64,000 nucleotides of DNA from positions 124,001 to 188,000 of the forward strand of contig CAUYUJ010000159.1 in assembly GCA_963575745.1 (NCBI GenBank), written 5' to 3'. A program made the position numbers and the translations under genes. This DNA comes from Prorocentrum cordatum. Lineage: Eukaryota. The notes under the pieces are model-generated. The model ran no database searches and had not been told where the DNA came from. It was given only the letters and a program-made list of their open reading frames with translations. Of the stretch, positions 1 through 64,000 are shown piece after piece (position 1 is the first letter of the stretch; each line of letters starts with the position of its first letter).

Positions 1-937
1 GCCGCCGCGAAGCAGGAGGAGACCGCGAAGTAGTCCAGCACGCGCTCGGCGGGTCGGCAAGTGCCGCTCGCAGGAGCGACGGTGTAGCCGCCCAGCTGCG
101 CGAGCCATGGGGCCTGGGCAAGGTCGGCGGGCTCCATGTTGAAGTCTCCGCAAATGATGAACGGCGGGCCGACCACCAGGACCGCTCTCCGCACGGCCTC
201 CAGTATAGCCATGTTGGCGGCCGACAGCCCCTCGCCCGTATGCAGGTGTTGACCCACGAGATCCCGCCTCGCATGAAGCCGCCGTGGCGCAGGATGGCGG
301 CGCGGCCAGGGACGAGGAATGGGGGCGGCCCCATGCCGCCTGGGGGCCAGGCAGTGCAGGCCGCCGTGGCCAGGCTTGCCGCCCTCCGCGTCGGTGGCGG
401 CGCACGCGAGGGCATGCCAGCCCAGGCGGTCGAAGGCCGCGCTAGCCTCGGCTGCGCGCGGCGCGGAGAGGTGCGTCTCCTGGACGGCGACGAAGTCACA
501 GCTGACGAGCTCGTCCGTGCCCACGAAGCCCATGAATGTGGAGTGGGCGTTCGGGTTGATGGTGAGCCCGCGCCAAAGCGCGCATGCAGCTGCACCAGCA
601 GCCCTGCAACTACCCCTTGGGGGTCCATCGACCCGCAGCTTCTTGTCGACGTGCTCGCGGGGGCAGCTGAGGGCGGTGGCCAGGCGCTTGGGCTCAGTGT
701 CGCCAGCGCACACCATATACAGGCCACCAGGATCCGACTCGCAAAGGCTGCAGGGTGACCATGCTGTCGGGCGGGGGCGGCGCCTCGACGGTGACGCCCA
801 TGGGGCCAGCACCTGCGGGGCCGCCTGCCCCGCATGCTGGGGCCGCTGGAGCTGCCGCCGCCGCTGCAGCTGCAGGCGGAGGCGGCGGCGCCGCCGCCTT
901 TGACCAGTTCGATAACCTCTGCGAGCAGGTCCTGCGG

Positions 938-1588
938 CTACTTCTCGGCAACGTCGACGGCCGAGAGCTTATCCAGGAGGCTGGCGGCGGGCACGACCTC
1001 TGGCACGACGAAGACCTTGGCCGCGGCAGCCCTGGCCTCCTCGCGCTCTGCCTCGATGGCCTTGCACTTGCGCTGCGCCTCCTCGAGCGCCAGCATCGCC
1101 TTGACCGCGGCTGCCGCCAGGCGCTGCACGGTCTTGGCGGCCTCGAACGCCCGCTGGTCGACGCGCTTGAAGTTCTGAGTGGCCTCGTGCGCTGCGAAGG
1201 CCCCGCAGGCGCCAGGCCCGCCTGCGGCGACGGCGCGGCGCGCGTCGACCTTGGCGACCGTGGCCTTCGCGAGCACCTTGCGGTACTCTGCCCAGGCCTC
1301 GTCGCTGAGCGCCGCAGCCTGCTCGATGGCCTTCTCGTCCAGCTTGGGCCAGAAGGTGGCCTCCTGGGTGGGCTGCTGGCCGTTGGCGCCCTTGGGCCCC
1401 GTGCGCAGCCAAGGCGGGGCGCCGCCGCCGCCTTGCCCGCGCCCACTGACACCTGGGCCCTTGCGGTCACGCCCGCCGCCGCCACTCTGGCCCTGCCAGC
1501 GCCGCTGCTTGCTGCGCCGACAGAAGGCACACGCCTGCAGTTTGAAGGGGTTGTAGCCGCCGCACCCGCACAGCCAGTAGGAAGACAT
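938..1588 (-). CDS. LINE ORF1-like protein: N-terminal RanBP2-like zinc finger plus alanine-rich coiled coil
   Basis: MSSYWLCGCGGYNPFKLQACAFC (W-x-C-x-C...N...C-x2-C), followed by a helical A/E/K-rich stretch. It lies between the SL and the endonuclease. Confidence 0.65.
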   Translation of the reverse strand: MSSYWLCGCGGYNPFKLQACAFCRRSKQRRWQGQSGGGGRDRKGPGVSGRGQGGGGAPPWLRTGPKGANGQQPTQEATFWPKLDEKAIEQAAALSDEAWAEYRKVLAKATVAKVDARRAVAAGGPGACGAFAAHEATQNFKRVDQRAFEAAKTVQRLAAAAVKAMLALEEAQRKCKAIEAEREEARAAAAKVFVVPEVVPAASLLDKLSAVDVAEK

Positions 1589-1731
1589 CGCTGGCCAAAT
1601 ATCTCCAACTGCTGGGGGCGAGAGAGCAGCGACTTCTGCTCGGCAGCGCGCAGCTCGACCGAGGATGGAAAGCCAACAGGGTACGTCCGCGGACTAGCGG
1701 TGTCCACGCCGCCTCTCGGGAGACGTGGCAT

Positions 1732-1753
1732 CTTGAGCCAAAATGGCTACGGA
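1732..1753 (-). other. Dinoflagellate spliced leader (DinoSL), perfect 22-nt genomic copy
   Basis: Plus strand cttgagccaaaatggctacgga is the reverse complement of TCCGTAGCCATTTTGGCTCAAG (22/22). Confidence 0.97.
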
Positions 1754-2470
1754 CACCGCAACAGCCGTGTGCAACGCAGCGCCTGTGTACACCACAGTGT
1801 TTGCGTGCACCACAACGCCGGTGTACACCACAGCGAATGTGTACACCGCAACAGCCATGTGCAACACAGCGCCTGTCCACACCACGATGCTTACGTGCAC
1901 CGCAGCGCCTGTGCACACCACAGCGCCTGTCTACTCCACAGCATCCGCGTGCAACGCAGCGTTCGTGCACACCTGCGTGCGCATGACAGGTAGAAGAAAC
2001 ATGTCGGTGAGGATCTGCTGCGGACAACTAAACGCTACGCCAGGGAAGTTCTGATAATAGAATGCGACGTTTTTCCCTCCTCCCTCCTCCGCCCCCGCCT
2101 CCTCCTCGTCCTCCTCCTCCTCGTCCTCCTCCTCCTCCTCGTGTTCCTCCTCCTCCCTCACCCTTCCCCCCTGTCGTGCGGGTCGGCACTACAGCGCACG
2201 TTCGCGTCTCATCGTGCACCGCAGAATGGTCTATTCACTGGCGCCGTGCTGAGTGCACGCAGGCATTGTGGTGTACACTGGTGCTGTGTTGCACACGGCG
2301 GATGTGGTGTACGCAGGCGCTGTGGTGTACACGAGCGTTTGGTGCCAGCAGGCACTGGCACACACTGGCGTTGTGATGCACGCGGCTGCTGTGGTGTACG
2401 CAGGCGCTGTGGTGTACACAAGCGCTGTGGTGCACGCAGGCACAATGGTGTACACAAGAGTTGTGGCGCA
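1754..2470. repeat. Two oppositely oriented arrays of an ~18-bp minisatellite (GTGTACACCACAGCGCCT) around a spacer
   Basis: Forward units at ~1754-1980; reverse-complement units (aggcgctgtggtgtacac) at ~2245-2470. Confidence 0.8.
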
Positions 2471-3649
2471 GATCGCCACCGACCTGCTGCTGCTACCCGT
2501 AGGCATTCCCAGACGACGCGTGCGCGACACGTTACGTCATCGGCCCCCTCCAACCCCCCAGATGATTGTCGTCATCGGCGCGGAGTAAAAAACCAAAAAA
2601 GAGCTCCAGCTGCGTCCGCGCGCATGACGATGAACGACGAACGAAGAGCGAAGAACGACAACGACGACGACGACTGCGGACCTGACTCCTACGCGGATTC
2701 ATATGCGGACACCTATGCGGATCACGTTGCGCACGGCGGCAATGCCCGGAACGCACTGGGGGGAAGCGTTGCGTCATAGGGGGGGCCGGGGGCCATGACG
2801 CCCGCCATGCCCCAAGCAATAAAGAAACGGGCTCCAGGTTCAGACGACGTCTTCAACGTAGAAATCAGATTCGGGAGCTTTCAATGGGGAAACTTCCAAA
2901 CATAACTCACCAAGACAACCATTCAAACCAGAATATGCAATCATGAGCGAAAACACATCCTAGACAAAAAAAACGCATTTCTCCTCCACCGAAGTCCCCC
3001 CCGGCGGCCCGGGGCCTCTGCCGCGCCGCACCGCCTGCACATGTCCCGCCGCTGCCGCGCGCAGTGCCAGCGCTCGCCCCCAAGCCGGCGGCGGCACCTG
3101 CAGGTAAGGGGGCGCGTGCAGCCATCGGGCTAATTTTTCGAGACCGCATAATCCTTCTCCTCCCTCCCTCCTCTACCCCCTCCTCCTCCTCCTCCTCCTC
3201 CTCCTCTTCCTCCTCCTCCCCCTCCTCCGCATGACACTCGTGCGTACACACGGACGTTTGCCACATGCACGCACGAGCTCGTAGGAAACCAGCGGGTCCG
3301 AGAGGCGACGCCAGGACGGCCACTGGCGGGGCCACCCCTGGTGTAGAGAACGCCAGGACGATGGCCCACGTCCTCACCCCAGGTATACGCCACAAGACAC
3401 CTTCAGGCAAAACAACTCAAACTACATACAGGAGGAAAAAATAGTCAGACGAGCCTGCAAGCAAGGCAACAACATCCGCCTCCTCACCAGCGTAGGCACG
3501 AGCGGGCGCCTCCGCCTCGCTTTCTCGCGGTGCACGAAATTGTCGCCCCGAAGGGAGGGGGGAGGAGAAGGGGCTGTCGGCCTCGCCTCCGCCGCTGGGT
3601 TGGGAGGGGCCGCGCGATGAAAGTTCCCGACCCCCCCACCGTCGCCGCC

Positions 3650-5215
3650 CGAGTGCCTCCGCCACTGGGTAGCGCCGTGGATGGCGCACCACGGTCTGGA
3701 AAGACGCGTGCCCTTGGGCCGGGGCAGGGTGCCTCGGCGGAAGCATCGCACCTGTGCCATCTTGATTATGCTGCAGGGCCTCAGGAGATGCCTGGGTGTC
3801 GATGAGCAGCATGAGCCACACCAAGAACACTGGATCACTGGAGTGCCAGAAGACGCTGTCCTGGAGGCCCACAATTCATGACCAGGCGAAGGCAAGCCAC
3901 CACCTCGGACCACCCGAAAAACGGGGGACAAGCAGCACGCTTGGACATCCTAGACGGGGGATACCTAAAACAATTGGCGCACCTATGGCACTGCCAGAGA
4001 CGGCCGTTTCACAATGCGTCGTGCTGTCTATGTTCACGGGGGCGTGGTCTTAAACTTCAGGGTTTTGCGGAGCTCGCGAGCTGGGGGCCAGCGCTCGAGA
4101 ATCTCAACCGCAGCCTTAGTTAGAAACGGCAAACCATCCGCCCACGGAAACTGCACGCGTCTCGGCAACCTGGGGGCAGGCAAACTCACGCGAGTCCTCG
4201 CGACGCATGATATCTGGCCAGGCATCCCCAATGACCCTCAACCAACTGCTCGACCCACTCGCGGCCCCCGCGAAGTAGGGGCTGCTAGGCCTTCACCTGG
4301 TGGATGGTAACCTGCTTGTCAAGTGTCTGAATAGCTCGCCAATGCCCCGCTTGCTGCGATGCCCCGCCCCGTCCAGGGCGCAAAATGACACAGCGCGCCC
4401 CGCCAGGGGCGCTTGGCAATCTACGGAGACGTCGGCTTCCTCGTCGAAGCGGCGCCGAGGGCCATGCCAAAGGCGCCCTAGTCCCTGAATGAGCCCGCGA
4501 TGTCCAGCCCGCGCGGCACCCCGGAGAAACAGCGAGGGCAGTGGGCCCCGAGCAACGCGTTTGAGGTCACCCCCCGCAGCGAGTCCCACGGCCGCACAGC
4601 CCGTTCGGGCCAGGCGGGGCCCGGCAAGCCCCAGGCAACTTCCATCGATGAATACCTGCGCGGGCACTCGAAATCAAACTCGTTAATGTTACCGACCCTG
4701 TGGCAGCACTGCGCAACATCTTCGCCGGGTGGCAGCTTGCTAGCAGCAGTGCCCAAGCGGTCCTTACCGGCAGTTTCTGCCGGTATCCAAGATATCCCTA
4801 TCGACGCAGCTCCTGGCTGGATTCCCGCGCGGGTAGTGCCATGGCCGATGGTAAATAATATCGATTTGCCCACAATGCTGGCACGGTGGCTCCACCATGT
4901 AGCCTCGTTGCCACAAGAGATGGCTCGTCGGCGCAGCGCCATATGCCAAAGTCTTAAATCCCCCCCTAGCCCCCGAACTCCACCTGGCACTGTTCGAGAC
5001 CTTGCTGACATGAAAGCCCCACAGGCCACGCCCCTGAATATCTCTAGCCCTGGGGCGGACATCTCCGCCGGGGCCCTCGGAGTACTTTTTGTTTATGCAA
5101 ACGGCGCGTTCTGGAACTGGTCGTTCAGATCTGAAGTGAACATATCAGCGATGAGAGCTGGCGACAACTCCGCGACGTTGAGCTCGAGCTCTTGGCCGGT
5201 AATCAGCGCGACAAG
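3650..5215 (-). pseudogene. 3' half of a decayed LINE ORF2 (post-RT region, Cys/His zinc motif, RNase H, C-terminal CxxC); interrupted by the DNA transposon at 5216
   Basis: PPCQHCGQIDIIYHRPWH (~4830-4900); RNase H VFIDGS (~4640-4660) and VIGDAWPD (~4210-4235); IQCSWCG...LLRPC (~3770-3840). Multiple frameshifts. Confidence 0.75.
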
Positions 5216-5247
5216 CCCAGAGGTCTGAAAGGACTGTTTTTTAGTCC
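5216..5247 (+). repeat. Left terminal inverted repeat CCCAGAGGTCTGAAAGGACTGTTTTTTAGTCC
   Basis: 31/32 identical to the reverse complement of 20766-20797. Subterminal GGACT/AGTCCGG repeats follow to ~5320. Confidence 0.92.
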
Positions 5248-5524
5248 GGGTTTTATCTGGGATGTCGGGACTATTTTCTTAGTCCGGACAAAATGTTGTT
5301 TTTTTGTTTTTAGTCCGGACACACGTGCGATAGGGTGCACGTTGTCCGAAATGGAAATATTATACACAACAAGCGTTCACGTTTATGAACCGTTGGTTTC
5401 GTTGCGCGGCATCTCGTCTTTCCATGTTGTTGCACCAGTTGTGTCCGTTATGTTTGCAAAGGCCTCCTTCCAAGGGCATTTGCCTCTCGGGCATGGCACT
5501 GGTCCGTTGTTGTCTCGGGTCTTG

Positions 5525-5860
5525 GAGGGAGGAGGGAGGGGGAAGGGAGGAGGGAGGGAGGGAAGGAAGGAGGGAGGAGAGAGGGAGGAAGAGGGAGGGA
5601 GGGAGGGAGGGAGGGAGGGAGGGAGGGAGGGAGGGAGGGAGGGAGGGAGGGAGGAGGGAGGAGGAGGAGGAGGAGGAGGAGGAGGGAGGAGGAGGAGGAG
5701 GAGGAGGAGAGGGGGAGGAGGAGGAGGAGGAGGAGGAGGAGGAGGAGGAGGAGGGGGAGGAGGAGGAGGAGGAGGAGGAGGAGGAGGAGGAGGAGGAGGA
5801 GGAGGAGGAGGAGGAGGAGGAGGGGAGGAGGAGGATGAGGAGGAGGAGGAGGAGGGAGGG
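5525..5860. repeat. (GGGA)n/(GGA)n purine microsatellite
   Basis: Direct inspection. Confidence 0.95.
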
Positions 5861-6768
5861 ACGCACGCGCGCGGCGGCGCGCGCTGGCGGGGAGGGCCTC
5901 CAGGTGGACGCCGCGGTGGGGGCGGCGGGGGTGGCGGGGGCGGCGCGCGGACGGCGCTCGCACGCGCACCCCGTTCCCCGCTCGCTCCTCTCGACCTCCG
6001 CCCCCACCCCAGAGCCCGCCGCAGACGCCGATTCGTGCCGAGCCAAGGGCAAGGGGAGAAGGCACCGCAAAGCAGAGGAGCAGAGGAGGGATGAGGTGAC
6101 CAGACCAGGGGAGGGAGGAAAGAGAAGGGGGAGGAGACGGCCCCAGGACCACTAAGGAGCTCGGGAGGAAAGAGAAGGAGGAGGGGACGACAGCAGACCG
6201 ACAGGACCGACCAGGAGAGGGAGCAAAGGGGCAACGCAGGACGCAAGGCGACAAGGCGAGCGGGGAGGAAGAAGTGGCTCACTGTGGCACGTTGTTGTTG
6301 TTGTTGGTGGTGGTGGTGGTGGTGCTGTGTTATGTTTATGCGATTACACGTTTAAGCATCAACCTAGGACATCGATGCGTTTTGTTTCGGCAATTGCTTG
6401 TTGTGTTTTCTGATGGGCCGTCCTGGGGGCCCGAAGCCTCGAGCGAATTCCGATTATCCTCACAACCAGGGGCGATCACGATTATGATGCCGATGATGGT
6501 CATGCCGTTCAGCCAATCATGCTCTCTAAATCGAGCTCCTCAACGTCACCGTCATCTGCGGCTTCCGCCTCGCGGTCTAGAATGCACACAGGAGGTCCCG
6601 ACGTGTGTGAAACATACCAGTCCCAATACTTCAGACCACGATTCAGAGCTGCGAAACAAGCCTCGCGAACGGGGTGGCGAGTCGGCGGGCAGGTCACGCG
6701 CTCGGTCGTACGTAACTGTGTGTCCAGGGCCAGGTTCCAGGAGAGGCTGCCATTCCTCCTGGGGCTGC

Positions 6769-6810
<42 letters not shown>

Positions 6811-8266
6811 AACCGCCTTCAAGAAGTGAAACACCAGAAATTTGTCGATCCCCTTCTGCGCAAATCTCCGACACGTGTTGGCCATGTTTCTGAGGCCGAA
6901 CGCGACGAGGTTCGCGTCCGAGGGGGGGGGGGCGTGGAGGATGGGGGGACGGATAGGAGGAAGGACGAGGATAACGAGGAGAGGCGACGATCGAGATGGA
7001 GGAGTGGAGGAAGTAGAGCTAGAGAAAGAGATATGCGGGAGGGAGAGGGAGAGGGATAGCGAGGGACGTGGAGGACGGAGGATTGTGGGGGGAGAGTAGG
7101 ATGAAGAAGAGGAGCATGAGACGGAGGAGGATGATGAGGAGGAGGAAGAACAATATCCTCGTGAAGAGAAGGATCAACATGCTGAAGTGGAGGTGCGGTG
7201 ATCATCGAGGATGAGGGGGGCGAGGAGGAACGAGGAGTATGGAGGTGGATGGATGGGGAGGAGGACGACGAGGAGGAAGAGAAGGAGGAGGAGGAGGAGG
7301 AGGAGGAGGAGGAGGAGGCGGAGGAGGAGGAGGAGGAGGAGGAGTATGAGTAGGAGTAGGAGGAGGAGGAGGAGGATGAGGAGGAGGAGGGGGAGGAGGA
7401 GGAGGAGGAGGAGGAGGGGAGGAGGCAAGAGGAGGATTGTGACCGCCTTGTAGGCTGCATCCCAGGCGATTCGATGCATCCCAGGCCTGACGCCTCGCGA
7501 GCCATGACGCCCGAGGCGATCGCCTCGGGCGTCATGGCCGCTCTCCCCCAACGACCGATGTCGCCCGCATCGAGCCATGTATCGCGTCGGAATCGTCATC
7601 GCCATTACCGGACTGCGCCGACGTGCGGCTCACCGTTGCTCACCGAAAACGGTGAGCATCGGTGAGCCTCATCCTTCTCCCGATCCTCATCCTCGCCCTC
7701 ATCCTCCCCCCCCTCCTCCTCACTCGCACTATCATGTCATGAGACGCACATCCCGCCCGCCTCCCGTCCGCTAGGTGTCACTGCGCCCTGACAGATCCTG
7801 GATGCACCGTCGAGGTGCTCGAACCTGCACCGATTGAAACACGGCTGGCTGGCAAACGCGCCAGGGAGGGCGGTTATGCACGCGCTCGCGTCTGATGCGA
7901 GCGTGGGCGCCATCGAGCTGATCACGCGCGCCCACTTGAGCACCGTGCGCAACCTCCCTCCCAGACGCGGTTGCCCGCCAGCATTACCGATCGCATCTGC
8001 CCCGCTGCAGGTCGCACCCGCATGCGGTGGCGATGCTAACAGCAGCGGCCAACGGGAACGCGGTGCACTGGACGCAGGAGATGGCAGCAAAACAAAAACA
8101 TGGCAGGACTCGCTGCCCGTCCTCCAAAGCGCATGTTTCCACACGCGCGGCGGGGCCCACGACTGCTTCATATCCAGACGCTGTGTATTACAAGTGTGTA
8201 CTGTAACATTAATACTAATACTATATGCACTGCCGTCAACTGACGGCGCGCGCAACTTGCAGTCGC

Positions 8267-9618
8267 TCACGATGGACGGACAGCGGTCGCTACACGCGCA
8301 TCGGCAGACAGGAGGCGCTGAATCAGCTCCGCAAGCTTCAAACTAAACTCTGTAGGATATATATCGCCCAGTCTGAGACTATCACGGCCGCCGCTGCTCC
8401 CATGATCAGACTCATCATCGTCTACTGAAGGTCGGGATCGAAGGGGTCCGACTCTAGCCACCGCTTGTTCCTTAGCTTTGTACAACTCTAAAACCATACC
8501 CTCTGGCATCGTGGAGTATATCACCGTTGGCCTGAACGTCTCTGCACCCCAACCGCCCATCCACAGAAGCATGCGCACGGCGCGCACCTGCTCGAGAACG
8601 ATCTTGACAGAGTCGGCCTCGAAGAACGCACTGCGCAACGGCTGCTCAATCGTGACCACCACGCCCCTCACGTGCGCGAGAAACGCCAAGTACGACCTGG
8701 GATCTGCAAACGGAACCAGACACACCATCATCACCACGTTGACCTGCTACTCACCGAATGTGCACTGCCCGGAGCGCCATTCAGCGAGAGGCGTCAGCCG
8801 CTCACCGAAGTTCACCGCTGGCGGTGAGCTTCGGTGAGCCTCCGACTGGGCTCATGTACACAACTCACACTGGCCCGTGGTCCGACATGGTTTTTGATTT
8901 CTACTCGGGGATTGTTTCAAATTCTAGTTGGTAAAAACAAAAACACATGGCTGCTGGTAGCTACACATAAACTCAGGTGCTTTCCGAACCCCAGCTTACA
9001 CTACATGTGTCGCGTGAGTGGCCTCGACCGCCTGCGCCCTCGGTGCACCGCGCGGCGTGGTAGACGGTGAAAAAAGCACCGATCCGCTTGAGGCCACCGT
9101 GGCCACAAGGTAGAGGCAGTACAGCAGGCCAACCTGAACTGCGCCAAACTGGCACACCGCCCCCCCCCACGAAATCAATCCGTTGTCGAATCAAGTGTTT
9201 TATATTGGTCCGAGGCCCTCGACTGGGAATCCCACAGGGTTTTGCAACATCCAAATCCGAGGGTCCTGGAACGTTGAGGGGGTGCCACAGCTGTTCTACC
9301 CTCGAGAACCGCACAGCAGATGTCCTCATTCTCGGCACCATCCATGCGATCAAACGTAAATGCTCTGGCGCGCGCTCCCGAGATCATGCTTGCGGTGAAC
9401 CCCATGCCAGAGAAAACCTCCACGAACGCAGTGTCCCGTTCGATCTCAGAGATGCTTTCCAGAAGCAGCCGAATCGCACCCGCGAGCAGCGCAGGGCCGT
9501 CCCCTGCCAGCATATTTTCACCGATACCTCTCTCACGAAGAACTTGGGCCTTATCACGAGCCCATTGTGCTCCAGCTGCATGGTGGGGCATCGCCCCCTC
9601 CGCTGGCGAAAACATCAT
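8267..9618 (-). CDS. C5-cytosine DNA methyltransferase-like gene, multi-exon (exons ~9618-9310, 9133-~9066, 8696-8267); catalytic motif IV exon not resolved
   Basis: Motif I-like FVEVFSGMG; FTFDR..EDIC; GLLYCLYLV...VLFSP; motif VI-like VTIEQP..S; motif VIII-like WMGGWGAETFRPT; terminal YPTEF. GT-AG intron 9134-9309 joins in frame (EDICCA|VGLLY). Confidence 0.65.
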
Positions 9619-9638
9619 GGCGAAAAACAAGGCGCCCG

Positions 9639-12180
9639 CTAGCCGCGCCCTGCCGTGAGCACCAAGCATTCTCCGATTGGGAAGAACGGGCATACGGAAA
9701 GTAGAGCCTGAAGGTGAAACAGCCCGAAGACTCGAACCTCAAATGTCAGCCTGTGTGCGTACTTTGCGACGTCACGGAGCGAAGCGTTGAGGGTCTCGTC
9801 GATAAAGCAGTTGTACTGTTTGGGGCTCCCATGGACGTCCACCCTGGCCCGACCACCAGAAACATTGGGTGGGAGCTGAACGTGCCCAGATGATGATGCA
9901 AACGATGATGAGGATTAGGTTGACGATGATACTGATGATGAGGATGAGGAGGGGGATTATGTCCGAGGAGGAGATAGGGAATTATACTTACGTCGACATT
10001 CCCCCTCTTCACCACCCCCTATGCAGGTCGACGAAGACGACGACGACGACGACCTAGGGGGGGCCCAAGGTCGTCGTCGTTGTCGTCATCGTGTGGGGGT
10101 GTGGGTTTCAGATCCCGCCTGAGAAGCATATGCCCAGTTAGGTGATGCTTCGGGACGAAGCCAATCCCCACCAAACTGCAGCATCGCAGGTGGGTAGCAT
10201 ACGCCGATAACATTGCAAGCCTAGACTGAGCAGGAACAACGCAATGGTGTTGACGCATCCGGTGCAAAACCTGCTGTAGCGATTGTCCCGCATGCACCAA
10301 CCCAGGCCCAAAAAAAGCTGACCCACCATGCATATCCAATGTGTGCAGGGCGAACGGAAGCATATACCCGACCTCGGCGGCTTTCAGTGACATTGAACTG
10401 CCAGGGTGGTGTGGCTTCTGCGAGCCGCTTTTGATACGATCATTATGTGGGCCGTTTGCAACGCAACGATAAGCCGCCACCCGAGGCCAAATCACGCCTG
10501 CCCCTCCACCTGTCCTCCCACCCTTAATGAAACCACACGTCTTCGATCATCGAATCCGAAGAACACAACAGAAAAAAATGGGTCCTGCAATGTGTACCCC
10601 TTGCGCTGGCCGAACATCTTGGCCGTGAGGGCCCCAAGCCGTACTTCAGGGGGCACGTCAGTAGCTTGCTGCCAAAACAACAGATCACCTTGGAGCCTCC
10701 GAGAGCCCAGTTCGATAACCTGATCGAGATTTCCACCGAATTGCCAAGGATTTTTCAACACTGTCCGCCACATGCACGCACTGACATACCTCATGATCGG
10801 CCCGAAATAGAAACAGCGAAGGGAATCGATCGCGAGACTCCGGACTGGTGAGCACGACAACTCGGCCGTAAACAATGGACATCGGTGCACTACAGGATCC
10901 ATTACCTTCTTATCGTGGGACAATCGGGGCCTCCATAATGTCACCCAAACTGGTAGTTCTGTGGTTTCAAGCTGAAACGTGTCAACGAGGTACTCCGAAG
11001 GTTCCAGGCGGTCCCCCTCCCGAATCTCCACGCCGTTGACAACGGCCGACCCTATCGCCAGTCTGCCCCGAACCCCCTTGCCTCCTTTCACAAACGCTAG
11101 TACACGCAGCAGCTCGGTGCGGTGAGCCTGGCGTTCTAGCAGCACCTCCACCTCGCACCTAGCACAAGCCTCATGATATTCGTTTTCGATCCTCATTGGC
11201 CACTGCACGTCTGGGCCAAACTCGTCGTAATGAGAGTGTAAGTCGGCACCGCACATCGAACACATCATGCATGGATTGAACACCGCGTTCCACGCCTGAA
11301 GACCTAATGACTTGCTGTGCTCCCCCCAGTCCCCCTTGACCCATATAAGTGCGGCGGTGTACCTAAACTCTTTTGGCTCTGATAGCCAGTGGCCTTCTTC
11401 CCATGCCTTATTATCATGGCGAAACAAGGGTCGGCATCCACGCTGCATCGCCAGGAACTGCCACTTGGCATTAAGAAGGTGGGGGTAGATCGTGCGCCAC
11501 CCCTTGCAGCCACACTGGCACGAGTCGGACGACCTAGTTACCGATAGAAGGTGGCGTTTGCCACTGCAGAGGTTCACTACCCACATACCTAGCGTACTGT
11601 CGCTGCGGCCCGCAGCCGACGACATGTATGATACGCCGTCGAGGTAGAAGGCCAGGGGCACTGGCAATTGTTTACCAGCCGATATCGCACTGATAACTGC
11701 AGGATGGTTGGAATAGCACGGCAGATCAAGAACGCACTCTTCCCTATCTTCAGGCTCAGTGAGCAGCATGTCCAGAGTAGTTTGATCGGTGCGCAGCTCC
11801 TCATCCAACGATTCAAAAACAGCTGCCACTGGGGTAATCCTGATGGTCCGCCTGGGACGTCTGTTGAGGTTTACTGGCGTGTCTATGTTGAACATGAACG
11901 GTGCGTGTGGCAACACGTTTGATAAATGATGCTGATATTTCCCCGTCTGCTGGTTAGGTCCTACAGCATATTGTTGGAAATCTGCCCCTGGGGTCCCCGC
12001 AGCATGAGCCCAATGACACATCAGACAGAATTCTTTTGCCGAGAGTTTGCAAGTGGCGTACATCCTTATCATGAGCGTCAGTAACTCAGACCCCGCGTCT
12101 CTGGCACTCTGCGGAGTAGACGTGAATGCGCGGCCGCGGCCGCGCCCACATCGCAGTCTGGGCCGCGCCGCCCGCTTCAT
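9639..12180 (-). CDS. CACTA/EnSpm-like DDE transposase, 3 exons (12180-10585, ~10417-10119, 9843-9639; ~699 aa)
   Basis: Motifs in order: LAFYLDG, VVNL, CQCGCKGW, VKGDW, PCMMC, IDSLR..FG (D-x-LH-like), LKAAE, PKHH..H, HGSP...CFIDETLN. Proposed exons sum to 2100 nt. The GC-AG intron 9844-10118 is phase-compatible; the exon 2 acceptor is less certain. Confidence 0.8.
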
Positions 12181-13084
12181 CTGTAAACAGACCCCTCAAA
12201 GCGAGCAAGGCATCCCTTGGGCCAACTGCGTTTCTGGTCGAGGAGAGACCGATCAGCGGACACGACACATTGCACGACAGGGTCACGAATGCGAGCGGAA
12301 CGACGGGGGGGGGGGCCATGGTGCCAGTGTCCACCCGATTAATATGTTGCAAACATGTTCACTTTGTTGCCGCACACGCTCCCCCAGACTGATTAGCCGA
12401 ACCGAAACTGAAACTGAGGTAGTCACATGTTTCTGAGATCCGATCGTAGGGCTCTACGCTCCAGAAATGCATCGGTCCAGGAACGAGCACTGGTGGTCAC
12501 GCGTGATCCGCCTGGCATGCCGTGAGCCACCACGAACAAGCGCTAAGGCAAATGATGCAAACGCTAGGCATCTGCTCTTTAAGTCCTCCTCCCCGCACCG
12601 TGACCTTGATCCCCCCGTGTGCTCGTGCGTTACTTGGAGCTCAGTAGTTGAACTTGGCGTCGCATGACGGCCAGCTCGACAGATGCCTAGCAAAAAACCC
12701 GAGAGACGGCGTGCCTGCGCACAGACACACGGCACCGAGCGAGAGAGCTCTCGCGTTGAAATTGCCCCAAAGCTTGATCAGGCCTTCTACTGAGGCCTGT
12801 CCGCAACGAGTCGCTCCGAATATCTCTCAACCTCCCGCCGCGCGGACGAAATCTCAAGAAACCGTACCAAATCTCAAAATATTCTGAAAAATCTGACGGA
12901 TCTCAGGGCTCACCGGAGCTCACCGGTACTCACCGGTAATCGGTGAGGCGGTGAGGGGGGGGGCTCACCGGTCAAAACCGTGTGTTTTCACAGGTTTCGT
13001 GGGGGGCTCACCGGCTCACCGATGAGGCGGTGAGGGGGGGGGCTCACCGGTGCTCACCGGTAGCGGTGAGCCCTCATCCGCGCT

Positions 13085-13195
13085 GAGATTTTGAAAATCT
13101 GAGCCCCCGAACCGAGATTTTGAAAATCTGAACCCCCGAACCGAGATTTTTGAAAATCTGAGCCCCCGAACCGAGATTTTGAAAATCTGAGCACC
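13085..13195. repeat. Four tandem ~29-bp units GAGATTTTGAAAATCTGAGCCCCCGAACC
   Basis: Direct inspection; each unit contains the palindrome AGATTTT-G-AAAATCT. Confidence 0.85.
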
Positions 13196-13428
13196 CGCGT
13201 TGAACAAAAACACATCTCGGAATGAAATCGCTGCCCCCACCCCCATTTGCCCGCTGCTGGTGCGCCCTCCCGCCCCGCCTCCTGCCACATCCCCCCCTAT
13301 CATGCCCCTATCTTCCCTTCTCCTATCTTAAATGTGTCATTGCGAACAGGCATCAAGAACGAGATCGGCGCTGCATGCAACCAGCTAATGTATAGGATGA
13401 TGCAGCTGCATGCTGATCGCATCGCTGA

Positions 13429-16723
<3,295 letters not shown>

Positions 16724-17443
16724 GCTTGAGCCGCGAGGCTGTGCAGATGAGGCGGGGTGAAGGGAACTGTGAGAGCGGATTATATCTGGGTGCGACCTGA
16801 ACGCATCGGGATGGCTGGTACACACGCGCCCTCCCCCATTGTCCGCCTGGGGCTCCCCTCTCGAGCTCGCTCCACGGACGATACTGTGTGGTGGAGTCCG
16901 CCCTATTGTACACCTTAGGCGATGCTTAAGAAACCTTAAGTTTTCGGCCATAGCCTCGATTATTCTTAACGTTTCAATGTAAATCCTAAGAGTTTGATCG
17001 ATTTTTTGGGTTTTTATTCAAGTTCTGAGACCATTACTGTCTGAACCCATGATTTCTTACTCATTTCGCGTGGTGTAGTTCACGAGCGGTGTTCGACCAT
17101 CGCGTGTTTGCTTGCATGTTTAAGTTTTGAATTTCATATGGCCCTATTCTACAGACGTCATAGCTCGATCGTGTGCTTGTCTAGTGTGCGAGTTGTTTCA
17201 TAGTTCATGCCATGCTTCGTTGCTTTGTTTTACTCCTACCTGTATCTCGAAACTGCAGTTGCATGACCAGCAGTGCTCGGCTCGTCCAGCCGTCTGGACG
17301 CGATCGGGCAGCACGGCCAGGACGGCCAGAGGCGCGGTCAGCATGGCTTGACCAGCCACGCATTCGCTGCTCGAGTCGAGCGCCGCCCAACGAGCTGCAC
17401 GTACACATCCCATCTGCCCTCCCTCGAGTCGCCGTCGTAGTCA

Positions 17444-17481
<38 letters not shown>

Positions 17482-17575
17482 GTCGTCGGCGTCGGCGTCG
17501 GCGACTCGAGGGAGGCATTGCGTGAACGGCGCTGCAATGGCATGAGATAGACGAGCAAACCAACCAGCTTACTAA

Positions 17576-19414
17576 TTAAATCTGAAACGCTCCAAGAAAA
17601 CCAGCTCTGATCGGCGAGCTCGGTGGAACTGCATGCTCGCCTGCGGGGCTGGGCGGGCACGGAGAAGGCGCCCGCCGCGGCGGCGTCGCCGCTGGCGGCG
17701 GCGCCTCGGGCGTCGGGGCCGCCTCTGGTGGCACGCGCGCAGCTGGCCTCTTACCCGCCAAGTCGGCAGTGGTCGCCGCCGCTGGTGTCTTGCTAACCGC
17801 CCCCGCCTCATCGGCCTCGTACTCGCTGACCTCGTCCTCTGGCTCGTTGTCGTCGTCCTCGTTGCCACCAGGACGCGAGGAGCGATCATCGTTATCATCA
17901 TCACCGTCACGATCCTCGCCCTCGTCAGCGCCTGCAGCGGCATCGGCCTCAGCTGCCGCCGCCGCTGGCCGCTTCAGGGCAGCAGCTGGCCGCTTCATCT
18001 TCCGATCCTGCTTCCTGTCCTCGCTCAGCCACTTGCGCTTGTTGTCCTCGATGCCATCCTTGTCGATGCTGTTGGCGACGAACAGCTTCGCCTGCTCGGT
18101 CATGAAGACCTTGGCCGCCTCGACGTCCGAGTAGCCCGTCAGCTGCACCCGCTGGCTGGACCCCTCCCACAAGGTCACCCACTGCTTGCCCGACCTGTGG
18201 TTGTTGACGATCTTGACCTTCACCTCGGTGTCGCCTTTCATGCCGTCCCACACCGCCGTCTTGGCGCCGCTCTCCGCGGCCGCTGCATGATCGGCAGCAT
18301 CAACAGCCACGCCAGGCACCTTCTCGCGAATGCAACACTCTCCGGCATCCCCCCCTCCCTCCCTCCCTCCCTCCCTCCACCTCATCCTCCTCATTCCCTC
18401 CACATCATCCGTCTTCCCTCATCCTCTATCCCCCGAGACCTCGTTCTTCCAAAACCTCATTCCCTCATCCTCTATCCCCCGATTTTGGGTGGGGGAGCGG
18501 GGTTGCATCCAGGAAGAACCGTCCACTCGAACCCGTCGGGCCAGATCGCGCGCCAGCCGTCGTCCACCTTCTTCATGGTGCCGTACTCGGGGACACTGAC
18601 GCCATCCTTGATGCGCCACGCCGACTTGAGAGACGCACTCGCTTTTGGCGATGCCAGCCCTTCCCTCCGCCTCGCGCCCCCAGTGACCCGACCACATGCT
18701 CCGCTGCGGAGGGCGCGGTGGAGCCGAGGGTGCGGGGCGAGAGAGGTAGGGTTGGCACCGCCAGAAACTTGTGCCCCGTAGCCTTCAGCTCTTTCTCGTA
18801 CCCCAGCCGCCAGCCGTCCTCCTCCGCGATGTGCTTCAGCCCCGTGGCCGTCGCCTGCAGCACCTTCGGCTGCTTGCGCCTCTTGGCGGCGGGCTCATCC
18901 TTGCCGTCCTGTGACGGGCGCCGTGCAAACATCTACTGGGGTGGTCGGGGTGGATTGGGCGGAGGACGGATGGTGAACTTTGTCGAACGGTATTCACGAG
19001 ATGTACACCCTCAGGCGCACACACACACGCGCGCGCATTCGCGCACGCCACCTCGGAGCTCACCGACGCTCACCGCTCGCGGTGAGTTTCGGTGAGCTCT
19101 GAGGTGGCATCACGCGCGCAATCCATGGTATCATGGATCGCGCGGTGCGCGCGCGCGCATGTGCGCCCGTCGTCGTCGTCGTCGTCATCGTCGTCGTCTT
19201 CGTCGTCGTCGTCGTCGTCGGCGGCGTCGGCGTCGTCGGCGCCGTCGCCGTCGTCGTCGTCGTCGTCGTCCTCGTCGTCGTCGTCGTCGTCGTCGTCGCG
19301 TCGGAAAGTTGCGATTATTGCCCTAAAGTCCGTAGTGTCGCCATCCAAGAAGGCCTTCTGGGCCCACGTTGGCACTGGTTGCCTAGCGCGACGACGACGA
19401 CGACGACGACGACG

Positions 19415-19448
<34 letters not shown>

Positions 19449-20073
19449 ACCGCTGCCTCGATAGCGCTTTCTTCGCGTGCCGCAGCATGGCCCGCGCCAT
19501 CTTGGCGCGATCCGTGGCCCAATCCTCCTGGGTGTCCGCCAACTTCCAGACGTGCTCCTTGCTCGCCGCGACCCGCAGGAAGACGTCCTGGGGCGCACAC
19601 TTGCCCAACTCCAGCTCACCGCGCATTCCGTCGAGCAGGGATGGGGCTCACCGAAGTTCACCGCCAGCGGTGAACTTCGGTGAGCCCCGCCCCCTGCCTG
19701 ACGGAATGAACGCGGAGGCTGTGTGGCTTTCGCATCTCCTCACCCTGACCCCTCCAACTCCTCCTACTGATCCGTCGGGTTCACCCCGTCATCCTCCGCC
19801 CTCGCCTTTCCTCCACCCTTCCCCGCTCGTCATGTCTCCTAATCCTCTGACGACTCCACCAGTATTCCACCGTACTCCCCCGTCCTCGCCCTCTCCCTCT
19901 CACACCTCCGCCACTCCGCATCCTCCCAACCCCCTCTCCTTGGCAGTCTTCTGCGACACGCCGCCCGTCTGGACGATGGGGCGGGTCTCGTTGATGAATG
20001 CGCTGTACTTCACCAGCGCGTCCTGCTGCATCTCGTCATCGAGCTCCGTAGTGTACTCTAACCTCGGCTGCCA

Positions 20074-20111
<38 letters not shown>

Positions 20112-20158
20112 CCGACGACGACGACGATGACGACGACGACGACGACGACGACGACGAA

Positions 20159-20231
<73 letters not shown>

Positions 20232-20349
20232 TCGCTTCCCGTCGGAACCATTCGGCCGTCTCGACGTGCTTCGACCACGCGGCGAAGAGTCGGTCGTCGT
20301 CCACCGACGATTTCGGCCGCGGCGGGGCCTGTGTCCCCTTGGGTGGCAT
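17576..20349 (-). CDS. Uncharacterised multi-exon cargo gene A of the transposon (about 6-7 exons; KRPAA-type basic motifs and acidic tail)
   Basis: Coding-like segments MPPKGTQ..EWFR, LEYTTELDD..QKTAK, QDVFLRV..KKALS, MFARR..KELKA, AWRIKDG..AIWPDGFEWTV, VPGVAVD..MKRPAAALKRPAA.., separated by (GTC)n- or hairpin-containing introns. Exact junctions not all resolved. Confidence 0.62.
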
Positions 20350-20765
20350 GCCCCCTGTAGGCGCCAGGACCGCTCGCGAATAAACGAGCTGCGAATGAGG
20401 TGGAGGGGGGAGCAGGAGGAATAGGAGTAGACGCAGTATGGGAGAAATGAGAGGACCCGTGACGAAAATATGATCGTGGTGGAAGACGACGGATGGGAGG
20501 AGAAGGAAGGGACGATTACAGTATCATGATTAGCTCGGCATCGTTTCCGTGGTCGGTAAGAGACGAGGACGGATGAGGACGAGACAAATCATGCGGAGGA
20601 GGACGAGAACATAGAGGGGAGTCAAACAAACGAGATTGAGCACGACAGACTTCGCGCACGCCTTAAGTTCTAGCGTTTGCTATGTTGTTTTCTAGAAGTT
20701 GTAGGTCGGGACTATTTATATACATGGGGACTAAAAAAATAATCCGGAGTTTATGTTGTGTGTCG

Positions 20766-20797
20766 GGACTAAAAAATAGTCCTTTCAGACCTCTGGG
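20766..20797 (-). repeat. Right terminal inverted repeat
   Basis: ggactaaaaaatagtcctttcagacctctggg; subterminal gggacta repeats at ~20706-20750. Confidence 0.92.
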
Positions 20798-21870
20798 AGC
20801 CCTTGGAACTCCCACCCTGCCTGCTCCGCCCAACGCGGGGAATCTGCCGCGGGCGCCCCGGCCCTGGGCGCCCATCCTGCATTGGGGGTAGATTCTCAAC
20901 ATGCCCCTGGGAGTGCCCGAAGCTGAGGCGCAGTTCCTTCGGGCCCAGGGCGTCCAGGGCCTTGATCTGGGCATCCGCGGTCACCCACCACTCGCGGCGG
21001 CATCTCCCGAGGGTCGCGCAGGCGCAGCGCAGCAGGTCAGCTGGCGGCTCGAACGGCCGGCGGACCTCGACGTCGGCGCCGGTTGACCACGCGCCCGCAG
21101 GCGCGCCGCCTGCACCAGCAACTTCTGGAGCTCCTGCAGCGAATGCCCCTGGATCTCCTCGCCACGACAGGCTGGCGGTTCGACGCGGCGCGTGCATAGC
21201 TAGACTGTCATGAGCTTCCCGCGTTTGCGACCCCCCTTGCGACTGATGTTTGGAAGGCGATTCAGGTTGTCTTTCCAGCGTTTCGCCCTCGTGGCCCTGC
21301 GCCCCCCGAGGCCCATGCCTTGCCATCGCGGCAGTCCACGCCCACGTTGACAACTGAATCCTCGATAGTTCCAAGGAGTTCCCGAAGAGCCTGCGGAGCC
21401 TGTTCCAATGCCGCATGACGGCCAGCTGCGAGGTTGAATTTTTTCGCGGGGATCGGGTGCCCCAGGGCGCACATGAACACATGTGAAACTCTGCCTGCCA
21501 AATCTGCCAGACAATTCAAGCGCCCCCCCCGCCGCGCTGCCGACCGAGTCGAACGAGATATCGTCGATGTGAATCGAATGCGCGTGCCGTCATCGATCGC
21601 GGCGTCGTGAACCGTCGGGGTCATGCAGACTTGAACTTCAAAAATCGCAGTGGTCGAGCCTGCTACTGCGCCGCGACTCGGCGTGATCGGTTCGCCCGCG
21701 GCATTGTCCATGAGCGGGCGCCTCGACCTGCGAACCCAGTGAAGCTCGCAGGGCGAGCAGTGGGACATCGCATCTGGCTCCTTCTGTCAGCAACGTGCGA
21801 TGGCTGATGCGCTCGCGACACCTTTTCAATTCTGCAAGAAGAATCGCTGCATCCCTGCCTGTGTGGTCGG
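20798..21870 (-). pseudogene. Reverse-transcriptase region of the same decayed LINE as 3650-5215
   Basis: ILLAELKRCRERISH (RT motif A-like, ~21790-21850), RGAVAGS (~21655-21680), HIDD (~21560-21572), VNVGVD (~21335-21352), GWEFQG at the transposon junction. Confidence 0.75.
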
Positions 21871-22499
21871 CGATGTCCGGCCGCGCGGCCGCCCCCCGAG
21901 CGCCGCCCGTGGCGCGGCGGCGCGGGGCCGCGTTAAAATGCTTCGGCTCAGCAGAGCCCCCCCCCCCCCCCCCCTCCCACCCTCGGCAATGACGAGCAAG
22001 ACTCTTTGAATAGACTCTGCTGAAGCTCTCGAAGAAGCCCGCGGGCCCCCCGCCGCCCGCTGCACCCCGGAGAAAGCAACGAACAGCTCCTTCAAAGCGG
22101 TCGGGCTGCCCCCGGCGACGCCCACGTTGAACGGCCCCGCGCGCGACCCCCAGAGCCCCCATCGGAAAGCCTCGGGGCGGGTCGGGGATTGCAGCCGTCA
22201 GCCGCCGTCGTGAATGGCTTGAGACTAAACGAAATCTCACGCATTTGATCCGGAGAGGGGCCCGCGGGGGCCCTGTAGTCGGCCCGCGGGGGGCCCTGAG
22301 GAGGGCGCCCCAGGGGCGTGCGCACCCCGGGCCGAAGCCCAGATGTCGCGCTGTTCTTGGAAGCTCAAGCCAAAAACATATGCGCGAGCTCCGTCGGCAT
22401 GCTGAACTGCATCTCCGACGCATCCCGCTGATGCCCCCGTGCTGCCGCGCCCTCTGATAGCTCCCCCAGCGAAGGCTTCCTCGCGCCAATCCTCCCACC

Positions 22500-24500
22500 T
22501 CTCGGCGGCCTCCGTCCTCACTTCATATTATGCATGTTCATGAAACCTTCAGAAACAGACACCCAAGCCCCCGCAGCTCTGGCGATGCAGTTCGGGCCGC
22601 GGTCGGAGAGGCCAAGTTCGGCCAGCTCGGCGCACGGGCGCGCCAGAACTCGCTGCGGCTCTTCCGCGAGGTCCTGAGCGGGCCTCCTCTCGCTGGAAGC
22701 TGTAGCGCATGGTTGGCAAGATCGTCAAACTGCTTCGAGCTGTCTCGGCTGATAAGGCTTTCTCTTCTAACCGCCGAATGGCCCGGGAAACGCGCCGACT
22801 CTCGCCGAGCAAAGGGCACCTGAAAGCGATGTGCACTTCGGGAAGCCTAGTCGTCTCGAAACTGCAGGGTCGGCCACCTTCGCGGCCAGGCTGGTCTGGA
22901 CAACGAAACTTGTCTTCGAGTTCCCCCCAAGTCCGGGATGTCCAGGCAGGATGGGCTCTGCCCGGAAAAACCTGGAACACTGCGCGCTCTCTTGGCGGGT
23001 ATGCTCTGGAATGTGACAACCCATTGCGCCCGAGTGTCCTTCATGCAAACTGGCTTGCGCGAAAGGATGTTTGCATTCTCTTATATTTTTCCAGGCTAGC
23101 GAAGCGGAAAGCCAGCTTAGTGCGCACAATGGAATAGTCGATCGTAGTCCTGTTGTGCCCGATGATCCACGACGACATGAAAGCGCGTAAATCTCTCCAT
23201 CGCACTTATCAAGTCTCGTGCGCCTGCTGGGTCTCAGGGTTTACGCTGAAATCGTCACCCGCGACGGAGGGAACTCCCAAGCGAAGAACGTGAGACCCAA
23301 TACTCTTGGATGGCCCCAACTTGGCCCGTCCAGGACCTGTAGGGTCTATCCAATAATTACAATATCGATTTCCCATTTCAGAGCTCCGGGCTCTCAGAAA
23401 AAAAAAAGGCGTGTACTATCCTACCAGGAGCCAAGACATCTGCTGAGACTGATGATTGCCGAGGATCTAGATGTCTCCGTACTAGGATGGCCACCACCTT
23501 GAATTACGTTTCTGGGCGCTTGGGCGCTTAAGGTGTGATGAGCATATGGAACATGAGGATCTATGCGTCTGTGCTCCTGCAAACCAGTCGCGTCTATGGA
23601 CTTCGGCGCACTAGATAACCAAGTGCCGTCTTACACGGTGACGTGCTGGCTGAAAGAAAAGTGAAGTGGCGGCCGCCCCCGCGGCTTTTCCTGCGAGACC
23701 TGTGCAGGGGCCTTGACTGGAGGAGTCTTGGGGGTTTGGCCTGAGGATGCTAGCTCACGGGTGGACGGGGGAGACCTCGACCTGCCTCCTGCGTTTCCTC
23801 CCCCATTTTCGCCTCCTGCGGGACGTCGCTGGGTGTCCTCGGGGAGGTAGGTCCAGTGGCACATCCACTCCATCGTCTGGAACTTCGATGCATCTCCGTG
23901 AGCTGCTTGAGCATCGCTGCCAACTCGGTCAGCTTGTCGGATGCTACGACGCTGACTTTCCGCTTGCATGCCGCCGGCAGTGCAGCAGAAGGCACATCAT
24001 CAAGACTATGCGACTCATGGGGGTCCTGCACTGCTGGCACTGCTCTGGCCGCACCTGTTGCTCTCTCGGCTCCATCGACATTGATATTGGTCTCCGCGAT
24101 GGCTGCTTCATCCTGTTTGGCAAGAGCCTCCTGCTGCTCAAGGTGTTGGCGGGCATTGACCACTCTGAGCTGGCACATGCGTAATTATTCCTCATGCTTC
24201 TCGAGCTGCTTCTGGTGTTTGGTCTTCTTGTCTGCAGCGGCTTGGAGCTGGGTGGGGTTACGCGAAGCGTCTATAATTTGCGCGAACCTCGAGTCCAAGA
24301 CAGGACGCACCTCACCACTGGCCAGGCGCCCCGCCCCCAGGGACCCTTCCCTGCAATGAAGTCCGCCGCCCTCCCGCCGCATCGGATCTCCACGAACTCC
24401 AGCCACTGCGGCCCCCATCCCCGCAACGGCCACCGCGGGATGGGGCCGCAGCCAAGCCGGCACGCAGCAACGCCACCCGATGGGGCGGGACGCCACCGTG
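22500..24500 (-). pseudogene. Highly decayed LINE 5' region (ORF1 coiled-coil remnants and endonuclease)
   Basis: VAILVRRHL (~23465-23495), IDYSIVR (~23122-23142), helical ORF1-like fragments at 23750-24330. Many stops and frameshifts. Confidence 0.45.
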
Positions 24501-25119
24501 CTAATTTTTGAGAACAGTGAGCGATAAGTCCTCATTCTGATGAGGGGGCTTTCCGGGCCACGGCGAGCCTCGGCTTCGAGCGGGCTCTCCGACCCAGACC
24601 AGAGGAATGGCCCGACGACCAGAGCCCCTCCTGCACCACCCAGCAATGGGGAACGACGAGCAAAGAACGAGGGGGCGTCTCGCGCCACGGCGAGCCACGG
24701 CCTCGAGAAGGTTCCTCGACCCAGATCTAAGGAACGGCCCGACAACCAGAGCCCCTCCTGAACCACAGGTGGTCTTTGTTTCAGCGTCCTGACTGCAGGG
24801 ATTAGCTCGGGCCTGTCCCCCTACAGGCCGATTTGGGAGAAAGACTGGAAAAATAGTAAACGTACTCCAAAAGAGCCAAAACTAGTCGAACCGTCGTCCC
24901 CCAAAAAAATCCTGTAAACTATTTTTGAATAATGCTCCTGTAGAAGGACATGCCCGACTTAAACTTCGGTTTTTGCTGTTTTGACTCACTGCTTCGCTCT
25001 CTCTGGGCCTCTGGAAAAGGGGGCTTCTCGCGGCCACGGCCGGATCTGGCTAGACAAATCCTGGTCGGAAAACGCAGGCCGGAACAGGTCCAGGGGCCGG
25101 CTTTGGACTCCCAGGAAGA

Positions 25120-25370
25120 GGGGGAGGAGGAGGAGGAGGAGGAGGAGGAGGAGGAGGAGGAGGAGGAGGAGGAGGAAGAGGAGGAGGAGGAGGAGGAGGA
25201 GGAGGAGGAGGAGGAGCAGGAGCAGGAGGAGGAGAAGGAGGAGGAAAAAGAGGAAGAGGAGGGAGGAGGGAGGAGGGGGAGGAGAGAAAAGAGAGGAGGA
25301 AGGAAGCAAGGAGGAGGAGGAAGAGGAGGAGGAGGAGAAAGAGGATGAGGAGGACGAAGAGGAGGAGGCC
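25120..25370. repeat. (GAG)n microsatellite
   Basis: Direct inspection. Confidence 0.95.
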
Positions 25371-26299
25371 CAGACGAAAACGGGGTGCTCTGGGACAGGG
25401 AGCAAAGCGTGGAGGAGGAACTGGGACTATGGACTATGGACTATGGATTGGCCTGCTTCCGAAGAGGCAGGTCCGAATAGAGAAGAATGTGAAACACACA
25501 GGCGGTGGCTGCCGCTTCAGGCAGCAGGCGGAACAAAGCAAGGGCCGCACGTGCCGACAAAAATGACCCCTTTTACCACGCCGGCGTCAAAAATATCGCA
25601 TTCAATATCGCATCATAGTTGTGGAGGCCGTCGCCGTCGAGCAGCTGACCGTGTGAAGCTGGCAAGGTGGGGAACCCACTCAGGCTGGGGGTCCACAGCA
25701 GCTAAATCCCCTAACTCGTGATACAGTCGGAGAGTGGCAGGGACGGCAGGTCCCAGCGAAACATTGCGCTTAGGGTCAAGCCCGCCCAGCAGGCGGCCCA
25801 ATCGATCGCGGCCTGCTCTGGAAGCCGCTTTGCGCAAACACTGGCGAGACAAATGTGACACATTTGTCGAAGAATGCGACCCGCAAAATTTACAAAATAT
25901 GTAGAAAGGCCGGCTTTCATTACAGTATGTCCCGTGCCGTGCGGGGCGGGACGAAGGAGTTTTGCTAAGGCATGTTTATGGCGGCGCGTTTGGGTCGGTG
26001 GGTGGGAAACCACATCAAACGTGTTCCGCGTTCGAGTGATAAACACACGCAGCTCCAGACAGCGTTCCTTGCACCATTCGGCGCCAAAGAGCGGCGCGTG
26101 TACAGAGAAGGGTGCCTGTCAGCGGAGCACAGTTTTCGTACAACCCGTCCCCCGAGCGCGTCGTCCAAGAGGAGGGCAACGAACACCTGCTGCGAGCGAG
26201 CTAAGCCACGAGACCGCCGCCTTTCGGAAAACCAGCAGGTACCGATACGGCTACTCCCCAGACCACTCCTGGGGCGCGTTCTGACCAGGATTTCGAAGC

Positions 26300-29200
26300 G
26301 AATCCAGCCGTGGCGACGAAGGCCTCCGCGCTCACTCAAGCCACGCGTCCAGCAGGGCGCGTCGGTACGAAAACCCCAGTGGGCCATCACAGGGAAAGCA
26401 GGATTCGGGCGCGTGTGCGGCGTAGAGCAGCGCGGCGAAAGGGCCATGGGGGGGGGCGGATGGAGGCGAGGGCGAGGAAGAGGACGAAGCAGGGAAATAC
26501 ACAATCAACCAGCTGGGCATGGACTGCCACATGCGCCATGGAACGCCAAACGTGCCACATGTCCAGCGAATAGTGCGACGAGCGCCACGGAAGCCTCATG
26601 GGTTATGCGATTCCTCCAGCTCTCTGTCGACAGAATGGGGCCATTGTTGTCTGGGTCTGCCTCTCTGTCTGCGATCGGCCCTATTTAGGGGAGCGCCTCC
26701 TTCGTCGCGCGCGAGGTATTTGACAAGCGAATTGCGATCCTGGAACACGATCTCGCGGTCGACCCGACATCGTCGATCGTGCAACGTGTCGAAGAGGGGC
26801 TGGGAGCCAGCAGGCCGAGAGCAGCGGCGTTCGATGCCCTCGAGCAATAAGCACGCGTGATGCGCGATACTTCGCGCAGGCATTTGCAATGAAGAGATCC
26901 ACGTCGCTGCTTGTCGTGCTTCAACCATCGTAACTTACTAAATGAATACAACAATATGCTGATAACGCAGCTGATGTATATGCGTTGCTCCCCTGTGCTG
27001 CAAACTGAATATTGGCTCCAAACTCAGGGCAGCTCTTGAAATACAGCACTGCTTTCGCCCAGTCGTCGATGAAGCTCGCGCCGCGCGCGGCGATCGCTGG
27101 TAATCGCGCCTCCAAAATGTATCACTTGATTGGCGATGTCGACGGGTTCTTCGGTTGGTCTCGTCGCGAAGCTGCTGGTCGAGACTTGACTTTGCACTGC
27201 TGTCCCAATTTAACGCCCCTCCAAGACGATAGCTCTCAACGGCGCTTGGGTGTGATCCGCGCGCTTTGAAATCGCAGCTGCGCCGCCCGCGCGCGGCGCC
27301 CCGCGACAACGCGCGCGCCGGCTCGCGTTGAAGGTGCAGCTCAGGAAGAAAAACACATAGTGGAACATGACTGCTTGAACAGCGATGAACAAATAGGTGA
27401 ATAGAGGATAGAGGGCGCCCCTGCGCTGCGCCGGCAGCCTGTCGTCGTTCAATGGAACGCCCGCCGTGATCGACAACGGCGAAGAAGCGTTCCGCGCAAA
27501 TTCCTTCGACCGCCCGCGCCGCGAGGAGCGGGGCCCCAAATCGCACCAAAACTCCACTCAAACATTGCAGCTTCAGCCTGCAAGCTGTCGCCCAGTCGCG
27601 GAAAGCCACCAGAACGCCGCCGCCGTCCTCGAGGATAGCAGCGCCCACCGTTCGCCCGACTGCCATGAGGGCGTCTGCCGCGCCTCGCCGAGGGCGGGGG
27701 CCAAACTGCCAGCTGCGCATCCAGTCCTCGGCCTCTCCTCGCCATGGCCTCTGATGGATCATTGTAGGCAGGGCTTTGCGTCCAACTGCCAAAGGAGAGA
27801 TTGCGCGGCGATTGCGCGGCAAAGTGATCCCTTCTTGAACAATAGAATGACGTTCGCTCTTCTCCATGTGCATGGCGCGCTCTTGACCCCCCTGCACTGG
27901 AGACAAGACTAAACAACGCGCATGCATCCTCATCTCGAGATGGCGCCCCCCCAGAATCTGGAGGGGCGCCATCAGAAACTGCCGATTATTTCCACGCTTC
28001 ATCTTCTTCAAGGCGCGACGTGGCTCTTCCAACGTCAGAGCCGACATCGCCGCCGGCACGTCGCCCGCGAGGGCATCTGGGGCGGCAAGGGGGGCATCTG
28101 CGAACCCGACGCCCCGCTGAACCATCTCAAGATAGGATGCTAAGGCGTCTGGGCGGCCCGCTGCGTCCGCGAGGTCGCTGTTCAGATCTCGCGCCCCAGG
28201 TTGTTCGGCTCGAGACTGACTCCGGAGATGTACTGCGGCCTCCCAGCTCTCGCCCATCATGTTCTCGTTGATCCACTCGGCACGGGCTTTTTTTAGCTGC
28301 TGTCCGGATTGCCCTGTTCAAGATTCGCCCGCGAAGGCGGTCCTCGCTGCGCCGGCAAGTACCGCGGCCAATGCCGAAAGCGATGCCCAGCGCTGCTCGG
28401 CTCGAGTTGCCCTGGCTGGTAGCGCATTTGATGCTGCTGCAATGGCCTGCTGAACATGCGTAGCTACGTCGTCGAGTTTCCCGTCTGTCGTTCGCGACGC
28501 TGCCGAGTCCCTGCAGAAATCCCGCGCACATTCCCCCTTCGCGCATGGGCCCCGCACCGGCGATGCATCGGCGCGAACCGTTACATATGAAAATTGGGAG
28601 CGCGTCGCTACTTGCGCCAAGAAGTGGCGACTGTTAAGAACCGCCTTCCTGTCGGCCCTGCGACCCAGAATTCACGGTGGCGCTGCTCCGTGGCAGAGCG
28701 CGCGGCCAATCTGTTTGAAGCTCTGCTGCGCGACTGCATCCAGAAGGTGGGCCGCGAAGTCTCGGTAGGCACCTCGCTGCTCAGCCGGCATTCGGATGCG
28801 CGCGCTGGCAAGTGCCATGTCACTTGAAACGCAGCGCCCCATCAAAAGCCGCCCGTTCGATATCTGTCGCTGCGCCCTCTGGCAGGGCGCACATTGCGCG
28901 CCCGCTGATAAATGCCCCCCCCGGGGATGCGCCGATATAGCTTCGCGTTGAAGTCGCCGAAGACCAACGTCGCACTGCGCGACGTCGCGCGATTCGTCGC
29001 TGCCCCTAGCTCTGAGAAGAAAGCCTGCCGACGATCGCAAATGCGCCCACTATGCGGAGCACAACCAGTGATATTGCGTCCAAGACGTCGTGCTGGACGC
29101 GCGCTCGCGCGCGTGCCAATCTCGGCGGCGTGGCGCGGATATCTACCACATATCGGCGCACCCACGGAGCAGCGATAAACCCCGCGCATGCATCAGAAGG

Positions 29201-31090
29201 CGGCGTTGGATCGAGTTCCCCAGACACGCGCATGCAAAACCATATGCTTCATCGTAGTGTGCACTGTGCACGTGTCTCTGGTAGACATAACGCCCCCATG
29301 CTCACCCTCCGCAACATCTCGGCAAGCTCCGCGAGCTCGATCCGGAATGCACCCAGGAAGGGGAGGGGTGCAGGAGCGGCGAGACTGGAACCAAATCGCT
29401 TGATTAATATCATTGCGCGTCGATGTTGTTGCAGCCTGGCGCGCCGATGAAGTCCGAGGCGCCAGTGGGTGGAGGGCAGCGCGAACTGGAACTGATGGGC
29501 CCGTTGCCCACCACCACCACAATGAGCTGGAAGGGGGGAAGAAGGTAGATGAGGAAAAGGACGAAGAAGAAGAGGGGGAGGAGGATCCCCCTCTTCCAAC
29601 TCACGGCGGTGGCGGTGGAAAGCAAACCCATAAATAAGAACAGCCTGAGACGCATGGAGAGACCCCAACGTTGATATTTGACGTGCCCGGCATGGTATCT
29701 TTCCCCAGGTCCAGGACGAGCAGCGCCCCTTTATGAGGGGGGAGCGTCGGAAGAAGAGCAAGGTGTACGCGCGACGTTGTATCGGGTAGGGGTCGGAAGA
29801 GAGCTCGTGGAGGTAGGTGGCTTGCTGGTAGCTTTGCCTGATTTTCTGAAAGACATCGACGAATAGTCGCGTGAAGCTCCCGCGTTGTGCTGCGTGAGGG
29901 TAGCTTTGCCCAAGCTCGTGCGCCCGCCAGCTCCGAACCATGTAGGTATTGGGTGGCCAGCTCGCGGGTCCAGCCGCATTCCCTTTCGGGCCCCCTTGCC
30001 TCTGGATTGCCCCTGGGCGGACCCGTTCATGCCGGCAGCAACCCGGTCTAAGATGGCACTGTTCTTGCCGATCGAATATGTTAGTTTGGGATGGTTCTGG
30101 AGCTCTTCCCAAACACTTTTCCAATCAACCAAGTGCCGATTTATTGTCGGCTACTGTCACCTGCACCGCAATCTCCCCCCAAAAATTCACAGTGTACTGC
30201 AAATCGTCCGTGGAGACATTGATCCTGCACTGGTTGTTCAAATCGTACTGACCATAATTTTCAACCCAAAACATCACTTCCGCATCGCACGTAGCGTTGG
30301 CGGCCGGTCCTGTGTGACCCAGATTTTCGTACCTGCATGGGCCGCCCCCGACCTGCGCAGCATCCCGACAGCCACGTCAGGGGTCATCTTCGCTGTTGAA
30401 CTCCACGAACATTCGCGCGTCGGAAGTCCACTTTCGAGTAAACATCTCGCGCTGTCGGCACGTTGATCTCGCGTGAGGTGTCAGTCAACCATTCTGAAAC
30501 TGCGCCACAAATGTTAAACCCATATCAATTACCCACGACTGTCGTTACCATGCGCTTGCCCTCACCACCAGCACGTGCATGTTTCGAAAGAGGCGCTCCG
30601 AAGCCTAGTTGTTGAACTGTTCAAAACCCCAAGGAACTTAGATTCCAACCCAGGCGTCGCTGAAGTGTGTGATCTTGATCTGACCAAAAGCGGTCGGGAT
30701 GTGTAACTTGATTTTAACAATGCGATGCGCTTGGTGAGCTAGTCGATCTCGTTCCTCAATGGGCTGGCCGCATTCTGAAGATCATGCTGTGATACTCCAT
30801 GGGTCTTGATGGCCGTGATGTCTTTCCGGATCGGGTCCAGCTGCTCGTTCAAGATCTGTCGGAAAGTATCTGGAGTGAGACTCTGACCATCGGCAGTGGG
30901 ACCGCCCAGGCCAGAAGGCAAAGCTGGAGGTGCTTGAAAAGAAACCACTGGTTCTGTTTGTGGACCGTTGAGGTCGTCGTCGTCCATTTCGTTCAGCGGG
31001 TTGTGGATCCGGAGGCGCTTGAACAGGTGTTTGACCGGGGTACCTGGCATGTGCGAGTCGCCGCCTGCGCCCGAGGACATTGATGTAATA
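26300..31090 (-). mobile_element. Decayed near-full-length LINE (ORF1, endonuclease, RT remnants)
   Basis: ORF1-like coiled coil FRQILNEQLDPIRKDITAIK (~30800-30870); LVFGDFNAKL (~28940-28968); RT motif AQGRPLSS..LF (~27390-27428). Boundaries approximate. Confidence 0.6.
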
Positions 31091-32994
31091 TCGAACGTAG
31101 GTGAGAGGTAGCGCGATGGGCCTCCAGGAGGCCCAAAAAGGGGAAACCGATTGAAGGGTGGTGGTATGGGTACCCTTCGTCCTCTGAGCCTTGGTGGAGT
31201 GAGGCGGAACGCATCGGCGAGAGATCGGCGATATGCCCCCGATGATAGCAACAGCGCACGTTCCTGGGCGGGGTGGGCTATCAGGCCTCTCAGCGGCGAT
31301 CGATGGGCGATTGGGGGTCGATGCATCCCCCCTGAGCCTATCGCCTATCCCCCCCCCAACGTTGCCCCTGATCTTTTCGACGCCTGATGGTCTTCGGGTA
31401 ATAACTCAAGCCTGCGGCAACCGCTCGAGACGATCGGGGCACACCTGGACCGCTTTCGGCGAGGCGCGGCCGCTGGAAGGCACCCCGAGGCTGAACAACA
31501 GACAGACCTTCCGAAAATGTCTGGACACCGAAACTTCCCCCCTCAAACGTTGCCCCTGAAACCCCACCCCTAACGCTGCCATTGGCTGGCCCTCACTCCC
31601 CGCGGCGCTCGCGACTCACGAGCGGCGAACATGTCCGCATTCGCGCCCTCTCGGTCTGGATTCCGAAACGCGATCTCGCGGTTGCACGGATATGTTTCGC
31701 ACGGGGCATCTGCGAGAACACGTCTCGTATCCGCGGGGGGGCGCGGCCGAGGGGCTGGGCCCGCGAGGCCGTGGATACAAATATGTTCGTCGCCCATGAT
31801 GAGCAGGGATCGGCCGTCCCGGCATTCCTGTAGGCCTACCACGACATGCTCTTAGTTCTAGCAACACAGACACAACTCATTCATAAACACATAAAACCGA
31901 TGAGCGCCTCGTGCAAACCACAAAAGGTTCTTACAACATATTTTGGTTGGCCCATAGGCAAGCCAGGACGCCTGGCCACTGCTGGAGATGAGTTGGCGGC
32001 GCGCCAGGGGGAAAAGGGCGGGCCTGCTCAAAAACTCGGAAGTTCACGGGCCTCCCGAGAAGCTTTCTACGCCTTCACCGAACACACACAAAACTTGCAG
32101 GAGGCCAGAGGCCTTCTGAGAAGCCCCGCCGCCTCGTGACAAGGCCTTTTCTTTCTCGCTTCCCCCCTCGCCCCCGCCGCCGACCACAGGCAAGCTGGGA
32201 CGCCTCGCCACTGCTTGAGATGAGGGGGGAACTGGGCGAGACCTGCCCCTCGGGGCTCACGACGCCGAGATGCCCCCAGGGCCCCTGGGCAGCGGGCGCA
32301 CGGAGCGCTTTGCCCTCCGCCCGCGGCGGAAGCAGCGGCTATTTCTCCGCCCGCTCCCCGGCACCTCGGCAGCGGGGCCTGCTGCTCCCCGAGTCCCACG
32401 GGCCGTCCGACGGCGACGGAGGAGGAGGAGGACGAGAGGAGGAGGAGGAGGCGGAGGAGGAGGAAGGAGGAGGAAGGAGGAGGAAGAGGCAGAGCCGCAA
32501 GCCAGCCGAACCGACCAACCGACAGCGAGACCGAAACCGAGCAGGACCGACAGGCCGCGCGCAGCCAGGCAGGCCGCAGAGACGCGGCAGCTGGCGGACA
32601 ACTGGCCCGACCGAGCACACACGCCACTCCGACGCGCAGCCGGACCGACCGACCTGCGAACGCCCTCGTCGACACCTCGGGAGCGGGGCCTACCGCTCCT
32701 CTGGGTCCGCGTCCGCGGAGGCCGCCCGGGCCCTGCGCACACGCGGCGGACGACCATGGCGCCGCGCCTGGGTCGGAGGTCGACCGACAGGAGGCGGAGC
32801 GTGAATCCCCTGGACCAGGCAGGCTCCCACGCCGCGAGCCCAGGACCACAGGGAGAAGAGGGCTCACGGCGCCTCCGGGACACGAGGTGAAGACGGCCAG
32901 CTCGCTTCGCGCGGGGACTGGGGCCCAGGGGCGGGGGCTTGGCTCCTCGTCCTCCTCGTCCTCCTCGTCCTCTTCGTTCTCCTCCTCCTCCACC

Positions 32995-33800
32995 AGTCCA
33001 GCACGGAGTCTGATTTGTGGCAGGAGTTGCAGCAGATCTTCCTCACCCGCCCGCGCTCCGAGTTCACCGTCGAGCACGTCAATTCTCACTTGACTCCAGC
33101 CGCCGCCCACGCTGCAGGTGTCCCTCATGCGGTGGTACGCGGGAACGCAGTCGCCGACATCCTGGCGGGGGCCGCTGCAGGTCTTGCCCGTGTCCCTCAC
33201 GAACCTCGCCAGCGCTTCTTTACCCACGAGGTCATGGCGTCGCAGGTCCGCTGGAGGCTCCTCCGTGCCACGCTGGATGCCCAAGCAGCCGCCACTCTCC
33301 GTGCTCGTGGTCTACCCCGCCGACGTCGTCGTCCACGCCAGGTCCCTCCCCGTCTGCGGTCTGTTGCCACGTTTGCCTCCCGCCACGTCCTCAGCGATGA
33401 CGGTCTACGTTGTTTGGCCTGTCACACGTCTGCGGGCCACTCCAGTGCTGATCTCTGGCTGGTGTCTCCGTGCTTCCCGTTGGCTTCTTGTGGAGAGGGA
33501 TGGGCAGGTTTCGCGCCGTCTGATGCCGCTCTCGTTCACATCGGCGACCACGCTGCTCACCCCACGCACATGATGAGGTTCCAGACTACGCTCGGAGTAT
33601 GGATTTGTTGGCATTGTGGGTGTTACGCTTGGCCAGGCCTTCGTGCTCTTGGCCGCGGTCTCCTCGTCCCATGCCAGAGTCCGACCGATATGCGGCGCGA
33701 GCACCTCTCCAGAGTCCACCGCGGTCTGTGGCCCAAGGCTGGTGAACGCCCCAGTTCCGAGAGCTACGACGACGCCCCGCAGGCTTGCGCTACGTCCTCG
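32995..33800 (+). pseudogene. 5'-truncated LINE 3' end: RNase H C-terminal half plus Cys/His zinc-binding motifs
   Basis: LWQEL...VEHVNSH...VRGNAVADILA (RNase H), then CLACH...SPC and HPTH...WICWHCG...LLVPC. Confidence 0.75.
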
Positions 33801-35599
33801 AGGGAGTTGCCAGAACGCAAGGGATGCCTCGAGAGCGGAGGGAAACCTCTCGCCCCGAGGCCTGGTAAGGTCGCCAACCCCTCTGCTTCGACGACGTTCT
33901 CGCTGGACCGTAGGGGTCCGAGGACGAAGGGGAAGGTGCGCAGCCAGGCCTCAAATTTGGGAGGTATTCGTCGCCTAGAGGATTCGTCCCCGAGGACGGT
34001 CGGGGATCAGTCTGGCCACGGTGTCTCGCTCCAGGTGGGTGACGAAGGACGTGCTCAGCTGGTCGCTTCCCTGGTCCGAGCTGCCACAAGGGAGCCTTCG
34101 ATGACTGCTTCCGATCCAGCTTCGGCCGCTTCGACCGCTTCGGGTACCCCATGCTGTTCCAGAACGCCTCTGTCGGTGACTGGGCCATCGAGGACAGGAT
34201 GCAGTTCGGGGTCGAGGAGCTCGGCACCTTGGCCACGAGAGGAGGGCGGTCACTCGCCTCACGACCTCGAGGGCCTCGCGGACTGCGACACCAGGCCCTT
34301 GGCGGAGGACGGACGCGGCGCGCGAGGGCTCACCGCGGTGCCCACCGCGCCGAGCGCGCGGCCGCCGCGCGGTGCCCAGGCGGCCGCCTTCAGCGCGCTC
34401 GTGCGCTGGGCGGCGGGCGGCTCGCCACGACGACGCGGTGCTCCTGGCGCTGGAGGCCGCGCTGCTCGTCCAGGTCATTAGGACGGAGGTCCCTCTCCTC
34501 TCTCTGGGGGGCACCTCCGTCCTGCGCCGCGCTATGGCGCGCCGCGGCGCCCGCGGTCCGCGGGCGGCCGTGCGCGGATCGCACCTGTGCGTCCGCGTAG
34601 CGGTGTCCTCACTCACTCACTCCTCCTCCTCCTCCTCCTTTCCCCCCCCCCCCCGCATCCACCTCCTCCTCCTCCTCCTTCACCTCCTTCTCCTCCTCGT
34701 CCTCCTCGTCCTCGTCCTCGTCCTCCTCCTCCTCCTCCGCCTCATCTTCCTCCGCCTCCTCTTCTGCCTCCTCATCACCTTAACAGTCCTGCTATTATTC
34801 CGCAACCTTCTCCTTGCTGTCGGTTTCGCCATATCCTAATCTTCTTCCCATACCCCGACGTCTAGTTTCACCACGTGGGAACCCAGGAGGACCCCTTCCC
34901 CGGGACATGCCTTTGAACCTGAATCGTTGCTTGACTGTCCACGGCTGAGCGAAGGCTCCCAGAAACCCAAAATAGCAAAAGCAGTCCGTCGTGTTTTCCG
35001 CGATGCGAGGGGCTCGTTTTGTGGCCGCGACTGCCGGCGCACCTGTCGCACGAGTACTGGAAGTAGCTGCCGACCGTCCACGCTCACTCCGCGCCCTGAG
35101 CCTGGCCAGGGCGCGCGCGCGGCCGCTGCGGGGGGCACCCCCCTTGCTCACGTTTGGTCAAGTGGGGACACTATGAGGGGGGGCAACTCAGGGGATACAT
35201 CGGCGATGCATCGCTGATGGATCAGATAGATCAGCGGCATGCCCCACATTTCGTACAACCAACCCTACCACGATCCGCCCTTTGCTCAAACATCCGACGT
35301 CGTAGCTTTTTCCACGACGGGGCCTCCTAAAGGTCTGGACACCGCCGTTTCGTCCTGATTCGTTTTGCTGAGGGGTCCTGGGGCCCAGCAAGGGCCACCA
35401 GATGTAGAAACTCACGTGTTAATTATTGTGGGCCTTAAAACTATGTAGAGCAAACTTTCTGGTGCAGTCTACGTGGTGGAATTGATCACTTGCTCGACTT
35501 GAAACTGTCCTCTCCACTGCTCGTGCAAACATCCCACCCTCCCACCTGCAACTTGGTCGCAAGACCTCTTAAGACCGTGACGGTAGGTACCAAATGGCA

Positions 35600-36215
35600 G
35601 TTGGCAGCGACACCAACGCCGACAACGACAGCGACAACAACGACGACGAGGCCGACTCCGACACCGACGACGTCTTCAACGACATCGACGACGATGACAA
35701 CGACGACGAAGACACCGACGACGCCGACGACGCCGACGACGACGATGACAACGCCGACGACGAAGACGACGCCGACGACGACGACAACGACGACGCCGAC
35801 AACGACACCGACGACGACGACGGCGACGACGACGTATTCGCCAACGAAGCCGACGACGAGGAAGGAGGGAGGGCGACGACGGCGACAACGACGACAACGA
35901 CAACGACGAGGGGGAGGGAGGACGGCGACGACGCGAACGACAAAGGAGGGAGGACGCCGACGACGACAACGAAGAGGGAGGACGAAAGACGACGACGACG
36001 ACGGCGACGAAATAGGGACGACGACGAGACGCCGACGACGGACGACGACGACGAGAGAGGAGGAAAAACGACCACGGCGACAACGACGACGGAAACGACG
36101 ACGACGCCGAAGAGGACGACGACGACGACGACCGACGAGGAAAGACAGACGACGACGGCGACGACGACGACGACGGAGGAGGGAGGACGGCGACGACGAC
36201 GACGACGACGCAAAA
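35600..36215. repeat. Degenerate (GAC)n low-complexity tract
   Basis: Direct inspection. Confidence 0.85.
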
Positions 36216-36629
36216 GCGCGCGAACCGAAGATTGTTGAAGAACTCCGGCATGCGCGCGCACTTTGTCGCATCTTTTGCAGAATCTTCTCGCGACGGCCCG
36301 CGCGCAAGGGCGTTCGAAAAATTTCGACTTGCGCGCGAAGCCCGTTTTGATAATAATGCAGCACCTATGGTTTTCTCGAGAATTCGCAAAAAAAAAAAAA
36401 GCGCGCGTAATCTTTTTTAGAAACCAATGTTACGAAATCATGTGTTTTTGTATGTTCGTTTGGAAACTTGATTTTGAAACCCCTCCGAAACCGAAGGTCG
36501 CTGAAAGTTTCCGCATGCGCGCGCGACGACGCGCGCGTGCGCACTTCGCCCCATGTGTTGAAAAAAAAATCCCAATGCGACCCTGCCTAAGAGTTGGAAC
36601 CCCTAGGAAAGCAGCATTCGTAGCAACAG

Positions 36630-37237
36630 TAAAGCTAAGCTAAAGCTAAGCTGAAGCTAAGCTAAAGCTAACCTAAAGCTAAGCTAAAACTAAGCTAAAG
36701 CTAAGTTAAAGCTAAGCTAAAACTAAGCCAAAGCTAAGCTAAAGCTAAGATGGAGCTAAGCTAAAGCTAAGCTAAAGTTAATGTAAAGCTAAGCTAAAGC
36801 TAAGCTAAAGCTAAGCTGAAACTAAGCTGAGGCTAAACTGAAGCTAAGCTGAAGCTAAACTAAAGCTACGCTGAAGCTAAGCTGAAGCTAAGCTAAAGCT
36901 AAGCTAAAGCTAAGTTAAAGCTAAGTTAAAACGAAGCTAAAACTAAGCCACAGCTAAGCTAAAGCTAAGATAAAGTTATTCCAAAGCTAAGCTAACGCTA
37001 AGCCAAAACTAAGCTAAAGCTAAGCGAACGCTAAGGCGTAGCTAAGCTAAAGCTAAGCTAAAGCTAAGCTGAAGCTAAGCTGAAGCTAAGCTAAAGCGAA
37101 GCTAAAGCTAAGCTAAAGCTAAGCTAAAGCTAAGCTAAATCTAAGCTAAAGCTGAGCTAAAGCTAAGCTAAAGCTAAGCTAAAGCTAAGCTACAGCTAAA
37201 CTAAAGCTAAGCTACAGCTAAAGCTAAAGCTAAAGCT
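36630..37237. repeat. Satellite of 11-bp unit TAAGCTAAAGC
   Basis: About 600 bp of tandem AAGCT-containing units. Confidence 0.95.
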
Positions 37238-38364
37238 CCCAGGGGACTGGGGGAACCGCGGGGCGGGGACTGGGCGAACCGCCCTGGGCGCTTTCCACTG
37301 CCCGGCCCCTTTTAAGCTAGAGAGTAAGAACCCTTCCAGGCAGAGCCCAGGTAGGGAAAAAGATTCTTGAACACTTATGATGTTTGACAAACGGGCGCGC
37401 GCGAATCGCATTTGAAGAGGATGGCGGGGGGGGCGATAACGGCGTAGCTGGGGCAGTCTGAGTTCACAGGTGGGATGGACACTGGGCCAAGACCCCATGT
37501 GTTTTGCATCGGTTCCCGGGGGATCTTTAGCCCCAGGGGGAAGGGTGGAGGAACCTGTTCCCTTTTCTGTGAAGGGAGATTCACTTGCTCAACTTGTAAT
37601 TGCCCACCCCACTGCTCGCGCAAACATCCCACCCACCCACCCGCAACTTGGCTTGCACACCCCATGCGGAAACGATTGCGATGAGTGCTTGGTGCTGGCT
37701 GGTGCATCTCAACGGCCGCGCTAGCCCGCGCATGCTCGCGCGCGCAGCGGCCAGTTAGTTTGGCGGGGCCAACGCAAACGCGGCGGCGCTGACCGCTGGG
37801 CACATCCCAGCGTGCAAGTGAATGCGAATCTGCGACTTGGGCGGGCGCGGCATCATGGCAACGTCGACAAAGGTAGACACGATGATGATAGTAGCGATGC
37901 TGGCGACGATGCAAACGGCGACGACGGGGCAGCCAGTGACGGCGCCGATGCTGATCACGCCGACGACGATGAGGGCGTCTTCGCGTCGGTGGTGAAGGTT
38001 TTGGACGAAGTCCGAAATGCGCGTGCAACAAACGCGCGAGAATGGGCCGCATTCCATTATTTGACAGGGGTCGTGCCAACCCAGCACGCGCGTAAAGGCG
38101 CCCGAAAGATTTCGGCATGCGCGCGCGAAGCCCGTTTGGCAATGTATGTTCGGAAAGTGATGAAACAAACTCATGGCTTTCTGAAAAATTCGCATGAACG
38201 CGCGCAAGATGCCGTTGGAAATCCGCGTTGCGAAACCGGGTTGTTTCCCTACCGTCCTGTGGTGTTGGGCCCTCGTTTTGAAGAGACAGCGCCCCGCGTT
38301 CCTTCCTCCTCCCGCTGCCTCCCTCCTCCTCGCATCATCGTCATCATCGTCATCATCATCATCA

Positions 38365-39125
38365 CCCTCGCGAGGATCGTGGCCCCATAGTGAGCTCCAC
38401 CGAAGGCGCCAGTAGCGAAATGCGCAGGGCGGCCTCGGGCCATTTCGGCGCACCCCTCGCAAGGATCATGGCCACATGGGGCATGCCCCTCACGAGGATC
38501 GTGGCCCCATAGGAGCTCCATCGAAAGCGCCAGTACAAAAAAGCGCATGGTGGCCTCGGGCCATTTCGGTACACCCCTCACGAGGATCGTGGCCCCATCG
38601 GGGCTCCACCGAAAGCGCCAGTACCAAAGTGCGCGTGGCGGCCTCGGGCCATTTCGGCACACCCGTCGCGAAGATCGTGGCCCCATAGGGGCTCCACCGA
38701 AGGCGCCAGTAGCAAAGCGCGCATGGCGGCCTCGGGCCATTTCGGCACGCCCCTCAAGAGGATCGTGGCCCCATAGGGGCTCCACCGAAGGCGCCAGTAG
38801 CAAAGCGCGCATGGCGGCCTCGGGCCATTTCGGCACACCCCTCACGAGGATCGTGGCCCCATAGGAGCTCATCCGAAGGCGCCAGTAGCAAAGCGCGCAT
38901 GGCGGCCTCGGGCCATTTCGGCACACTCCTCACGAGGATCGTGGCCCCATCTGAGTTCCACCGAAGGCGCCTGTAGCAAAGCGCGCATGGCGGCCCCGGG
39001 CCATTTCGGCACACCCCTCGCGATGATCGTGGCCCCATTGGAGTTCCACCGAACGCGCCAGTAGCAAAGCGCGCATGGTGGCCTCGGGCCATTTCGGCGC
39101 GCCCCCACGAGGATCGTGGCCCCAG
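38365..39125. repeat. Tandem satellite, ~88-bp unit, ~8.5 copies
   Basis: gaggatcgtggcccc recurs at 38494, 38582 and onward with an ~88-bp period; units are similar over their whole length. Confidence 0.92.
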
Positions 39126-41697
39126 GGTTGCAACATTGCTACCGTGATCTAACCGGGCAGTCGCCTGCCGCGAAGCCGGCCGCTCACGGCGAGCGACGCG
39201 GGCAGACGACGCGCGCGATGCCGCCCGGCCCCCAAAATCGTCAGACCCATCCCGGCGTCCGCCGACAGAGTCGCCCGTGGCTTCGCACGGCGCGGCGGCT
39301 GCTGGGGCCGGGGCGCCTGGCGAGGCAATGCGGGCCGGAGCGGGCGGCGCGGTTGGCCGCCAGGCAGGGGCCAGGTCGCCTGCGGCAGCTGGGGCAGAGA
39401 GGAACGCTGCTGTGTGACATGCGGGGGCGAGCCCCTCTCGCTGGCGTTCGCCCTCAGACCTGCGCCTGTCCACGCTCGCTGGCGCGCCCGCACCTGTCGC
39501 CGCGAGGCTATCGTCCGATGCGGGAGTGCTGCGGGTCGCACCGGGCGCGGGAACGTCGTCAGACGCCATTTCTTTCGGGGCGGATGTCGCCTTCCCCGGC
39601 GAGGCCAGGGCTTCGAGAAGGAGGGGCTGCGGTTCGCTGTCCACTCGGGCGGATTCGCTGCCAAGGGAAAGAGGGCGAATGGGCGCGAAGAGGTTTGTGT
39701 CGACAAGCTGGCGGATGGCCTCGTCGTCCTGTCTTTGCCAGGCAGGTCCGTTGCCCCCCCGCGAGGAGGCTTCGAAAGCACCAGGGGCGGCGACGGGCGG
39801 AGTCACAGCGAGGCGTCGCTGGGTCTCGCCCTCAACCAGGTGCGACGACATCCCCCGACTCTCCAGGTAGCGGGCTCCGCATGCGCCGACGGCCACGGGG
39901 GAGGCCTCGGGGGCGCCGGCCGGAGCGTCTGCGCCGAACGCGAAGACGCGCCCGTCTGTGGCCCGCGCGCACATCCAGGAGTCAGGCGAGCCCTCCAGTC
40001 GCGCATGCCCTGGGTCACGGTCAATCGCACTTACGTCCACGCGCCCGACGCGAAAACTGTAGCAGCTGACGGCCGCTCTTGGATTTACGTCACCCTGGCA
40101 GTCTTTTATGCGTGGTGGGTGCGCGTTTTCGGGCGCTCTCTCTGCAGCCTTCCGAACTGCCGCCGCGATACCGTCGCCAAGGGTGGGCGCCGTTCCAGGC
40201 GCACCTTCGGCCTCCACCAAAACTCCGACCCAGGGACGCTGATAGGAGTGAGGAGCTGTAGGAACGCCCGTTTCTGCTTGTGGCTCGCTCGAAGGACTGC
40301 TGCACCTGAAAGCTGCATGTTCCGATATGACATCCTGAATGCCTTCTGGCCTAACGGGCCCTGCTTCTCCTTGTGAGTCCGACGTCGCGACCGCTCCGTT
40401 CCGTTCTGGCCTAAAAGGCCCCGCCTCGTCTTGCGAGGTCAGCTGGCCGCCAGGGGTGCCCGGCAGGGCGTCAACTATCGCCGCGATGCTGTCTTGGAGG
40501 GCCGAGGAGACCGAAACCCCGTTCCCTTCTGGAATAACGGGGCCTGCCTCTCCTGGTGAGCCCGATGACACAACCGCTGCGTTCCCTTCTGGCCTGACGG
40601 GCCCGGTCCCTCTTCGAGAGGTCTGCTGGCCGACAGGGGTGCCCGCGAGGGCGTCAGGGCCCGGGCACGGGGGTGCAAGTGTGCCTCGCTCGCCTGTGGA
40701 CACAGGGCTTCAAGGGTGCAAGGGCACCTCTTTCGGACAGTTAGAGTTGCGAGGATGGCTCGGGCACTGGGATGCAAGAGTGCCTTAAGCTCTTGCAGAT
40801 CCCTCGTCGCCAGGGTTGCGGCTGATGGCCGTCGACTCTGATTGCTCCAGATGGATGCTAGGGTCACGGCTGATGGCCATCAGAACGCACTGCGTCTCCA
40901 TGGCCTGGCCCAGGCTGTGTACCTGCGCTCCGTCGGGAGAGATCGCGCCTTCCCGCGGTGGCACCCTCCAGTCGGCGCCCGGACCCCCCACGGGCTCCGA
41001 GAGCGCCCGCTTCCCGAGCTGCGTCCAGCCGTGGCGACGATGGGGGCCCCCCGAAAGGCAGGCACCGACGCCCCCTGGGCGGTCGCGGGTCACTGCCATC
41101 GGGCGCTGTTGTGATCCGTGCTCTAACTGGCTGCCAGGGAGAAGGCGGGGGCTCGAGACATAACGACTTCCTTCTGCCCTGACGGGGCCCATTTTAACTT
41201 GGAAGACCCTGTCAGAATTGTAAGGATGCTGCTGTCACCACGTCGTCCGCGTAGTCATCGTGCTGCTGCTCCTGCTGCTGCTGCGCCCGCTGCACCGGCA
41301 CCGCCCCGCCTGGCGCAGTCACCGCGGCGGCGGCGGCGGCCGCCGCGCGGGAGAGGGCGGCCGCCGCGGCCCACGGGCCGTCGGCAGCCGCCGAGCGCGC
41401 GGCGCCGCGCGCAGCGCGGCGACGGCGCCAGCCGCGGCGCCTACGGCGCCAGCGGGGGCGGCGACCGCGGCGCCGGCAGCGCGCACGGCGCCGCGGCGCC
41501 TAGGCGCCAGCGGGGGCCGAGGCGCCCGCGCGCCGGCAGCGAGCAGCGCGCCCCCAGGCGAGCCGCCACTGCCGCCGCCGCCGCGACGCCGGGGACTCCA
41601 TCAGGCCCGGCGGCAACGCGGCGGGACGGCTCCGCCCAGGCCGCGCTGGCCAACCTCGAGCCCCAACCCCAGGGGAAGGAACGCCCCCAGGCAATGA

Positions 41698-41719
41698 CTT
41701 GAGCCAGGGGGGCTACGGA
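41698..41719 (-). other. Degenerate DinoSL relic (18/22)
   Basis: cttgagcca-gggg-ggctacgga versus the expected cttgagcca-aaat-ggctacgga; same length, both ends intact. Confidence 0.75.
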
Positions 41720-43676
41720 CGCTGGTGGGTATATTTGTTTTACAGCCGCTGGCGGAAGCGCCGGCGGCGAGCGGTCACGGTCGGGCTGCGGCCGTGACGA
41801 ATTACCCGGGCGCGCGCGGGGGCCGCGGATCAGGCGGCGGGGCAAGCAGCAACCCAGGGCGTCTGAGAGGCCAGGCGGTCGTGCAAGCTGCAACCCAGGG
41901 AGTCTGAAGGGTCAGTCACCCAGGAAGCAAAGCGGATGCGGCCAAAATGGCGCGCCGAACATTCCCAGTCATGGGTCGTGACAACCGACAACCGCATGGT
42001 GGTGGGAACCAAACTCCGTGCGAGAAAGTCAACCCAGGGAGTCTGTCCGGTATGAGCAGACCGAAAGCGTAGCTGACGTCGTCCAGCAAAGAAGGGAATT
42101 CTGACAGCGCCAGCGAACCGTCGCAGCTTCAGAATACGCATCCGCGGCTGACAGAGTGAGCCTGAGGTCAGAGACAGCTGAGGCAACCTCAAAACAACTG
42201 CTGAGAGATGCGCCTGCACGCAGGAAACCAGAGATGCTGGTGGGCATACGCGAGGTGTCTAGAATTTCGTAGGGGCCCGGACCCCAAAAGGCCAACATCT
42301 TCTTGGGTTCGCTACATTTCAGGAGGGCACCGGGTTGCCAAAAGATTGGCGCAATACGCCAAAGGACCCAACACGGCCCAACAGGCCCCTAAAACGTCCC
42401 AAAAGTGTTCCAAGAAGCCCCTCCCCCATTGTCCCTTCCCTCCGCCCTTCCCTCCCCTGTTTTAGGTATGCGCCAACGGCCTCAGGGTCCTTTCATTGCT
42501 CGGGGCCCTGTGGTCCAACACGTACGTAAATGAAACATTTGCACAACGAAGCGAAGCGGGTCTACGCAAATCACGCGGTGGCTTACGCTGGCTGCCAGCG
42601 CGGCACGTCACACAGGAAACAAGGGCGCTTACTCGCGACCTTGCGCGGGCAGTTTACGCGCGAATGTCGGCACAAACCATTTTCCTGCCCCGCTGATTTG
42701 TTTCTTCGCGATTCGGTTGGATGGTCTGGAGAGCACGGCACTCGGCGTCCCAACCGAACTCCTATGCTGAACATGCGAAGCAGTCGCAATCGTGCCCTGA
42801 GAAAGCGCTGCCATTTGTTCCTCTTCCTCCGCGGCCGCCGCTCGCCTTCTCCTCGCCCCTCTGTGAGCAGTTATATGGGCTTCGCAGCAGCCCTGCTCTG
42901 CCTGACCGACTCGCGCGATCGCCGAGTCCGCGACAAAATAACCTCTTCTGGGCAAGCTCCGCCACGTCGGGCCACGACCCCGCAGCTGCTGCCGCCGCGC
43001 CAATGAACGGCCTGGCACGAGGCGACACGACACGGAACGCGCACACGTTCGGACCGCCCACGCCCTGCCCCGCACATGCGTCGGGCACGCGCTAAGATTA
43101 CGTCAGGCATGTCCTCCTACAGGCGGATGTTGGACGAAAAGCGAAGAATAGCGAGACAAGTCTTCAAACATAGTCAGAGGTAGTAGCAGCCTCATCCCCA
43201 GGCTATGGTTGGACCCTTTTTGCAGGTTCCTCTTGAAGAGAGAGGCGCCCGACTTAATGCTAGGATGGGCTGGGAACGCGCGTACATGAAACCAACTAAT
43301 GCCGCCTCATTTGGCGACGGGGCGCGCCGATTCCGTGTGGAAACGGCACCCTTCGCTAATCCACGCGCCTGAATCCATGGTTGCGACTCCTCGACTGCAG
43401 GGCCCCCGGCGCAACGAGACCCACTTCACGGGCCCTACGCGAGCCCTGAACGAGGGCCCTTGGCGGGGCAGGGTGAGCAGACGCCGTCGACAGAGGTGCT
43501 CCCTGCTCTGGGAGGCGAGGGCGCGACGAGCGACCAGGGGGATACTCGAGGGGGCGAAGTGGGGAGGGAGGAAGAAGGAGGCCACTTCTGTCCACCCCAA
43601 TCGTTCGGGAAAGGAGGCCCTCCGTGCCGCTGCCATCCTGGTTGCCCTGGCCGCGCGGCCTCTCTCTTTTTTTTGT

Positions 43677-43707
<31 letters not shown>

Positions 43708-43869
43708 GTTTATCTTTCTCTCTCTTTCTCTCTCTCCTTTTTTTTGTTTTCTCTCTCTCTCTCGTTCCGCCAGGGGAGGGGGAGGAGGAGGAGGAGGAGG
43801 AGGAGGAGGAGGAGGGAGGAGGAGGAGGAGGAGGAGGGGGAGGGGAGGAGGGGGAGGGGGAGGAGGAGG

Positions 43870-46800
43870 ATACCCACCCGCCGAGAGCGTCGTCCCACGA
43901 GCGCTCTACCTGAGCAAGCCTTGCAGCGTGGGGGGCCTCCGACTGGAGGCCCTCGATCTACCGATCAGAATCTGCCGAGCAGTGACATCAGAGCTAGACA
44001 GGGAACCACGCAGGGATTGGACAGTGGAGCGAGTGGAATCTAAGGCGAAAAGATAAGAAGGCAGGGCGTCGGAGGAAACCCGGGAAAATCGATGGGGGAG
44101 GAAGGAGTTCAGAGGATCAGGTCCATGCTCTTGAGGAAGAGCAGGAAGATGGTGACGAAGGGTAGGGAGAAGACTGTAGCAGGAAACGTCATGCAACATG
44201 TCATCACCACCAACATACTGACATCCAAATACGCATCTACCAGGGCCTTGTCTGTACCTCCTCGTAGTGTTCCAACTGTTACAAACAGTCTTCAGCAAGC
44301 TAACCCGCATGTACTCTGGAACCATGTCGGAGGATCGAAGAAAGAGGCGGATGGATGTGTCCAGCTCCATCTCGGAAGACAGCGGGAGCCACTTCTTGAA
44401 GCGCGGCGCCAGCACTCTCGAAACAGGCGCAGCACAGGAGTCAACGAAAATCATCTTGGCGAGACGACTCTGAATTTGTTTACGACGACAATCATGAGGA
44501 AGGCGAGAGTGGTAGTTCGATATCGAGTAATCCTCCATCAGTTGCACAAAAAAGCGAGTGCCTGAAAAAGGGGCTGCACATGTAGGCTGGCGCGAATTCG
44601 TCGGGTTCTCTGGCTGCATGAAACTCCTGGAGACATTCCTGGAATACCTCGGAGCAGGGGGCGACCCGCAGCCTGGCAGCGAGAGATGGCACCTGCAGCG
44701 ACGATGTCTGGACAGAGAAACCCAGCTCCTTCATCCTCGGAAACAGACCAGGCGGGATCGAGTGACGGGGAGCACACGTGCACAGCTGATGAGTCTCACG
44801 TTCAACCTGGAGAGCGGACTTGGTGGGGCGAAAGCCTTTGCTTAAATATGAAATAGCGGGCAGCACGTATCGGTTGTGCGCGCACGCACTCACGATGAAG
44901 CCTTCCCCTATTTTCTTGACGGCGCGCGCCCTGCGAATGAGCCTGGTGGCGGCTGCCCGCCAAGACAGCTCTGGGCCACGGTGGCCAAGAACAAAGCCGA
45001 GGTACTTGCCATGCAGCTGAATCTTGAAACTTCGCACTCGGATGCCATGCGCGCGGAACAGCTGAGGTGCATTAGTGAACAATCCAGGATTATGAAGGAT
45101 GATGACACACTTCGTGAGATTCAAGATCAGGCCCGGGGAGATCCCAAAGGCACAGATTGCTCGCGCCACGCAGCAGAGGTCTGCGATGGTGTCGCAGGCC
45201 GTCAGACAAAAATCATCGGCGAATGCAGAAACGATTTCTGGCATTTATGCAGGTCAGGCGAGATGCTGGAGAAGGGGATCCAGACAAAGAGCAAACATAA
45301 CACCTGAAAACGGACGTCCTTGTTTAACTCCTCTAAGGGCAGTGAACTCGTGGGCCCTGGACCCGCGAAATTGGACTTGACATACCATATTCTGATGCAA
45401 GATGGAGATAGCGATGACGATAAACGCGGGGAGATGGCACGCCCTCAACACTCTCAGGATCCAGGAATGCAAGGTCGAGGGGAAGGCCGCACGGACGTCG
45501 AAAAGGAAGCTGCCTGTGCGCTGGAAGCCGAAGACGGCGCCCCAGAGGAAGATGGAAATCGGTCTCGATTAGGAGGCCCATGATCCGCCCACCTGCGATG
45601 AATCCCCGCTGGGAACGGCGCCCTCGGTCGGCCAGCGCAGGACCAGTGGGCGCGGCTATCATTGCACCGACCAGCCTATTGTCTGTGTTGGACAACGCAA
45701 TCGGCCTGGAATCCCCAGGCGCCCCGAAGACTTGGTCGCTGCCCTCAGTGTCGCCCTTGGCCAAGAAGGCCAACGAAGCAAAGTTGAAGTCAGCGCTCGC
45801 TGGCCGCCCGGCGAGCACGCGCTCGTAGACTGCGAACAATGACTCGTGTGCGTCGGGGCCTGCAGCTCTCCAAGCGCTGTAACATAAACCATCTGGCCCA
45901 GGGGCCGAATCTTTTTTCCTGGGGAGGGGGCCCTGGAACTGGTCGAAGGTGAGTGCCCGAGGGAGTCGTTGATGAGTGGTATTGGTGTATTGATGAGGAC
46001 CGTCGGGGAGGAGAATGACACCTCTGCAGAAAGCCTTCGCCAGGAACAGGGCAGCCATGGCCAGCAGAGAAGACGCGGCCCCAGTGCTCTGTGAGCATGA
46101 GCGCACAGGTGTCGGGGTCCTCGATGGTCTGCCCTTGCGGACCGACGAGCCCCTTGAGAACGACAGAACAGTTCGCACTCCCCCATGCTTTGGCTAAACG
46201 CTTGACTCTCATAATATGGAAATATGCGCTGCTGTTTCCTGCTGCTGCTGCTTGCTGCCATTCACGTTCTTGCACAGAGGGCTCAGCCGTCATGAGGCTG
46301 CTGAGGTAAGTGTGGAACTGGGCCCAGCGTGACCAGCATTGTCCATCGACTGAATAAAACCGCCAAGCACGGGGCATGCATGCACATCAGACTGAACAGC
46401 GCGGCGAAGGGGCGCGCGATGACCCCGAGCGAGCTTCAGGCAACAGGCGATTGTTCCACACCTTGTAGCGGTTTTTGTAGAGAACATCTCGTGTTTTTTT
46501 TGAGCAGCGGCGACCATAAGACACTTCGCTACCTGAAGCTTCTCGGGTGGGTCCTCGCTAGAAGACTGGCCTTTGGAAAGGTCCTCGAATAACTTCGAGT
46601 AAGGCGGGCGCTTAGATGTCCCAGCCAGCAGATGCACGCCCTTGTCTGCCCCCCACGGCCTGCTCGAAAACAATACTGGCACATGGTCGGGGGGGGGGGC
46701 ATGTCGCATATTTCCCATGCAGTAGAGGACGCATGACACATATCGAAGATGTCGGCAGAGGGGGGGGGGGGGCGCTGTAGAAGCGGTCGAGCCTGGCAAA

Positions 46801-46975
46801 GGGCTTGGGCAGAGGCTGCATGATCACGCGTCGGCGCGTGCTTCTTCTCTTGCTCGTGCTCTGCAAACTCGGAAAAGATCGTGCGAAAGCAGACCGCGCG
46901 CCTAGCAGGCTGAAATCTGTCTGTCCCTTCGGTGGCATTAAATCGACATTCTCCTTCTCCATGGCAATTGAAGTC

Positions 46976-47013
<38 letters not shown>

Positions 47014-48771
47014 CGGTGGCGAGCTGATGGCCCAGAACCCTGGAGCGAATCCTCTGGAAGGGCAAACGAACATGGGGTTCAGGGAGCTCGGGGTCGATAT
47101 GAATGTTCACGATGTGTACCGCTCCTTTGGGGCCCCGAGGAGTAACTCTAGCGACGCCGCCAGGAACGACTTCCACAAGTTGGCGGGGGTCGAACTCGCC
47201 GAAGAACTTACGATTGATGAAAAAGAGCAGCCCACCAGCAATCGGACGAGCGCAGAACGACCCCAGGAGGTGATGAGTTTTGAACTCGCGCTGCAGATTC
47301 GCGAGGTCCCCAGGCGAACCATGAGTTTCCTGAAGGCAAACGACTTCGCGATTAAGAGCTAGATCGCGTAATCTGTGGAATTTATGTCGAGCCCGAACTT
47401 GATCAGCACGCAGGGAACCTATAAGAGCTCAAGTGTTCCACGTGGTAATCCGAAACGCATTTTCAGGAAGACGCGGAGAATATTGAGAGGGGGAGGGGCG
47501 AAAATCTCCGACGCCTCTGCAGACTGCTGATTGGAGGGCGGCTGCGACGCATGGAATGCATCTGAATTCTGGCTGCTGACTTGCAATGCAAAAGAGGAGG
47601 AGGGGGAAGGAACGCCGACGGAGCCCCAGCAGCCCCCACGCTGGCGGCAAAATTCTCTTCCGCGCGCAGGGAAGCGGAAGGAGGAGGGGGCGAGGACAGA
47701 GCAACAGAAGGTTGTTCAGAGCAGCAGCGCCATGAGGCCTCACATCAGAGGTTCTCGACATTGGCGATGGCCTCGGCCCGCTCCTTGGAGATCCCCCAGA
47801 AGTGGAGCGCGTCGTACTTTGGCTCGAACTTGAACGCGTCTAAGTCCGAGGAGGTCGCTTGGTACAACTCGAAAATGCCGTGCTCGGTGATGACCTGCAG
47901 CACGCCCCTGTGGCCGGTGACCCCAACTTTGTGGGCGGTGGGCCAGCGCTCGGACTTCGAGCTCCTCTTTGACGGTAGTGCAGATGGCGGACAGCGCGCG
48001 TTTTTTTTCTGCCGCACGTGCAGCGGCAGATCTCCACGAATACGAATAGGATGGAGAGACCCGTCACGAAAATCTCTCCATTGCATGCCAGCACCGTTGG
48101 CGCGGTGTTGAAACACGAGAGCGTCCACCATGTTCTTGAAGTGCAGCTTGTAGGTCTGACTGATGCCATGGAACTCGGCCGTGACCACTTCGTCGCGGAG
48201 CTCCTGCGGGTAGGCGGTCTGCATCTGTGACCAGTGCGCCTGCAGCGTATTGGCCAAGAGGGGGCGAGGGAACGTGCCCACGAACTTCACCGTGGGGTTG
48301 CCCATGTCATCGTCGTCCGCGTCGAGCCCTGCCACACGCCTTACTTTACCATCAGCTCCACGTTGACGATATATGCTGCCTGGCGATGAGCCGCTGCATG
48401 TACTCGCTGCCGAACTGCTATCTTCAAGGGACTTGATCTTGGCGCCCTACTGGCTGACGAGGTCGCGCACTTGTTGAACCCCGGACCCTTGTTGAGTGAG
48501 TTGGCCTTGCAACCTAGCGGCTGCAACTTGGATTTCTCCCGAGAGAGCAGACGTGATCTCCGTCTTCTGCTTATCGAGCATGGCTTGAAGTTGAAGGACC
48601 AGCTCTCCATTACCACCAGCGCCAGACCGCGCCATGGCACGAAGTGTGAAGGTGAGCAACAGAAGCTGCCAGGTTCCAGGAGCCTTGCCTGCCGCGGAAT
48701 AGCGGTATCCCTTCAAGCCAATGCGGGCACAGCCCGCTGTCAACATGGTATTGAGCCAAAATGGCTACGGA
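43870..48771 (-). mobile_element. Full-length but frameshifted L1/Tx1-like LINE headed by a spliced leader
   Basis: ORF1 remnants at 47745-48746. Endonuclease: RITTWN, LQETHG, VNIH, DFN, RLDRFY, DHVPV. RT: SAPGPDG, RPIALSNTD, QRGFI, GVKQGRPFSG..F, AFADD, LNLTKC, KYLGF. C-terminal CVFGC..D..H..C. Confidence 0.9.
48751..48771 (-). other. DinoSL copy (first 21 of 22 nt)
   Basis: ttgagccaaaatggctacgga is the reverse complement of TCCGTAGCCATTTTGGCTCAA; the final G is replaced by T. Confidence 0.95.
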
Positions 48772-48782
48772 AGGAGGAGGAA

Positions 48783-48818
<36 letters not shown>

Positions 48819-50789
48819 GAGGAGGAGGAAGGGGAGGGGAGAAAGGAACGCTGACGAGGCGGTGGCGCAAAGGGGGAGGGAGCGGGTTCGACATGCACCT
48901 GACCTCTGTGAATACCAAGAAACACGAAGACAAACGCGGCAAAGAAGAGCAAAACGAAACTACAACAACACAATACAAACTTACTCACGGACGCGCAGGA
49001 CAGGACTGCTGAGACTATCCTTCGTGACTTCGTTATGTTACTTATCGTTGTGTGTGTTGTTGTTGTTGTTGAACATTATTAATTCTAAAGAATAATTATT
49101 GTTGGGACCCCTGGTGCACGGCCCCCCTGCGCCGCCTAGGCCGCAGCTACATTTTCATCATTTTCGTGAGGAAGCCTCAGGTAATACGATGTCATCAAGA
49201 TCCGGTTGTTTTGTTGTAATCCGTTTCCCCTTGCAAAAAACACTATAAAATGACATTTCTTGTTCTAATATAATCAAATTTCAAGAATCCCTTGCAAAAA
49301 ATAAGGTAAAGTGGACATTCGCGCGCGCAAGACGAAATCCTTCCAAAAGCTTAGTGTTCGGAGCGATTTTAACATAAAAACATCAAAAAACCAATGGTTT
49401 TTCAACAAAAAAATGTCAAAATCTCATCCCGCGCGCTCTTGCGGATTCGTAGGAAACCCAACACTTTTTAAACATTTCTGTCAAACGGGCTTTTGCGAGC
49501 AACTTTTTCGAACTTCTGCGACAACGGTTGCGCACCTGCCAGGGCCATCATCCCTGTCAAATAATACCATGCGGGACACATTCGTTTTTTCTTCGCGCGC
49601 GCACGCCGAAATCTCCAAAAACCATTGGGTTCTTAAGAATTTTAGCACCGCGCATCATAAAATCACACGAATCGCACCGTAGGTCCTCGAAAAACACCTG
49701 CACGACTTTTCAAAATTTCCACCCGCGCGCGCTGTCCGAATCCTAAAAAAACCAATGGTTTTCCAACATTTATGTTACATGAGCTCGCGCGAGCTACTTT
49801 CGCACGCTCTTGCAACGGGGTTCGCGCGCCTGCCAGGGGCCAGAATCCCTTGCGGTTGCGCCATATGTTGCGCCCTCGGCCGCCGAGAATAAAACGCCCC
49901 CCTATTGGTTGCGTCATAGGTTGCGCCCTCGGCCGCCGAGAATAAAACGTCCCCCTACTGGTTGCGCCATAGGTTGCCCCAGGAGGCCTTCAAGAGGCCC
50001 CAAGAGCCCGCCTGCGGGTGTACGAACGTAGGCTTAACAACTTCTGTGGGTGTGTACTCCACGCCAGTGTAGTAGCCACGGTCGTCCGCAGGCCACGAAG
50101 TGAAGTGTCCGAACGTCATAGGGCGGGAAGCTGGGTGTGGGTGGTGGCGAAGAGTCGTGTGGATATTTGGTAGAGCTTGCACTGCCCCCCCACAAAGTGG
50201 GGGTATTGGCTGGCGTCGCATGAAAACCCTGGCACTGGTGAGAACACTGAGCGTTCGGGTAAAGTGATTGGTGTTGTTGTTGTTGTTGTTGTTGGTGGTG
50301 TTGTTGTTGTTGTTGTTGTGGTTCTCTCTCTCTCTCTCTCTCTCTCTCCCTTTTGAGTATGTAGCAGGTCATGTTTGGCTTAGGGGCCACCTCGCATGCG
50401 CTGATATGATATGCGGACGACGGGGGCATGACTACGGCGTCTAGTCGTCAGAGCGATCGTGGAGATGGGCATGGCGCATAGGCGGATGCGTCGCTGGTCT
50501 TGGAAGCCAGCGCGGTGCATGAACCGCAGCGCGCATTACATATTTCCAAAAGATATGGACGTGGCGCCTTCGTAGGCAAGAGCTCCGTGGCAGTCAGAAT
50601 CAAGGTCTGTGACAACTGTCTGTTCTACTGAAAAGAAGCAGCACACTCAAACATGACAGTCCAAGAATAATAATAATAATAATGATTCTAACGCTAGCGA
50701 GCGATCTGTCAATGTATAACCTATCACGTGTTGTCATGTCTGCTCGAATGCACTGGTGCACAACCTCCCCACAATTAAAAAACGCTGCA

Positions 50790-51860
50790 ACATTGAAATC
50801 CGCCTCTCCTGCTTGAACCGTGCAACTTGAGACAACGCAAGCCCCCTCTCGGGCTCATCCGAATGGTCCCCAAACAGAATTTGCACTGAGGGCTTGCAAA
50901 TTGATGGGTCGAAGATTCGCCACGTTGCCGCCCGTTTCCGCGCCGTTGCAGCATCGTGCGCTGATTTGCTCTGGCGAGCCTTCGCCATATTGCCGTCAGT
51001 AGCCGCCTTCTTGCCGCCTCGTGCGCTGGGTGGGTCTGGCGAAATCTCGTCACGTTGCCACCCGTTGCATCGTCGCTGCCGCCACGTGCGCTCCGACGAC
51101 GTTTCGTCACGCTGCTGCCCGTGGCCCTTTCGTTGCCGACTCGTGCCCTAGGTGGGCCCAGCGAGCTTTCGCCACGGTGCCGCCCGTTGCCCTCTCGTTA
51201 CCACCTCTTGCGCCGAGTAGGTCCAGCGAGCTTCCGCCAAAATGCCGACGGTCGTTGCCGCATCGTGCGCGCCAGCGATTTTTCGCTACGTTGCCGCCCG
51301 TTGCCGCCTCGTTGCTGCGCTGGCGACGGGTTGGTCCGGCGACGTTTCGCCACGTTGCCACCTCCTGGCCGCCTCCTGCGCTGGGACACTTGCCCCACAA
51401 TATTTAAAAAACACATAGAATAAATCCGAATCCGCCTCTCCTGCTTCTTTGAACCGTGCAACCTGGGACAACGCAAGCTCCTCTCGGGCTCATCCGAAGA
51501 TTCCCCAAACAGTGTTTGCAATTGTGGTTATTACTTGCGTTTCTGAAGAACTTGATGGGTCTGACGAGGTTTCGCCAAGTTGCTGCCCGATTCCGCCTCG
51601 TTGTCGCCACGTTGTTGCCCGTGGCCGCCTCAATGCCACCTTGTGCACCGCGTGGGTCCACGAGACTTCGCCACGTTGCCGCCCGTTGCCTCCTCGTAAC
51701 CGCGTCGTTGCCACCTTGTGTGCTGGTTGGGTCCGGCGTTGTTTCGCAACGTTGCCGCCTCAATGCCTCCTCGTTGTTGCCTCGTGCGCTGGTTGGGTCT
51801 GGCAAGCTTTCGCCACGTTGCCTGGTGGGTGTATCCTCGCCGCCATCGATTCCACCCACA
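50790..51860. repeat. Repeat built from TTCGCCACGTTGCCGCCCGTTGCC-like units, with an internal duplication (~50795-50890 vs ~51428-51520)
   Basis: Direct inspection. Confidence 0.7.
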
Positions 51861-53199
51861 ATTAGTTTCTTTCAAATCTGTATCGATGTACCCATCGGTC
51901 GAAAGGAGTGGGTAGAAACATGAAGTAGGAAGGCGTTGGAAGTAGATTGGGCTTCCGCCCGCCCCCTGAAGAGAAGGGAAGAGGGAAACCCACTCGACTC
52001 TTGAAGTAGGAAGGCGGCTAAAGTAGATTGGGAACTGGAAATTCCAACCATACCTACTTTCAACGACCGATGGGTAAGATTACGTGCGCGGTCCATTCAC
52101 AACAGGTCACGCCAGCCCCCGTCGACGGCGGACGACAAGCATTTCCCATTCCTCGAAGACGGAAGCCCGTTCTGCAAAACCTCCGATCACAATCGGGATC
52201 TTCCATCTTCGACCGGCCTACCAATCATCGGACCCCTCCCGGATACCACGCGGCCAGATCTCTCGGGCCGCGGTCGCCCGTTACCACACGAGGGACTCCC
52301 GGCAGCCGTCCACGGCGACAGCACGACCGAACACCATGCGACCCGCAACGGCGCGGCAACGGCACGACGACCGACCGAAGCGAACCGAACCGACTGGACG
52401 CAACCGATTGCGACGCAGCCGAACCGACCGAACTATCCCCGCCGACGTTGCCCGTGAAGCGTTCGGTCGGAGATCTTCTGACCCGGGTCAATCCAGACCA
52501 TGGTCAGTCAGACCATCCAAGATCCTGCAGGACCCTGCAAGATCTGGCACCCAAACCTGGGTCAGATGCGCACCTGGCTCTGCAGGCTCCTGCAAAATCC
52601 TGCGCTCCCACTGACCCCCCCGTTTGCGTTGACCCCGGTCCCTTGAGCCCCGATTCGGGTCCTAACTCCGGTATCCGGCAGCCGCTCGGCGACATCTGGG
52701 CACACCAAGAACGCTCGCGGCGAGGCGCAGCCTCTGAAGGCATCCCCGAGGAACGCCCGAAAGCCTCGAACCTCGAAGCTCCCCTCTCCTATATAGCCAG
52801 AATGGGGAGGAAATGGGGTGAGGATAAGTCGAGAACCGTCTGAGATCCGTCGGCTCTGAAAGATATCTCGGGCGCCAAGGCCTCCTCAGTGCGTTCCGGT
52901 ACGCTCTGAGAGAGCTTTCCAGAACGCTCTGGAGCGGATCTATCCTCGTCTTGACCCCGCCCGCTCTGATGGGCCAATTTTCCACCACCACTACCATATT
53001 ATGTAGGACGGGGGAAAAGTGAGGATGGGGAGGTCCTCCTCCTCTCCTCCTCTTCCTCCTCATCCTCCTTCTGCCTTATCCTCCTCCTCCTCCTCCTCCT
53101 CCTCCTCCTCCTCTTTCTCCTCCTCCTCAGCCTCTCTGGCCCAGGCTGGGGGGTCCTGGGATTGCCGCAGCTAACTTCAGAGGGGCGTGTTGCGGCGGG

Positions 53200-54592
53200 C
53201 ATGGCATGGCGCGCCTCAGTGCCTTGGAGGCAGGAGGCGATGAGCAAGACGCACAGCCCTTCTGCAACAGGGCGTGGCGAGATGCTCGACCTGGTGGAGA
53301 CGGTGGTCAGCGCGGCGGTCACGGCGGCAGTACGCTCTGCCACGCCGCACAAGGCTCGGCCGCAGCCGAGGCCTTCAGTCAGACCGACCGCAGCGCCGTT
53401 GCAGGCCATCATGGACGGCAAGGTGGACGAGGAGGAGGTCCCGTCTCCGCCGCCAGGGGTCTGGTCCTGCCAGGACGTCAAAGGAGGAGGACAGGGTCAC
53501 GAGGAGCACGCGCTGGACTCGCTGGGCGCGACCGGTGGCGATCCTGCGTTCGCGCTCCCGCTCGCCAAGGGCGTCGACGGCGGCCTCGGCACCGACGGGC
53601 CCTTCCTGGCCGAGCTCGGCACCGGCGCCCGAGGTGTGGCCTGGCACGACGCCCAAGCACGCCTCGCCCGCGGCGGTGGAGACCCACTCCCAGAAGAAGG
53701 AGAGGAAGGACAAGAAGGAGAAGAGGGGCAAGAAGCGCAAGGGGAGGTCTCGCTCGGCCAGGGTGGTCGACTGAGCAGGGCCTCCTACTACGACCTGGAC
53801 CCCAAGGGGGAGGACCGCCCCCACGTGCTCAAGGTGGAGGGCGGCGACGAGCTCCTGGACTGGTACGACGACGTGGGGATCGGGGGCAAGCTGCACGCAT
53901 CTTCGGCAGCTGGGTTCATGGGCGGCATGGGCGCCATCGGACACGAGCTCGCGGAGGTGCCGCCTTTCCCGTCCCTCGGCGTGCTGGACAACTTCAAGGT
54001 GGACGTCGGCAGTCGCAAGCTGGTGGCAAGCCAGATGGACTACGAGGGCGTCACGGACAACTTCAAGGTGGTGGACGTCGAGAGTCGCATGCTGGTGGTA
54101 AGCCAGATGGACATCGAGGGCGTCACGGGCAACTTCAAGGTGGACGTCGAGAGTCGGGCGCTGGTGTCCAGCGTGGACCTTGACGGTGAGCGAGAGCAAG
54201 GTGGAGGAATACGGACGCCGGGGGGTGGGAAGACGGCCGCCCCCTCGATCTTCCCACCTGCGGCGCGGCGTGGTCTTCCAGAGTGGGTTCGCCAGCTCAA
54301 CGCGGACCTTTTCAAGAAGCAGGAGCAGGTGGAGGCCGCCCGCCGCCTCGGCTCCGACGTGGTCACGGCTGTGCTCCCCGCGAAGGGCCAGGTCGTGAAG
54401 GTCGAGGGTGGCGAGTTCTGCGGCGTGGTGGAGGTCGGTCGCAAGTCGCGGAAGGAGCAGGTCCTGGAGGTCATCATGGGCCTGATCCTGCACTTCAAGG
54501 ATGAGGACCTCCACTACACGGGCGAGCTTATCGAGCTCTACGACGGGCTGATGCTCGACGTCGAGGGCTCCCAGCGGGGCCAGGAGGCCTGA
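53200..54592 (+). CDS. Intronless ORF of unknown function with three tandem ~23-aa repeats; possible retrocopy or element ORF
   Basis: Open frame with GC3-rich codons; repeats of DNFKVDV.SR.LV.SQMD.EGVT at ~53985-54175; bounded by (CCT)n tracts. Confidence 0.45.
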
Positions 54593-55339
54593 GGAGGCAC
54601 GGGAGGGGTCTGCGGCCTCGGCAGGGTTGGGGGCCCCGTCGTGTCGTGGTTGCTCTCTTGGGCTCCTGTGGGCTCTGGGTCCTGGCTGGGCCCGTGGGGG
54701 GGCTTCCTGGGTGGGGCCCCCGTCCGCTGCCGTCTGGTCGTGGACCCTCTCCGTCGGCGGCGGCGGCGTGCGGCGCCGCGACGGGCGGCGGCCGCCGCGG
54801 GATCGCTCGGACTTCTCGGGCCTCTGTGGCCTGAACGGGTTCCTTCGGGAGCCCGAGGTAGTCCAGTCTCCAGTCTTTCTCCTCCTCCTCCTCCTCCGCC
54901 TCCTCCTCCTCCCTATCCTCCTCCTTCATGGCCCGAGGCATGTGCGCGGAATAGGGGAGGAGGAGGGGCCAGGGGGCGTCACGAAATGAGAAGAGGGGGC
55001 CATGGCATCCTGGAGATATCATGGCCCCGCCATGCCCCCCCCCACAACAACCCTAGTCTTAGAAAGTCGGAGGTTCGCTAGGGACTGGTTTCCCCCCGAA
55101 ACGACGATAACCCTTCCAAACGCCTCCCGAAACCTTCAGAAAGCCTCCTGGAACGGTGCTTCCAAATTCGCCGGCCCAACGGGCCAGAGGCGTGCTAAGA
55201 TCTCCGGTAACTGGTTCACAATTCTTCTATTTCGGGCGCGCGGGGCGGCCCCTGGGGGTCCCCCGGCGAAAAGTACCCCGACCGCAGCCCGGGAAGGTCT
55301 ACTCAGAGATGGTTTTCCTCCTGGGTACGGCCTCTCAGG

Positions 55340-55915
55340 CCCCCCAGAGCACGCCAAGAGGGCCCCAAGAGGCCCCCAAGACTGCCCAAGAGGCTCCCGA
55401 GACGCCCAAAGGACGCTCCAAGACGCCGAAGATGATCCCAAGACGGCCCAAGAAGCCGCCAAGACGCTCCAAGTGGCCTCCAAGAGGCCTCGCAAGAGCG
55501 CCCCGTCATCAACTTTACGATGGTTTTGGGAGGATTTTGGCCTTGTCGCGTTTTCGGCTTTCCGATGCTCCAAGACGGCCCAAGAGGCCCCCAAGAGCGC
55601 ACGAAGACGGCTCAAGAGGCTCCCAAGAAGGCCCCCAGAGAGCCCAAACGGGCCCCGAGACGGCCCAAGAGACGCCCAAGACGGCCCCAAGAGGGGCCCA
55701 AGATGGGGACCACGAACCGAAACCTCGAGCCTTCCGCCCCAAGAGGGCCCCAGGAGGCCCCGAGAGGCCCCCAAGATGGCCCAAGATGCCGCCAAGAGGC
55801 CCCCAAGAGACCCCAGAAGGCTCCATAGAGGCTCAAAAGAGGCCCTACAAGGCTTCAAAAATGTCTCCCAGGCGCCCCCGAACGGCGTCTCAACAGACCC
55901 CAGGGCCTCCCAAAG
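55340..55915. repeat. CCCAAGA-based degenerate satellite
   Basis: Direct inspection. Confidence 0.8.
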
Positions 55916-56349
55916 AAGCGTCTGGACGACGGCCCTGTTTGGCCTTAAGAGCGCTGCAAGATGCCATCGAGAGGCTTCCTCCTCCGCCCTTTTCTCTTCC
56001 TCCTCCTCCTCCTCATATTTATCTTCATCCTCCTCCGTTCCTTCTCATCCTCTTCTCCTCCTCCCCTCCCCCTCCCCATCCTCATCTTCCTCCTTCCGGC
56101 GGCGCCGAAATGGCCCCGAACCCGCGACGAAGCAGTAGTGATCATGCAATACGGGCCGGCGGAGTGAGCGAAGCGATTGAATAAACTCCAAAATTATCCC
56201 GGCAAAGCAACCTAACAGCGATGTGTAGGAGCATATCTGGAAGCATTCCCCTTAAGATTCAGATAAGAATCCTGTTGTAGAATTCTGCTGTTCTCGCAGT
56301 CGTGGTCGCATTCGCGATGGCAGTCGCAGTGGCAACAGCAGTCGCAGTC

Positions 56350-57870
56350 ACAGCCTCAGCCTCAGCCTGCCTCAGCCTCAGCCTCAGCCTCAGCCTGCCT
56401 CAGCCTCAGCCTCAGCCTGCTTCAGCCTCAACATCAGTCTGCCTTCAGCCTCGGCCTCAGCCTGCCTCAGCCTCAGCCTGCATCAGCCTCAGCCTCAGCC
56501 TCAGCCTCAGCCTCAGCCTGCCTTCAGCCTCAGCCTCAGCATCAGTCTGCCTTCAGCCTCGGCCTCAGCCTGCCTCAGCCTCAGCCTGCATCAGCCTCAG
56601 CCTCAGCCTCAGCCTGCCTCAGCATCAGCCTGCCTCAGCCTCAGCCTCAGCCTGCCTCTGCCTCAGCCTCAGCCTGCTTCAGCCTCAGCCTCAGTCTGCC
56701 GTCGGCCTCGGCCTCAGCCTCAGCCTGCCTCACCCTCAGCCTGCATCAGCCTCAGCCTCAGCCACAGCCTGCCTCAGCATCAGCCTGCCTCAGCCTCAGC
56801 CTCAGCCTCAGCCTGCCTCAGCCTCAGCCTCAGCCTGCTTCAGCCTCAGCCTGAGTTTGCCTGCAGCCTCGGCCTCAGCCTCAGCCTGCCTCAGCCTCAG
56901 CCTGCATCAGCCTCAGCCTCAGCCTCAGCCTCAGCCTCAGCATCAGCCTGCCTCAGCCTCAGCCTCAGCCTGCCTCAGCCTCAGCCTCAGCCTGCTTCAG
57001 CCTCAGCCTCAGTCTGCCTTCAGCCTCGGCCTCAGCCTCAGCCTGCCTCAGCCTCAGCCTGCATCAGCCTCAGCCTCAGCCTCAGCCTGCCTCAGCCTCA
57101 GCCTGCCTCAGCCTCAGCCTCAGCCTGCCTCAGCCTCAGCCTGCAGCCTCAGCCTCAGCCTTTCAGCCTCAGCCTCAGTCTGCCTTCAGCCTCGGCCTCA
57201 GCCTCAGCCTGCCTCAGCCTCAGCCTGCATCAGCCTCAGCCTCAGCCTCAGCCTGCCTCAGCATCAGCCTGCCTCAGCCTCAGCCTCAGCCTGCCTCAGC
57301 CTCAGCCTCAGCCTGCTTCAGCCTCAGCCTCAGTCTGCCTTCAGCCTCGGCCTCAGCCTCAGCCTGCCTCAGCCTCAGCCTGCATCAGCCTCAGCCTCAG
57401 CCTCAGCCTGCCTCAGCATCAGCCTGCCTCAGCCTCAGCCTCAGCCTGCCTCAGCCTCAGCCTGCTTCAGCCTCAGCCTCAGTCTGCCTTCAGCCTCGGC
57501 CTCAGCCTCAGCCTGCCTCAGCCTCAGCCTGCATCAGCCTCAGCCTCAGCCTCAGCCTGCCTCAGCATCAGCCTGCCTCAGCCTCAGCCTCAGCCTGCCT
57601 CAGCCTCAGCCTCAGCCTGCTTCAGCCTCAGCCTCAGTCTGCCTTCAGCCTCGGCCTCAGCCTCAGCCTGCCTCAGCCTCAGCCTGCATCAGCCTCAGCC
57701 TCAGCCTCAGCCTGCCTCAGCATCAGCCTGCCTCAGCCTCAGCCTCAGCCTGCCTCAGCCTCAGCCTCAGCCTGCTTCAGCCTCAGCCTCAGTCTGCCTT
57801 CAGCCTCGGCCTCAGCTTCAGTCTGCCTTCAGCCTCAGCCTGCCTCAGCCTCAGCATCAGCCTGCCTCAG
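56350..57870. repeat. (CAGCCT)n-derived satellite with recurring variant blocks
   Basis: 1.5 kb of cagcct/gcct units. Confidence 0.95.
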
Positions 57871-58150
57871 CATTCAAAGTGTGGCCCGGGAATGGAGTTC
57901 TGGGAACTCGAAGAACACGAAGTGGCCTACAGTTGGCTCCGGGCATTCAAAATCATGCCCAGGAATGGAGTTCTGGGAACTCGAAGACCACGAAGTGGCC
58001 TACAGTTGGCTCCGGGCATTCAAAATGTGGCCCGGGAATGGAGTTCTGGGAACTCAAGAGCACCAAGTGTGTGACTGTTGCATCCGGTTATTCAGAATGT
58101 GGCCTGGGAATGGGGTTCTGAGAGGTCGACGAGCACGAAGTGTGTGACTG
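57870..58150. repeat. Tandem repeat, 73-bp unit, ~4 copies
   Basis: gcattcaaa at 57870, 57943 and 58016; a variant at ~58089. Confidence 0.9.
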
Positions 58151-59544
58151 TTGGTGAAAAACGAGCCCGGCACAGGCCCGGCCGGCAACTCCCAACGCCT
58201 GCCCGGACCCCCCTGTGGAGTGATCTGTGAGCTCTTTTGAGTCAACTAGAAACCTATCAGTCTACGCTGTTAGGTAATATAGAAAATTGCCCCCCGAAAA
58301 AACCATCGGAAGTGATTGCACATGCGGTGTCGATTTGGCCCCATTTTGGGGCTTCGCCACGCCATGCTATGTCAGGCTACGCGCCCTCCGAATCGTGCCC
58401 CGCTGCAGCAATGGCATCATTTCCGCACTTCCGCTCGTTCCGAATCGTGCTCCCGCTGCAACGCTGGCGTCATTATTTCCAACACCATGCCACGGCATGG
58501 TTTTCGGTTCTTCCAAATGGGCCCCAATACCTGAAACAATAGCCCATCGAAAAAACCATCGGAAATGATTATGCACATTCGGCGGTGCCGGCACCCCCCC
58601 CCCTGGTGCCGGCCCCCCCCCCCGGTGCCGGCATCCCCCTGCGGTGCCGGCACCCCTGTCCCCCCCCTGACCCGCCCCCGCCCCCCCGGAAGCCGCCACC
58701 CCCCCATGGTGCTGGCACCCCCCTCCGGTGCCGGCACCCCTGTCCCCCCCCTGCAGCCGGCCCCCGCCCCCCCGGTGCCGGCACCCGACCCCCGGTGATG
58801 GCTCCCCCCAGGGTGCCGCCACCCCGCGTGCGTGCCGGCCCCCCCCCCCGGTGCCGGCACCCTGGTGCCGCACCAGGGGCCCGGTGCCAAGGACCCCCCT
58901 GGGCGTGCCAGCACCAGGGGCTCGGTGCGATACTGCCCGCGCTTAGCTCAAAGCCAACATGATCGACCCACGAACCCGGAAAGGAATATAGAAATGATAA
59001 GCATGGAAACGTTTCACGACACCCACTTGGCCGACGGGCAATTGCAATGCTCAAGGTAACGATGATGATGATGTACCGTGCCACGGGCTGTGCTGTGCCG
59101 TGCTGTGCTGAGTTGAAATGTGTCATGCCGCGTGGAACTGTGCCGCGCGCTATTGCATTGCGGATCAAGTCGTCCTTGACGTCGGAACCGTCTGACCGAA
59201 CCCTGATTTGGATATTAAGCTCGAACTGCCTGAATTCATAGCTCGGGCTCAGCAGCTCTTCAAAAGAAGATGAATACACCGAGGAGAAGGAGCTTAAGAT
59301 CCAAATCAGTTCGGGCAAGACTTCGGCCCCGAGAGGCCCCCGCGGGCTCATTGATGGCCATGAATATGGTGGCGGCGGGTGATGCGGAGAAGTCAACCAA
59401 CTCGAGCTCAATATCCGAATCAGTTCCGAGGGGGAATCAAGCCGCAAAGTATTTTTGAACAAATCGGCGCAACGAGGTCACGAACACTGCGAGAGCAATG
59501 CCAGCGATAGCGCGGCGGCTCAAGGAGCACTCCGGCTCCCGCCA

Positions 59545-59785
59545 GGTGGCCTGAACACGTGAAAACACGTGGTTCCAGCTCGGGACCACCATGTTAGATA
59601 CCCCCCTGGGTGGCCTGAACACGTGAAAACACGTGGTTCCAGCTCGGGACCACCATGTTAGATACCCCCATGTCTGGCCTGGACACGTGAAAACACGTGG
59701 TTCCAGCGCGACACCACCGTGTCAGATACCCCCCCCTGGGTGGCCTGGACACGTAAAAACACGTGGTTCCAGCTCGGGACCACGT
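59545..59785. repeat. Tandem repeat, ~62-bp unit, ~4 copies, with paired CACGTG
   Basis: ggcctgaacacgtgaaaacacgtggttccagctcgggaccacc repeated. Confidence 0.9.
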
Positions 59786-59961
59786 GCAAATTCACACTTT
59801 ACCACGTAATTTATCGCAGAATAATTCCGCCGGCCCTACTCCCGCACGTAATTTATCGCAGAATAATTTCGCCGGCCCTACAGCCGTCGAAACCGGGGGG
59901 AACCAACTGAAAGAGAACCCTGGGCTCGAGCCCTTTCCGGGAAAAAGATTTAGAGCGTCCT

Positions 59962-60435
<474 letters not shown>

Positions 60436-61394
60436 TCCCGAGCGCCCTGGATCGGCGGCACTGGCCGGTGGGCATGGCATTACCCCCCGAAAAGAATCGG
60501 AAGTGATTACACATTCGGTGTGGATTCTTTCATATTTTAGGCCGCAACAGCCCCCCCCTTCGTCGTGCCCCGGGAACCTTAACAAACGATCCAGCTGGAA
60601 GGCGCCGATCCGACTTGACGCCGTGAGGGGTCCAGGGCCCCAGTGTGAGCCGATTGTTCAAGGAAGACAGACCATGAGCCCGGCAGGCCGCAGTACTATT
60701 CCCTGACATCCGTCCTCGCCCGCCGCAGCTTCCCCCCCCCGCCGCCGCCCCCGTCGACGTCTGCGTCGTTGTCGGCGTCGGCAATTCCTGTGCGTTTCTT
60801 GGAGCTTCTGGAAGTCTTCGGGCAATCCGTCACGCATCGTGCAGAGCTGTCCGGAGAGCCCAGGGAGACTTGGAGCCCCCAAGGCAGCGTGTCGAAAAAG
60901 CAAGGAGGGGGCTTACGCTATTACAATACCCCTACCAGACGGCACTTGGCATTCGAATGCGCCCACATCGGGCAGGCTCGGTTGCGTAGGACATGGAGCC
61001 GGGATTCCGGACAGGCCTTCTCCTTTTGTACACGCGCCATTTACCTTCCAAGGCATCTGGTGCCATGCCATGGCATGCAACGCGAGGTTGCGTTGTGCTC
61101 CGCTGTGCGATGCCATACTTGGTGAAGTTACGCTTTGTGATGCAATGCTACGCTTTGCAATGCCAAACCATGCTATGACATGCTCTGCTCTGCCGCGCTC
61201 TCCTACACCATGCTATGCCGTGCTTAACCATGCATCGCAAACCCTCTCGGGATCATTGCCTTGCTCGACATCAGCCTGTGCGCATAACGAGGAGATCTGC
61301 GCCATGGCAAGGGTTGGGAGGGAGGGGTATGACGACAGCTATGACGCGAGCGCATTTCGATTGTCATCACCCCTCTCCTGACCCCCCCCCACTT

Positions 61395-62245
61395 CCCGGG
61401 AACGACCGTGCTCGCCCAGGAATCAAACAACGATCGCTCCCCACTCCTCTCGCCGTCGCTCGGACGGCCCTTCCGCGTGCATGTTGTTTCGGTGTCGTGC
61501 GTAGATCCTCGCCAGATGACCCCGAGATGCTCTCCGATGGCCCTCGCCGAGAAAAAATGCACATGTCCGAGCGATGCCAAGTCTTGTGCTGCGACGTCGG
61601 CGTGGAGAAAATCGGACTCCGCATCGAGCCGCATCGCCGATGCATCGGCGATGCAGTGCGATCCTGTGCGATCTTCCGACCCTATCTACTCGGACCCCCT
61701 CTGGGAGGCCTAGAGGGAGGGGGGCCCAGGCGTCACGAAATGAGAAAAGGGGGCCACGACATCCTGGAGACATCATGGCCCCACCATGCTTCCCCCCCCA
61801 AAAGCCCCCCCTAGTCAGCACCCACCAAAACCTCCCCAGGAACGCCCGTGCTCGCCCGGGAACCAAGCGAAAATCGCTCCCCCCTCCTCTCGCTATTGCT
61901 CGGACGGCCCTTCCCCGTGCATTGCTCGTTTTCCTGCGTAGATCCTCGCCAGATGACCCACGATGCTCCCCGATGGTCCTCGCCGAGTTCAACTGCACGC
62001 GTAGAAGCCTCCTAGATGGGGTCTGAGTAGATGGGGTCGGAGGATCGCGCTGCATCGCCGATACTTCGGGATGCATCGGCGATGCATCGGCGATGCACCG
62101 GCGCTTTGTCGTCGACGTGGGCGATGCATAAGTGACGTCGACGTGAAACAAATCGGTACATGATCATCGAGCCGCATCGGCGATGCATCGGCGATGCGGC
62201 GCGGGCGCGATCCTCCGACCCTATCTACTCCGACCCCATCAAGGA
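61395..62245. repeat. Diverged tandem duplication (~440-bp offset) rich in CATCGGCGATG motifs
   Basis: ccgtgctcgccc.ggaa at ~61406 and ~61846; gcgtagatcctcgccagatgaccc at ~61499 and ~61936. Confidence 0.75.
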
Positions 62246-63177
62246 GGCTTAGATCATCGGCAGGAGGCCGATGTCCTCCTGCCGTCGCCTTTTCCCAAGA
62301 TATGCCCTGCCAGTTCCCGCCTCGGATTTTTGTGCTCGAGCCCGCCCGGGCGCCGCGGCGCCGGGCGCAAAGGCCGCCGCTGTGCTGCTCGCGGAGGCGG
62401 AGCGCCAGGGGAGCTCCTCCCGGAGAGGCGCCTCAGGACGGCGAGAGTTGGCGGCGAGCCCGGGAGGGAAGCGGGAGGGGGCAACGACGACGACGATGAC
62501 GACGCCGTCGTCTGGACGGCGAGTCGGCGGCGAGCCCAGGGGGGAAGCAAGAAGGGGCATTCAAACGGGGGGGCGGTAAAACGGCACGCGAGTCGTCCCT
62601 GCAAGGGGACGGGCCGGCTAGCGGCCTGCGCGGGGCGGCCGTGGCCGCTTAGCCAATTGAGCGGACCTCCTGATGGCGAGTCGGCGGCGAGCCCAGGGGG
62701 AAGTGAGCCAGTCAGTCAGTCAGTCAAGCCTGGCGCCCAGACGGCGCATTGGGAGATGGGATCAAGAGTTGCGCGCGTAGGTTGCGGGGAGAAGGGCACG
62801 AGGATGGAAAGAAGGGGAGAAGGAAGAGGACGGCAAACACAATCAGAGCCAGCATTCTGGCAGAAGAGCGTAGACACTAGAAGCCCACGGCTGTTTGGGT
62901 CTCAATCCCCTCTTCTTGTGCCCCCGCCGCCTGGGCACCAAAGCAGTGGCACGCAATTCTATCTCCCCCTCGGCGGCGTGCCTGGGGAGGATTTTTGATT
63001 TGCGCGCGGGTGAGCGTCTGCCGAACACTCCTGCTCCGACGAAGAGCGAAGGGGCCCGAAGGGGACCGAAAAGGGAACGAGGGACGGACCCAGGAACCCA
63101 GACAGAGACGAGGCAGAGGGCCACGACCGACAAACAGGGGCACGAAACCTCGAGGGCCCGAAAGCACCTGCAATTCA

Positions 63178-64000
63178 AAACATGATCGACCCACGAACCC
63201 GGAAAGGAATGTAGAACTGTAACACATGGCAGCGTTTTCAAAGACACCTGATTGGGTGACGGGCAAATGCAATACTGAAGGTATCGATCTTGATGTACCC
63301 TGCCGAGGGCTGTGCTGTGCTGCGCCGTGCTGAATTGCGATGTGCCATGGCGCGACTGTGCTCTATAGCCTCGTGGATCGAGTCCCCCTTTGCATCCGAG
63401 TCCTGACCGAACTGATCTGGATCTTAAGCTCGAGCTGCCTGAACACATAGTAGCTGCCCCAGAGCTAATGGACAGGGGAACGTGCCAGGAGGACGCGCCG
63501 CGAAACGTCCCAAGGGATGCGCCAGGCGACGTGCCAGGGGACGTGCCATGGGGTCGCACCGCGGGACGTGCCAAGGGGACGCGCTACGGAACGTGCCAAT
63601 GGATGTGCCACGGGATGTGCCAGGGGACGCGCGACGCGACGTGCCAGGGGGACTCGCCAAAGGACGCCCCACGGAACGTGCCAAGGAACGTGCCAAGTTG
63701 CAATGCTGAGTGCATCGACCTTGATGTACCGTGCCGAAATCAGTGCTGTGCTGCGCCGTGCTGAATTGCGATGTGCCATGGCGCGATTGTGCTCTATAGC
63801 CTCGTGGATCGAGTCCTCCTTTTGCATCCGAGTCCTGACCGAACTGATTTGGATCTTAAGCTCGAGCTACCTGAACACATAGAGTAGCTGCCCCAGAGCT
63901 AATGGACAAGGGAACATGCCAGGAGGACGCGACGCATAACGTCTCAAGGGACGCGCCAAGCGACGTGCCAAGGGACGCGCCATGGGGACGCACCGCGGGA
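63178..64000. repeat. Dispersed/tandem repeat family (~430-bp unit with ACGTGCCAGGGG subrepeats); a related copy lies at ~58957-59240
   Basis: catgatcgacccacgaacccggaaaggaat at ~58958 and 63181; ttgatgtacc...gctgtgctg at ~63290 and 63721. Confidence 0.8.

Follow-up and report, generated by a model that had tools for sequence, protein, structure and literature searches.

A catalytic-loop-deleted gene of an uncatalogued C5-methyltransferase-like family adjoining a RAG1/Transib-like transposase gene in Prorocentrum cordatum

Introduction

Mobile elements carry genes for writers and erasers of DNA marks; retrotransposons of dinoflagellates and charophytes, for example, contain DNA methyltransferases (DNMTs). 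Chromatin and DNA modification in dinoflagellates are unlike those of other eukaryotes. A locus of Prorocentrum cordatum, located within a stretch of 64,000 nucleotides (the whole of the DNA analyzed, hereafter the window), raises the question whether a cut-and-paste DNA transposon can also carry such a gene: here, a gene resembling C5 cytosine methyltransferases (hereafter MTase-like) directly follows a transposase gene. A preliminary description of the locus proposed that the element had captured the gene, possibly for self-methylation or for marking new copies. On balance, we favor the reading that a gene of a methyltransferase-fold family with a disabled loop and a RAG1/Transib-like DDE transposase gene are most likely joint cargo of one low-copy DNA transposon.

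Gene models

The minus strand carries all five C5-MTase-like motifs of the preliminary description, in the order given there and at the positions claimed: FVEVFSGMG (9426-9400), VLFSPS (9079-9062), IEQP (8650-8639), MGGWG (8560-8546) with RPT (8533-8525), and YPTEF (8359-8345). The same holds for the ATG at 9618 and the TAG at 9641-9639, and the 20 nt (9638-9619) that separate the transposase stop codon from the ATG (9618-9616) on one strand can be read directly from the sequence.

Exon 1 (9310..9618, minus strand) starts with this ATG and includes the motif I-like FVEVFSGMG as well as FTFDRMD (9360-9340), the acidic end of strand 2. Residues 1-104 of P0007, a P. cordatum protein, align to 9615-9307 with 35% identity, and the exon 1 ORF alone matches the profile of the family described below at 6e-8; a word-based search for longer proteins, with exon 1 as the query, yielded nothing. 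The end of exon 1 was placed using a GT donor together with a spacing equal to that in P0007, and the resulting putative intron 1 (9134..9309, minus strand; 176 nt, GT..AG) would create the join DICCA/VGLLY that preserves this spacing. Exon 2 (9000..9133, minus strand) encodes VGLLYCLYLVATVASSGSVLFSPS followed by the seven residues TTPRGAP and is separated by the putative intron 2 (8697..8999, minus strand; 303 nt, GTAAGC..CCCAG) from exon 3 (8267..8696, minus strand), which encodes the motif VI-like IEQP, MGGWG..RPT and YPTEF, ends with the stop codon TGA at 8269-8267 and matches the family profile at 2.6e-31. A cluster of the palindromic motif GCTCACCG is located at 8800-8839, within intron 2. 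The spliced model is an intact ORF of 290 codons with GT-AG introns and no internal stops, and positions 9618-8267 of the minus strand appear to comprise an intact gene whose three exons encode 290 aa, the product belonging to a C5-MTase-like family. No second copy of either this gene or the transposase gene was found when the segment 7001-14500 was compared with the window.

The neighboring transposase

The neighbor is a real transposase gene, as the preliminary description held, and the TAG at 9641-9639 is its genuine stop codon, given the C-terminal matches and the spliced model. In 31 of 80 metagenomic loci, the C-terminus of the transposase ORF is matched by the ORF at 9642-9914 (minus strand; E<=1e-3), and the complete model of three exons (727 aa, no internal stops) aligns in one piece to an intronless metagenomic ORF (L004, residues 20-661 of 674). 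Exon 1 (10598..12180, minus strand; ATG at 12180) encodes LDGV (11643-11632), CQCGCKG (11520-11500), KGDW (11337-11326) and CMMC (the C-x2-C pair, within 11271-11257); after an 83-nt GT-AG intron (10515-10597), exon 2 (10119..10514, minus strand) encodes ..KAAEVG.. and ..PKHHLTGH.., the latter with the H(3)H motif; and after a putative GC-AG intron of 275 nt (9844-10118), exon 3 (9639..9843, minus strand) encodes ..VDVHGSPKQYNCFIDETLN.. and ends with the TAG, its C-terminus being the part matched in the 31 loci. The public model P0080 does not include exon 3. We considered P0080 as a possible paralogue and rejected this, given that its differences fit the allele found in run X1 at 10260, 10330 and 11496 and hence point to the same locus.

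Exon 1 has 31 homologues, none with a Pfam domain. In the transposase family, the Asp of KGDW and C268-x2-C271 are invariant, the Asp of LDGV is nearly so, and all invariants are retained here; KHHLTGH followed by FIDE, encoded in the last two exons, is common to the intronless relatives. The AlphaFold2 (AF2) model of the protein (mean pLDDT 88.6) has RAG1 core chains as its top fold matches (E 6.4e-4, prob 0.99, 459-540 aligned columns), with Transib and the P element lower in the list; compared with RAG1 and Transib, TM-scores are near 0.3 at 10% identity, with no Pfam family match. In the available text of PMC12730594, the CMCT type is defined by an RNase-H-like DDE core in which C(2)C and H(3-4)H are located after the second Asp and before the Glu. 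With catalytic residues assigned by inspection, the neighbor is a DDE transposase with this CMCT-type core, the group that includes CACTA/EnSpm, Mirage, Chapaev and Transib/RAG1. It appears to be an intact three-exon gene of RAG1/Transib-like predicted fold, with C-x2-C and H-x3-H, located 20 nt upstream of the MTase-like gene.

An uncatalogued protein family

A phmmer search with exon 3 alone against 1.84 billion representative sequences retrieved 78 proteins at E<=1e-3 (best 2e-40); these are clusters at 50% identity, found from a single exon. The spliced model matches the profile of this family over positions 13-103 (1.2e-18) and 128-266 (2.6e-36). Given the 78 relatives and the profile matches of the spliced model, the set of motifs is beyond chance. 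The family proteins are about 280-320 aa long, and an alignment of 14 full-length members shows invariant G70, C128 (in PxC), R141, G148, N159, E185, P187, G218 and K223. Family members have in common ExFxG, an acidic residue that follows strand 2, PxCS(T)W behind strand 4, EQP behind strand 5, the pattern G..G....KPT and, at the C-terminus, a helix with YPxxF. No relatives were found in viral contigs searched with a single family member. By its sequence, the locus protein is a member of this uncatalogued eukaryotic family.

One element or two neighbors?

Under the reading we favor, the two genes would move together and might also be transcribed together. The 20-nt gap has no room for a transposon end, and hence the two genes belong either to one element or to one host unit. 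The element might be a 15.6-kb unit whose ends would be the 34-nt inverted repeats at 5216 and 20797. Of the two candidate terminal inverted repeats, the left one (5216..5249, plus strand) is 34 nt long and is followed by TTTAGTCCGG-type subterminal copies up to 5318; the candidate right repeat (20764..20797, minus strand) is identical to the left arm at 32 of 34 positions, with subterminal copies from 20726, and the pair encloses 15.6 kb and both genes. These candidate repeats share a flank of only 2 bp (AG) and start with CCCAG, not CACTA; no 5-bp target site duplication (TSD) was seen at them, they are not heptamer-like, the left terminal sequence has no counterparts among the 80 metagenomic loci, and nothing ties the repeats to the transposase. 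A generic search for inverted repeats was swamped by GAG/GGA low-complexity tracts, and a search focused on the vicinity of the genes recovered only the GCTCACCG motif and an 11-mer.

Further ORFs are located upstream (13429..15027, minus strand), on the same strand as both genes and in one frame that a single stop codon at 14392-14394 interrupts. These ORFs have no Pfam match; a 43-residue stretch is 40% identical to an ORF located upstream of the closest metagenomic relative of the transposase (L001), and they may represent a third gene of the element. The element does not differ from its flanks in the CpG observed/expected ratio, which is about 1 in both.

Linkage of the two genes elsewhere was sought in two sources. 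The MTase-like gene was found, by tblastn and by profile, in none of the 80 metagenomic loci with relatives of the transposase (26-47% identical); among the 31 of these loci that show the transposase C-terminus, at least 500 nt of downstream sequence are available in 13 and at least 1000 nt in 4. In X1, two diverged contigs join the MTase-like gene to the transposase tail (joints 9135>9699 and 9438>9712), with short sides (52 and 32 letters) and 80% likeness at the bridging joints. An in-frame fusion of the two genes via the 273-nt joint 9438>9712 was also considered and dropped, the ORFs being in different frames (offset of 23 nt). The depth in X1 indicates an essentially single-copy locus, with a few units above that level over 8136-12140 only. 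Capture of the gene by a cut-and-paste element, as originally proposed, is thus left with no gene-bearing locus among the 80 distant ones and with linkage elsewhere that supports it weakly; that the MTase-like gene belongs to the transposon is plausible but unproven.

It is possible, though rather unlikely in our judgment, that this is instead an ordinary host gene of a dinoflagellate family, located beside a transposase or domesticated transposase gene in a one-directional array, and not mobile cargo. Such an origin would be consistent with the lack of the gene in all 80 transposase loci, the single-copy depth in X1, the introns in both genes, and the many family members that are found on contigs where no transposase was seen; moreover, many database members start exactly at the exon 3 boundary (..RSY..), pointing to a conserved intron of the kind that host genes have. 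However, the two diverged contigs that bridge both genes, the inverted-repeat pair that encloses them, the retention of every invariant residue of the transposase family, and the lack of space for a transposon end in the gap all argue against a host gene.

The spacer and trans-splicing

The preliminary description suggested that a polycistronic transcript is resolved by spliced leader (SL) trans-splicing within 9638-9619. The window contains two DinoSL relics and, as another sign of the genome type, the GC-AG intron of the transposase model; given the relics and the dinoflagellate-type genome, SL trans-splicing is biologically possible. The spacer itself (9619..9638, minus strand; 20 nt) contains no AG dinucleotide, so a canonical SL acceptor cannot lie there, and this part of the proposal is excluded for canonical AG. 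The AGs nearest to the spacer are at 9640-9639, inside the stop codon, and at 9651-9650.

Loss of the catalytic loop

The preliminary description noted that an exon with the catalytic P-x-C-S motif could not be found, and this caveat was correct: from 9320 to 8690, all three frames of the minus strand are devoid of both P-x-C and C-[ST]-x-W. At the corresponding site, the seven residues TTPRGAP replace the 24 profile positions 104-127, which include the invariant Cys, Arg and Gly; altogether, 4 of 10 invariant residues are missing from this copy (C128, R141, G148, N159) and K223 is replaced by R. The same gapless letters are found at the loop site in contigs of X1 (record 4) and of the marine metagenome X3 (record 19, 8872-9117). 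This copy has thus lost, in frame, the loop that holds the nucleophilic Cys and, after it, the invariant Arg and Gly, which most likely makes methylation impossible. Because the catalytic Cys loop is absent from this copy, self-methylation by the locus protein is unlikely, contrary to the original suggestion, and, judging from the sequence, the protein is probably not active as a methyltransferase. It might still bind S-adenosylmethionine (SAM) or nucleic acid or have a partner role without catalysis, or it might represent a relic at an early stage. DNMT3L, a DNMT paralogue devoid of catalytic activity, works as a cofactor, and the locus protein is similarly of a methyltransferase fold with catalytic residues lost and the frame open, the analogy being purely hypothetical.

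The truncated loop (7 residues versus 24 profile positions), together with the loss of 4 of 10 invariant residues and the K223 to R change, would also be expected of a decaying pseudogene that has lost expression and selection and in which the open frame is a leftover, an explanation that we regard as unlikely. It is at odds with 290 codons over three exons without a stop or frameshift, the canonical splice sites and the retention of the other motifs; furthermore, the C-terminal 35 residues are near-identical in a relative with 58% identity (P0002), which suggests constraint in this branch.

Relationship to C5 cytosine methyltransferases

Sequence searches do not connect the family to catalogued domains. 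Neither the three exon ORFs nor the 14 full-length relatives match Pfam at E<=1, and 10 more relatives have no match at E<=0.1; a PF00145 match, which had been proposed as a check, was accordingly found neither for the gene nor for the 24 family members scanned. The hhalign probability is 2.8% against Escherichia coli Dcm and 5.7% against five C5 MTases; in the Dcm comparison, a single 80-column alignment places ExFxG on FAGIGG and PxC on FPCQ. A profile search of PDB sequences returned only a generic SAM methyltransferase (E 0.009, over motif I), and exon 3 alone produced chance matches.

The fold was examined using an AF2 model of the relative P0007, not of the locus protein (mean pLDDT 74.8). 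The Foldseek matches to PDB listed for this model are all of the C5 cytosine MTase/DNMT family (DNMT1, DIM2, MET1, ZMET2, DNMT2, DNMT3 and M.HaeIII), the best with E 1.2e-4, prob 1.0 and TMq 0.33. With VIA-align, the best 10 of 48,161 chains consist entirely of C5 cytosine MTases or their close kin (M.HhaI: Z 10.2, rmsd 4.0, 201 residues aligned), with short-chain dehydrogenases close behind (Z 8.0 versus 10.2). In the nearest named Atlas cluster (score 0.87, 177/256 features), 35% of the members carry PF00145. The structure search thus bears out the proposed relationship for the predicted fold of a family member, which is closest to C5 cytosine methyltransferases.

Several motifs can be placed on this fold. 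FVEVFSGMG (9426-9400) contains the FxGxG pattern of motif I, with one family-invariant Gly, and aligns to FAGIGG of Dcm. The E-Q-P that is invariant in the family, and is IEQP (8650-8639) at the locus, follows predicted strand 5, its equivalence to ENV being one of position in the predicted fold only. The KPT-YPxxF stretch is short, and pLDDT falls below 50 at residues 255-288 of the P0007 model; neither QxRxR nor GNxV occurs in the family alignment, and a target-recognition domain (TRD) was not recognised. Both the predicted fold and the motif order of the family are similar to those of the C5 cytosine methyltransferase catalytic domain.

It is highly improbable that the family is unrelated to these enzymes and generically Rossmann-like, with a resemblance due to chance or model bias, as could be argued from the lack of Pfam matches, hhalign probabilities of at most 5.7%, a PDB profile match only to a generic SAM methyltransferase, dehydrogenases at Z 7-8 and TM-scores of about 0.33, whereas C5 MTases make up the best 10 of 48,161 chains and all Foldseek matches listed, the invariant Cys after strand 4 and Glu after strand 5 occupy the places of motifs IV and VI, and the Atlas lead is to PF00145.

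Comparison with known systems

Like M.HhaI, M.HaeIII, DNMT1, DNMT3 and DNMT2, the family has, in the same order, a SAM-binding glycine motif, a Pro-Cys loop that follows strand 4 and a Glu that follows strand 5; unlike C5 cytosine MTases, it has PxC instead of PC and EQP instead of ENV, its sequence and profile similarity is not significant, and the TRD, motif VIII (QxRxR) and motif X (GNxV) are unrecognised.

That dinoflagellate retrotransposons can carry C5-MTases is supported by the available text of PMC5890265, which describes SymbioLINE-Dnmt and SymbioDIRS-Dnmt3 of Symbiodinium as carriers of DNMTs. In both cases and at the present locus, a mobile element in a dinoflagellate-type genome carries or adjoins a cytosine-MTase-like gene. 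However, as far as that text goes, the Symbiodinium elements belong to the LINE and DIRS types and their DNMTs, which PF00145 detects, retain the key catalytic positions, whereas here the element is of the DDE cut-and-paste type and the gene is invisible to PF00145 and has lost the catalytic Cys; the element also lacks a match to reverse transcriptase (RT) or tyrosine recombinase. Indeed, no RT or recombinase Pfam match was obtained among 60 ORFs of the window. A weak Exo_endo_phos match at 46529-47428, far from the element, is the sole match of the retroelement kind in the window.

Closer in element type are the fungal DNA transposons (Kyakuja, Dileera, Zisupton, Plavaka, EnSpm and others) that, according to the available text of PMC12730594, carry TET/JBP dioxygenase genes; both there and here, a cut-and-paste element is accompanied by a separate accessory gene of a DNA-base-modifying enzyme type. 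In the fungal case as presented in that text, the accessory gene encodes a 5mC oxidase, and the elements occur in multiple copies and have proven terminal inverted repeats and TSDs; at the present locus, the putative cargo resembles methyltransferases, and the element has a low copy number and unproven ends.

Implications

The probable catalytic death of this copy limits what the locus can show. A much broader scenario, which we consider quite improbable, would have an undescribed family of minimal, TRD-less C5-MTase-fold proteins, invisible to Pfam, as the second cistron of RAG1/Transib-like cut-and-paste transposons of dinoflagellates, with the transposase pre-mRNA giving rise to both gene products through SL trans-splicing at an AG inside the transposase stop region; in this scenario, intact members would mark DNA, and loop-deleted ones such as the present copy would shield the element as decoys or as partners without catalytic activity. 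If the MTase-like gene is indeed cargo, a methyltransferase-like passenger of a cut-and-paste element would extend the pattern of mark enzymes carried by mobile elements to a new element class. Regardless of its cargo status, the locus exposes a sizeable protein family that is missed by standard domain searches and that DNMT surveys based on PF00145 would overlook.

The transposase gene

The TAG at 9641-9639, which the preliminary description took for the stop codon of a transposase, does terminate one: the ORF at 9642-9914 matches transposase C-termini in 31 of 80 metagenome loci. The upstream ORF at 10492-12195 (567 aa) has 31 homologues, none of which contains a Pfam domain. An alignment of 26 sequences reveals invariant C-x-C-G-C and G-D-W-x-E motifs and two more cysteines arranged as C-x2-C, along with a nearly invariant Asp in LDGV. 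The AF2 model (mean pLDDT 88.6) has RAG1 core chains as its top PDB matches (E 6.4e-4, prob 0.99, 459-540 columns aligned); the list also includes Transib and P-element transposases, at lower rank. The predicted gene consists of three exons on the minus strand (12180-10598, 10514-10119 and 9843-9639) separated by a GT-AG intron of 83 nt and a GC-AG intron of 275 nt; the resulting protein of 727 aa is free of internal stops and aligns without interruption to the intronless ORF of metagenome locus L004 (residues 20-661 of 674, 36% identity). KHHLTGH and FIDE are encoded in the last two exons; taken with C-x2-C, they agree with the C(2)C/H(3-4)H arrangement that PMC12730594 gives for EnSpm, Plavaka and Transib. 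The neighbor of the MTase-like gene is a real transposase.

The public gene model P0080 represents another allele of this locus, its differences agreeing with the ones in run X1, one of the sequencing runs compared with the window. P0080 (10019-12072, minus strand) starts 36 codons late, thus lacking the first 36 residues, and lacks the last exon, the second intron being read through to a stop at 10019; the relatives support the ATG at 12180 and the exon 9843-9639 against this model. In the database, P0080 is assigned to the green alga Pyramimonas sp., at odds with the dinoflagellate spliced-leader copies described below; the GC-AG intron and a dinoflagellate relative of the MTase-like protein, P0007, agree with a reading of the window as dinoflagellate nuclear DNA, which is adopted here. 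Pieces of the region 6000-14000 with 0-3 differences are present in contigs of three marine or unspecified metagenome runs, so the organism or a close relative occurs in environmental samples.

The MTase-like gene and its protein family

All five C5-MTase-like motifs listed in the preliminary description are encoded in the stated order on the minus strand, namely the motif I-like FVEVFSGMG (9426-9400), VLFSPS (9079-9062), IEQP (8650-8639), MGGWG with RPT (8560-8546 and 8533-8525), and YPTEF (8359-8345). The ATG (9618-9616) was likewise read directly on this strand, 20 nt past the transposase TAG. The two GT-AG introns (9309-9134, 176 nt, and 8999-8697, 303 nt, minus strand) were inferred, with the splice sites picked to preserve the spacing of P0007, the closest full-length relative; under this predicted splicing, the joined exons 1-3 comprise 873 nt, or 290 codons, with no internal stops.

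The proposed comparison with the PF00145 HMM gave no support, the exon ORFs being devoid of any Pfam match at E<=1; a Pfam scan of 24 family members also yielded no matches. A phmmer search of 1.84 billion representatives with exon 3 retrieved 78 proteins at E<=1e-3, many of them fragments of exon size, and 8 at E<=1e-10 (best match 2e-40, 58% identity); the one named family member comes from the dinoflagellate Prorocentrum cordatum. Common to all 14 full-length members in the family alignment are ExFxG, an Asp past the next strand, PxCS(T)W, Arg, GD and Asn, as well as EQP, G..G....KP(T) and YPxxF; ten columns, C128 and E185 among them, are invariant. This is a family missed by the domain databases, and the literature listings searched contain no report of it, which is not proof of absence.

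Relationship to C5 methyltransferases

The fold was assessed on P0007, with an AF2 model built from the 14-member alignment (mean pLDDT 74.8, pTM 0.75). The suggested structure search bore out the expected fold for this relative: all PDB matches listed by Foldseek are chains of C5 cytosine methyltransferases or the DNMT family, with DNMT1 the best (E 1.2e-4, prob 1.0, TMq 0.33, about 200 columns). A second, independent comparison, all-against-all over 48,161 chains, ranks C5 methyltransferases or their close kin in the first ten places, headed by M.HhaI (Z 10.2, rmsd 4.0, 201 aligned), and short-chain dehydrogenases come next, from Z 8.0. As read from the secondary-structure string rather than from a superposition, the invariant Cys lies past strand 4 and the invariant Glu past strand 5, positions that in the model appear to match those of motifs IV and VI of C5 methyltransferases. 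At the sequence level, the family does not fall within PF00145. The hhalign comparison with E. coli Dcm places ExFxG on FAGIGG and PxC on FPCQ with a probability of only 2.8%, and against five C5 methyltransferases motif I alone aligns (probability 5.7%). The nearest named cluster in the Atlas (score 0.87, 177 of 256 features in common) contains PF00145 in 35% of its members, a lead only. On the strength of the predicted structure, the family resembles the core of a C5 methyltransferase and may function as such an enzyme.

Loss of the catalytic loop

Two blocks of the family profile, positions 13-103 and 128-266, align with the spliced protein; between them, 24 profile positions that hold the Cys, Arg and GD are reduced to the seven residues TTPRGAP. 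In addition, the invariant Asn is replaced by Thr and the Lys of KPT by Arg. The earlier suspicion that an exon for the catalytic P-x-C-S is missing and that this copy may be defective is thus well founded. Neither P-x-C nor C-[ST]-x-W is encoded in any minus-strand frame of 9320-8690, so no hidden exon supplies the loop. The same loop-deleted letters recur ungapped in two other contigs, one from run X1 and one from a marine metagenome, the latter covering 8872-9117; hence the deletion is not an assembly slip. By sequence, this copy is probably catalytically dead. Apart from the loop deletion the frame is intact, and the C-terminal 35 residues are near-identical in a 58%-identical relative, which argues that the gene has not been neglected for long.

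Is the MTase-like gene cargo of the transposon?

In favor of cargo status, the 20 nt that separate the two genes on one strand are too few to accommodate a transposon end. Two diverged contigs of run X1, with joints 9135>9699 and 9438>9712, link the MTase-like gene with the tail of the transposase, although the joint sides are short and the evidence of linkage is accordingly weak. In the flanks this run has single-copy depth (10.8-11.5); over 8136-12140 the depth exceeds that level by a few units. A candidate pair of 34-nt inverted repeats (left, 5216-5249, plus strand; right, 20764-20797, minus strand; 32/34 match) delimits a 15.6-kb stretch in which the transposase and MTase-like genes lie together with several ORFs that lack family matches; as a point against cargo status, the flanks of the repeats have AG alone in common. 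Within the window, the subterminal motif TTTAGTCC(G/C)G is confined to 5240-5318 and 20726-20773.

Upstream of the transposase, two ORFs of 210 and 320 aa (13429-15027, minus strand) share a frame that is split by a single stop (14392-14394) adjoining a poly-Arg tract. In the second ORF, residues 199-241 weakly match (40% over 43 residues) an ORF that precedes the transposase in L001, the closest metagenomic relative. This similarity hints at a multi-gene element, of which the two ORFs may represent a further gene.

Counting against cargo status, the MTase-like gene was detected in none of the 80 loci by tblastn or profile search, a weak test because the loci are short, 31 reach the transposase C-terminus (13 of these with at least 500 nt downstream and 4 with at least 1000 nt), and the relatives are 26-47% identical to the transposase of the window. 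Nor was a second copy found within the 64-kb window. Altogether, the observations of the preliminary description are confirmed and its interpretation is supported in part; the gene is a candidate for mobile cargo of the transposon.

Spliced-leader copies and possible trans-splicing

An exact copy of the 21-nt dinoflagellate spliced-leader sequence lies at 1732-1752 (minus strand) immediately 5' of an ATG, and a one-mismatch copy is located at 48750-48770 (minus strand), 6 nt ahead of an ATG; no copy is expected in the window by chance. Spliced-leader relics mark retroposed dinoflagellate mRNAs, and these copies look like 5'-end relics of such genes. This organism could therefore use SL trans-splicing. 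The directly read spacer (9638-9619) contains no AG acceptor; the nearest ones are at 9640-9639, within the stop codon, and at 9651-9650, followed by G, within the transposase coding sequence. Were either to serve, a given pre-mRNA molecule could give rise to the mRNA of the transposase or to that of the MTase-like gene, not both.

Other features of the window

The 8-mer CGGTGAGC / GCTCACCG occurs in 32 copies versus 4 expected, often as short palindromes, with clusters at 7628-7667, 8800-8839, 12908-13071, 15078-15199, 19058-19097 and 19614-19685; the clusters are intergenic or lie within the second intron of the MTase-like gene. They may represent subterminal repeats, a family of small hairpin repeats or a processing signal. 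Long GAG/GGA/GAT-type low-complexity tracts (5400-7600, 9900-10080 and 15480-15700) draw thousands-fold depth from unrelated contigs and drown repeat searches. The ORF at 46529-47428 (minus strand) weakly matches Exo_endo_phos (E 1.2e-4; 22.4 bits, under the 24.5 cut-off) and may encode the endonuclease of a LINE-like element.

Epigenetic enzymes in mobile elements

That dinoflagellate retrotransposons can carry C5-MTases, as previously stated, agrees with PMC5890265, which describes DNMTs in LINE and DIRS retrotransposons of Symbiodinium and mentions DNMT-bearing DNA transposons in marine viruses. PMC12730594 covers TET/JBP genes in fungal DNA transposons and SET genes in other elements; among the transposon-chromatin domain fusions catalogued in passages of 10.1101/2021.11.30.470311, there is no DNMT fusion. 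The literature listings searched contain no report of a C5-MTase-like gene in a cut-and-paste transposon of eukaryotic cells, which does not prove absence. With its candidate cargo gene, the locus is a new variation on a known theme, in which mobile elements carry genes for proteins resembling epigenetic enzymes.
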